A program made the position numbers and the translations under genes. Shown one piece after another: positions 1 to 64,000 of a stretch of 64,000 nucleotides of DNA. The first letter of the stretch is position 1, and every line of letters begins with the position of its first letter. The stretch comes from Negaprion brevirostris (Eukaryota): assembly GCA_030324005.1 (NCBI GenBank), contig JARDVH010000106.1, positions 36,925,403 through 36,989,402 on the forward strand. Direction: 5' to 3'. Under the pieces are notes generated by a model. It did no database searches and was not told the DNA's origin. It worked only from the letters and a program-made list of their open reading frames with translations.

Positions 1-85
1 TGGCACTAAAATAAACAAGATAAATACTAGGCAAAATAAATCTCTCAGCACGCAAGCATATGATAAGTGTGTCCAGAGATTATAG

Positions 86-250
86 ATCTATCTGAAACTG
101 AATGGAAACAAAATTAAAATCAAAGTGGATACAGGAGCTGCTGTATCTCTTACATCACAAAATTTTTATTAATAAAACCTCAAGAACATACCAATACAGC
201 CATTTAGTATAATTCTGAGAACTTACATGGAGGAGGTGGTTCCAGTGGAT
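86..250 (+). pseudogene. Ty3/Gypsy LTR-retrotransposon aspartic protease remnant
   Basis: Manual translation from 86 gives IYLKLNGNKIKIKVDTGAAVSLTSQNFY*INLKNIPIQPFSIILRTYMEEVVPV. It has the DTGA catalytic motif and the LRTY motif typical of Gypsy proteases, with one in-frame stop. Confidence 0.8.
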
Positions 251-252
251 AA

Positions 253-998
253 CGAGGGATATTGTGAGCCGAGTCAAAAGAGAAAAAGGAAGCATTTGTC
301 AAAGCTGGCAGGCTGGGAACACACGAAGCACATGTGGAATACGAGAAAAGTAGAAAGAAACTTAAGCAAGGAGTAAGGAGAGTTAAAAGTGGTCACGAAA
401 AAGCACTGGCCAGCAGATTTACAGAAAATCCCAAGGCTTTTTATACATATGTAAAGAGCAAGAGGGTAACTAGGGAGAGGGTTGGCCCACTCAACGGCAA
501 GGGACAGAAACTGTGCATAGAGCCAGAGAAATGGGCAAGGTATTAAATGAGAACATTGCATCAGTATTCACCAAACAGAAGGGTGTGGTGGATGATGAGT
601 CTGGGAAAGGGTATGTAGATAGTTTGAATCATGTTGAGATCAAAAAGGTGGTATTGGGGTTCTTGAGAAACATTAGTGTCCCCAGGGCCTGATGGGATAT
701 ACCCAGAATAGTGAGAGAGGCAAGGGAGGAATTTGCTGGGGCTTTGAGAGAAATCTTTGTACCTTCACTGGCAATAGGGCAGGTCCCAGAGGATTGGAGA
801 ATAGCCAATGTTGTTCCTTTGTTTAAGGAGGGTAGCAAGAATAATCCAGGTAATTACAGGCCAGTGAGCCTTACATCAGTGGTAGGGAAATTGTTGGAGA
901 GGATTCTTCAAGACAGGATTTACTCCCAGTTGGAAATAACTGAATGTATTAGTGAGCGGCAACATAGTTATGTGAAGGGGAGGTTGTGCCTCACTTAA
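253..998 (+). mobile_element. CR1-clade LINE (HER1-like) ORF2 fragment: linker plus RT N-terminus
   Basis: ORFs 334-546 (ENPKAFYTYVKSKR) and 711-998 (VPEDWRIANVVPLFKEG..PGNYRPVSLTSVVGKLLE); frameshifted. Confidence 0.95.
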
Positions 999-2361
999 TG
1001 GTTTTTCTCCCCATGTCATAACCTATATGATGACGATTAATTCCATCTGTTGTTTATCCATTTAAATTATTATATTAAATGTATACTTAAATTAACTTCT
1101 TCTCACAAACTGTTTTGAATTATTTTGTTCTGTAATATTTGTATGTTTCCAAAATTGTGTTTCACCACGTGAAGCAACATCATAACTGAAAGTGACTGGT
1201 AGTAAATTAAGATTGGGTGCCAAGGCCTTTTGTGTGTGTTCATCTGTAAAATTAAATTGTAAAAAATGCCAACACAAGAATTTGGGATGCCCCTAAAATA
1301 CAAGGGGAGCACTGGTCGTGAGACCCAATCACTTTTATTTCTACAGCACCACACGTTCTTGAAACTAAATTTCTACTGAGCACTTTGGACTATGTCCTAC
1401 TGTCAATCTGCCTGCACTTTTACTTCCAATTCTCGTGTACTATACTGTTCTTGGCTTGGGGGCAGAGCCAGAATTCCGCATGCCCAACCTAATAAGGAGG
1501 CAGGCTGTATTACTTTATCGAAATTAGAATTTCTTTTAAACGGAATCCTTCCCTGATGTAATCTCGAGTGCTCACACAGATGGTGATGTTCGGAGAGATG
1601 AACATTTGGGCAACCAGATGTTGGTTTTCAAGAGAGTGCGATTGAGCAAAAAGATCTAAATGTGGTCCTCGGAATGAGACCTTTCAGATGGAATGAAACT
1701 TGGAGCAAACAGAAGTGCAATCTGCTGCTGGAACACTCAATTGACCTTGAAACATAGAGTACCATCCCATTGGTATTTATGACATGCAGTGCTAACTCAA
1801 CACACTGCAAGGTTATCATGGTTGCTGATCATACTTTGCAGATCCATGAAATTCTCTTCCCTGCACTTCTAATAAAGTGCTAACTTTTTTTTTGAATACG
1901 CTAACATTCACTAAAATAGCAGAGAAAATGGAATTGGGTTTGAAGCACAATAGCAGCACTAATGGTTATTTTTACTCTCTATCAGGGAGATAGGTTGAGA
2001 ATGAGAGAGGCTGAAACTTTAAAGAAGTAAACTGTACCCATAATCATTCAATTTCACTGCACTTCACACAGTAAAATGCTGAAATTTCTTATGAAAAATG
2101 AAAGCAAACAGCCCAGTTATTAATTCTTAATATTAAAACATCTTTAAAGAAGGTATGTTGGGTTTTTTTTGGTGTGTGGCCAAGAGGGGTTACTGAGTAG
2201 TTTGCCTGATGAAACTTCAAGTGTGCCTGGAAGTGAGATGCCTGAATCCTGCCAATTTGGCTGTGTTATAATTCTCTGGGAGTTGTGCTGAAGCTGTACA
2301 CTGGTGCTTACTCACCAATAACCTGATCACAATTAATCAGTTTGGGTTCTAACAGGATCAC

Positions 2362-2478
2362 CTGTCTCCAGGCCTCATTACCAACTTGGTCCAAATGTGG
2401 ACAAAAGAGTTGAATTGCGGAGGTGAAGTGCAAGTTGCTACCCTTGACTTCAAGGCAGCTTTTGCTCTATTTGACCGA
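2362..2478 (+). mobile_element. CR1-like LINE family B, RT fragment
   Basis: Similar to 44165-44270; encodes LITNLVQMWTKELNCGGEVQVATLDFKAAF. Confidence 0.75.
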
Positions 2479-3109
2479 GAGCCGGACTTTCACTGCTGAG
2501 GCAAGCAGCTCGAGTCAGCAAAGCTATCCCAACACAATGGACGTACCTCAATTAAAAGTGCCCTCCTACCCTCAGGTTCCCTTCTAGGAGTGGGGTGGAA
2601 TCAAGTCTGGTATGCTGGCTCTGTAAGCGGATCAGAGGCAGCCATGAGGGGCAGGCAAGTGCCAAGGCAGTCTGGTTAGTAGGACTTTGTCCCAATTGTT
2701 TTAATAGCTGACAGACTCTCTGTCCCTCAACCACCCCCCTCCCCCACCCACTTTCTATGCCACCTCAAACTCCCATGTCAATTCTGTANNNNNNNNNNAG
2801 TCACTTGCCCATTATTCACCATGGGCAGACCTCGGGAGCCATGTGAAAATGGTTGAAAGAAATTAAACCTCTAACAATCTAATAGAGTTTGCTGAAAAAC
2901 AGACATTTTGAAGCTTTCTATATTGTACTCACCAGGATATTGTGCAAGAATACCAATATAAGATGTTAAAGAAAACAATTTATACTCAGAATGGGATTTG
3001 TTTGGTGTGTGGACTGTGGTAAAGGATTTGCCAATGTAAATACACCATTTGGTGGTGACAGACAGTTAACTGCCAAGTGTTGTTTGCAATTTAAACCAGG
3101 CCAGCTTGA

Positions 3110-3745
3110 TACCATCAAAATCTTGGGGGTTACCATTGACCAGAAAATAAACTGGACTAGCCATATAAATACTGTGGTTACAAGGGCAGATCATAATTTG
3201 GAAATGCTGTGGCGAATAACCCATCTCCTAATTCCACAAAGGCTCAAACCAGGAGTATAATGGANNNNNNNNNNTAATGGAATACTCTGCACTTGTCTGG
3301 ATGAGCACAGCTTCAACAACATTTCAGAAGCTTGGACAGCATCTAGTCCATTTAATTGGCTCCCCATTCACAACCTTGAAGGTTCACTTCCTCCATGACT
3401 GGTGCGTAGTGATAGCAGTGTGTGCAAGATGCACAGCAGCAAGCTGCCAGGTCTCCTTTGACAGCATCTTTCAACCCAGGACCTCTGCCCCTAGAAGGAC
3501 AAGGGTAGCAGATGTATTGGACCTGTACATTCCGCTCCAAGTCACTCACTATCCTGATCTGAAACTATATCGTTGTTCCTTCATCGTCACTGGGTCAGAC
3601 TTCTGGAATTGGCTCTCTAACAGCATGGCCAGTGTACTTATGCCACACGGACTGCGGTGGTTCAAATAAGGTGGCTCATTATTTAGGGTAAGCAATAAAT
3701 GCTGGCCTTACTGATGATTCCCACTTTCCATAAATGAATAAAAAG
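3110..3745 (+). mobile_element. CR1-like LINE family B, 3' end
   Basis: ILGVTIDQKINWTSHINTV...MEYSALVW followed by the 3' tail gcaataaatgctggcc...aatgaataaaaa. Confidence 0.85.
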
Positions 3746-5343
3746 AAACACTAAAAGCAAGAAATATACTGGTACCAAGAATTTACCCAAAGGCCCAGTC
3801 TTTCTGAAGGTTGTTGGATGGTGACACATTAGAAAGCTCAGCAAATAAGCCTGATCCTAGTCATTTCTTGCACATTCACACTTGCACGCACACGTTTTTC
3901 AGCAGGAGTCACGGGAATATGTTTGGAGGTAAAAATCCAGACTAAGTGTTGCCTTCCCTATCTGGAAAGGCAGACAGAATTGTATTGCTGCTTTTATTTT
4001 TTTTTAAATCCTCCTCCTAAGTCAGTCAAAATACTTGTATTATTGTAAACTAAATTAACTGTTATGTTTCATAATGTGGAGATGGTTTTCAGGCCTCCCA
4101 TGTGTGGCTGGAATCTCGACAGTTAAAGTTCTGATCACGTTGGCCTTTTCTGAGTTATTCAACAGCTGAAATTGGTGGCTGGAAGTGAAAGGCCTGTCAT
4201 AAAAGGGAGTGTATTAGCAGGAAGCTCTTGTCGCTGTTGAAGGAGAATGGAATGTTTGAAAGATCAGACATGTAATTTCCAGGATAAGGGTGGTTGCTGC
4301 ATTCTGGTGGTGATGTGGGAAGCGTTGCCAGCCCACTCACAGGATATAAAGGGGAAGTATGACCAAATGGGCAGGGGTCAGTGAATAGCTGGGTGGAAAG
4401 CCAGCCAGGGCCTTCTCAGGGGCCGCTGTGGTCATATATCCTGAGTTTCCATAGTCGAATACCGGGGNNNNNNNNNNNNNNNNNNNNNNNNNNNNNNNNN
4501 NNNNNNNNNNNNNNNNNNNNNNNNNNNNNNNNNNNNNNNNNNNNNNNNNNNNNNNNNNNNNNNNNNNNNNNNNNNNNNNNNNNNNNNNNNNNNNNNNNNN
4601 NNNNNNNNNNNNNNNNNNNNNNNNNNNNNNNNNNNNNNNNNNNNNNNNNNNNNNNNNNNNNNNNNNNNNNNNNNNNNNNNNNNNNNNNNNNNNNNNNNNN
4701 NNNNNNNNNNNNNNNNNNNNNNNNNNNNNNNNNNNNNNNNNNTGTGAGGGGTAGAAGGTTCCAGAATGGCCCATCGCATCCCTGTAATATTGAATTTCGA
4801 AAAGCAGTTGCTTAGAAATTATGCAACCATGCATTTTAAAAGCTGGTGTTTTTGCCTCCTACCAGCAGCCATTCAACTCTCAAGATTGCCTGCTTTTTAA
4901 ATTCACCTCCCACCTGCTTTATTTGCTAATATATTTTCACTTTCTCTGCTTTTGATACAAGTTGATGTCAAGGCATTATGTCTCTGGGGATAGAAATAAT
5001 TGGTTGAACCTTATTTTCCACGAGATGACTGTGAAAGCGCTGATGAGAGCTGGAACAGCGAGTGTGATGGAATCAGTTTGACAGGAACGTTGAAAAGACA
5101 ATTGGGACGTGTACCTAAAGAGCTAATTTGCAGAGGGGGTGGGGGGGCAGGTAGAAGCTGTGCTCTAGGCCTGAGTTCTTCCAAAACACTAATGTACTAA
5201 TGACGGGCTGAATGTCATCTCCTCCTCCTGTGTTGTAGGATGTNNNNNNNNNNNNNNNNNNNNNNNNNNNNNNNNNNNNNNNNNNNNNNNNNNNNNNNNN
5301 NNNNNNNNNNNNNNNNNNNNNNNNNNNNNNNNNNNNNNNNNNN

Positions 5344-5652
5344 GATAGGGTGGATTCTCAGAGGCTATTTCCCAGGGCTGAAATGGTCGCTACGAGAGGA
5401 CACAGGTTTAAGATGCTGGGAAGCAAGTACAGAGGAGATGTCAGGGGTAAGTTTTTCACTCAGAGGGTGGTGAGTGAGAGGAATCGGCTGCCGTCAGTGG
5501 TGGTGGAGGCGAACTCGCTGGAGTCTTTTAAGAGACTTCTGGATGAGTATATGGGATGTAGTGGGATTGAGGGTTATAGATAGGCCTAGTAGATAGGAAT
5601 ATGATCAGTGCAACTTGTGGGCTGAAGGGCCTGTTGTGCTGTAGTGTTCTAT
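5344..5652 (+). mobile_element. HER1/CR1 LINE 3' end
   Basis: ORF 5350-5583 TRGHRFK..FFTQRVV..LPSVVVEA..FKRLLD followed by the tail gggctgaagggcctgttgtgctgtagtgttctat. Confidence 0.92.
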
Positions 5653-6351
5653 AATGGAGGCGACATGGGATGTCTCAAGAGAGCCAGCAAAAACCGCCAT
5701 GATATCTGTTCTGGAAAGACAGCAATGGGCCTTTCCCAAGATAAAGTATCCTGGTGGTGGTAATCCCACCCACCTACCAACAGCTGCAGGCCAACCCAAG
5801 GTGAGCAGCTCTTCATTGCTGAGCAACACCACCATTATATATTAAACCCTTTCTCTGATTTATAAGTTGGAGTAAGTTTTATATTTTTATTGCCTGCATT
5901 TGAAGAGTTCCTTCTGAAGAAACATAGGATTCTATGATTCGCTTCCAGGCTGCTCTGATCTCCCCTGTGGCACAGATTATATGGTCAGGAATTGCCTACG
6001 TTGGGCAGACAGTGGAGAGACTGCACAAGGGAGTATAGAGAATGTTATTATACCCATGTGAGGCCTAGGAACCAGCGCTGAGGTCACAGGCTGGGGGTTG
6101 CAGTGGATTGGGCAGGGGTGGCATTAACAGCAAGGACTGAGGAATAGCTCTCAGCAACCCTGCCAACTCCCTAATGCTAGATTCCTTGATCAAACTGAAT
6201 GCCTGACAAGGAGGGACTTCCTCTGGAAGCTTAGTATGTTTGCTTTTTGGGCCTACTCTATGGCAAGTCCCTACTTGCTGCTGGGTAAATGCCAGCAAAT
6301 ATAGGATGAGACCCCTAAAGTGATTATTTGCCTACCAGAAACTCAATTCGA

Positions 6352-6950
6352 TTACCCACATAAATATTGTGGCTATGAGAGCAGGTCAGAGGCTGGGAAT
6401 CCTGCGGCGAGTAACTCACTCCCTGGCTGCCCAAAGCCTGCCTGCCATCTGAAAGCACAAGTCAAGAATGTGATGGAATTCTCCCCACTTGTCCTGGATG
6501 ACAGCAAACAGTTTGTGTTGTTGGAGTTGCACTCAGACAAAGCAGTCTACTTAATTGGCATCCCTTCCACAAACGTTCACTCCTCTCACCATTAATGAAC
6601 AGTAACGGCCGTGTGTACCATCTACAAGATGCATTATGGGAACTCATCAAGGCTTCTTTAGACAGCACCTTCCCAACACGCAACCACTATCATCTAGAAG
6701 GACAAAGGCATTAGATACATGGGAACCATTTGGAAGTTTCTCGCCAAGCTATTCACCACCCCCTGTCTAGGAAATATATTGCCATTCCTTCACAGTCAGT
6801 CGATCAAAATCTTGGAACTCTGTCCCTAAAGCACTGTGGATGTACCTACCCCTCGGGAACTGCTGTGATTCAAGAAATCAGCTCACCACCACCTTCTGAA
6901 GGGCAATTAGGGATGAGCCATGAATGTTCCCATGTTTGAATTAAAAAAAC
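6352..6950 (+). mobile_element. CR1-like LINE family B, 3' end
   Basis: KAQVKNVMEFSPL motif and tail gggcaattagggatg; homologous to 3110-3745 and 44750-45260. Confidence 0.85.
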
Positions 6951-7869
6951 TTGAGAGCCTCAGTTGGTGGAGCAGAAAGGCGATCCACAGGCCTTCCCAC
7001 CATTGACTTGATCAGGGCAGTGGCTGGGTCCCCAGCTGCCATCCTCCTGTCTGATTAAATGCCCCCATCCCATGAAGCAGGGTATTACCATCTGCCCATT
7101 ATTTTGCACAGTTCTGAGACATGGCAAAAAAACTATCTTCCAGCAATTTGTAGTGTTGCAAAATGTAACTCATTTTGACTAAAGATTGAAACTGGCCTGA
7201 GTGAATTTGGAAACCTGATCTCAAGGGAATTTTTTTTTCATGTGAAGTCTCCCCCGATACCAAAACCAGCAATATTGCATTCTGCTGTCTAAAACGGAAA
7301 GCGAATGTTAGTACTGTATAAAAAGCAGAACCTTAAAACATCCAAAAGTCTTGAGTAATGTCTGAATATGTTGTCAGTCAGGTTTTCCACGACTGTCTGT
7401 CCATTAATGTGGGCTGGAGATGCTGCCTGGATTCTTGGAGGCAGAGTCCTTGTGTGTTAGAACAACTTGCATTGAGTAGGGAATTTATATATATACATAT
7501 ATGTTTCCACTCAGCTACCGTCTGTAATAACTTCGTCTTTCCACATTATAAATATGTTGTGCTGTGCCTTTTTTGCAGTTTTCAGCAGCTTTTACAGATA
7601 GCTGCCCTTTACCAGTGCATGATCACTGAAGTAAATTTTAGTGGCCACAGTGTTTTTGTTGATGATGGGTCTTCTGTAAACAAAAAAAAAGTTACATTCC
7701 TCTGTTAAACTTGTAAAACTGAAGTCTGAAGAATAATAAAGTCCAATGCCAGCACTGTCTAAACCTATCAGGGTCCTGGACAAAGACTAAGGAGTGAGCT
7801 GTGCCCCTCTTGCATGTTTCCCACTTGCCTCTAGTGTGACATAATTTAGTCTAAAAAGATTGACATATT

Positions 7870-8265
7870 TGGGACCACAAGAAACTACAAAGAATCGTGA
7901 ACAAAGCGCAGTCCATCACACAAACCTTCTTCCCATCCATTGATTCCACCTATACTTCCCACTGCCTTAGAAAAGTAGCCAGCATAATCAAAGACCCCCA
8001 TGTGCCCTGGACNNNNNNNNNNNNNNNNNNNNNNNNNNNNNNNNNNNNNNNNNNNNNNNNNNNNNNNNNNNNNNNNNNNNNNNNNNNNNNNNNNNNNNNN
8101 NNNNNNNNNNNNNNNTAGAATGGACCTACCTTATATTAAGTTAATTTTTCCACAACCTTCTGCACACTCTTCTTTTCCTTCTCTATCAACTGTATGCTTT
8201 GTCTGCATAGCGTGCAAGAAACAATACTTTTCACTATATACTAATATATGTGACAAATCAAGTCA
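7870..8265 (+). mobile_element. Rex1/Babar-type LINE 3' end (spans an N gap)
   Basis: DHKKLQRIVNKAQSITQT..PSIDSTYTSHCLRKVASIIKDP resembles the Rex1 C-terminus; tail aacaatacttttcac..gtgacaaatcaa. Confidence 0.75.
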
Positions 8266-9721
8266 AAGACTCGGGCTGTTGCCCCAGAGTTGCTCGTTTA
8301 GAAGATCAGCTGGAAAGACCAGAAGGATTTTGAGTTTTATAGCAGTTTCTTTATGGTTGAAGACTCAACGTAAGGATTTGCCATGACATACTTGAGCAAG
8401 ATTGCATTGAGTAATGCAGCCAAATAACCAATGGACTGCAAGTACATGTTGACACTGAGCTAGCAGAATTAAGCAAATTGAAACAAAGAAAGAAAATTTG
8501 GTTGTAAGGACCCTATTTTAGCCATTTGGTACATTGCTTTTTTTAAGTCACATGATAAGCTGTCAGGCGATCCATAGCAGTTCAGAGAGACTTGGTCAAA
8601 GCTTCAGTTCCTTTTCAAATAAGCCACGTCTGTTTTACTAGTCAGTTCAGATTTCTTGTTAATCATGAGATGGACCGAATAAAACCGAAAAAGAAGTCGT
8701 AAGTACCATGTGTCTGAGTGGTGAGAGATTAGAATGAGGTCTCGTGGTTTGAAATGGTGAGATCTAAAAGGAGTGAAGAAATTGGGCAATGAAATTGCAA
8801 TGCACCCTTATGTTTATAAACAAAAGGCATGAAATGGTGATTCATACAACTGGTAATAAAATTCCACAATCGTATCTGATGCAAAAATGTACTTTTAACT
8901 CTTTTAAAATAAGAGTATAAAATCTAACTCATTATTAGGTGTATATTCTGCTGTGTAAGCCTTCCTGAACATCATGCATTGTGGTGTATTTTTCAACACA
9001 GTTGATATCTGGGCTTTTCACATTTCAGAAAATTTTCCAGTGAGGTATTTGGGGCCTTTTAAGAGCTTGTACAGTATTTCCAATCTGATTCCCTCTGTTT
9101 CAAGGTTAGCAATATTATAAGTTCATACTTTATAAGCATGCATTTAGATTTTGCTACATTTCTTGAAAATAAGAATTTTTTTCTCTTGCTCTATTTCATG
9201 CTATTTTCTATTGTGTCTTTTGTTCATTTGTAAATTGCCCAAATGCAAAGAAGCAACAACTTAAATGTTCATTGAAGAAACCCTAGAGATTAGAGAAATG
9301 AGCTGTCGTAATGCCAATCTGTCACTTGGTTCTTGGTCTAATGTACCTATTTATCTGCTTTTCAGTAATTGCTAATCGTTGGAAGCTTTTTGCCCTGCGT
9401 TGACTAAGCTTTTAAGACTGTGATGTTATAGTGTCAACTTGTTTAATCCCGAAATGTTAGGCAGATCTATCTGGGTCCCAAACTTCCACAATACCACCAT
9501 GACCAACAATAGCCAGTATATAGGACAATTTAAACTGAGCAGTTTGGGCAAATGCATTTTTTTTATCCTTTTTCCCCTCATGCATCTGGAAACCCAGTCA
9601 AAGTTAACCAAAAGTTATTTTTTAAAATGACAGCAAAATGATGCTTGTCCTGCTTTGCAACACACCATCCTGCATTTAATCCCAGCATTTCCTCCAATTC
9701 CAAACCATGCCAATAAAATCT

Positions 9722-9920
9722 ATCCGAAGATGTGCAGGTGAGGTGGAATGGCCATGTTAAATTGCCCCGCAGTTCCAAAGATATGTGGTTAGATGGATTA
9801 GCCATGGTAAATGCATGGGATTATGGAGAGCTGGCCTGGGTGGGATGCTCTTTAGGAGGGTTGGTGCAGATCCGATGGGCCAGATGGTCTCTTTATGCAC
9901 TGTAAGCATTCTATTCTATG
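9722..9920 (+). mobile_element. HE1-type SINE, 3' half
   Basis: tccaaagatatgtggttagatggattagccatg core and HER1-like tail atgggccagatggtctctttatgcactgtaagcattctattctat. Confidence 0.8.
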
Positions 9921-11064
9921 GATGCTTATATATCAGGTGTATTATTACTACTCATGTCAATTATACAAAAATGTGTATGTAGGTTTTCAGATACCAAGGT
10001 GGTCAACAACACTGAATACCTACTGGACTTTACTTTCATAGCAGCACTACCTTTAATTTCATTTTTGAGTTGCTGTAGAAATCAGGAAAATTGGCGTAAA
10101 ATTTCAAGGCAGTTTCGCTGACTGTTTAGTACATTATTGCATCTTGTCTAGTGTGATCCTGAACCGTACAGACCAGGACAATTGCAGGTTTGCTCAGTGG
10201 CCTACAAAGGTGTCAGTACAATTGATATAAGTGGTTTCCTTGAGCTATTGAGAACGGCCATCCATAATTCCCATTTCTGAACGCTCGAGCCACGTCTGCT
10301 GAAAAGAATGTATGTCAATGTGAGATGAGAACAGAATTGGCTTTGGGGTTAATGATTTCTCCCTCCCACCCTTTCTCATACATTGGTGAATATTGTACCA
10401 ATAATGTTCAAGATCACATACGAAAAGTGGCCAGTTGACTAAGACAGCAGACTGCTGCAAATATTTGTGGGACCATGTCAGGATCTATCTAATAATCAAG
10501 GCATGTCATTATATTTAGGATTATGGGAAGTGGAGCCCTTTCTTCTATGCCCATCTTGACCGCTGGTTGATATTGACGCAAGTCTATTGATAAATAAGAT
10601 GAAAACAGATTAAGTGGTTCCATCAGCCTGTGATGCTATCCATGGGCCATACAGCGTGTTAGTGTTCAAAATATGGAATAACAGTGTCTCAAATTAACTA
10701 ACTCAGCAGCAGTAGGAGGTAAAACCTGCCATTTCTCTGCTGTATATAGCTCAGTATCGTGCTGGGTCATTCACCAAATCGAACTTCTTGCCAGTGTTGG
10801 AGGGCAGATGCTGTTAGTTGTGTATACTCATCCAAGGATTGGACAAACCATAACAGAATCTGCCATCATACACATGAAACATGAATGCTTTCAATTAACC
10901 TAAATTTTGAGTGATGGGGAGAATCTCTACCAAATGTTGTTCCTAATTAGCCACTTACAGTTAAGTGAGGAAAAATTTTGAGATATAATGAAAATAAGTA
11001 CTTGTGTTTATTTTGTTTTAATAGCACAGCATTTTTAAAGGGAAACATTTAGTAGACTTTTATT

Positions 11065-11140
11065 TGTAAACAGACACACGATAAATCATTTTAAACACGT
11101 GTCACTTATACATTGACGTGACAATGGCTAAAATGACTCA
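11065..11140. promoter_or_regulatory. Candidate signal-responsive enhancer
   Basis: Within 76 bp of non-repeat DNA: TGTAAACA (FOX, 11065), CACGTG (E-box, 11096), TGACGTGA (CRE-like, 11114) and TGACTCA (AP-1, 11134). Confidence 0.45.
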
Positions 11141-11776
11141 TGGCTTTTCTGGCCCTATGGCCGATCAAATTAAAAGTTTTAATGAAGGCAGTGTCCCTCG
11201 TTATTTGTTCTTTACTGGCTGTCTGGATATTAAGTGCATGTAATACGCTATACAACTCTGTATGGAGTTATCAGACTGATTCATGCTATTCTGACATTTT
11301 AACTTAATTTGACCTACTGCAAAACAAACTGTACTTCATGAAATGCACTCCCATCTGCCTCAAACTCTCAGTGACACATCACACATGATTCAGCTACGCC
11401 CACTCCCTCCCCCAGAAGCAGCCCCCTCGTGTTTACACTTCAGTCCTGATAGTAAGTCCTTTTTAATTCTCTTTGATGCTTGCAGTTGCAGTACTTGGTG
11501 TTAAGCTAAGCTAAGCAGATCAGCAGAATGACAACACTAGAGAAGCTGTGATTGAATAATATTGATATCTGGATGTAATTGAAGTTGGTATGTATTAATA
11601 CTAATTCCAGAAATTGCCTATTAGTTTCTGTTCAGAATGATACTAAACTAAAACATTTTTTAAAGATTTGTTTTATTTGAAATCTTGACGTGTAAGAACT
11701 GCCCTGATTTTCTCTGGATCTGCTATTACTTTATTTATTCATTTAACAAATGAATTTTTTATTTTTTTTCCTACAC

Positions 11777-11836
11777 TTTTCATCCCAATGAGTTCTGGAA
11801 CTCAGGTTTTCATCCCAATGAGTTCTGGAACTCAGG
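11777..11836 (+). repeat. Perfect 30-bp tandem duplication
   Basis: ttttcatcccaatgagttctggaactcagg occurs twice in tandem. Confidence 0.95.
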
Positions 11837-13220
11837 CAGAACAGTGGCCCATAACCACTCCCTACCTAATCAACCTCTCCACTTGTACTTCACCTCTTCC
11901 CCGTCACATACACTCTCTCACACTCACACTAAAAGAAAACAAAATTAAAAGCAGGATAGGATGTAATGACAAAGCACCTGCCTTAGCAACCAATAATGGA
12001 CCCCATAGTCTGAGGATAAAGCACCATTATGAACAAGTTTGTGCAATGATCTGAAATTTGTAGATATTTAATTTGAACAAGTTTTGTTTATATATTTAGA
12101 ATAGTTCATTGTCACCATTTTGTGTTCTGACTGGGTCGCTTGCATTGTTTATTTAGGGTGGGATTTGTTATAGCTACTGACACAAAAGTATTGTATAGTT
12201 GTAATTGAATAATTAGGTTTATGAACTGACCATAATGTAGTTATTTTTACATAGGGTCTGAATGTCACTATCCTGCTTGGATTGATATTTTCATTGATTA
12301 TGCCTCCATTCAGATTCAGTGGGAGGGTCTGCAGTGTTCCACTGAGATCCAATTACTTTTGACTTGTTGCTAAACTTTAACATGTGTAGGACAGTTAGTC
12401 ATAGAGTTATGTTTTATTTAAATTAAATTATTATCTGGCTGTTAATGTGGAGCCATGGAATCATTGTTTTCTTATACATCACAGATGTATAAAATGAGTC
12501 AGTGGCTATAAATTACAGACTCGAGACATAATTCATTAGCTTCATGTTTGGCCTGTATTTAACATCTTACAATTTTGCATGTGCCCTCCCGTGAGAAGGC
12601 TGGGGTTCTCCTATTCCTGAATAAATCTGCAGAAGCACATAATACCCCATTTCAACCCCACTGCCCTTTCTGTGGCCTCATGGAGTCCATGGACCACGTC
12701 TACGTTTCATGTTAATAGATTGCACGCCCTTTTTGATTTTCTGAAACACCTTTTATTGATGTTTTGTTTGCAGTTCAGTCCCACGCTCCTGTTCTACGGA
12801 CACCTGGTNNNNNNNNNNNNNNNNNNNNNNNNNNNNNNNNNNNNNNNNNNNNNNNNNNNNNNNNNNNNNNNNNNNNNNNNNNNNNNNNNNNNNNNNNNNN
12901 NNNNNNNNNNNNNNNNNNNNNNNNNNNNNNNNNNNNNNNNNNNNNNNNNNNNNNNNNNNNNNNNNNNNNNNNNNNNNNNNNNNNNNNNNNNNNNNNNNNN
13001 NNNNNNNNNNNNNNNNNNNNNNNNNNNNNNNNNNNNNNNNNNNNNNNNNNNNNNNNNNNNNNNNNNNNNNNNNNNNNNNNNNNNNNNNNNCTTCCTCCTT
13101 GTATGCGGCTGTAGGCACAGCCTGGGCGTATTCCGTCTTTTTTTTGAATGGATGCCCTTTTCCTAACCCCAACCTAGCCCTTGATTGAGAACTTTGTGTA
13201 ATGTGTAGGGATTGCTCATG

Positions 13221-13301
13221 TGATTGGCAGGCTGGCTGTTTTAGAGGAGGGGGGAGAGACTTGGTGATTGGCCGCTAGTGATTGTATCCCGTCTATAAGA
13301 G
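13221..13301 (+). promoter_or_regulatory. Candidate Pol II core promoter of the mir-222/221 host transcript
   Basis: Inverted CCAAT boxes (ATTGG at 13223 and 13267), a G-rich box at 13244-13255 and TATAAGAG at 13294. CpG is locally retained downstream and the region is free of repeats. Confidence 0.6.
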
Positions 13302-13324
13302 GAGCTGTTTGTGCATGGGGAGAT

Positions 13325-13908
13325 GTATTGGGAGTCTGTGTCCGATGCGCACACAAGCTGGCTATAGCCGCCTGTGGGAGACACACCGGCAGCAGTGGCA
13401 CTGCCAGAGCAGCACACTGCAACCACCCCAGACCTGGATTACTCAGCGACAGTGCCGGCTCACGAGTTTCAACCGGCACATTTGTTCCTTGTTTTGGAAT
13501 GAAAATAAGATGTTTTTGTTCCTTAAGAAAACCACCAACAATATGTGTGTGGTCTTCCCCCCCCCCCCAACCCTCTTTTGCTCGCTTATTTTTCTTTTTT
13601 TTTGTGTTGTTTAATAGCGGTTTCTTTTAGAGTCAGCAGCTGCCAGAAGTGACATCCANNNNNNNNNNNNNNNNNNNNNNNNNNNNNNNNNNNNNNNNNN
13701 NNNNNNNNNNNNNNNNNNNNNNNNNNNNNNNNNNNNNNNNNNNNNNNNNNNNNNNNNNAGAGTCAGCAGCTGCCAGAAGTGACATCCAGTAGCAGGATTT
13801 TGGTTTAAAACTTTTTTTTTAAAAGCCAGTTTAACGCCGGGGACTTCCAGCCATAAGGAAATGCTGGTGAAAGAATGCCTGACCGTAAAGATGACTTAAT
13901 CAGACTGG
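13325..13908 (+). ncRNA. Candidate first exon of the pri-miR-222/221 host gene (MIR222HG-like)
   Basis: Start inferred ~30 nt after TATA; ends at the consensus donor CTGG|GTGAGT; only short ORFs. Contains a 100-N gap with duplicated flanks. Confidence 0.5.
13839..13848 (+). promoter_or_regulatory. NF-kB consensus site
   Basis: GGGGACTTCC fits GGGRNNYYCC. Confidence 0.35.
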
Positions 13909-15324
13909 GTGAGTGAAAAAGTCATCACTAACTTGTACTTTTCCTTCAGTACACCGTTTGCAAATACGTAACTAAATCACTTGGGGGACTGTTTTTGTAT
14001 GGAACGGATTAAACTTAAAATCAAGTGTTTAAGACAAAACAGTAGAAGGTGCCTACATATTGCAATAAATTACCAATCTGTAAAGTGCCTGACGCTGGTA
14101 TAATAACCTTATATTCTGTTCTGACATATGGGTTGGTCAAACTACTCATTAATGTTGTAAATTCTTTTGGGTGTTTTATAGATAAACACATCTATGCGAT
14201 TTTTTTCTCTCTGTATTCTCTGATGCTGACAGTGTGATCAAAGAGGCTTATGGAGAATTATACCACTTTTTATACGTGGGAAACTGTGACTTGTTTTAAT
14301 GTTGGGTGACTTCAGTACTTAAAGGGTTAATGTTTGCACTTGTAAATCTAGTTGGACTCGATTGTAATGCTTATTTGGTGAGTGGGTGTGGGGAGGATGA
14401 TTAGGAAACAGGGGAGCAGGTCAAAATGAAACTAGAATTGCAGCTACCTGTAAGCTGAAGAGTTGAACAGGAAAATAATTATAAAAGAGCAGCAATAAAT
14501 GAAGTTAGTTTAAGATAACCCAACGATTTAAGGGTGGAGCTTCCAACAACTATTACAAAAACTTTGTCGGGGCTTTGGCGCCAATAACTATATACTCTTA
14601 TTAAAGGTGTGGCCCAGTCCCATGCAAGGTGCTTCAGTTTCTTCAGTGGAAGAGTTTAATTGCCACTCCCTTGCACACTGGCAGTTAATGCATGACAGCC
14701 CATAACAGGGCAGACAACATTCCCAAAGTGCCAGCCATGTATTTAATCTTTTACCAAGGAGGAATGTTAGCAAATTGAGTTTAAGCATGCTTTCTTTCCC
14801 CCCGTGTAAATGACAGGAGAGATTCCTAATCATGGCAATGGTTGGCATTCCTAATTTTCATGCAACAGGGAACCGAGGCATGGAGCTAAAATTTTAAATA
14901 ATTTCTTGGTGGTGGTAAGGCCTTTTGAGTGTCCTCTATACAAAGGTGAAAAAATGGCCTTCAACATACCCAAAGCTCTAAATGTGTCCTTATTAAAATT
15001 TTTAATTTAATTTTTTTTAAACACCAGCGCAAACAGGGAATCTCAACTCCCATCCATTAGAGCAAGGCAAACAGAAAGTCAGGCACCCATCTTTAATGTT
15101 GATGACACCTGTCTCACTGCCCCCACACACTTGACACATGTTCAAGAAACCAGTAAACTTAAGATACATAACTGGAGGGCTCTGTGCCTCGATTGCACAT
15201 TATACGTGGCACAAATTAGTAAGCTTGTGGGCGTGTCGGGCACGGCCAGTGTCTGCAGTGAGATGGACCTATTGGCATCCTGTCATCATCACAATTCTTG
15301 GCGGTTGCATGAAACTACTAAAGA

Positions 15325-15885
15325 ATCTCAGAATTTTGAAATGCAGAAGAAGGCCATTTACCTTTTCTATGCAAAGTACTGGCTCTCTGAAAGAGTTATC
15401 CATTTAAGGCCATTTCCTTACACGCCCCCCCAGTTGTTCTTCAATTTTTTTGTTTTTTAAATTTTCTAATGTTTTAAAGGCTATAATGGATTTTACTTCT
15501 CGTGATTTCCAGTAGGCTTGTCCATGTCCCAACAATCTTCTGTTTCAAGGCAAACAAATGACTGCTGCTTCTAACATCCTCCTCTTTTCTGGGATCATCT
15601 TAAATTCTGTTCTCTAGTTATAATAATGGAAATAGGCTTCCATGAGGCAACTGTTTTAAAAAATTTAACATCTCTATTAGGTGTCCTCTTCACCTTTTTT
15701 CTATTCTAATAAGAGTTCCCCAATTTTTCTCCCCAGTCTGTCAACTTGACTGAAGTTTTTTTTCTGTGATCATAAATTTATCCTTTCCTTGGTCTTGACA
15801 CAACTTCCTATGGTATCCAAGACTGGATACAATGGTGTAAATTAAGGCTAACCAGTGACTTCTATGGGTTCAACATTACCTCTTT
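15325..15885 (-). mobile_element. Old CR1-clade LINE 3' region
   Basis: Reverse-complement tail (gcagaagaaggccatt) plus degenerate RT C-terminal sequence resembling 55063-55700. Confidence 0.6.
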
Positions 15886-16359
15886 TTCATTGAATGTAAG
15901 CACTCATCTTGATGATCCGGAGTGTTGATTATGACTCACTTAGAGGAAAGGGTTGCAACTTGTAAAAGAGCAATAGAAAATATTTTGGATGATTTTGGAA
16001 TGAACTAACGGGCATCACAAATATTAGTAATTTGCTTTGAAAGTTAATAGACCTGCAGGTTTACTTTGCAGTTCCACCAGACATCTACTGTAAATCCAAA
16101 TGGAAAAAGGACAGTGCAAGAAAGATTTGCAAAATACCTTGGTGAAACAAGCCATAGAGTGAGGTTCCAGGCCTTGGAAGTGAACTGGGCTCCTAAAAAT
16201 AAAAATATACTTTAAATATATTTTAAAGCATTAAATGCAAGTGACCAGGCACTCTGTTAGCATGGAGCTAATAGTTGTCCTCCTAATTATCCCACACCTC
16301 TGATATAGTTGGTGCTAGTATAGCTGTGAGGAAGGACCCTGGTCCACAGATTTTAGCGT

Positions 16360-16720
16360 TTTATTTTCATTTATTGGATGTGAATGTCAAAATTTGAGCA
16401 GCATTTATTGCCCATTCCTGACTGTCCTTGAAATGAATGGCTTGCTAGGCTATTTCAGAGGGCATTTAAGAGTCAACCACATTGCTGTGGATGTGGGGTC
16501 GCGTGTAAGGACAGCAGATTTGCATTCTTAATGGACATTAGCAAGCCAGTTGGGTTTTGTTTATCATCAATAATGGCTTCGTGAGTTTTTAATCATATTT
16601 TGTATTCAATTCAAATTTCACCAACTGCTGTGGTGGGATTCAAACCCAGGTCCCCGGAGGATTACTCTGGGTCTCTGGATTACCAGTCCAGTGAAAATAC
16701 CACTGCCCTATTGGCTCCCC
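16360..16720 (-). mobile_element. tRNA-derived SINE (family B) sharing its 3' tail with CR1-like LINE family B
   Basis: Minus strand has a tRNA-like head with B box (gggtttgaatccc), the central aatgtcc..aaatctgctgtccttac domain and the tail gggcaataaatgctg. Confidence 0.8.
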
Positions 16721-18355
16721 CTTCATATCATGTTAAACATCACCAGTGTAAATTTGTAATAATGAAAATAAAGGATGTATGTCTTGTTCAGTTGGGTGCT
16801 TTGTTAACTAATGTTTTGCCTGTTGTAATGGATATGATTGCTAACCTTGTAGGGAACTTGTTTACCTTGTTCATTTGAGTCAGATTCGTTTTTAAGTATT
16901 GAAATTGTTCTGCAAGTTCTATGATAGGGATCAAAGTGGTATCTGCTCAGCCAAGTATTGTTGAAGGTCGTATGGGATATTTGAGTCAAGCTCTCACTTA
17001 AGTTCATCATTAGGAATCATGCTGATTGAACGTCACCTCACACTTGTGTTTAAAGGTGACAGAATGATCAGGGTTGATGCTAGGGGAGAGATCAATCAGT
17101 TTAATTGTGGAGCCATTACAAGAACCTGTAAGTTCTTGATGGTCGTTGTTAGCCAGCAAAATTGTCCCCTTTATTTCCTTTCCATGCAGGCTAAGTATGA
17201 TTCCTGGGAGGGGCCTTGCATGTGCTTTTGTTTGGAGAAAATTCAAGTTATTGTGGTTGTGGAGGAGGGCCCTCCTACAGAATGAGTAATGTTTCAGAGA
17301 ATGGGTGGGGTATAATTTAATAGAATTTCACCATGGGTGGAAATTTGAGCTCTTCCCACATAAGTTGAGATCCAGAGCGAGTCAATCCATGAAATACCTG
17401 CAGAAGATGAGACTTTGGTTGAGTAATAATGATTTTCAACTCACTGTGGTTGGTGGCACTAAGTTGTTATCATAGAGAGAAGCAGATGTTGAGTGTTTAA
17501 CCTATGGATGATTCCCTGATTTGGTGTACTAAGGTAGTACCCATGTAAAAGTATTCTTTCCTTTTGACCTGGAAAGAAAACAACATAGGAAACTAATAAA
17601 AAATCAATCTTGATTTTTAAGCATTACAAAGGTTAAAGCTAGTGTTAGTCTGCTTCTATTGAGACACAATCAGTGCATGTTCAGCTAGGAGAATCTGTCC
17701 TAAACTATTAGTGCAACCGTTAACATTTGCATGTGATAGAAATGATTTAAAATACTGCAAACTTCAGGGATTGTCTTTTGAGATCACTTTTAGTCTCGGT
17801 TCATGGGGATCTTCAGTCACCTAGCTCATAGTGTGCTACACTTTGTGGAGAAGATTTGCCTATAAATACTTGGCAAGTAAAATACCAGATTTGACAGTCA
17901 TTATGTTAAGTTGATAACACAATTCCCTCAGTAGCCATGATCTGGCCTGTGGCTGCAGACTGGTGGGAGATGGATTTATTTGCAGAATCTTCCATGGTGA
18001 TTTCCTGATCCTAGTCATCTATTGGAGGGGAATAGAAGAAAGAGTGATTTGGAAAATGGCAGTAAACCTGGTCTGTTGCCTGGCATCTCATGATGGCTAA
18101 TACAGTAATTAATAGGCTGGGCACAAGAGATCATACACATTTAATCAGAAAATTATCCATAACACTTCCTGACTATACTATGCAATGCTCTGAACTCTAT
18201 CCCATTTCAACTTTCTGGTCATGAAAGTCCTAATGGAGCAGTGCAGAATCAGTTCTGATGGAGTTTTCCTCTTACTTTTGTTTTCCTTTCTGCAGTTGAA
18301 TATTGAATAGAATATTTTAACACCAGCATGGAGCACAAAATGTGTTGCTTGCAAT

Positions 18356-18528
18356 GACTGGATGACTCAGAAAATTAGCAAAATGCCCTTTTATCTTTAT
18401 CCAGGTCAAACAGAAGATGAATATTCCCTTTCGGCTAGTTGTCGGGATGAAATGAGTTTGGCTGCAACACAGTTCCACTGGCTGTAATTCAACAGCAAAT
18501 AATTATCCATAACTTTGCATTAATTGGT
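18356..18528 (+). mobile_element. LF-SINE-like ancient SINE remnant
   Basis: Colinear blocks gactggatgactcag / tgaaatgagttt..cagttcc / aactttgcattaattgg resemble the LF-SINE consensus as I recall it. Confidence 0.4.
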
Positions 18529-19598
18529 CTTCATTCTCTTTCCTCTCCTCCCACCTTTTCCCACCTCCACAAGTCACATTTATAGGGCTGGCCAGTGTAA
18601 ATAATAGTACATTTGGGAACTTCGGCCGTTGACAAAATAATTACCAACTGAAATTCTACTTCATGCACCTTTTGATTATTTACTGGAGATTTTAGCATTA
18701 TGGAAAGTACTGCTCAGTTTCTTGTTGCTTCTCCAGAGACATGTTCCTCTTATTCACACCGGAATGGTGAAGGCAAGAATGGACTCTGCTTTTCTGATAT
18801 TGGGGGTGGGCATAAATTTCTTGGACTCGATGGGTGGAACCTTGTATTGTGTTTTCCTGTGTTAAACTTCAGCTGCTACTGCATTATACTGTATGGAGGT
18901 GACCAAAATGGAAAAAATACTCCAGTCAACGCTAACATTTAGTGTGGCGTTTTAGTAACATTAGTAATTTTTGCAAGTGCTAGAAAAGTGTAGTAAATGA
19001 TGATGTTACACCTGACTTCAGTGCCACAGACTCAGAACATCAAACATGCCAATAGTCCTTATTATTTAGTTTCAAGGGGCACTATTTCATGGAAGAGTAT
19101 CTAATAAACTTTATTTTTGTTGCACAAATAATGCCAATCATATTAGAATGTAGCATGTGTCATTTGGATTTGGCACCAGGGCATTGAAAATGACGCATGT
19201 TTCTGGATCATCTTTTCTAAGCCAAAGAATAGGTGTCAAGCATTAGTCTTTGTCCTTTTTGTTTTTAAACTTATTTCTGGATGTTCTGCTGTAGCCATTC
19301 CTCAATTTACCAAGAGGATGTTGGCTATTTGCCAACTTCCAATGTTAATCTGGAGCTGGTTACCATTAATGAAATCCAGAGTGAGATGTTCTGTTTTTGT
19401 TCCCTTTTTCATAAGGAAGTATCAGACTCCTTGTTCATGATTTTCTTCCCCCAGTAAGGTAACAGTGATTGGGACATATCACACAGGGGGTCATGAGCTG
19501 AAACACTCAACTATCATGTGGTAGCACAGAGCAATGTTATCTGAAAGATGTTCTGCCAGATCACTTGTTTGCTCTACCAACCTTGATACCTTAATTAC

Positions 19599-20317
19599 CA
19601 ATTCTTGCTACTCTGAATAAATGATTCAAACCTACAAAGCAGTGGATGCCATATGCATAGCCCAAAGTGCCACTAGTCTGAGGTGCTGGATTGGCTTCAC
19701 ATTTAAGGTTCAGAAATGTAAGGCAAATAACAAATTGATTCACTTTTTTGTTTTCTCCAACTTTTTAATGTCAGTGACGAAATTCAGAAAATTTTATGAT
19801 ACTATAATGCCAGATCCCTTGCATTGTTGCTTCATAATAGTTACTGATGTGCAGAAACACTATAATTGTAGTACCTGATTCCACGCACCCCCCACCCCCC
19901 CCAAGTAAGTGGGTGCTTTTCTACCTTTGCAACCGCAATTAGATATAATGTGACCAAATATTTTCTCTCGTAGCATCTATTACTAGTATTGATCTCTAGA
20001 CTGGCACTCGAACCTGGGTTTTCACCTATTGGTCATTGGAGGGAAAATTTGGCCCATGACTCAACTTGTACATCAGAAAATTCTCCCTTCCCTTGAGTTG
20101 TTGCCTAACTATATGACAACACTTTCACTATTTTGGTAACTTTTCTCAGTCATTCGACTTCCTAGTATGAATCATTAATATGTCATTTCCGTACATTTCT
20201 GAACACAAATGTGAAGCCAACCTTGCACAATGCACTGATGAGACTCTTGGGCCATGTATATGGCATCCACTGCTTTTTTTTGTGGTTTGAATCATCTATT
20301 CCAAACAGCAAGAATTG
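19599..20317. repeat. Degenerate long inverted repeat (foldback/MITE-like)
   Basis: 19599-19742 is an imperfect reverse complement of 20168-20317 (gcagtggatgccatat / atatggcatccactgc; ttggcttcacattt / aaatgtgaagccaa; gttcagaaatgta / tacatttctgaac). Confidence 0.85.
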
Positions 20318-21479
20318 ATGAAGTGGGTTGTATTAATAACAATGCCAACCATGGCCACTCTGAATTGGTGAGTTAGATGATGATAATCTGAGCAGTCAGC
20401 ATGTATTGTTCAGTTTCTGAACTGCTAAATATCTTGTCTCCGTCTAAACTTTTATCAGAGGTTTTTGCGACTTTGACTTGTTCATTCTCAACAGGGGGAA
20501 AACCGTGCACTGCACGGGCACCAGTTTCAAATCTACTGGTCAGGGTAATGTCTGGCTGTGGCCTAAGTGTCCCACTGTCAGGAGAAGAATGTGCCCTGGC
20601 CAGCCAGCTGAAAAAAGTTAGTTAAAAATAGTAAATACTGGTGTGCAAGGGAGCCCTTTTAATTTTAACTTTAAGATGGTTAGAAAGTCCCTAATCGTGT
20701 ACCACAGGCCACTTCCAGAGATGCTTTTGGTTTCACTGGTTGGTGGCTGAGTAATTCCAGTGTAAAGACAGTAACTGACTCGCCAGTACTTAAATATTTA
20801 ATTTCAATGGTTCACCACATTTCTGTAAGAACTGTTTACTGTACATATTTGACTAAAGATTAGACTTTTTTTTTACACTGACCTGAGCACAAAACTAACT
20901 AATATGTGCTAACTGTTAAGTGTCTGACATCCAGTTTCAAACGAGCCACAATCTCTTGCACGTTGAAAGAGTGAAGATAGTTGGTGCAAATAGAGCTGGC
21001 ATGGCCAATGTGAACCATATAGAAACTGAGCTGGCGTGGCCAGTGTATGCCATAGAGAACTGATCCTATATCTGCAGATAATGTCACTGAGGGGTTGTAT
21101 GTATAATGTGCAAGTGACGCTGATGGTTTGGAGTAAAGCAGTCTGTCTGAATTGGACAGCAGAGAAGGGTCAGAAGGGGATTGGTATGATTGTAGAAAGG
21201 CAGAGGAGGACATGGTCATAAGGATATCGTTTGGCTCAGTATTTCTATGCTATGGCATCAATGAAATTTAATTGGGAAGATTTAAATGCAAAGTTCCAGG
21301 AAATATGGGATTAGATCCAAAGGATAACGCCATGTTCAAGGACTTGGAAGAGAAGGGAAGTTGGCGATAGGGTGGTGATTTGCAAGGACAGAGGGGTCGA
21401 GATTGAGCAATTGACAGCAGTTTTGTAAAAGACACATTCTCGCTAAGAGAGCGATCTATAATTTCAACAATTATTAACT

Positions 21480-23080
21480 TATTCATATAGTGCTTTCAAT
21501 ATAAAACACCCCAAGGCACAGGAGTGTTTTNNNNNNNNNNNNNNNNNNNNNNNNNNNNNNNNNNNNNNNNNNNNNNNNNNNNNNNNNNNNNNNNNNNNNN
21601 NNNNNNNNNNNNNNNNNNNNNNNNNNNNNNAACACCCCAAGGCACAGGAGTGTTTTGATTAAACTTTGACACCATGACACAACATGACATTGGGTCAGGT
21701 GCTTGGCCAAAGAGGTAGGTTTTAGTACTGCCTTAAAGAGGCAGAGATTTATGGAGAAATTCTACACTGGGGGCTTAGGCAGCTGAAGGCAAAGCTGTCA
21801 GTTGTGGCACAGTTAAAATTGGGGAGTCTCGTAAAGACAGAAATAGGTGCGTGCAGAGATGGGAGGAATGAGGCTGCGGAGGGAATTAGAAACTCGTTTT
21901 CAAATTTGAGGCACTGTTTAACTGGGTACACGCCACTGATCATTTTGATGAGTAAGTTAGGGTGCTGACAGCAAGGTTTTGATGGCCTTGTGTTTTACAG
22001 AGGGTAGAATGTGGAATGTCAGCCAGGAATAATAGGTCCAGAATTATCAAAGGCTTGGATGAGGATTTCTGCAGCAGATGCTGAAGTAGGGCAGGGTCAG
22101 CTGATGCTGCAGGGACTGAAATAGGTAGTTTTAGTGATGTTATAAATTTGTGTTTGGAAATTCATCTTGGTCAAATATATGTCCAAGATTGCAAGCAGTC
22201 TCATTCAGTTTTATAATTGTCACAGAGAGGGAGAGACTAAGGAACAGTGTTGTAACAGGAATAATCATTTCAGACTTCCCAATATTTAATTGGAGGAAGG
22301 TTCTGCTCTTTCAACATTGGATATATAACAAATGGTCTGTTGCATAGCAACTTTGGAGGAGCCGATGGATATGTTAAAGCACAGTTGGATATCAGTGTTG
22401 TCAGCACGTATGCAATGAGCAACACCATCAACTAGCAAGGTAACAGGAAGAGATGCTCCATGATCAATAAGTTGGTGGGAATGGATCGAGGGGACAGGTT
22501 GGTAGATTTTATGGACAAAGTGAGCTAGAAAAGGGGTGGGAGGGTGAATTTTCAGCCATAAAGGTGAAGATTTGGCTACTGGAATGGGGTCAGGCAGCTG
22601 AACTGCAGGGGATTGTTAGTTGTGAGAAGAGATCTGATGTTGTCTTTGCTGTTGGGAGTAATCCTGGAATGGTGTATGGGTTGAGAAGAATGTGTGGTCC
22701 CATATAGTGCTTAATGTGGTCCAGTCCAATTAGGTGATGAATAGCTCAACTCATTGAGCAATGACTCCATTCCCGTCTGTAATGGTGGACCTGATGAAGC
22801 AAAGGTTGGGGCCAAACCAGGAGAAATGACAAGGGACAAGGTCATCAAAAGTGGAAGCTACGGAATGGTTGAGTAAACTTGCTGTAAAATTATCGAGATG
22901 GTGAATTGTAAGGCTATAAAGGGCTTGGAAACAGAGTTTGAGTGGGGAGTGCTCCTAGAAATTAATTTGGATATGGGTGCTGAGGGATACAGAAATGTGG
23001 TTGGAGATAGATGTGAAGTCTGAGGCCATGTTAGGTGACAAGGGGTGGCTGTGAAAATAGAACTTGTACTGGAAGAGAGG
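21480..23080 (-). mobile_element. Degenerate L2-clade LINE
   Basis: Reverse-complement L2-type 3' end (atatagtgcttt..ccaagg..ggccaaagaggtaggtttta..ggcagctgaaggca) followed by decayed RT/EN-like sequence. Confidence 0.65.
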
Positions 23081-23516
23081 GCACTAAACGGCAGTCATTT
23101 GTTTTTGTGCATTTGAGAGATGTGGGCCTATCCTTAGTTGCCCTTGGTGGTTGTCGTGAGTGAGTTGCTGCCTTAAATTCAGAGGAGAGGGGAAATATGG
23201 AGATTGAAATGACAGGATGAGTTCTGCACAGAAGAGAACATCTGAGAAACTTGGCAGAAGTACAAGAATGGAACAAGGTGAACAATCCCAACATAGAGAA
23301 GATATTCCAGGAAAGCAAGGAGACCATGATTTACACACTTGCCAGCAGATTTCACTAGATGGCAGCCAAAAGCAGAAATATTTATTGGTTTTTGTTTTCT
23401 CCTCTCCATGGATTAGGGATGGAGGGCAATTGTAACACTCTCACTACCCAGACTGAAGTCAACCAACTTGAAACAGATCAGATCTAACTGTTGTGCTTTT
23501 GTATGTCCCTGAATTA

Positions 23517-23645
23517 TGAAACCCACACAGACACCCAAGAGAATGTGCAGACTCCACGTAGACAGTTACCCAATGCCAGAATTGAACCTGAGTCCTTGCC
23601 ACTGTAAGGTAGCAGTGCTAACCATTGTGCCACAGTGCTGCCCAT
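23517..23645 (-). mobile_element. HE1-type SINE, 5' half
   Basis: gaatgtgcagactccac..attgaacctg..agcagtgctaaccattgtgcc is the reverse complement of the tRNA head plus V domain. Confidence 0.85.
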
Positions 23646-25394
23646 TAACCTGAAAATTTTCTAGGTCTGGTCAGATCTAATGGTTTGCAGTAGTAGTTAG
23701 TAATTGAAACGTTAAGCTGATGATGTTGCAAAAGTGTAAAAGCTCATAATTTTAACTTTTCTAGGTCATTAACTGTAAACCTGCCTCTGTAACAGTACCA
23801 TGAATCTAACCTTCTTTAGGTTTGAAAAGACAGTAGAACAAAATCCATTAAAGCTAGGTACAGGAGATAATAGCAATGGTCCCAGTTTTAATCACAGTAC
23901 AACTTCCCATCTAAAAGTTGGTTTTAAAGCCTTTTTTTTTGTGGGGGGGTGGGGGGAATGGGGGTGGGGAGGTGAGAGTGGGGATTAAGCTGCTTGTAGA
24001 AAATGAATCACTGCAATGTTAGTTTATCTGACTAAACAAAGAATTCCTAATGAGTGAATAAAAGGTAAATATTCCTATAGGGCTCTTGGATTTCTGTTGG
24101 AGAAGCTCCTAACTTTATGTTTAGTCAAAGCCAGAATATCAGAAATTGAAAAAATTCCAGACACAAGACCTTATTTGTACAGACAGTATTGATAATTAAA
24201 TTGTAAATGAGTTCATTTGCTGTTGTGATCTTCACCCTGCGCTTAAATTAATTCACACGAGTGTATCTTGTTTAGCCATCTGAGAATGTTCAAACTTGCC
24301 TTTTAAAATTCAGCTGCTGGTTCCATCTCTACAGACTGGGAAAAGATAACTAGCCTTTTAAGAAGTCTGGCAAAAGGATAAATGAACGGGAACTTAGTTA
24401 GGATGTGAGTTATTCCCACAGTGAATCATTGTAACTTGGTTCTCATTCTCAAAATAAATCTGGATGAATCAGCTTGTGTTTGAATCAGTCAAATTGGAAC
24501 CAGAATTGAACCTGGTCCAATTGGAGGAAACCATCTATCCTAGAATCTATATAAATTTCAGTATATTGGAGCCTAACCTGCCCCATAATTCAGGGGCATA
24601 CGGTGGCAGCAACAATTATTTGATTGAGTATCTGGGCTAACTGTTGCAGTTGCAGTCAGTCAGTAATGACATTTTAAAATGTTTCTCACTGAATAGTCAA
24701 AAGATTCTTGCAGTGGGGCAGTTGTGTGTACCCAGTGTTTGTACGGTATGTAATCATGGTGGAATGAATCAGCACAAATAATTAGGGACTTTTGGACATC
24801 TTGGCATTTGTGTTGTAACTTCAGCACAAGTAAAGTGACTATTCAGTATTTGAGTATTATGAATGATTCAGTTCCTGTTGGCGTGATCCTGCTGACAACA
24901 ATTTGGTTAGGAGAACTCAAAAAAATGTTTTAGAATGTGGATGTGGTGAGCCTAGTCATCTTCGAGGTATTTCAGAGGAAACCCACATCAACTGTAAAAA
25001 TGAACTTTGAACTCCTGGACTCCAATAATAGTTCCAGCACCACTTGATGGGCATGCTTAATAACTTCTTTCAAAATGTACCCACCATTGAAAATGTTTTA
25101 AACGTGGTATCTGTACAAGAGAGCCGTTAGTTCTAAAAAGATAATGAGTATGCTCCTGGGATCATTTGGCTTTATTTAGGAGTTATACTTGCTAAGGGGT
25201 GCTGTTGCAGATTAGTGCCTGATGGCTCCAAATCACCACATGGTGAGCTTTTGATGCCAGCAGTGAGTTTAAATTGGACCCCAGAGCAAAAAAGATTGGG
25301 ATCTAAGATTAGGATTATTCTGGTTATATTATTTCCCATTTTCTATAAGCCAATTCCAAAATAGCATTAGCAAAAACTATTAAGTTTGCTGATT

Positions 25395-25680
25395 CATAGA
25401 ATCCCTGCTGTGCAGAGAGAGGCCATTTGGCCCATCGAGTCCCCACATATTAACACTGCTGATCCTAACCTAAATCCCTTGGGACAGTAAGGGATAATTT
25501 AGCACGGTCTTGCATAACTTAAATTGCAAATCTTTGCATTGCGGGAGGAAACCGCGGCATCCAGAGGGAACCCGCACAGACACGGAGTGTGCGAACTCCA
25601 CAGAGATGGTCACCCAAGGCAGGAATTGAACTTGGATCCCTGGCATTGTGAGGCAGCAGTGCTAACAGCTGTGCTGCCCA
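25395..25680 (-). mobile_element. HE1-type SINE, near full length
   Basis: Runs from the HER1 tail (catagaatccc..gaggccatttggcccatcgagt) through the core to the tRNA head. Confidence 0.9.
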
Positions 25681-27429
25681 TTAATCCCCAATTTCTCCTT
25701 TTTATTCCATCTCTCTCTCTTTTTACCCCAACCAATCCCCCACAGCTGGAGAAAATTTGTTTTACTTTGATATAGACTGGAATAATTTAGTGAATAATTT
25801 ACCTGACTATTGATCCTGGTCCATTGTCCCATTAATTTTGATGGAATGAAAATTGCACTAAGCCCTACAAAAGAGGGGAAATCCACTCCACTAAAGTATT
25901 GCCCAGAGTATTGTGAAAATGATCTTTCTAACTGTTTTGACCAAACTGACATTAATCTAATAACTGCCTCTACCAGATTCTCTGCTGTCCCCTCCCATCC
26001 TGCAGGCATCAACTTGTGGTGACTTGTAGGCCCACAGCTGTTGGAATTCCTTTGGAATCTCCCTGAAGAAGTCATTCTTCATGTGTGAACCTTTCCTGTG
26101 GGGAGGTGAAGATCAACTTCAGCAGGAGTCCAAAGCAATGGAAAGGAGACTAGCCGGGTACAAAACAGGGCTGCTGATCCATTGCAGTCCACTTGTGTCC
26201 CCGCTGTTTGATTTTGCTCAAAACATCACAGTTAAGCCAAATCTTGTCCTTACCTGATATTGAAATACATATATTTTGAAATGAGGGGTTTTTTAATGTA
26301 TTCATTTTTAAATATGTAACTGCCTGAATTTGCTTACTTCAAATCTAAGTAGGACCAGAAATCAGTTCTAATCTGCACCATTTAGTATTTAATGTGTGCA
26401 AAGAACTTGCCTTAATGTTAAAAGCTGTAGAATTCCAGCTGCTTAAATACTTGGTTACATGTGAGATCTGTTTTGTTGCTCTTCTCTACACCCTCCCCAT
26501 GCTTGTATAGGTTTTCTTGGCTTATTGGCCAGGATCACAGTGCTAGTATGATGTTTGAATGGGGCATTGTGAAGTTACAGAATAACCTCCGGGCATGAGG
26601 GACTGGAATTCTTCTCTACTATATTGCATTTTCTTTTGGCCTGACACTGTGGAAGGAAATCACACGGGAGGCATACCAATGATTCCATGCCCTGATTTTG
26701 ACAGAGAGCCAAAAGGGAGGCTGGGTCACTTTCTCTTCTACCGCACCCTTTTTTTTTTACTCTGGGCTGTCCAAAATCTCTTTTTGTATCCATTTTGCTT
26801 GGGCCTTCATAGCAAGCTGCAGATGTCTTGTTCAGATTTCTTGTGTTCCAATGTCCTGTACAACTTGCCAGATTCAGACATTGCGCAGTCCAGGATGGTC
26901 CAGCCCAGATTGCTGGGAGCAGAGAAACCTATGACTGCAGCATCCCAGATATTTTGGGGGTGCCCAAAAGAAATACTCCTAATACCACAGAAGTAATTTC
27001 AAACTCGCCTTATAAGAATTATTTCAGCTTTATCACAAGTGAGTGCATGCATGGAGAATGGACATGAAATATTCACCCCAAAATAGTAATTGGATTCAGT
27101 ATACAGCATCTCTCCTTAATTCACATTTTAAAGGAGGCTTCTACTGAAACAGGGCAATGATTCAACCACCCGCTCCTGTGAAAGTGGCAACAAGTCTATT
27201 GCTGATGTGAACCAGAAAGTTAATTCTACCAAACCCTTTTGGAAACTAATTTCTCCCTTTTTGTTTCAAAGCCATTCAAAACCTCGGTCCGTCACCCTGA
27301 TTTATTGAATTGTCTGTACAGGGTCATTTTCTTTATTAATAATAATTCCTGGGATAAATCTTTTAAGAATTAATGTTGCATTTTGTTTTAGTGTCCTAAT
27401 TATGAATGTGGATTAGAAGCAACAAGCCT

Positions 27430-28450
27430 TGCAATATTGCATTCAACATTTCCACCCCCCCCCCCCGCCCCCACCTTCAATCTTTCAATTCTCAATGGTA
27501 CACTTCGCCAACTTTTTATCCAGTCACCTGTTTGACACCAGACTCATGGCTTTTAGTAAAGGCCTATCTCATCAGTTTTCTGAAAGTCAAAATAAATTTG
27601 TATCTGGTTGAATTTGAATTTCTACTTTGTGACATCCTCAACAAAGTTAAGGAAGTTTGTCAGGCTCCTCTGCCAAGTCTAAATAATTTTTTTATTATAC
27701 AGTACCCCGCCTATCTACTTGTTGGACAAGGCTGCTATTAATTTTAGATGGACGAGCTTGTGGTGTGGCCCAGGATTATTGCCTGTTGACACTGTAAGGG
27801 TTACTCTAAGACTGGTGTCAGTGGGAACTCTACCTGTCTGGATCAAAGGTCAGAATTTAAATTTGGCCAACCTGTGCCCAAGCTTTCATTGAGCTGGTGG
27901 TTGGTGAGGCTGCAGTCAGCAACATTGAGTTCAATAAATTATTCCTTGTGTAACTTGTTTCCAGTTTTCCAGGATTTGCCTGTGCCTAATATTAGTTAAG
28001 GCAAAAGACTGCAAAGATTTCCTTAATCTACTTCATAGCTCTATGATTACACACCATCTGACCCAGGGGATTTGTTAATTTTGTGTATTAAATGTCTTTT
28101 GACAGTTTCAGTGCCACCGTTTCTTTAGAACTGTGACTTCCTTAAGATCACATTGGAAGGTTTTAAAATATATTATTCCTCTCGTCTTCTAAACCCCTTG
28201 TTTTTGCACCTCCAACATCTTGTGACCTATTACAGCAAACTTTGCACTTTCTCTTCCTTTGTATGGCTTCTCTTTCCTCTTTTTAAAAATACCTTATTTA
28301 TCCATCTTCACAATGGCTTGTTAACATTTTCCTTTTTATCAATGTTATTCAGTATCATTATTTTTAAAGGCTTTGCCCTTCATTTATTTTTAAAATTATT
28401 CATATTTTTGTCCTGCAGCTGATTGTTACACTGTAATTTCTCACTTGCCT
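27430..28450 (-). mobile_element. Ancient CR1-clade LINE RT remnant
   Basis: Minus-strand motifs KINKSPGSDG (~28060) and SLTNFLNFVEDVTK..IYFDFQK (~27580-27665). Confidence 0.55.
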
Positions 28451-28682
28451 CCAAAAGCTGCTTCTGTAATGTGGATGTTTCCCAGCCAACCTGGGTCCAA
28501 ATGCAAGTGACCCCTTATGAGGTCTCTTTGTACCTAGTTCAATCACTTCATTTCCAATGGAGTTACCAATTATTGAGGTATAATATTTAACATCTACCTT
28601 GTCTCCTCATTCACAGTTGTACTTCTGCAAAATATCTTTGGAAAGTCTGGCTTCAGACTGGAGTTTATTTTGCAGCACTGAT

Positions 28683-28800
28683 GTAGAGTTTTACAGCACA
28701 GAAAGAGGCATTTCAGCTCATTGTGCCCACGTCGCCCATCAAGCCCCTGTCTATTCTAATCCCATTTCCCAGCACTTGGCCCATAATGCTATGGCATTAT
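28683..28800 (-). mobile_element. HER1/CR1 3' tail
   Basis: acagcacagaaagaggcatttcagctcattgtg..cccatttcccagcacttggcccata. Confidence 0.7.
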
Positions 28801-28869
28801 GGAAAAGTGAAGGGGGAGCATCCACCGTCTAGAGTTTCATGACTAGATTGACAATGGCATGTGTTTTGG

Positions 28870-29620
28870 AGTGGAGAAATGGTAAAAATGATACCGCAAA
28901 GATGGACCCACAGCTCCCTGACTGCCACGATGAGCTTTGAGTGGAAGGCCATTCCCTTACGGATTTATAAAAGTTCATTCTCAAAATCCTTGAAAGCTCA
29001 CCAGGCCAAGATCTGCCTTGAGGGAAAAGTTTGAACCATGCAATGGACTGGCATTGCAGAGTTACTTTTTCAGAGACCATAGTGTCAAGAGCTGCTTTGT
29101 GTTCAGTTATGGCTGACATTCTTCTCTTGAATGCTTGAATACTTAACCATGTTGCATAAGCAAGTAAGCCAGTGTTTATAACCACATTAGATCCTCCTCA
29201 AAACGACCAACGGAAATTATGCAGCTATATTTCAGAGAAGACAGTTTATTTGGCTGTTCTATTAGAGCTTTGGTACATCAGAGAGTTCTTGTGCCAATCC
29301 TAATGCCAATACTATAAGTGACAAAGGATCAACCTTGTGGTGTTCAAATACATGGCAGCTGGGGACTATGGGAATAGAATAGATAATAAATAACAGGACT
29401 CACTTGGATGGCGAAAGATTGTGGCACTATTGTGGGTATTGCTTATCTGGTGACCCGAAGTCAGTTTCCATTCGGAATATCTATAGTGAGAAGAAGTTGT
29501 ATAGTACAATAACAATCTACACATCCAGCGGTGGGGTGATGGTGGAAAAGATGTATTGAAATCCAGAATCCAAAGAACGGAGCACTGATCACTGGAAGGA
29601 ATTGTAGATATTACTGGATC
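28870..29620 (+). pseudogene. Highly decayed Ty3/Gypsy integrase-like relic
   Basis: Frame-shifted peptides DCHDEL*VEG / ILKIL..AHQAK / QWTGIAE / ETIVSRAALC, then NTISDK..DYG..IINNR..GVMVEKM, follow the order of the Gypsy HHCC zinc finger and integrase core. Confidence 0.4.
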
Positions 29621-30501
29621 AAAGAATTTCAACATGAAATGCTGGGGACCCCTGTGTTTGTCTTGTGCCAATAGGACTTGGGAGGACTACTGAACACGCA
29701 CAACTGAGGTTTGAACAGGGCTTGTGTTAAAGTTAGATGACCAGTAAAAAAAGATTGAGAGAGTAATGGAGGTGACAACATTGACTGGGGAAAGCCTGCA
29801 GCCACAGGCTCTTCAATTTGTTTACTTGAAAATAAACTTGCATTAAAGCACTCTACTATTTAGAGGATCTCCTTTAAGATGTCTAAAATCCTAGAAACTG
29901 GGTTATATAAAATTCAAAAGGTAGGAAATAAAAACAGTTTTTAATCATTATTTGAAAGGAACATTTTATAATCGATGTCCACTGCATGTGCAAATAAGAA
30001 TCCCATGTTTTCACAAATTTGTGTGCATTCTGCACTGCCATTATTTTCAATCTTAAATGCAAGAGTAAACTTGACAGATCTGACCTATCCAATGGCAGTC
30101 TAACAGCTACTGTAGTAAACTGTAGATTGTAAATTTGGATGCATCTTGTCTGTTTTGCTGTTTGTGTTCAAACTTTGAGATTTACATTGGTTTTACTTCT
30201 TCTCACTACAGATACTCCGAATGGAAACTGACTTCACCAGCTAAGCAATACCCACAATAGTGCCACGATCTTTGGCCATCCAAGTGAGTCCTGTTATTTA
30301 TTATCTATTCTATTCCCATAGTCCCCAGCTGCCATGCATTTGAACACCACAAGGTTGACTCTTTGTCATTTATAGTATTGGTATTAGGATTGGCACAAGA
30401 ACTTTCTGATGTACCAAAGCTCTGATAGAACAGCCAAATAAGCTCTCTGAAACATAGCTGCATAATTTCCATTGGTAGTTTTGAGGAGAATCTAATGTGG
30501 T
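29181..30501. repeat. Long inverted duplication: arms 29181-29497 and 30195-30501, spacer ~700 bp
   Basis: The arms align as reverse complements with scattered substitutions and small indels; 29351-29412 and 30275-30336 are perfectly complementary over 62 bp. Confidence 0.95.
30212..30283 (+). other. Candidate 72-nt non-coding cassette exon of the host transcript
   Basis: Acceptor ttttacttcttctcactacag| and donor CAA|GTGAGT; stop codons in all three frames. Confidence 0.4.
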
Positions 30502-30784
30502 CACTAGAATTTGAAATGCTCTTTTTTACACCTTTTTTTACAAAAATCCTTTTTTTTTTAAATTGCTTTTTTTAAAATCAAAAGATTTTTTTCCCCTCAA
30601 CTTGTTCCTTCTCTTCAGCTGCTCAACCGAGGGGTCAGGCTATCCATCAAGTACGTCCCAGCTGTGACCTACATCCTCTGATTCTTCCAGAAAACATTGC
30701 CACTTCTGCCAGAAGTGATTTTTTTTTTTTTAATAAAAAAACACCTTTTTTCGACAAATACAAATAATTGCTGGTAAATGCACT

Positions 30785-30885
30785 GCGCCAATTCAAAAAG
30801 GCAGCTCCCCATCTCCTGCGGGCAGAGTGGGGGGGCAATTGGGGATGGGCAATATTTGCTGATCTAGCCCACATGCCTTGAACTA
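30785..30885 (+). mobile_element. Family B LINE/SINE 3' tail
   Basis: ttcaaaaaggcagctc..gggcaattggggatgggcaata..gcccacatgcc. Confidence 0.7.
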
Positions 30886-31654
30886 TTTTTAAATAAATGC
30901 TGTTTCCTCTAAAATATTTTGTGGACATTCTAGTGGAGATCAGGAGTGCCCAAGATTTCTAATTGAATTTTTCAGAGTATATGTGTTTGTTACTTTCCAC
31001 AACAAACCACAAAGAACATTATCCTTTTATTTTCCTTTCCCTTTCTGTCAAAGATCTTGGTTTCCTGCTGAGGTATTAGATACTGAGATGTGTTTGGCTG
31101 TCATGCTCAAGTTTTCATCTGTGGTGCCAAGAAGCTATTCACCAGCTGACTCACTAACGCTCCCTGCCTGTTTTCACCCAATGTCCACTCCCGTGGGTGG
31201 GATTCTCCAATCTAGTGCATGCCCTGCTGCAAGTGAGAATGGAGAAATTGGCATTCCGGCCAACATTCCATTCACTTTCAGCGGCACAGGAACTGTGAGC
31301 CAGGATTTTTGGCACGCTTCCTGAACTGCAGTTAGATGTTGGTGCCTTCTTTGTTTTTTTTCTTTTCCATTTCCTCCCGCCACAGTCATCAAAACCCTTC
31401 AAATGAACTCCACACAGACCAAAGTTAAATCTCAAACCTTGTTTCGCTATATAGTTCAGTTACTTATTACATAACCTTGCAATGTGAGAAAGAAAGTAGC
31501 ATTTAGCCTTCACTGCTGCTGGTAGTACAGTTGTTAATCGAATTGTAGCCATTAAATATTGACTGAACACATGAAAAATATTGAATGGATTGTGATCGCG
31601 TGCTTTCCCCCCCCTCCTGGGAAGATGATGATGGTGAATTAAATACAGCTGGAT

Positions 31655-31832
31655 ATTTTGCTAGGCCAAAGAGGCAGCTGAGTTAGGCCCCATTCAGTGT
31701 CTGGAGTCAAGTATAGGTCGCACCAGGTAAGGCTGCCCTAAAGGACATTAGTGAGATAGATGGGTTTTTAACAACAAAGTTTAGGTCTCTGGATTACTGG
31801 TCCAGTCACACAACTTCTATACTACCATATCC
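31655..31832 (-). mobile_element. Family B SINE fragment
   Basis: ccctaaaggacattagtg..atgggttttt..ggtctctggattactggtccagt is homologous to 16500-16700. Confidence 0.7.
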
Positions 31833-33099
31833 CTTACATACTTGACTTTCTATTGTCTGGCCCACAATTTGATTGGGTGGGGGCAAAAGTATAAATTGTA
31901 TACTTTTGGTACAATAATTCTTGATCAGTTAGTTGAACATTTTTGGCTGTGAGGCTCTCATACAGGAGAGGCAGAAGGGAAAAACACACCCTTGATTGCA
32001 ATTAAGTGCATGCTGGACATGGGTTGGGAAATCGGATGAAGACCAGAATGGAGCATTGTGTCTTCTGAAGAGATAAAAGTAAGTTCTATGGTAGTGAGGC
32101 TGGGGGAGTCCTGTAGTGAGCAAGGAGCAGTGTATATCACAACACTGTTTAAAACCCCCCCCATATATAAATGGTTCTTGAAAGTTTTGCACCCTTGAAC
32201 TGATTCACCATTATACCTGTTTAAACTCATTCAAGCACCTTTTCGAACCTCATGTTAGTATATTCCAGCAAGCTACTTGGTAAAGTCTCTTCTATCTTAC
32301 TTAAACTTGAGGTTTATAGGTTTACCACAAAGTCACATTCAAGTGGCCATTGGCTTCTGATCATGTTTGATCAGCGCAATCACAAAGTCCCAAAAGTAAT
32401 ATGGGACTAATTAACTAGTTTCCAGGCTATAAATGCATGTGCTGGAGGAGCTGCATTTAATCATGTGCTATTCGTAGCTGAGTTCTGAATAGATTTTATT
32501 AACTTATCCTAAATAACAAGCAATCAATTGTATGGATTGGGGGGAGTAGTATTATAAAATGTGAGGTGGGTTATTCCACCCCGCTGAGCCACCTCCCAGT
32601 CTTATTGCATCTGATACCTTCTGTTTCTTACTCCCCCTTAAAGGTATCAATGCTAGTGGCCTCACTGCTGTAGGGAGTTCCACGTTCCCAAGTCTCAACT
32701 TTCAGTCACATGGTAGAGCTATGAAGGCCTAGCTGGGTTTATCGGAAGCTGCAACATCAGCCCTCACATGCATAGCCTGTGATGTTCTTTGAAGGTGTTG
32801 GTGGACCTAGGTGCATCCTGTGCCCAAACAAGTAATGCTGGTGAAATTGTGATAGTTTCAACTGTTGTGATGTTGGAATTCCAAATTTAGGCAATGACTG
32901 TTATCCACTCTCAAAAAAGAAAGCATCAGAAAAGATACCCTGTAGTCGTGATTTAAAGGGCCAAGCATCCTGATGGCAAGAACTTAAATGTTTGTAACTT
33001 ATTGGAAAGAGTCTGAAAGGTTTTTGGAAATGTTTTTGGGAGCTCTTGGCTCTGCTATATTGCTGCATTCTCTCAGGTTGGAAGAGGAGTATATAAACA

Positions 33100-33575
33100 C
33101 AGGCTGCCACGGATATGGTGTAAGGTGTACAGCTTAACAGAGGTGGGGCAGAGGCTGCAGGGAGGGTAGGTTCATTGACAGTGATTGGAGGCTATGTGGC
33201 AAGCCACCATCTCTGTGCAAACTCATTCAACTTCAGCAGGAGGCCAACACATATCATCCATTTGCCACTTCTGGGTGAAGATGGTTGCAAATGCTTCAAC
33301 CTCATCATTTGCACTGTGCTGGGCTCCTCCTCCTCCTCCTCCTCCTCCTCCCGCGTGCAACCACCACCACCAAGGATGGGGATTATTGTGGAACCACCTC
33401 CTCTTGTTTAATTGTCCACCAGCAGGACATTGATCTGGTCAGTTGGCTGTGAAGTTGTCTAGCTGTGTTTATTGAATGCTGCTCTGCTGTTTGGCTTGTG
33501 GGTAGTTCTGTGATGTCGCTTCATCAGGTTGGCAACTCATTTTTAGGTTTACTTGGTGCTGCCCCAGGCATGCTG
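33100..33575 (-). mobile_element. Family B LINE inter-domain fragment containing a (CCT)n microsatellite at ~33324-33351
   Basis: Reverse complement joins the sequence upstream of 43790; gaagatggttgcaaatgcttca encodes EAFATIF on the minus strand. Confidence 0.6.
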
Positions 33576-34489
33576 TGATTCTCTTGCAGCAGTACATATC
33601 TGCCATTTTGTCTTCATCCTGGCCTGGTTGCAGACCATTCGCCATATGCTGATCCCAAATGTATACTATCCTGAAAGATAAAAGCAGTGTTACTATTTGA
33701 ACTAGTGCATGTGTCAGATCAAGTGATCCTTGACATTAGCACTGTGCTGTTGCGCCGTCTCCTGGGATGACCGAGGCTGGATAAACAGCAGTGCTGGAGC
33801 GTCAAAGCAGGAACGTGGAACGTTCTTAGACAGGAGGGAGGGGTAACAAGTAGGATGCAGAAGGTCCATGATAACACCTTGAGGAGCAGTTTGCTCCTCA
33901 TTAGCATGACTTGGGAAGGGGCATGAGGCAGAAAGATTACACATCCTCTGGTACCGTTGAATGCTGCAGACCATGTTGGAGTCAGCTTCTTGCTGCTCAG
34001 AGCCACCCCCTCTGTAGAGTTCAGGAAGTGCAGGCATTTTTGGTTCTCCACCCCCCCCCCATCAGCTTGGCTTAGCTCAATTCCCATCTGGTTTGTCACC
34101 TTTGTCCTCAAAGAGAGAACATAATACCAGATTACATAACACTGTTTGAGTTATGAATGTGTTATGACTGAATAACAAGAGTAATATGAAGGGGATGTGA
34201 TGTGGATGTGAGACTGACAGCCTTGGCCCTGGCAACAATATTGCTGGGACCCTGGCTGTTTGTATAGCTAACCAGCAGGATTGAGAAGGAAAAGCTGGGG
34301 AGATGACGGTGTAATGGTAATGTCACTGGATTGGTGATCCAGGGACCGGGACATGGTAAAGAAGGAAAGCCGCACCAACTAGTATCAAAGTCCTTCAAAT
34401 GAATTGGGGAGTAAAATTGTGTTCTGCCCATCTTGATTTGAATAGATGAGAACCACAACCCCTACAGCCAAAATCAGGGCACACTCATT

Positions 34490-35065
34490 TCTAACTCCAT
34501 GTTTCTCCTGAATTCTCTATTGTATCTATTAATAACTATTCTATAATTAAAGCTCCTAATTCTAGTCTTACTCACAGGAGGGAAATATCTTCTCTGTCTA
34601 CCTCATCAGTCCTTTTCATAGTTTTAAAGGCTGTAATCGGCTCACCCCTCAGATTTTAAGACAAAGAAGCCCAACCTGTTCAATCTTTCTTAACCTCAGC
34701 ACTGTTATTATTCTAGTAAATCCTTTCGCATCTTCCTCCGCATCCTTTTTTTAAAAACATATAAACATCAAAATATGTGATCTATACATGTTTTAATACT
34801 ATTCTTCTCCAACTAAACCCCAGTACTACTGTCTTATTAACTAACACGTGTCGGTATTTTTAGTGACTTGTGTATCTGTAACCTCGGATCCTTCTGCCTG
34901 TCTATCCCATTTTAGGCACTTGTTTCCAAGGAATTGTGTGGACTCCTTGATTTTTCTTGCCAAAATGCACCACCTCGTTTATCTATATTGAAGATCATTT
35001 GTTGATATGTTTATTAATGTTGCAGACCTCTTCTGCTGTAACCACAACCCCCAATTTGATGCGCC
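34490..35065 (-). mobile_element. Old CR1 LINE RT remnant
   Basis: ttgccaaaatgcaccacctc reads as EVVHFGK on the minus strand; colinear with 55300-55980. Confidence 0.6.
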
Positions 35066-35574
35066 CAATTATATTTCCTCCTTTTTTTTATTTAAATAAA
35101 AAGTTTTTAAACTTGAAAGATAATCATTCCAACAACTAATTTTATCCCCTGATAAATTGCCTATTTTCTTCCAATTATCAATCGCTTTCATTCTGTTCCA
35201 CAGAGAAGTTTGAGAGCTGAAACAAAGTTTGCATTAAGGTTTCAAAGCTGGAAGTTAAATAATTCAAACCAAAATCTTTCATCAGTCATGTAAATGTTAC
35301 CTTTTTACCTTATTGCTGACTTGTCTAAGTAAAAGCAAGATTGCTTTTTATTAAAAGGGATAAATTGTGTTGTAAGCATAAAAAATACACAACTATTTTA
35401 TCAGCTTTTGAAGATTTAGAAATGATGAATTGGCTTTTACATGTAGCACACAACTTTACAGTTACACCTAAGAGAATAACGAGCTGACAGGTATTACGTT
35501 GTTTATTTTAACCTGCAACATTTAGTTGGATATGTAGAATAAACAGAACATATTTATCTCTACCTATCACTGCA

Positions 35575-35838
35575 CACTGGTACAGTGGTTAGCATTGCTG
35601 CCTCACAACGCCGGTGACCCGGGTTGTATTTCTGGCTTGGGTTGCTGTCTGTGTGGCATTTGCACATTCTCCCCGTGTCTGCGTGGATTTCCTCCCACAG
35701 TCCAAAGATGTGTGGATTAAGTGCATTGGCCGTGTTAAATTGTCCCTCTGTGCCCAAACAGGCACAGGAGTGTGGCAGCTAGGGGATTTTCATATTTCAG
35801 TGTTAATGTAAGTCTATTTGTAACCAACAAATAAACTT
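35575..35838 (+). mobile_element. HE1-headed SINE with an alternative 3' tail
   Basis: tRNA head plus V domain, then the tail aggggattttc..gtgttaatgtaagtctatttgtaaccaacaaataaacttt. Confidence 0.85.
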
Positions 35839-36939
35839 TTATCTGTTTTCTAATGCACATACAGCTCCTTGCTTTTTAACTACAGATGCCTGATTTATCC
35901 ATCTAAAGTGTTAAGATCATCCAAGGAAATAATCCAAACTTTTGAAATGGATGTCACTTCACAATTCTGGGAGATTTGCCTTCTTCCTAAGCATTGTGAG
36001 CTCAACAAAGGACCCCTTGATCTCCTGGAGACCCTGAAGTTCTAATGTGAATGTTGAAGTAGGTTTAGCTCACCATTTGGAAACAAAGGACATTTTATAG
36101 CGTTATCATGGATTATTAGCAAAATTTGGATAGGTCAACTCAGAACGATGTGATAGGTATCATATTCACATCCTTCAGAGTTCCCGATTTGCTTTTGATG
36201 CATTCAATCCAACAAGGTGTGAAAATCCCTGCAAGGGATTGAGGGCAAAGCAAATACTTAACATTTTCATTCCATTGAGGAAAAGAGCAATTGATTTTGC
36301 CCAAACCACTGCTTGAATAACCCATTGCTGGTATGCAGCTACAATCTGGCCTCTGTCCCTCTCCTGAATGGTCTCCTTCCCCACTGGGAAAGTATCTAAT
36401 TTGGGTTTACCAGCTCTTTTGGATGACAGAGCTGAGACCTGATCCTCGGTGCATCCAAATTGCATGCATGAATCCAGTGCCCTGGTATTTCAATAAACTA
36501 TCACAGCATTGGGATACACAAGTCCCTCCCTCATATCATTTCTTCCCAAGGATCTGACCCAGAGAAGGAATCCTGGTGGTCCCTGTGCCCCCCCTCAAGT
36601 CTAAAACCAGGATAGTACACTCATTGTCAAGACCATTTTAACTGCGCAGGACAAACATTAAATCTAACCCCTTCTTGAGTTTCATGAATCATTGCCTTCT
36701 GATCATTAAGGAAATTGCATGTCAATTGTGTTTGATCTTTCAACTTTTTTTTTAGTAAAACTGCACAAATAAAAGATAAAATAATTCTATGAATTTGCCT
36801 TTTAAGCAACTTGCAAAAATAATGTATTTCTTTGATTTAAATAACAATATTCTGATCTTCACTAAAGTGACTGTTGATATTTCCTTTTGACAGGGCTGAC
36901 GTGATGGCCGAATGACAAATTTCCACCACACCACATTTC

Positions 36940-37028
36940 AGCGTCTATCACTTGCTCAGTAGTCAGTGTAGATTCTGTCCCTATCCAGCAGCTACATCTG
37001 GCTACTGGGTCTCTGATGGTATCGCGCT
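36940..37028 (+). ncRNA. mir-222: microRNA precursor mir-222 (5p ~36953-36975; mature 3p 36990-37013)
   Basis: AGCTACATCTGGCTACTGGGTCTC is canonical miR-222-3p; 5p arm TGCTCAGTAGTCAGTGTAGATTC; lower stem agcg/cgct and ctatca/tgatgg; apical UGU and a CNNC ~16 nt downstream. Confidence 0.98.
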
Positions 37029-37662
37029 CCTCTTCTGCTGGCTCCTTCTCTTTTATAATTAGAGGTTTCCTTTCCAGGGTGGGTCAACCAGAGAATCCCG
37101 TGTTTGGATAGGATCCTGCAGTTTGTTATTAATGGAGACGTTTAGCTGCACCTCTGTAACCAATAAAATATTAGATTAGATCATCAATTGCATGTTATCT
37201 GCAATTTTTAAGGTGGTGGTTTTGTAATATCTGTGGTATAGGGGAATAGACAATATGTTGGGTTTNNNNNNNNNNNNNNNNNNNNNNNNNNNNNNNNNNC
37301 AGTATCATTTTTGTTGTTTCCTTGGTTGATCTCAAACTCTCTTCCCATTTTTATGTAAAAGATCCTTGCATCGGTCATTCAGTGAACATGACCAGTGTAG
37401 GTTCATCTCTTCTGGATTGTTAGTTATCTATACTGTGTGAGGCACACTTTAATTTGTCACATTGGGAACCACCTGTTGTGATGCGAGAGTCACTGTGGGC
37501 ATCTGCACGGGAAACTGTTGTGCTTTATTCAGTTAGCACTGAGACTGCCAAATTTCTCAACCATAAAGAAGCCCAGGCAACACGTTATTAAATCCCAATT
37601 TCTTATTTCTCATCACACTTGATTTCAAAATTCAGCGAACAGTTTCAAATGTTGCACTATCT

Positions 37663-38350
37663 TTAGAGTCGTAGTCATATAGCACAGAAAAGGCCCATCA
37701 AGTCTGCATTGAAGTAACTATCACTAAAGGTGGTACCTTCCCAGGCAGTGTATTCCAGATTCTCACCATCCCCTGAGTGGAAAAAAAAACTCAAATCCCC
37801 TGTGAATCTCCAGCCCCTCACCCCTCAACCAAGGAGAACAGCTGCTTCCGATTCACCTGTCCATACCCCTCATAATCTTATATACCTCAATCATGTCCCC
37901 CCTCAGTCTTCCCTGCTTTAAAGAAAACAATCCAAACCCATCTTCTCCCTCGTAGCTCAAATGCTCCATCCTGGTGAACCACCTCTGTACTCCCTCTATT
38001 GCTATCACATCCTTCCTATAGTGAGGTGACCAGAACTGCACACAGTACTGCACCCGGGGACTAACCAATATTCTGTACAACTCCAACATTACCTCCTTGC
38101 TCTTAGACATAATGCCACAACTAGCAAAAGCCTGTGTCCCATATGCCTTGTTAACTATCTTATTCATGGGCTGTGCTGCCTTCAGGGATCTGTGAATAAG
38201 TACCCCAAGACACACCTGTTCCTGAGCTTCCCACTGTCCTGCCATTCATTAAATACTACCACATCTTGTTTCTTCTTCCAAAGTGCATCACATCACACTT
38301 ATCAGGTTAAATACCATCTGCCACTACTCTGCCCATCTGACCAACCCATC
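37663..38350 (-). mobile_element. HER1/CR1 LINE 3' portion
   Basis: ORF 37853-38245 contains YCVQFWSPHYRKD..LRGDMIEVYKIMRGMDR. Confidence 0.92.
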
Positions 38351-38632
38351 TATAATCTTTCTCTTTTCTAAAGTGAGCTTTAACATCTGCCCTGGAGAGC
38401 CTGAGCAGGTAATATCCTGTTTGCAATTCTTCACCTTGCAGGCGTATTCCTTTGAGTACCATTTACTTTTGAGGCCTAGAATGCTACAATATTGATCCAA
38501 GGTTCTGGTTATAAAATTGACTTCTAGTTTCTGTACTTGACCAGCTCTGTGCACAACCATCATCTTTTCCTACCTGGATTTTTTTTTTTCTTTTCAGCAA
38601 TATTTTCTCCAGTAATATTTGAGTTCTGTACT

Positions 38633-38928
38633 ACTGGCACAGTGGCTAGCACTGATGGCTCACAGCATCAGGGATCCGGGTTTTATTCCAGTCTCGGGTG
38701 ACTGTCTGTGCGGAGTTTGCACGTTTTCCCATGTCTGTGTGGGTTTCTTCAGGTACTCCGGTTTATTCCCACAGTCCAAAGATATGCACGTTAGGTTGAT
38801 TGGACATTCTAAATTGTCTCTGTGTCGAGGAATAGCAGGGTAAATACGCGGGGTTAAGGTGATCGAGCCTGGCTTGAATTGTGGTATGGGCTGAATGGTC
38901 TCCTTCTGCACTGCAGGGATTCTGATTC
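38633..38928 (+). mobile_element. HE1-type SINE, full length
   Basis: Head ggcacagtggctagcactg, core cccacagtccaaagat, tail gggctgaatggtctccttctgcactg. Confidence 0.92.
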
Positions 38929-39948
38929 TAAGTGACTGTATGTAAACTTGAGTTCCTCGCGCTTTTTCCTACTAATTCTCAAACGTGGTTATTTGCCGTT
39001 TAGTAAGGATATTGTGAGATATTTCCACAGCTAACCAGGGATAAAGTTTGCTAATTATCACGTGCAATGTTTCCTACAATTGAAAATTGAATTAGCAGAT
39101 GGTCAGTATGTCCAGTGTTGTCTGTGCAGTCCACAGAAAAACTTACAAAGATCACTAACAGCCCCTAGTGGCAAAGATCAAGTGCTGCATCATTCACATG
39201 ATCTATTGGCAATTCACTATTTAATACTTTGAATTTCTCAGTTTGTTCCTACATGTCTTTTTCTATTAACAGTTTTATAAACAGCGATGTTTTCATTTAT
39301 CCAGAAACGCTACTTCAGGAACAGCCAGACCACAAGATCTAGATTCAGGCTGGTGAAGGGTAAATTTAACACTGACATCAGGAGAACTCATCATTCTTGA
39401 ACCAAATTTCTAGGAAAAGTAGTGGGAGACAAAAGCCTGAGTCATTCCAAAGCCCTGTTGGAAATATATAGTTTATCTTTTTTTGGATGGCCAATCTCCC
39501 TCTGTGTATTCATCCGTTAACTGGTTAGTGAAGTCTTCCAACTAGCCACTAATTTTCACACAAACCTATTTCAAAGATTTTTATTTGCGTGTTTGTGATT
39601 CACAGTGAATTCAGTCTGCAAATGCCCAATGGACAGGTGCATAAAGACTTGACGGGGGTAAAAAACGCTACCTACAGGCACGGTGATTCATTGAATGTCA
39701 TAATTTGTTTTGGTCCCATTTCCAAGCAATACTTGTATTACATCAACTAGATGTAATACAATCTGTTGCAATTACAGAGACAAACTAAAGCATTAAAGTC
39801 CCAGTACCATTTCCTTTTGGAGTTGCAAAAAGGGTGCATCCACAAATTCTGATGCCTTATAATATCCAATGGAGAATCATTCCAGATTAGATGAGAAATG
39901 AGCCCACTTGGCGCAGGCTGAATACAATCCAAGTTGATTACATTTATA

Positions 39949-40042
39949 TTTCAGGTTTGGGCCTGAACCTGGCATACAATGTAGAATTCTGTGTTTGTAT
40001 ACCAACAGCTACATTGTCTGCTGGGTTTCGGGCTACCTGGAA
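39949..40042 (+). ncRNA. mir-221: microRNA precursor mir-221 (5p 39967-39988; mature 3p 40007-40029)
   Basis: AGCTACATTGTCTGCTGGGTTTC is canonical miR-221-3p; 5p arm ACCTGGCATACAATGTAGAATT; basal stem ttcaggt/acctggaa; apical UGUG. Confidence 0.98.
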
Positions 40043-40454
40043 CAATAGCAAATCATTTGCACATTGCAGCATAGCTAACTGGAATAAAATGTAAGTATGT
40101 CTTTTGGTCTACATAAGCTATTTTTTTAAGAACAAAAACCTGTCACCATATTTGGACAGCCTAGTCACTCACTCCCAACCAGGAGACAGTTCCAAAGCTG
40201 CCTATCAATGCAGTCTGCCAGATTTGAGTCAATTTTTGTTATGTAGAATAATCTAAATGTGAAAGATTCCACCTGCAGCTATTTCAGAAACTGAGGTGTT
40301 AATGCTTATTCCTACCTTGGAACCAACTCCTGTGAGACTTTAGAGAGTTATATTGATCCATAATGGAACAGTTTAACAGGACTTTTGCCTCATTTGCATG
40401 TCCTTTGGTCAACAAGAGAAAAAAAAACAGCTGCATTGGATGAGGAAGTTCTGT

Positions 40455-40810
40455 TCATACAGTCATACATTACAGTTGATGGCCATTCAACCCATTGTGC
40501 CTGTGCCCTCTTTGAAAGATAAAAGCAAAATACTGCAGATACTGGAATCTGAAGCAAAAACGGAAAATGCTGAAAAATCTCAGCAGGTCTGACAGTATCT
40601 GTGGAGTGAGAACAGAACCAACGTTTGAAGTCAGGAAGATCCTTTGTCAGAGGTCAAAGATTTGAAAGAGCTGTTCAAATAGTGCCACTCCTCTGCCCTT
40701 TCTCCACAGCCTTCCATCTTTTTTCCCTTCACATTTATCCAGGCTGTTAAGAAAGTTATGATTGAATTTCCTTTCATCAGCCTTTCAGGCTGTTCATTCT
40801 AGACCATTAC
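40455..40810 (-). mobile_element. HER1/CR1 3' tail interrupted by an insertion
   Basis: atggccattcaacccattgtg...tagtgccactcctctgccctttctccacagcc. Confidence 0.65.
40520..40660 (-). mobile_element. Penelope-like (pLTR-derived) short element with a 9-bp target-site duplication
   Basis: aaaagcaaaatactgcagatactggaatctga..aatgctg..ctcagcaggtctgacagtatctgtggag, flanked by tttgaaaga at 40511 and 40661. The family assignment is from memory. Confidence 0.6.
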
Positions 40811-41110
40811 CAACTTGTGTTTTGCACCTCACCTCACCTCCCCTCCAGCTCTTCTTCTTAAAGTACAGAAATTTCTAGCAGTTTTTGATGTGATCACAGG
40901 CTCATTTCAATTTCTCAACATGAAGTTCTTAAGCAGAGTATATGATGCGTACTGGTACACAGGTCATGTGATGGAACAAAACTTCTTATTCTCTGATACC
41001 TGTCTTAAACTGGTAAGAGAGTGACTGCTAGTCCACAGTTTGGGGATATGTAAATAACCTGTCATGTTAGTCCAAGTACCCAACGAATTGTCTGTATGAA
41101 CAAATTAAAT

Positions 41111-41170
41111 AATAAAAGAATAAGTAAAGCATTTAACCTGATTGTTTTCCAATTTATGTTTTGTGTTGAT
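41111..41170 (+). terminator. Candidate poly(A) signal of the host transcript
   Basis: AATAAA at 41111 followed by U/GU-rich tgttttccaatttatgttttgtgttg. Confidence 0.35.
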
Positions 41171-41379
41171 ATGCCTCATGGCAATAAGGTAATCTGTAAA
41201 AGTGTGTTGTAAAGTTCCTCTGCTGAAACATCTTCAGTTGCTTCGGTGAATTCATCCTAGGGTCAGAAGTGGAGGTGTTTGCCGATAATGCTGAGTTGCA
41301 TTTTGCTATTTAACAGCATTTCGGAGAATGTTTTGGCAATGACCATCAGCAACCAGACATAGTTTAAGCACCTTCTCTA

Positions 41380-41980
41380 GACATTCAAAGACATTACCAT
41401 TGCTGAATCCTGGATCTCTATTGACTCGATCACTTGACTCAACCAGTCATATAAATACTGTGGCTAAACATAAGCAGGTGATTCACAGTCTGACATGCTA
41501 GAAGTGTGTTGGAATGCTCCCCACATGTCTGGATGAGTCCAGCTCCAACAGCACTTGAGAAATTCAACACCATCTGGTAGAAGGTAGCCTGCTTGATTGG
41601 TACCCACTCCACCACCTTAAACATTCACTTCCTTCACCACTGGCACACTATGCCTGCATTGTGTGCCATCTATACAATGCCCTGTACTAATGCAGCAAGG
41701 TGAGTCTTCAACACCACTTCCCAAATCTAGAATGACAAAGGCAATAGCAGATTGGAGCAACATCACCTTCCAAGTCCCTCAACCATTACTTAGGAAATAT
41801 GTCATTCCTTCACTATTGTTAGTCAATACCCTAGAACTCCCTCCCAATTGGCACTGCGGGTGTAACTACACCACATGGATTGCAGTGGTTTTGGAAGGTG
41901 GCTCGTCACCATCTCAAACACAATTAGTAATGAATAATAACTGATGGCCTTGCCAGAAAAACCCACATCCTGTGAATGAT
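41380..41980 (+). mobile_element. CR1-like LINE family B, 3' end
   Basis: Homologous to 3110-3745; tail cccacatcctgtgaatga. Confidence 0.8.
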
Positions 41981-42794
41981 TCACAGCTCTTATTGCTCAC
42001 CTAAATGCTAAGTGATGTCACTGATCAACCTGTTGTTTAATCTCAATCATGACATATAAACTGCAACTGCTGAGCTGAGATCTCATTATGAAATGCAGAT
42101 TGCAACTCAAATAATCCGAGGGAATTAATAAGTGTGTGGTTTACTCAAAGACTGGGATACAGGAGAGTTCACAGCCTATGGTAATATCACTCATAAAGTT
42201 CAGAACTGAACTATTTTCTTGTATTATTACACTAAGGTAATTTTATTTATATTGCTTCACTGTGCAATGTTCAAATTCTACACCCCCCCACCCCCCCCCT
42301 AAATTGGCAAGTTCTCACATCCCACCCCACTCTGCCACTCCCCACCCCCTCCCAAAATGGGGCCCTCTAGAGGGCCTATCCTGACACAGGTTGGCACTTC
42401 CAGGTTGGTAGTTCCAATNNNNNNNNNNNNNNNNNNNNNNNNNNNTGCTCCCAGCAGGATTCCCTTGACTGAAGCCCATTCCTGTAAAGCTGTTGTAGAC
42501 ATTGGCAAGGTTTGAATATTTAGTGAAGGGACATCATTATGGCAGGGAGGCCCTTTAATAGAATTGAAGTTTATAAGGTTCCCACCCCTTGAACGGGAAT
42601 CTCGTTCTGTCCCTGGCGAGTGGCAAGTAAAATGGAAAAACGTGATCTCGCCAGTGACAATTTAATTTCCCGACTCATGAGACTTTGCTTCCCCTGTCGT
42701 CATTTACGTTTGTGGCAAGCGTGGGTGCAAAATCACCTCGCCATAGTGACTGACTGCTCCTGTTACCTTCTCAAAAAATACAATTAAGTCAATG

Positions 42795-43778
42795 TAGATG
42801 GTATATCTGATATAGTCAACATGGCACAGTGGTCAGAAAAGTAAAGGCCCGGGGAATCTATGGGAAAGTGGCAAGCGTGATCCCAAATTAGCTCAGTGAC
42901 GGAGCAAAGAGTAATGGTCAGTGGATGTTTTTGTGACAGGAATGCCATTTCCAGTAGGGTTTAGAAGGGCTCAATATTCAACCCTTTGATTTCTTGGTAT
43001 ATGGATCAATGATTTAGCTTTAAATGTAGGGGCCATGATTAAGTTGGCAGATGATGTAGAAACTGTGGTGTGGCTATATTGGGACGAAAGCTGTAGACTG
43101 CCAGAAGATGTCAATGAATGTAGAGAGTCGGGCAAATAGAATTCAGTGCAGAGAAGTGGGGTATTGCATTTGAGAAGGGTAAATAAGGTAAGGAAATACA
43201 TAACACAAGAGAAGAGAGGAGGTGTCTTGAAGTACATGTCCACAGATTCCTAAAAGTAGGACTGGTATATAAAGATACAGGTAATATAAGGCAGTTTAAA
43301 CAGGGAAGTTATGCTTGTGCTGTATAAAACAATTGCCAAGTCATAGCAAGAGTCGTGTGCAAAAGTTCTGGACACCACGGCGCAGGAAGGATACGATTGC
43401 ACTGGAGATGTTACACAGATTTATAGCGATGGACTGGAGAATCTTAGCTACAAGAAAAGAATTGATAGGCTGGATTATTTTCGTTGGAATTGAGGAAGCT
43501 AACAATAGATTTAATTGACATGCATCAAATTATGAGGATTCTAGATGGAGTAGAGTTTCCCTGACAAAGATCTCTAACTGGTGCACAGATTTAACATAAT
43601 TAGCAGATGGAATAAAGGGAATTTTTCACCCACCGGCTACTGGAGGTGTAGAATCCACTGCCTGAAAGAGTAGAGGAGACAAAACTCAGACATTTAAAAA
43701 GTACTTGGGTAAGCATCTGAAATGCCATAACTTACAAGGTTATGGACCAATAGCAGCAAAGTGGGAGTAGGCTGAATG
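42795..43778 (+). mobile_element. Degenerate HER1/CR1 LINE RT plus 3' end
   Basis: Encodes INDL..IKLADD..VQKFWTPRRRKDTIALE..FKKYL. Confidence 0.85.
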
Positions 43779-43789
43779 ATCTAACTCGA

Positions 43790-45265
43790 CTTCCTCCAGA
43801 GATCCCCAACATCACAGCTGCCCATCTTCAGCTAGTCCATGTGATATCAAGAAATGGTTGGAGGCACTGGATACTGCAAAAGGTGCTGACAATATTTCAG
43901 CAATAGTACTGGAGACTTGTGCTTCCGCACTGGCCGTGCCCCTAGCCAAGCTTTTCCAATGCAACTCTGGCATCTACCCGGCAATGTGGAAAATTGCCTA
44001 GGTCTTTCCTGTATACAAAAAAACAGGACAAATCCAACCAGGCTAATTACCGCCCCATCGATCTACTCTCAATCATTGACGGAGGGGTCATCAACAACAC
44101 TATCAAGCTCAGCAACAACCTGCTCACTGGTGCTCAGAAAGGATTCTATCACAGTATCACACAGCTCCTGGTCTCATTACAGCCATGGTTCAAGCATAGG
44201 CAAAAGAGATGAACTCCAGAGGTGAGGTGAGGGTGACTGCTCTTGACATCAAGGCAGCATTTGACAGTGTGGCATCAAGGAGTCCTAGCAAAACTGGAGT
44301 CAATGGGAATCAGGAGAGGGAAAATCTCTGATTTTTGGAGTTATACATAGCACAAAGGAAGATAGCTGTGGTTGTTCAAGGTCAGTTATCTCAATTCCAG
44401 AATTCCTCAGTAGTTCCTTAGGCCATCCATGTCCAGCTACTTCATCAATGACCTTCCTTCCATTATAAGGTCAGATGTGGGAATGTTTGCTGATGATTGC
44501 AGAATGGTCACCACTGTTCATAACTCCTCAGATACTGAAGCAGTCTATGTCGAAATGCAGCAAGACCTGGACAATATCCAGACTTGGGCTGACAAATGGC
44601 AAATAACATCCGCGCCACCCAAGTGCCAGACAATGAACAGCTCCAACAAGAGAGAATCTAACCATCTCTCCATCAATGGCATCCCCACTGCTGTTTCTCC
44701 CACTATCAGCATGGGGAGCTGGCGATGAGGCTAGCCCTGTGAATACTGTGGTTACAAGAGGAGGTCAGAGGCTAGGAATCTTGCGGCAAGTAACTTACCT
44801 CCTGACTGCCCAAAGCTGGCCCACCATCTATAGGGCACAAGTCAGGGGTGTGATGGAGTACACCCTGCTTGCCTGGATGCAGATCCAACAACACTCAAGA
44901 GGTTTGACACTAGGACAAAGCAGCCCGATTAACTGGCAATCCATCCAGCTTATCAACCGTACACCCTCTCCCTCACTGGTGCACAGGGGCAGCAGTGTGT
45001 ACCATCTATAAGGCAACTTGCCATGACTTCTACCACATAGAAGGTCAAGAAAAGCAGACACAAAGCACCCCCCACCCCGTATCACCATTCCTTCACTGTG
45101 TCTGGGTCAGCATACCGGACCTCCCTTCCTGAGGGTGTCCTGAGTGTGTCCTGAGTGTGTCCACACTAGTTCAAGGGGGGCGGGGGGGCTTGCCACCACT
45201 TTCTCAGCACTGACAAGTGGGTAATAACTACTGACACCATGAGCCCCATGAACCAATAATAAAAA
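43790..45265 (+). mobile_element. CR1-like LINE family B, RT domain plus 3' UTR
   Basis: KKQDKSNQANYRPIDLLSII, LDIKAAFD, FINDLPSII..MFADD, IYRAQVRGVMEY; frameshifted. Confidence 0.92.
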
Positions 45266-45431
45266 GAAAGCTTCCTCCCTTCTGCTGAGCCAACACAGAT
45301 GAGCTCTTCCCCCAACAACAGACACTGTTTCNNNNNNNNNNNNNNNNNNNNNNNNNNNNNNNNNNNNNNNNNNNNNNNNNNNNNNNNNNNNNNNNNNNNN
45401 NNNNNNNNNNNNNNNNNNNNNNNNNNNNNNN

Positions 45432-45865
45432 AGCATTTACCTGGATGGGTGCAATTCCAACAACGCTCAGGAAGCTTGACACCATCCAAGACAAAATAGC
45501 CCACTTGATTGTTTGTGGAAGGGATGCCATTCACTCCCTCCACCACTGATGCACAGTAGCAGTTGAGCACACCATCTATAAGATCCACTTCAAGAAATCA
45601 CCAAGGCTCCTTAGGCAGCACCATCCAAATCATGACCCCTACCATCTAGAAGGACAAGGGCAGCAGACACATGGGAACACCACCACCTGGAAGTTCCCCT
45701 CCTAGCAACTCAATATTGTGATTTGGAAATTCCTCTCTAACAGCACTGTGGGTTTACCTATAGCATGGACTGCAGCAGTTCAAAATACAGCTCACCACCA
45801 CCTTCTCAAGGACAATTATGGAAGGGTTATAAATGCTGACCCATCCACATCCCATGAATGAATTA
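45432..45865 (+). mobile_element. CR1-like LINE family B, 3' end
   Basis: agcttgacaccatccaagacaaa..ccaccaccttctcaagg..cacatcccatgaatgaat. Confidence 0.85.
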
Positions 45866-46137
45866 AACTTTTCGACTCACACAAACACAGTAGGCTGAAT
45901 GGCCTCCTTGTACATTGTAGATTTCTAGAATTGTGTGTTTTAAGGAAGATTCTACTAATTGGGTTCCTGCTATTATTTATTCAGCAGCAGCTTNNNNNNN
46001 NNNNNNNNNNNNNNNNNNNNNNNNNNNNNNNNNNNNNNNNNNNNNNNNNNNNNNNNNNNNNNNNNNNNNNNNNNNNNNNNNNNNNNNNNNNNNTAGCCAA
46101 AAAGGGGTTTGACTTTTACATAGGCAATAGTTTTGAG

Positions 46138-46467
46138 AAACATAGAAACCCCACAGTACAGAAAGAGGCCATTCGGCCCATCGAGTCTGCACCAACCACA
46201 ATCCCACCCAGGCCCCATCTCCACACTCCCACACATTTACCCACTAATCCACGCATCTCAGGACACCAAGGACAATTTTAGCCAGGCCAATCAACCTAAC
46301 CCGCAAGTTTTTGGACTGTGGGAGGAAACTGGAGCACCCAAAGGAAACCCATGCAGACACAAGAAGAATGTGCAAACTCCACACAGACAGTGACCCAAGC
46401 CAGGAATTGAACCCAGGTCCTTGGAGCTATGCAGGAGCAGTGCTAACCACTGTGCTACCATGCCACC
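46138..46467 (-). mobile_element. HE1-type SINE, full length
   Basis: catagaaaccccacagtacagaaagaggccattcggccc through agtgctaaccactgtgctaccatgcc. Confidence 0.93.
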
Positions 46468-47407
46468 CAGTAGCACAATGTTCTCGGTTAAAAGGGGTTG
46501 GACATGAATCCTGTAGGTTTGGCTTAGGATAACTTCTCATTTATTCTAAGAAACTCTAGGGATGTTAAGATTCTTATGTGTGTACTCTGAGCATTCTAGA
46601 GAAAAAAAATTACTCCACAGCATCAAAGTGCTGTTGATGTGTTCAAAAACATCAACTCTTTCAAAGTAAAAATAAATCAGCTTTATTTATTCCATCCATT
46701 CCAATGTCTTGCCAAAGAAAGTTTCTCAAAACAAATGAGCCTAGCTAGCACAATATTAACTCCTCTGATGTCTCTGTATAAATCGATTTACAACACTTGA
46801 AAGATCAGGTTGCCAAAAAAAGTGAGCACAAGAATTTTTAATTTTTTTCTGAAGTATTGGGTAACTGTAGTTCAAAAACAAAACATCTTTTCATTTTGAA
46901 TAGATACTTGTCTTAGCCAAGTTACAACTATTAACCAGTGTGCAGCAGACAACCTTAAAGTTGATCCATCATCAAATCTAAGCTTGGAAAAACACAGTAA
47001 TCTTCCCTACTTATAGCAATGGAATGGTTTGATTATGCCTCTGAGCACATAACATGGAAATAAGCCGGTAGGGGGTGTGTTTTTGAATATAATAATGTGA
47101 TTCCAATGCATCATTGTGTTTTTTGGGATATAATGCAAACACTTTCATGACTGCACTTCTTTTTCTAATAGAATTGATCATTTCACAGTTACGTTTAGCA
47201 ATGGTATTGCTGGAATGCAACATTTGCATCCAGTGACAATGCTTGGCTCAAGTTTGTCAAGCCTTAATTGCAATAGAGTGCACTTCATCACCAACTCCCA
47301 CGTACCATTTTCACATTTCCATTTAGCACATGCTGTCCAATACAGTCAGAGAAAAATGTTGAGTTTTGGGTTTAAACTGGATTATCAAACTTTGTCCAAA
47401 CTACTTA

Positions 47408-47660
47408 ATAAGATTAGCATTTATCCAATTTCAATTTCAGTCCAATTCACCAACATTGTCAAACATTCAAACCGTGCTTGCCCATGGGAATATCCTCAGT
47501 CATTCTTCTCCACAGCAGGTTCACTTTGTTGAGTAATGGAATTCATTGATGCTTGAAGCAACAGGGAAAAGAGACTGAGGACAAGCAATGGGAATGGGGA
47601 ACAATGAGGCAGCCAGTCGTACTCGCCATGTTCAATGCAAGCAGTAACTTTCTGATGTGT
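47408..47660 (-). pseudogene. Ty3/Gypsy reverse-transcriptase relic
   Basis: Minus-strand pieces QKVTACIEHGEYDWL..PFPL..LLQASMNSI and, a little downstream, IGLKLKLDKC resemble the Gypsy RT motifs TAF..G.YEW..MPFGL..FQ..M and GLKLN..KC. Confidence 0.5.
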
Positions 47661-48224
47661 GACTAAGCACAAAATTTAATTTTTTTAAAAAATTTTCTAC
47701 ATATAATGAATGACTTTTCTGAGATATCTTCTTCAGTGTTCAGTTCCCAGTATTCAGAGAGTACCAGTGATAGAGCTAAGACTTTTGGGAATCCAATATT
47801 GCCAGTAAAAGGGCTGAATTACAGTAGCAATATGCCTAGTAAAGCTTCTCCTTTCATTTCACGTTTAAGTGCATTCCACAGCACACCCACTGTCTCAAAT
47901 TCTTTTTATTAAACCCTTGGTCTGTTTTGTATTCTTACTTGACTGTACAATTAACAGGTCACTTTGCACCCTCATGCTGTCAGTGAACAAGGCTCCCCAC
48001 TAGCATTTAATTTGGGGAATTTAGTCTTATGTGGTTTATGGTTTAAATGAAATGTTGCAAAGTTAAGCTTTGTAACAAACATATTTCCAATGGGTGAAGC
48101 TACCTCAAAGAAACACAAAGTCAGAATATTATCCTTTCAGTTCCTTCTGCCAACGCTATTTAGCATTTATAAATCATCCTGGATTATCATTATCCAGATT
48201 ATTATAATATCCTGTTTTTAAATA

Positions 48225-48800
48225 TGGAATCTCAATTTGCTTTTGGATTTAATTGCATTAAAAGCAGTTCATAGAAGATTAACTCGACTGATTTCTGGGA
48301 TGTAGGGATTATTTTATGAGGAAGGTTGAACTGGTTGGGCCTATATTCATTAGCGATCAGAAGAATGAGAGATGAACTTATTGCAACATATTAGATTCTG
48401 AGCGGATTTAACAGGGTAAATGCAGAGAGGATGTTGCCCTCGTGTAGGAATCTAGAACCAGCATAAAAATTAGAGTGTCTCATTTAAGACTGACCTAAGG
48501 AGACATTTTCTCTCTGAGAGTCATTAGTCTGTGGAAATGTCTTCTCCTGAGAGCAATGGAGGCTGCATCATACAATATGTTCAAGGTCAAAGTTTAGTTA
48601 AAGAGGTGGGTTTTGAGAGGGTCTTAAAGAGGATCTTAAATATATTTTTGATTAGCAAGGGAATAATGGTGAGAGCGGGGCATGGGTACACAGACAGGAA
48701 GGTGGAGTTGAGTCCAAAATCGAATCAGCCAGAGCACCTGCTCTGCCACTCTGCTATCAAATGGCAGAGCAGGCACGAGGGGTCAAGTGGCCTCCTCCTA
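48225..48800 (+). mobile_element. CR1 LINE 3' end
   Basis: Encodes AVHRRLTRLI..RRMRDELIATY*IL..RRHFLSERVISLWK; CR1-type tail. Confidence 0.8.
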
Positions 48801-49767
48801 CTCCTGACTCTTGTTCTTGTACTGCCACAGCAAAGATGCTATACTTTTTTTTATTTTTAATTTAATTTTTTTTTAATGTATTCCTTTCTCAGCGTTACAA
48901 AACCAATGTGCGGCGTGTACTAGCCGAGCTCTTAATTCACCTCCTTGCTTCCTCCAAGAACCAATTCAAATTCAAATTGAATCCAATTCACACTCCCCAC
49001 AAGAGAGACATTCTAAATCCAGGCTGACAGGAACAGGCATTACTCCTGATCTCAGGCTTAATCTTGTTATAAGACTAAGTGCACTTGCTGGCTTTGCTAG
49101 GTCATAAATGAAATAAATGGGGCCTACATTACTTTGTAAGTCACCACAGACAACAGGGACTGCAGCCATTCAAGAAAGCTCACCACCCCCTTCTTAAGGG
49201 CAAGTAGAGATGGACAATAAATGCTGTCCTGGCCAGCAATACCCATNNNNNNNNNNNNNNNNNNNNNNNNNNNNNNNNNNNNNNNNNNNNNNNNNNNNNN
49301 NNNNNNNNNNNNNNNNNNNNNNNNNNNNNNNNNNNNNNNNNNNNNNATAAATGCTGTCCTGGCCAGCAATACCCATATCCCATAAATAAATTTTATAAAC
49401 TCCTAAAGTTCTACTTGCTACTGAATAAGTGATAACAAAATATGCTGGAAGTGTCACAATGCCACATTTTTCAAAATTCAACCTTTTGAAAAGTCTCTGA
49501 GGAAGAGAATCAATGGGTAATAAAGTCAATATCCTGCTCATGTGTATAATGACCCCACTAAACATTGTCCAAATAACAACAAAGGAGCACCAAACAAGGC
49601 ACATNNNNNNNNNNTGTCTGTTCAAGAGTTGTCATCGACAGGACTATGTTGGGGAGGCTAATGGTGTCAGTTTTTATCTGATGAAGTTTCTGTGATTTTT
49701 TTCTGCCTTAAATGAACAATATTAATGCTGTTTTTGGCCCAAGTCCCACTTTCAATCCATTACTGCA

Positions 49768-50465
49768 GGGGACAGTTGCTTGGTAATGTTACTGGATCAG
49801 TTATCCAGAGGTCTGGACTAATAATCCAGAGATATAAGTTCTATTCCCACCACATCTGGTGGAATTTAAATTTGATTAATTAAATAAACTTGGGAAAATT
49901 AAAAGCTAGTAATGGTGATCATGTAATAGCAGATTTTTGTAAAACCCAACCGACTCACTTTCCTTGGGAGGGAAAGCTGCCATCCTTACCCAGTCTGTCC
50001 TATCTGTGACTCTAGTGCACAACAATGTGGATGAATCCTAACTGCCCTCTCAAATATCCTAATAGGGTCTCATAAAAATAAAACTGGTATCAGAATTTAA
50101 CATGACAACTGCACACACTGTCCAGCCAACCCTGTAAAGTCCTCATCACTAACATTTGGAGACTTGAGCCAAAATTAGGATAGCTGTCCCACAGACTGAT
50201 AAAGCAACAGTCATATTCACAGAGTCATAACGGTCAGTCAACATCCCCCCCCCCCCCCCCAAAACCACAACCCCTGAACGTGGCTTGTCCCACCCCCAAG
50301 ATTGACCCACCAGAGAGGGGCAGTACACTGATATCGAGTCAAGACCCATATAGTCTCATGGCATCAACGCAAGGAAACCTCCTGCTGATCATCGACTACC
50401 TGCCTCCCTCAGCTGATGGATCAGTACTCCTCCATGTTGAACAGCAGTTGGAAGAAGCATTGAAT
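49768..50465 (+). mobile_element. 5' end of family B LINE: SINE-like head followed by the AP-endonuclease start
   Basis: 49768-50055 matches the family B SINE head and core; continues into TNIWRL.PKLG.LSHRLIKQQ..QGNLLLI..PPSADGSVLLHVEQQLEEAL. Confidence 0.7.
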
Positions 50466-50905
50466 AGATAGACGCTTGATGTCCAACCTGGGCACGATGG
50501 GCCAAAGGGCCTCTTTCCATGTTGATAAATTCTACGGGGGTGATTTTACGACCTTGTCCCACCTGACTTTTGGAAGGCGGGGTGGTGCGATTGGGTGAGA
50601 GGTGAAATGAGAAATGTACCTGGTTTCTCACCTCCCCTGATTGTACCAGCCCTGTTTTGCCAGCGAAATTGACTTTACACCCAGATAGGATGCAAAGCCA
50701 ATTTAAATATTTATGGCACAATTTAAATTTCATCAGGGCCCCTACTCCTTCTGCTAGCAAGAATCACATTCTGGCACATTTTTGCACTAACTGCATAAGA
50801 TTGCAACTTGCAGTTTGGTCAAAAAAAAGTGCCATTCTCTCTCATTTTCTCACTTGTTCGACACTTAGGGCATGATCATAAAAAAAATTTCTATGAATCT
50901 ATGAA

Positions 50906-51190
50906 AAGCAAGGACACAGAAAGTTCTGTGGGGTGGGAAATTTCAATGCTTTGCAGCAGAAGTAGCTCGTAGCACTTTTGATGGAACTGGCCAATGCCCG
51001 AAGGACATAATTGCTAACCTAGACCTGAAGGAGATAGTGAGAGAACCAACACAAGGAAGAAAACCCACTTGGCCTCATCCTCAGCAATCTACTTGTCACA
51101 GATGCATCTTTCCATGGCAGCATTGGTAGGAGTAACCACTGCATACTCCTTGTGAAAACAAAGTCCAGTCTTCACACTGAGGACACTGAC
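50906..51190 (+). mobile_element. Family B LINE AP-endonuclease continuation
   Basis: VGNFN..VREPTQG..LGLILSNL..SIGRSNH correspond to the GDFN, PTR..LDL and SDH motifs. Confidence 0.75.
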
Positions 51191-51209
51191 CTTCCACCAA
51201 GGGATTTTA

Positions 51210-51510
51210 ATTTGATTTTTTTTGTTTGAGTTATTATTGTCACATGTATTAATGTACTGTGAAAAGTATTGTTTCTTGAGTGCTATACGGACAAAACATA
51301 CCTTTCATGGAGTACACAGGGACAAAGGAAAAGAGAGGATGCAGAATGTAGTGTTACAGTCATAGCTGGGGTATAGAGAAAGATAAACTTAATATAAGGT
51401 AGGTCCATTCAAAAGTCTGCTGGCAGCAGGGAAGAAACTGTTCTTGAGTCAGTTGGTACATGGCCTCAGATGTTTGTATCTTTTTCCCAACTGAAGAAGG
51501 TGGAAGAGAG
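51210..51510 (-). mobile_element. Rex1-type LINE 3' end
   Basis: ttattgtcacatgtatt..gtgaaaagtattgtttcttg is the reverse complement of the tail at 8200-8260. Confidence 0.75.
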
Positions 51511-51831
51511 ACTCAGAAGCTCAAAGCTGCCTCCTATGCAGAACTGAGGGCCAGAAACAGCAGCAGAATTGTATTTGATCANNNNNNNNNNNNNNNNNNN
51601 NNNNNNNNNNNNNNNNNNNNNNNNNNNNNNNNNNNNNNNNNNNNNNNNNNNNNNNNNNNNNNNNNNNNNNNNNNNNNNNNNNNNNNNNNNNNNNNNNNNN
51701 NNNNNNNNNNNNNNNNNNNNNNNNNNNNNNNNNNNNNNNNNNNNNNNNNNNNNNNNNNNNNNNNNNNNNNNNNNNNNNNNNNNNNNNNNNNNNNNNNNNN
51801 NNNNNNNNNNNNNNNNNNNNNNNNNNNNNNN

Positions 51832-51909
51832 CCTGTTAGACTTTAACCTGGTGTTGTGAGACTTCTTACTGTGTTTACCCCAGTCCAACGCCGGCATCTC
51901 CACATCATG
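51832..51909 (+). mobile_element. Penelope-like element end
   Basis: cctgttagactttaacctggtgttgtgagacttcttactgtg..ccagtccaacgccggcatctccacatcatg is a common shark repeat; family assignment from memory. Confidence 0.5.
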
Positions 51910-51999
51910 GTTCAAGAGGCAACTCATCACCACTTTCTGAAGGGCAACTAGGGATGGTCTTATAGGTTCACGCACAGACATTTTTACTTCCACCAGAGT

Positions 52000-52140
52000 A
52001 GGCAGATAGGGCTTCAATTAAATGTCTCATCTGAAAGGTGGCACTTCCAACAGCACAGTGCTTTCCCAGTACTGTACTGGGGTGTCACTTGAGGCCAGAA
52101 CCTTTAGTGAGTGGGCTATCAACTGAAACAGAGCTGATAC
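52000..52140 (-). mobile_element. DeuSINE-like (SacSINE1-type) fragment
   Basis: aatgtctcatctgaaaggtggcacttccaacagcacagtgctttcccagtactgtactgg; homologous to 56195-56405. Confidence 0.6.
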
Positions 52141-53215
52141 TGCAAAAAAAGGTACCTGGAAAAGGGTAGGGAGACAGTATGATGTAATGAGCAAATTCCA
52201 CTCTTACAGCCATGGTGTTGAAGTCACTGCCACCAATGGTGGAGCAACTAAAACCGGAGGATCCTATAACGCCAGAATGGGATGGAGTTACTGGTCAGAA
52301 AGTTGAGCTTGTTGTGGGAACCAAAGACTTTGAAATATGGTGCTGTTCTTTTACAGTTATTGAGTCAAAATCCTGTAACAACCCTTCTCCCCAACCTGCC
52401 CTGCTCCTGCGGGATACTTATACAATGCAGACAGCAGTGGCTCAAGAAGGCGCGTCACCAAAGCTCTCTGAAGAGCAATTAGGGATGGGCAATAAATGCT
52501 GATGTCATCAACAACACCCATATCCTGTGAAGGAATTTAAAAACCCTCAATTTTCTGCAGATTAATCGGCTAAGTCTCTGCTCACAAGCATAGAGTGATC
52601 TACTGGAATTTCTGTACTTATTTCAGCTCAGCGATGTCCCTATTCAGCAATCCTGCTGCAATTCACTAAGACTCTCAGTTAGATTAAATTAATGGAGTTC
52701 TGGCAACTGGAGGATATGGAAAATCTGCTTTTGTGGGGCTGATTGAATGTTAGAAAGGGGAATCCTGCTGCCCTATCGCCCGCTTCCAATTTTCCATGTG
52801 CTGTCCTTTGACTCATAAGTACTTGTTGCGTCCATTGTCAATATTTGAAACCTGCCATGGAAAATATTTAGCATGTGATTAAAACTCATTCTGATAGCTT
52901 CAAACTAAAGAAAATTAAGTAAATTGAGTCAATTTGGGGAGGAAGCATAGTTGTTTTCAAAAGGAAGCATGATTCAGAGTCCATTACATTTTTTGCTTGT
53001 GAATCAGAACTCTTGAGGAAGTCGGTTAAGTGCCTTGTAATATTTCAGTAAGAGTTATTGGTAGTAGCTTCTTCTGAAGTAAGTTGCTTCCAAGCTGAAT
53101 AATTAATAAGGGCAGGCTTGGCAATTTGTTCTTGGTAACAGTCGGCACTGTCAGATTTCTGAGTGTATGGAATGAAACCTTAGGAACACGGTGAGACATA
53201 GTNNNNNNNNNNNNN

Positions 53216-53497
53216 CTCACAGCGCTGGGGAAACAGGTTCAAATCCCAGCTTGGGTCACTGTCTGTGTGAAGTCTGCACATTCTCCCTGAATCTGTGTGG
53301 ATTTCCTCCAGGCTCTCTGGTTTCCTCCCACAGTCCAAAGATGTGCGGGTTAGGTGGATTGGCCATGTTAAATTCTCCCTCCGTGTCAGAGGGACTAGCC
53401 AGGGATAGGGTTATGGGGATAAGGCCTGGGTGGAATTGTGATGGGTGCAGACTTTGTGGGCTGAATGATATCCTTCGGGACTGTAGGATTGTATGAT
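53216..53497 (+). mobile_element. HE1-type SINE
   Basis: B box ggttcaaatccc, core cctcccacagtccaaagatgtgcgggttaggtggattggccatg, HER1 tail. Confidence 0.92.
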
Positions 53498-55062
53498 ATG
53501 ATATGAAAACTGTAATGAAACACCCACAGGCTTGGTAGATGTGAAGATGTAAACCTACAGCCTTTCCATAGAGTCCTACTCTATCTCCAGAGGGAATGTC
53601 AGTAGGAACAGAAACTGAGAGGAAAGCTATGTTTTCCAAATTCTAGCTAACATACATCATACATGTAAGCACAAGTTTGACTCAACTGGATACATCCAGG
53701 GATGTCAGTCATTGATCTGTACCATTAAACTGCACTGTTAGAAGCCTTTCAAAATCCAATTGGCATTGGCATTCCACAGGTTTTTCAGGCCCAAATTTCT
53801 CACCTCTTGGAGAGGTAAGTCAAGCAGGGATTAGTTCTTGCAGCTTCTTGCCTTTCCTGATGGAACTTCTGGCAGCAATAATCTTGGGTGCATAACATCC
53901 ATCCAAATACAGGTGTACATTCATGCTCCAACAATCTAGGGTATCTGCATGTCCCTGTCATTTAGCATTGCAATTGGATTCAGTTTTAAATGGCCTGTTT
54001 TCCTGATGTGCATTAGGGAAATTGGCATGTTTCAATCTGGGCCGGTTGTTAAACGTTTTTAAGATTGTCAATTGAGACTTTGGCTCAAATTATGCTGTCG
54101 ATTCCCCTTATTGATGTGCACTGACACCAAAAATGTCCATCTGAGATATTGAAATGCTTCTGACCCCCAGGCGGAGGTCAAGGACAGATTTCGGGAATGA
54201 GCCATAAGTTCAGCTTCACTGAGATTTTAGATTGCAACTCACAAAATTACCTTGGTGCTGTTGTTGCTAGGTGATACACAGAGGGGAAAAAAAGCAGACA
54301 TTTACAATATCAGCCAGAATGGATACATTTTTTATACCAATGAAATACATATACGCAATGTCTATACATTCACATCCCTACAGGCTCATAATATCAAAAA
54401 GCTGATTCTATGACAGACAATTCATCTGATTCCTATATTGACATAATTCCAGCTGATGTATTCTGACGCAGAGTGGGAATTGTGCAAAATTACATTTTCT
54501 TTGTGAAAATGATTTTGCTGAACGAAGTCTGAAAACTATATAAAGCAGCAATAAAATCAAACCATTATAAAACTGGCTGTTCTCATGACCACTCAGCTAC
54601 ACGATCTAACTCACTTCCTGACTATTACCTGAGAATTTGGGCTCCTCTGAAGTCTTGGCCTTGTGAAATCTTGTGATGGGTTTTGTCAGATATCAACAAA
54701 GCTGAAACTCTCATCCAGCAGCATTTATCCAGGAAATGCAACAGACATCAGTTTGCTTTGCTCCTTTCCACTTTTAAACCAAAAGAACTACTGTTGTGAT
54801 CAAAGCATATTAAAAATTTACAATATGTACATATTTTTAATCACCTCAGTTACCGGAAAGGAGGATATTAAGTTCCATATAGCGATCATCTGTAAATGAA
54901 GTAGGACCTTTCACTGAGTACTTACTGGTAAGCACTCAAAAGGGATGTTTTTCCGAAGGGTTATATTGAGGCCACCTGTTAAGATACCTCCACCGATAGT
55001 GAGAGAAACATTCCAGCCAATATCGTGTACAATTCCTTTGAGGTCTCTGGAACCGTCACAGA

Positions 55063-56100
55063 GGCACAGATCACAGAATTGTTATGGTGNNNNNNNNNNT
55101 AACCCATCATGTCTGCATTGGCCTTCCAAACGAGCATCATGAATTAGTGCCAATCCCCTGCATTCTCCCTGTATCCCTGCGCATTGTTTCTTTTCAAATA
55201 ATCATCCAATGCCCTCTTGAATGCCTCAATTGAACCTGCCTCCAACACACTTCCAGGCAGTGCATTCCAGACCTGAACCACTCATTGTTTTTCCACCCCA
55301 CACTTCCTTCTTTTGCAAATCACTTTAAATCTGTATCCCCTCGCTCTCGATCCTTTCATGAGCAGGAACAATTTCTCTCCATCTACTCAGTCCAGATCCT
55401 TCATGGTTTTGAACATATCAATTGAATCTTCTCTTAGCCGTTTTTCTCTCCAAGGAGAATATTCTCAACCTCTCCAATTGATCCTCGTAACTGAAGTTTC
55501 TCACCCAGGAAACATTCTGATAAATCTCTGCTGCACTCTGTCAAATAAGTTCACATCCTTCCTATAGTATGGTGCCTAGAACTATACACAACATTCCAGC
55601 TGAGATCTAACTAGTGTCTGGTATCAGTTCAGTATAACCTCCTTGTTCTTGTACTCAATGCCTCTATCAATGAAGCCCAGAAAACTGTATGCTTTATTCA
55701 TTGCTCTCTCTCCACCTGATCTGCCACCTTCAATGATCTATGCACATATATACTCAGCTCTCCCCGTTCCTGCACCCCTTTAAGAATTTTTCCCCTTATT
55801 TTACATTGTCTCTTCGTGGTCTTCCTACCAAAATGCATCATCTCACACTTTTCTACAATGAACTTCATCTGCCCCCTATCTCCCTATTCAGCCAACTTGT
55901 CCATGTCCTTTGAAGTTCTACATTATCCTCTTCACAGTTTACAATACTTCCAAGTTTTGTGTCAGCTGCAACCTTTGAAATTGTCCCCTGCACACCAGGA
56001 TCTAGATCATTAATGTATCAGGAAAAGCAAAGGTCCCAACACCGACCCCTAAGAGACACCACTGTAAACCTTCCTCCAGCCTGAAAAATATCCATTTATT
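55063..56100 (-). mobile_element. HER1/CR1 LINE RT C-terminus plus 3' tail
   Basis: Minus strand encodes FNVEKCEMMHFGRK-like sequence and LECCV*F*APYYRKDV; tail atcacagaattgttatgg. Confidence 0.88.
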
Positions 56101-56194
56101 GCTACTATCAGATTCAGTGTTTCCCTAATGCTTTTGTGCACCCTTAGTTTGCATCTTTAAGCTTTCCATGAGGCAATGATGCTTCACTTAAGTA

Positions 56195-56405
56195 GATACT
56201 CTCTATTATGGGATGTTTTACATCCACCTTTAGGAGCAGACAAATCATTGGTTTAAAGTCTCATCTAAGGGATGGCACCTCCAAAAATGTATCACTCCCT
56301 CAGTATTGCACTGGAGTGTAAGAATTGTATTCAGTTCTCTGGAGTGGGGAACTTGAATCCACTTCTGATTTAGTGGAGAGTCATGATTCAACTAAGTCAT
56401 GGCTG
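56195..56405 (-). mobile_element. DeuSINE-like (SacSINE1-type) element
   Basis: Reverse complement reads cagccatgacttagttg..ttcaagttccccactccagag..cactccagtgcaatactgagggagtg..gaggtgcc..atgagac..taaaacatcccat. Confidence 0.65.
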
Positions 56406-56463
56406 TTCTCACAATCAGTTGTCCACAAATACATCAAACAAATAACCAACAAATAGTTTGCTT

Positions 56464-56640
56464 TAGAACCATAGAATCCTGACAGTGCAGAAAGAGACCA
56501 TTCAGCCCATCAAGTTGTACTAACTCTCCGAAAGAGCATCCCACTGCCCTATCTCTGTATCTCCACACATTTGCCATGGCTAATCCACCTAACCTACACA
56601 TCCACAAGGCAATTTAGCATGGCCAATCCACCTAACCTTT
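56464..56640 (-). mobile_element. HE1/HER1 3' portion
   Basis: catagaatcctgacagtgcagaaagagaccattcagcccatc..gccaatccacctaacc. Confidence 0.8.
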
Positions 56641-59600
56641 AGTTGCTATAGACTGGAAAAGCCTGTTAACTGTTCAGACATGCCCTGTCTCAAGGCATAG
56701 TTAAATAGATTCACATTGCCACACTTGAGACTTTTTAGATGCAACAAGAATGATTTGGTCTATAAATTTGAAGTTATATTATTGTAGCAGCTGAATAATT
56801 AATAGGAATGCTTACTATCCAGCCAGCTACCACAACTTATTTAAATCTCTTAACCATACCAATACAATTTTCTAATTAATGATAGATCACTTGATGCCTG
56901 CTCAGAAAGCATTATGACCCTCTGTATCTGTGGCCAATAATTCCATTTTAGATTTCAATGATCCATAGTGACCACTGATACTGTAAGGCTTAAGATGTCT
57001 CCTAATGATGATCCTAATAGGGCGAACCATTCATGCCTTGATGGATTTGGGATGGCTGTCATGGCTTTACAGTACTATTCAAATTGTTCATTTTATTCAA
57101 ATTAATCATTTGTTGCACATGACATTATTTTGAAATTAATGAGGATTTCTGATTGGAGAAGGGAGAAGGAGCCAGTAGAGTGAGCCCATGGCTAAAATTA
57201 CATCTTGAAGATAAAGAACTACAGAGAAGAACATTTTTCTAGCTGTCACACATCTGTAGGCACAGATGTTCCTGTTCACAAACGCTGCTGGCTCATCTTT
57301 TGAGGCTCAGTCAGCTACACGAATGAATTCTATTACACTCTTGACACAGGTGAAGCAGAATACTTGGTGCTTGTTCCCGAGTGTTCTCATTCTAGTGTTA
57401 GCACTATCGAGAAGGTAATGTATTCATTTGCCCTAGAAAGGGAGTCACTAGTTACCTGCTTGGTACTTCAGACCAGACATGTGAGTGATGTTAATAGCCT
57501 GGAAGGAGACTGTGGTGAAAAGTTATTCAAAGTGGTGACTTTGCCAACCAGTTATACAACTTGGTCTACTGGGTAGCAATTCCTGCTGCTACAGGCTGCA
57601 TAGTAACAACTTCAATATATATCAATCCTAATGTGGTAAAATGTCTCAAGAACTTCACAGGAGCTTTACTTAACAAAGAGAGACTGGTGGAAAGTTGATT
57701 ATCCACCTCATTCAATATATTTAATACAAAGACGTTGCATTATAACACAATGTACTGCAATAAATCCTAAGCTAAAGGTGACAGGAGTTGGGCTAATTCT
57801 TTGTTCACAATCCAGGATTGCTGCTACAAAAATTTACTAAGTAGAATAGGCAATGTGATGGTTTATTGAATCACTTTTATGGAACAAGAAATTTATCAGG
57901 ATTGGAACGAGTCCAAAACACACAAAGCAATGAAGGAAAAGCTGGGTCACTCGTATAGAAGGATCTATAGCTTTAAGAATTTGCAATGCAGGTACAAGAA
58001 CATTTAGAAAGCACGGATTTTTGCACATCACTAACAGCAAACTCCTCTTGTGAATTTACATTGGAAGGAGGATGGAGCCTCACCCACCCACTTGAGGTTT
58101 TGTTGGAATGCACTAAAGTATGCAACTCATCATGTGTCACACCTCTATAAATATCACTTAAGGTGTGGATCCAGCCTGAGGGAAGCTGGATGAATCAGTT
58201 CATTTGGCATTGTTGAAATATGGCTTGTGGGTAAACATACTGTGTACTGTGTTATTAAGCCATACAGTGCAGGAAAGTCCAAGCCAAACTCAGGCAGGAT
58301 GGCTGCAGGGGCGCTATGATTGATCTCAGCATTTCTCAGCCAAATAGGAGAAAAATCTGCTGTCATTTCACCTCTTCTTCACAATCCAACAATCCTGTCA
58401 GAAAGTAAGGGCAGGTTCAGGTTTGGTTGTGATGCTTCCACAGTCAAATAACCCTCTGATATTGTGTAGTTTGAAGATGGGACAAAATACTGAGGGATGA
58501 CGAGGAACCACACCTCAGGACAGGAGTGAAGGAAAGGTGACAAGGGAAATGCCCAAATGCACAATTGGTTGGAAGCAGGAGTCATCCTTCCTTCAACATT
58601 CCTCTAACATTCATACATCTTCCCCAAAACCAGTGTGAGAGGGAAAGACAGCAGCTTTGCCAATAGGAATGGACAGAAAGTCGAAGAACAAGCTGCTTTT
58701 ATGCAACGTGTACCTAAATGTGAGACATGTCCTGACCACATCATCAACGCAGCCCTGAGACCACGATAAGGAGCTGTATTCACTACAATCAAACATCCTC
58801 TTGTTTCTTGGATATAATCCCCTCTTTCACCATTTTAGGTACTCAATGGAGCAGAGAAACTGGACAAAATTGCCCCAAGCGGTTTAAGGGTCGTGTGACA
58901 GGATGGGGCAGAACCGAAGCCTGGTAGGGAGACTAGTGTTCTGCTACCCCGACTCCTGGACCTTTTTGACAGCCATTTGATACATCATTCTGTAGTTTGA
59001 TTGCTAATTGTGTGTAATGTATGTAGGCTGTAAAATTGAATCCATTACATGAATCGTTTTCAGAAATAGAACAAGCATCATATCCGATATTATGACATTC
59101 TTAAGCAACATATATTTTATAGTTTCGTGTCATTTTGATAATTGTAAAGCACATTTCTTTTCTGATTATGCAGTTTTTTTTTAATCCTTTTTTTTAACTC
59201 TGGCAAAGTGGATAAAAAAATTGCTATGAAACTGAACAGTTACCAGGCATGGGTAACTATGGTTACAGCAGCATTCAATGGTACTTAGCATTAGGGAAGA
59301 GTTTGAACTTTTTTGAACTCCTGTGCCTCATGACAAAGCTGATCGGATGGAGCTGTACATTGAATAAGTTCCATGGCATCCATCTTGTTGGGCTCCTTGG
59401 CAAGGTGGCCAACCCCAACAGCCTCAGTAATGTATTCAAATCAAAGACCTATTACACTAAATCAGATTGCTAGGTCACTTCTGTCTTAAAGTGTGGAAGT
59501 GGTACACAGTGCTAGAGCTACCCAGCAGGACTGCAACTAGAGTTTGGAAGCAGAAGTTAAAGGGACATGAAGCAGCAAGTCAGAGTTTAGATGTGGAAGA

Positions 59601-60193
59601 AAAGCAACAACACTTTCAAAAAACTTGAGAGCTTCAGTTAAAGTTCAGAGAAGACCACAGATGTGGAGGTCTGCTCACTGGCGTCTTCTCCCCATCCCTA
59701 GATTCCTAAACTCAGAAAGACTTATTCTCGGTCTATGTATAAGGAGGATGTTCATCTCCAGAGAGCAGGCGTGGAGTTTTAGGTGGAAAAGTTATTTCCC
59801 CCATTGCCTGCCTCTTTTCTCAATGGCAGGTTTCCCATCCCAAAGTCACCTTGATTAATGCTGGGTGGAAGATTCTTGGGCAGGAAGGTTCAATCCTCCC
59901 CCTTCACCCAATCAAGGATTAGGGTATTTCAATTGTGAGTATTTGTATGGTGGGAGTTTGGGCTGTTAAGTTCTCCTAAGCCACAAATAGAGCTTCATTA
60001 AAAAGCTACATTCGCCTTGCTAGGGAACTTATTATCCACTGTCAAAGCAGATTAAATCTAAAGCTGCCATCCTGCCCCCAGAGAACAGGCTACTCTTGTC
60101 TCTTAACCTGTCTCCCTTAAACCCAGAACTGGGTGCTGTGGCAGAGGAGCTGGGATCATATTTGAGCTTTTTTTAGATTTTAATCTCTGATCT

Positions 60194-60640
60194 GGCTGTG
60201 ACTGACTGCAGCCTGTATTCATCAGGGCACCTCTCAATGAACCAATCACCTCAATGTTCAGAGAAGACTCTTGCTCTGCTAATGTTGACTTTCAGCAAAT
60301 CATGCAGATGTTGAATCCTGTTTTCTGACAGTTGTATTAATACCAGAGCTTGATACTGGAGCAGATCACCATCCTCCCATCCTGTCACCCAAGGCAGGAA
60401 GTCAGAGGTTGGTTGCTTGAGGACAAAAGCAATTGGCTCATGGCACCTCGATGAAAGCTGGGTGAATAGTCATAGCATCTGAGCCATGGGAGCCAACAAT
60501 GAGAAACAATGAACTGTTGCCTGGCAGCTGGATGGGGGCTTTCTACAATACAGGCAACAGAGATGGCCCTCAAAGTGTGGCCATGTGCTGCATTCAATTG
60601 GACTGTGCAAAACAGGCTGCGCATCAAAAATGCCTTCCTC
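60194..60640 (+). pseudogene. PIF/Harbinger DDE transposase relic
   Basis: Frame-shifted translation AVTDCS / VFIRAPLNEP..SANVD..QIMQM..ILEQ..RGWLLEDKSNWLMAP..CCL / GFLQY / VAMCCI follows the Harbinger motif order IDCTH.IRAP, SLNVQ, GWLLGD.GY..WLMTP, GG.LQY, CC.LHN. Confidence 0.7.
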
Positions 60641-60869
60641 TATTTCATGAGGAAATTTCTGACAGCAGCGGGAATGGAGCTGAAGCTAGTAAGAGACTGC
60701 ATCTATCTGCGGTGAGAGCTCCTTAGCAAGAATTCATTAACCAATTCTTCAGCTGATCTTACCAGCCTTGGAACAATTCTTCTACCTTCTGATAAAGTGT
60801 TTCCAGCACTGATATACATGACAGTTGAAATTGCAGACTAATGGATCTACAGAATTGCACAGCTGATAA

Positions 60870-60943
60870 AGTATGTCTGTATAACATGCAAGAAACAATA
60901 CTTTTCACTACATACTAATATATGCGGCAATAATAAATCAAAT
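60870..60943 (+). mobile_element. Rex1-type 3' tail
   Basis: gcaagaaacaatacttttcactacatactaatatatgcggcaataataaatcaa. Confidence 0.65.
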
Positions 60944-61344
60944 AAAGTACATTCTATAACAGTAAGATAGTTCAATGGTTTACCTGATGCCATCAAGCAA
61001 TATTTTCAAGCGTGTTATTCTCATACTCTTTTTTTGATTATTCTTGTGCTCTTATGATTTGCCCCTCCAATGGCCTCCATCTGGCTGGTAGAAAGCTGCT
61101 GATGCTCAGATGAGAATGCTGTGGGTAGTTTTGGTCAGTGAGTCCGAGAGCTCAGGTCTGAGACAAGTTCACTGTACATTGCAGCATCTCAACAGCTGTC
61201 ATGACATCGTGAAAGCTATTGGTTCAGAGATGGTGAGAGAGCAGACAGAGAGAGTGCAACATGTCCCATTCTCATGGGACTGTGGCCCAACACTTCCACT
61301 AATCAATGACCAATCTATAACTGAAGTCACCATATATGGATTGT

Positions 61345-61465
61345 TTTGATTCTTTCACAGGATGTGGGCATTACTGGCTAGGCCTGCATTTATTGCCCAC
61401 CTCTAATTGCCCTTGAGAAAGTGGTGATGAGCTGCCTTCTTGAACCACTGTAGTCCATGTGGTGT
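61345..61465 (-). mobile_element. Family B 3' tail
   Basis: ggatgtgggc..gcatttattgcccacctctaattgcccttgagaaagtggtgatgagctgccttcttgaacc. Confidence 0.8.
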
Positions 61466-62624
61466 GGAACTCCAGACCTGCCGGATATTCCATGCTATGA
61501 TACAATGGGCTACTTGTCACCCCGGAAACATGGGCAACTCAATGAAATTTAATAGCGGCCCAGCCATTAAAATATCTTAGGCCTCAGACAGAAGACATTG
61601 AGTAGCAGCAAGGCCCTGCCAATCACTTGCCCAAAATTTCACTGGTGAAAACCCACCCACATCTCTCACATATTAACCTATTTGATTTGATTCATTGGAT
61701 TGGCCCATTGTACGGTGTTTCCTTTTGTCATATACATTTCAATCAAGCTGATTTGATTTCATTTGATTCATAAAAACAAGCATTAAAAGGAAAAAGGGAT
61801 GGTAAAAGTAGGGATGGTAGTTCCATGTTTTGTGATAATTGAACTTCTCAAAATTTAACACTGATGTTAGCCTTGAATATGCATATCACGTTAGCTTGCT
61901 TTAAAGGGAAGTTCATCTAAACAGGACTGGCAACTAAAAAAGGCATCTGGGAACTCCTGCCTGCGCACAATTGAATGAGATGATAAGTATGAAGTATGAT
62001 AAACTCAAATGGTATGCAATGATAAATCACAAATACCTCTGCGAGAGATAATAACATTCTTTATTCTTAATGTTAGATACTTTAATGTGTTTATCTATCA
62101 CTCGTAAACTCAAGTGCGTGTCATTTTTTGGCTAATATAATTAATATCAGAATAAATGTAAAACCCTTTTGGAACCATTGTTCAAGATTAATTTCCTGGT
62201 GGAATATAGGGAACTCCTTTGGAAATGAATTAAAAATTTATTTGAGTGTGATATATAGCTACTCTGGATGAATGTAGAAAAATTCAGCCAACTTTCTTCC
62301 TCCCCTCATCCACCCAGCTTAAGCTAAGCAGCACAGACTCCATTAATACCAATTCTCAGCCTCCGTCCTTTCTCTGTGTCCCGAATGCCTGGGAACTGGT
62401 GCACATGGAGTTATGGAGACAGGAAAATTGGCCCCTCCGGGTCAGATTCATCTGGTCCCTTTACAAAAAAGAGTGACCTGCGTGTGGAAGAAAAGACTAT
62501 CTGGTTATTTGAGTACAATAGAGCTAATCTCAAGAAAATCAATGAGGAAGTTTAAGTCCAAAGTTCAGTTTCACACCCTCTACATGCAAATATTTTGCTC
62601 CACTAGGTTAATGGCTCTTTTTAA

Positions 62625-62760
62625 TTATTTTTTTCATGGGATGTGGGCGTTGCTGGCAAAGCCAGCATTTGTTGTCCATCTCTAATTGTCCTTGAGAGAC
62701 GGTGGTGAGCCACCTTATTGACCTGCTGCAGTCTCTGTGATGTGCTGTTAGGAAAGAAGA
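62625..62760 (-). mobile_element. Family B 3' tail
   Basis: catgggatgtgggcgttgctggc..gcatttgttgtccatctctaattgtccttgaga. Confidence 0.8.
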
Positions 62761-62911
62761 TCCAGTAGTATAAGGATATTTGGCTCAGCAGAGGTTAACA
62801 TGGACCTGGAGAAACAGTACCACTCACATTATGATGTAGAGAGTCATATGATAGTGGAATGAGCACAGTACTAGTCCAAAAGGAGCCAACACAAGGACAG
62901 TGCTTCATATC

Positions 62912-63190
62912 TGGTGGCACAGTGGTTAGCATTGCTCCCTCACAGCACCAGGGGCCTGGGTTCAATTCCCACATTCTGCACATTCTCCCCATGTCTGCAT
63001 GGGTTTCCTCTGAGTGCTCTAGTTTCCTCCCACAGTCCAAAAGGCACACTGGTTAGGTGCATTGACCATGCTAAATTCTCCCTCAGTGTACCCAAACAGG
63101 CAGCAGAATGTGACTACTAGAGGATTTTCACAGTAACTTCATTGCAGTGTTAATGTAAGCCTACTTGTGACACCAATAAATAAACTTAAA
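62912..63190 (+). mobile_element. HE1-headed SINE with an alternative 3' tail
   Basis: Same structure as 35575-35838; tail ggattttcacagtaacttcattgcagtgttaatgtaagcctacttgtgacaccaataaataaac. Confidence 0.88.
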
Positions 63191-63499
63191 AAAACTTTAG
63201 AAAGGGCTCTACGTTGGAGACGTACATAGTTATGTGATAACTATAAACAGTTCATGTTCAGTCACACAAGGATCCAAACCTCTCAGTGAGACAATAAGCA
63301 ACCTTACAACAGATCCCCCATGTGCGCGCATGGCTTACTTCCAATCGAAAGCCGCACACACAGTTGAAATGGGTTTGTTTGATAACAGCCTTTGGCCATG
63401 CTAAATTCTCCCTCAGTGTACCCTTAGTGCAAACACAAAGGAAATGTTTGCTCAAAACGACATCTTCTTAGGTGGAATTCACTGACTGGACTTTGTACA

Positions 63500-63625
63500 A
63501 CCTGAAATAATTAGCAGGTCTGGAAGCATCTGTGGAGAGAGAAACATGATGAATGCTTAAAGACTGAGAGTGGAAGTATTTTTCATATTTATTCAAAATT
63601 TCCAGCATCAACAGAACTTTGCTTT
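63500..63625. mobile_element. Penelope-derived short element, two opposed halves
   Basis: agcaggtctggaagcatctgtggagagagaaac followed by atttccagcatcaacagaactttgcttt; both relate to 40520-40660 in opposite orientations. Confidence 0.45.
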
Positions 63626-64000
63626 GAGGTACAATCTGATGTCAGTGAAGTGGTTAACTATGAGGTGACCACTGAGCTAACATACCCAGCAATGCACATT
63701 ATTTAATTACTTTCTGTTGAATTTATATAAGTGGATCATGATTTTATAACTAAACATCTCAAAAAGGGCGGCTTGTCCAGCTGCGCTTGCCCCAATGCCA
63801 GAAATTCCCGTTCTACAGACCTTTGCACGGTTCCCCCCTCCCCCTGGACCCCACGATTCCCGTGGCAGACGGGATGGGAAAATTCTGCCCAAAATCTTTT
63901 CATTTACGAGACTGTAAGTTGGCAATGCAAAGCCCGGAATCAGGATCTTGGGTTACACCTCACACCCTGTATAAATCATGTCAAACTTCAGGATAAAGTG

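What the first reader, a model, noticed from the sequence alone, without database searches (positions are those of the whole stretch)
29181..30501. A ~310-bp inverted duplication would sequester a cassette exon and both its splice sites in dsRNA
Seen: arm B (30195-30501) contains a strong acceptor, a 72-nt exon with stops in all frames, and a GTGAGT donor. Arm A, 700 bp upstream, is its reverse complement, with a perfect 62-bp duplex spanning the donor. The arms are far more similar to each other than the underlying Gypsy-like relic is to any intact element, so the duplication is recent or kept homogenised. Inferred: in the pri-miRNA this hairpin could act as a splicing switch, an ADAR substrate (several A-C mismatches) or a Drosha/Dicer substrate 6.5 kb upstream of mir-222.
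Basis: partly seen in the sequence, partly recalled or inferred. Interest (0 to 1): 0.7.

Follow-up and report, generated by a model that had tools for sequence, protein, structure and literature searches.

The report
Old local inverted duplication near mir-222
A real 310-base stretch was copied backwards next to itself long ago and is slowly decaying; it would fold into double-stranded RNA if transcribed, but nothing shows that it acts as a splicing switch.

Summary
The inverted repeat is real: 29181-29497 and 30195-30501, 290 of 317 columns alike, 697-nt spacer, perfect 62-bp stretch over the GTGAGT donor. Public DNA contigs show it also in two related organisms 2.2-2.6% diverged, so it is neither a misassembly nor recent, and it is not a high-copy transposon end. 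In this organism both arms have mutated independently: 10-15 changes in 564 arm bases against 7-9 in 695 spacer bases. Mismatches are 7 G-U, 7 A-C and 3 other, and the duplex is equally stable on both strands, so pairing shows no sign of selection. The splice motifs also lie on arm A's minus strand, so they came with the copy. The Gypsy label could not be confirmed. No RNA data were available. Best reading (0.72): a neutral local inverted duplication, probably a template switch, and at most a passive ADAR substrate if the pri-miRNA reads through. The proposed mechanism is already known from inverted Alus.

The parts
29181..29497 (+). Arm A of the inverted duplication (probably the source copy; the direction of copying is inferred, not shown)
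   Evidence: inner part bridged to the spacer in contigs of organisms A and C
29498..30194 (.). 697-nt single-copy spacer (loop); used as the neutral yardstick; no Pfam family
30195..30501 (+). Arm B, reverse complement of arm A; lacks 5 nt at 30233 that organisms B and C have
30275..30336 (+). Perfect 62-bp match to 29351-29412; covers the last 9 nt of the pseudo-exon and the donor
30212..30283 (+). 72-nt pseudo-exon (AG before, GTGAGT after); use not shown; 77 nt in relatives B and C
29404..29480 (-). The same acceptor/donor pair on the minus strand of arm A (77 nt)
36944..37024 (+). mir-221-family hairpin (mir-222 by recall), 6.4 kb downstream of arm B
39957..40040 (+). mir-221-family hairpin (mir-221 by recall)

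Best explanation
A one-off local inverted duplication in non-coding DNA, now decaying neutrally. SHOWN: two single-locus arms in fixed inverted layout, present in three related organisms, each arm mutating on its own in this organism. INFERRED: during replication or break repair the polymerase switched to the opposite strand about 700 nt back, copied about 310 nt and returned. That placed splice-like motifs, which were antisense in arm A, into the sense strand of the miRNA locus. [quoted passage not shown]
For:: record 1 of run X1 (922 nt) and record 24 of X5 (842 nt) join inner arm B, spacer and inner arm A on opposite strands; X2 records 16, 17 and 18 tile arm B with both flanks. At the 11 listed core sites where this organism's arms differ, the B and C contigs carry a mosaic of arm A and arm B letters (adjacent sites 30359/30360 go opposite ways) and agree with each other at 10 of 11, so both arms here have their own changes. 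Rate on this lineage: 10-15 of 564 arm bases (1.8-2.7%) against 7-9 of 695 spacer bases (1.0-1.3%), Fisher p 0.03-0.50, never slower. 7 G-U, 7 A-C, 3 other. Duplex -518.5 (+) and -517.6 (-) kcal/mol. Neither arm folds alone (z 0.07 and 1.26). No Rfam match at the arms. One contig per listed arm variant against about 100 at neighbouring repeats. No target-site duplication above 3-4 nt.
Against: A motif pair this good lies wholly inside a random 307-nt stretch at only 39-183 of 5693 positions on the + strand (0.7-3.2%; a post hoc definition that includes this case), and arm B starts just 17 nt before the segment. AG and GT show no listed change in B or C (63 variant rows were hidden). The arm cores collapse into one contig in B and C, so they are more alike there: about 50-74% of 31-mers shared in C by a rough depth estimate, against 15% here. 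One site (30258) seems changed in both arms of C (indirect; chance 0.03-0.10). The repeat has persisted across three lineages. The empty pre-duplication site was not seen, so the template-switch origin is untested. The samples are small: weak selection cannot be excluded.
Confidence: 0.72

Rival explanations
1. The arms undergo concerted evolution (arm-to-arm gene conversion or template switching) in some lineages, with or without selection for a long duplex, and this lapsed in the window's organism.
For: Collapse of 30214/30234-30476 into one contig at about 1.5x flank depth in B (2.98 against 2) and C (19 against 10.9-12.7). Apparent shared change at 30258 in both arms of C, read from 3-letter clips at both ends of record 24 and a fifth unlisted difference in record 25. 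13 core differences here against 4.9-6.8 expected had the arms been identical at the split (P 0.002-0.02). Arm homogenisation by template switching is described in yeast (PMC8604942, abstract seen).
Against: Contig assembly can merge bubbles and hide differences (recalled), so collapse overstates identity. The tool warns that depth is no copy number. If C's arms differ at only about four core sites (rough estimate), that fits neutral expectation (P 0.19-0.47 for 4 or fewer). The 30258 letter is not displayed. Some differences may predate the split, which removes the excess in A.
Confidence: 0.12
2. [quoted passage not shown]
For: Strong predicted masking of tract, exon and donor. Splice dinucleotides not listed as changed in B and C. 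Motif containment 0.7-3.2% by chance. Human pri-miR-221/222 can start 23.3 kb upstream (PMC5852960 passages) or be 28.2 kb long (PMC3733744 passages). Pairing reduces access to an Alu exon in NARF (PMC1852406 section 8).
Against: No constraint on pairing or sequence. Segment length differs between organisms. The motifs are inherited from the minus strand of arm A. By position, the adenosines in the 7 A-C mismatches lie outside the splice signals, 5 of them in arm A. Stops are irrelevant in a non-coding host; none of 83 long ORFs in the window matches a cellular gene family. Human cells also use promoters 120-500 bp upstream of the miRNAs, which would skip the site. A stronger-looking acceptor lies outside the duplex at 30618.
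Confidence: 0.07
3. Two separate insertions of one low-copy or extinct repeat in opposite orientation.
For: Inverted repeat pairs are common in this window (32 pairs), and the underlying sequence was not identified.
Against: All other pairs over 100 bp are 69-79% alike and belong to multi-copy families. No third copy at 80% likeness appears among the listed pieces in runs X1, X2 or X5 (tables cut). No target-site duplication.
Confidence: 0.05
4. Terminal inverted repeats of a DNA transposon or MITE.
For: The layout (two long inverted arms round a spacer) resembles one.
Against: Single-locus depth (X1 2.5-7.5 over arm B against 536-2566 at repeats within 1 kb), no target-site duplication, no transposase family in the spacer.
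Confidence: 0.03
5. Assembly artefact.
For: The window has 17 N-gaps, three flanked by exact 26-30-nt duplications. Run X1 lists no contig for outer arm B (30337-30593), so three private letters there are unconfirmed.
Against: The arms differ at 17 sites and 2 indels. The junctions are bridged in contigs of organisms B and C from other studies.
Confidence: 0.01

Closest known systems
Intronic inverted Alu pairs (IRAlus) that pair, are edited and alter splicing: Lev-Maor 2008 (PMC2533698, abstract seen), NARF Alu exon (PMC1852406, section 8 read), review PMC11263572 (passages)
   Same: Two arms of about 300 nt in opposite orientation within 1 kb; one arm carries splice-like motifs on the strand antisense to the other; pairing would mask the motifs and attract ADAR.
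   Different: The arms here are a single-locus duplication, not two insertions of a high-copy SINE. Both splice sites already exist, so editing need not create one as in NARF. The host would be non-coding. Transcription, editing and splicing are unshown.
Template-switch / locally templated inverted insertions (Walker 2021, PMC7954356, abstract seen; further papers seen only in the listing)
   Same: A nearby segment copied in reverse-complement orientation, no target-site duplication, T-rich tract beside the junction.
   Different: The event (about 310 nt, 700 nt away) is larger than the short-range events that abstract describes as mutation clusters. The empty site and junction microhomology could not be tested.
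Non-repetitive inverted duplicates (Drosophila: 20,223 in intergenic DNA, 628 expressed; PMC3176832, abstract seen)
   Same: Single-locus inverted duplicates in non-coding DNA that can form hairpins.
   Different: That paper argues for selection on the class as a whole; this vertebrate case shows no constraint. The 697-nt loop is long for a hairpin RNA gene (recalled).
Genome-wide hyper-editing of inverted repeats (PMC5625713, passages)
   Same: Long near-perfect dsRNA from inverted copies is the usual ADAR target; 200,171 unique sites in elephant shark brain.
   Different: Editing at this locus is untested; being edited would make it ordinary rather than special.

Membership tests
Local inverted duplication (template-switch type) | Reverse-complement copy of a nearby segment | tested here: met
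Local inverted duplication (template-switch type) | Single locus, not a dispersed family | tested here: met
   one contig per listed arm variant in three runs (tables cut, X5 82% read)
Local inverted duplication (template-switch type) | Empty site in an outgroup and microhomology at the junctions | tested here: inconclusive
   run X19 (5.4% diverged downstream) does not cover the spacer or arm; only 3-4-nt matches at the junctions
DNA transposon / MITE terminal inverted repeats | Many dispersed copies | tested here: not met
DNA transposon / MITE terminal inverted repeats | Target-site duplication | tested here: not met
   (best 3 nt around the whole unit); age could have eroded one
DNA transposon / MITE terminal inverted repeats | Transposase between the arms or a related autonomous element | tested here: not met
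   no Pfam family in 6 of 6 frames; an autonomous partner elsewhere was not testable
Structure-regulated cassette exon (IRAlu-like) | Duplex predicted to cover the splice signals | tested here: met
Structure-regulated cassette exon (IRAlu-like) | Exon used in transcripts | not testable with these tools
   only DNA or unlabelled contig runs were offered
Structure-regulated cassette exon (IRAlu-like) | Selection for pairing (slow arms, G-U excess, compensatory changes) | tested here: not met
   one indirect shared change in organism C; low power
ADAR hyper-editing substrate | Long near-perfect intramolecular duplex | tested here: met
   (prediction)
ADAR hyper-editing substrate | A-to-G differences between RNA and DNA | not testable with these tools
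   no RNA run available
Drosha/Dicer miRNA precursor | Local stem of about 35 bp with a small loop (criterion recalled), or a match to a miRNA family | tested here: not met
   arms do not fold alone; loop 697 nt; no Rfam match
Drosha/Dicer miRNA precursor | 21-23-nt reads from the stem | not testable with these tools
   no small-RNA data
Ty3/Gypsy retroelement relic | Detectable homology to gag, protease, RT, RNase H or integrase | tested here: inconclusive
   all searches negative; no vertebrate Gypsy library was available, so a very decayed relic is not excluded

The most novel reading that the evidence does not exclude
[quoted passage not shown] The window's own lineage would be losing the switch.
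Probability: 0.06. Interest if true: 0.6.

Novelty: new member of a known kind. Interest (0 to 1): 0.2.

Why it matters
As read here it matters little: one more decaying inverted duplicate in vertebrate non-coding DNA. If the functional reading were true it would show an exon and its structural lock born in one mutation, without a SINE family, in the host transcript of a deeply conserved miRNA pair. Three related species with different arm identity would then form a natural series for testing how duplex decay changes exon use and editing.

Tried and rejected
Own-genome search: no genome is held for this window. RNA evidence: no RNA holder listed among 24 runs; this is no evidence either way. 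Run X19 (organism G) gave no cover of spacer or arm; uninformative. Identity of the underlying sequence: Pfam on 6 frames, 0 families; on 12 pieces, only DUF5463 twice below its cut-off; phmmer over 1.84 billion representatives, 0 hits (one frame); word-based searches, 0 of 426 and 0 of 1584 candidates (the other two frames). An integrase motif scan found 0 viral contigs and 120 metagenome loci. Of 88 integrase ORFs from them, 0 hit 28700-30600 by tblastn. 0 of 35 zinc-finger-bearing ones scored higher in the region than elsewhere in a frameshift-tolerant alignment. Their profile scored 14.6 bits against 15.2 +/- 1.7 for 100 shuffles. 56 longer ORFs gave mean z -0.14; the top z of 4.3 rests on 8 shuffles and ends at 29060, outside arm A, and was rejected. 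blastn against 120 loci: best E 0.24. My own by-eye reading as an integrase was therefore dropped. The language-model atlas gave no result, so that look-up is open. Earlier findings of this scan: none by place, sequence or words. Literature on this locus: nothing relevant among the 10 listed of 24 papers or the 15 listed of 508. Junction microhomology: only 3-4-nt matches, treated as chance. No supplements were read.

Full report
What is there. The window is non-coding vertebrate DNA: two mir-221-family hairpins at 36944-37024 and 39957-40040 on the + strand, dispersed repeats, and among 83 long ORFs only two weak reverse-transcriptase matches. The repeats look like shark SINEs; that label is recalled and comes from no call. 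The finding is a pair of inverted arms, 29181-29497 and 30195-30501, 697 nt apart, 290 of 317 columns alike with 17 substitutions and two 5-nt indels, E 1e-126, the strongest of 32 inverted pairs in the window. The region folds at -695.6 kcal/mol. With arm A the pyrimidine tract, segment and donor are predicted unpaired with probability 0.07, 0.04 and 0.00; without it 0.62, 0.46 and 0.43; the branch-point region does not change.

Is it real, and how old? I laid contigs of 4 of the 24 listed runs on 29500-31300. In run X1 (organism A, possibly the window's source) one 922-nt contig joins inner arm B, the spacer and inner arm A on opposite strands, with no other letters over 29500-30304. Run X5 (organism C, 20 differences in 758 nt) shows the same joint. 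Run X2 (organism B, 16 in 736 nt) tiles arm B with both flanks. So the layout is real and older than the split of three organisms 2.2-2.6% apart. Run X19 (organism G, 21 differences in 386 nt downstream) does not cover the site, which tells nothing. X1 lists no contig for outer arm B, so three private letters there rest on the window alone. Each listed arm variant is carried by one contig, against about 100 at repeats within 1 kb (depth 2.5-7.5 against 536-2566 in X1), there is no target-site duplication and no transposase: these are not the ends of a high-copy transposon.

Is pairing under selection? In B and C the arm core (30214 or 30234 to 30476) is one contig that forks at both ends, so both arms follow one path. 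At 11 listed core sites where this organism's arms differ, that contig carries the arm A letter at four sites, the arm B letter at six, and B and C disagree at one (30445). Adjacent sites 30359 and 30360 go opposite ways. Both arms of this organism therefore have their own changes. Allowing for differences hidden by contig merging, I count 10-15 changes in 564 arm bases on this lineage against 7-9 in 695 spacer bases (Fisher p 0.03-0.50); this count is my reading of tables in which 63 variant rows were hidden. The arms are not slower than the spacer. C differs from arm B's core at 5 of 243 and from the spacer at 17 of 695 (p 1.0). The mismatches on the + strand are 7 G-U, 7 A-C and 3 other, where selection for an RNA duplex should favour G-U, and the duplex is equally stable on either strand (-518.5, -517.6). 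The segment is 72 nt here and 77 nt in B and C.

The arms are more alike in C than here: roughly 50-74% of 31-mers shared by a depth estimate that the tool warns is rough, against 15%. One site, 30258, appears changed in both arms of C, read indirectly from clipped contig ends; two independent hits would give this with chance 0.03-0.10. That hints at arm-to-arm conversion, a DNA-level process that needs no function (described for short repeats in yeast, PMC8604942, abstract). An acceptor-donor pair this good occurs 4-16 times on the + strand of the window and fits wholly within a random 307-nt stretch at 39-183 of 5693 positions, so the containment is uncommon, though the definition was set after seeing the site. 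The same pair lies on the minus strand of arm A: the motifs came with the copied sequence and were not built afterwards.

The underlying sequence. I saw integrase-like words by eye, but ten searches gave no support. No vertebrate repeat library was on hand, so a very old retroelement relic is possible but unshown, and so is the direction of copying.

How it most likely works. Shown: a single-locus inverted copy, shared by three organisms, decaying in this one. Inferred: it arose by a template switch in replication or repair (such events are widespread in ape genomes at short range; PMC7954356, abstract). Inferred and conditional: if the pri-miRNA reads through, the arms pair, the cryptic exon stays hidden and ADAR edits the stem. 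Read-through is plausible but not certain: human transcripts start 23.3 kb upstream, or 120-500 bp upstream in other cells (PMC5852960, passages), and 5.6, 28.2 and 108.5 kb forms were proposed (PMC3733744, passages). Editing of such stems is routine, with 200,171 sites in elephant shark brain (PMC5625713, passages). A Drosha substrate is unlikely: the arms do not fold alone, the loop is 697 nt and Rfam finds nothing there.

Compared with what is known. It would work like an inverted Alu pair that masks an exon: pairing alters splicing of a neighbouring exon (PMC2533698, abstract) and reduces spliceosome access to the NARF Alu exon (PMC1852406, section 8); antisense repeats are a known source of splice sites (PMC11263572, passages). 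It is not a member of that class on present evidence, because exon use is untested and selection for pairing was tested and not met. It is a member of the plain class of single-locus inverted duplicates, of which 20,223 were counted in Drosophila intergenic DNA (PMC3176832, abstract). In human data, arms of short inverted repeats change slightly more slowly than controls (PMC7897504, passages); these arms do not show that.

Verdict. Concerted evolution in relatives 0.12, functional switch 0.07, other origins 0.09. New member of a known kind; interest 0.2.

Noticed in passing
window 30591-30656: A long pyrimidine tract ending in CAG at 30618, followed 32 nt later by GTACGT at 30651: a stronger-looking acceptor than the one in arm B, outside the duplex (my notebook entry gives these places 1 nt too high).
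   Followed up: no
window 19599-19739 and 20174-20317: A second close inverted pair, 146 bp, 77% alike, 435 nt apart.
   Followed up: no
window 13629-13788, 21505-21656, 49217-49376; 11777-11836: Exact 26-30-nt duplications on both sides of three N-gaps, and one exact 30-nt tandem pair: likely short-read scaffolding artefacts; 1624 N in 17 gaps.
   Followed up: partly
window 693-995 and 44414-44725 (+): Reverse-transcriptase fragments (Pfam RVT_1, E 2e-5 and 8e-5, below the curated cut-off), probably LINE relics.
   Followed up: no
window 30781-30902 and 31194-31300: Short pieces of high-copy repeats, with hundreds of contigs laid in all four runs.
   Followed up: no
window 23518-23666, 25516-25678, 35572-35838, 38633-38923, 46144-46488, 53216-53490, 62912-63187: Copies of one dispersed family in both orientations, about 69-83% alike; it resembles a shark tRNA-derived SINE by recall.
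   Followed up: no
window 30258: Both arms of organism C appear to share a letter that differs from both arms here; one candidate conversion event, read indirectly.
   Followed up: partly
window 30214-30476: Organism B's merged arm contig is 1 nt shorter than the window's stretch with 11 gap letters, implying a 6-nt loss besides the 5 extra nt; whether in one arm or both is unknown.
   Followed up: no
window 36944-40040: The two mir-221-family hairpins start 3.0 kb apart, with a SINE-like copy between them.
   Followed up: no
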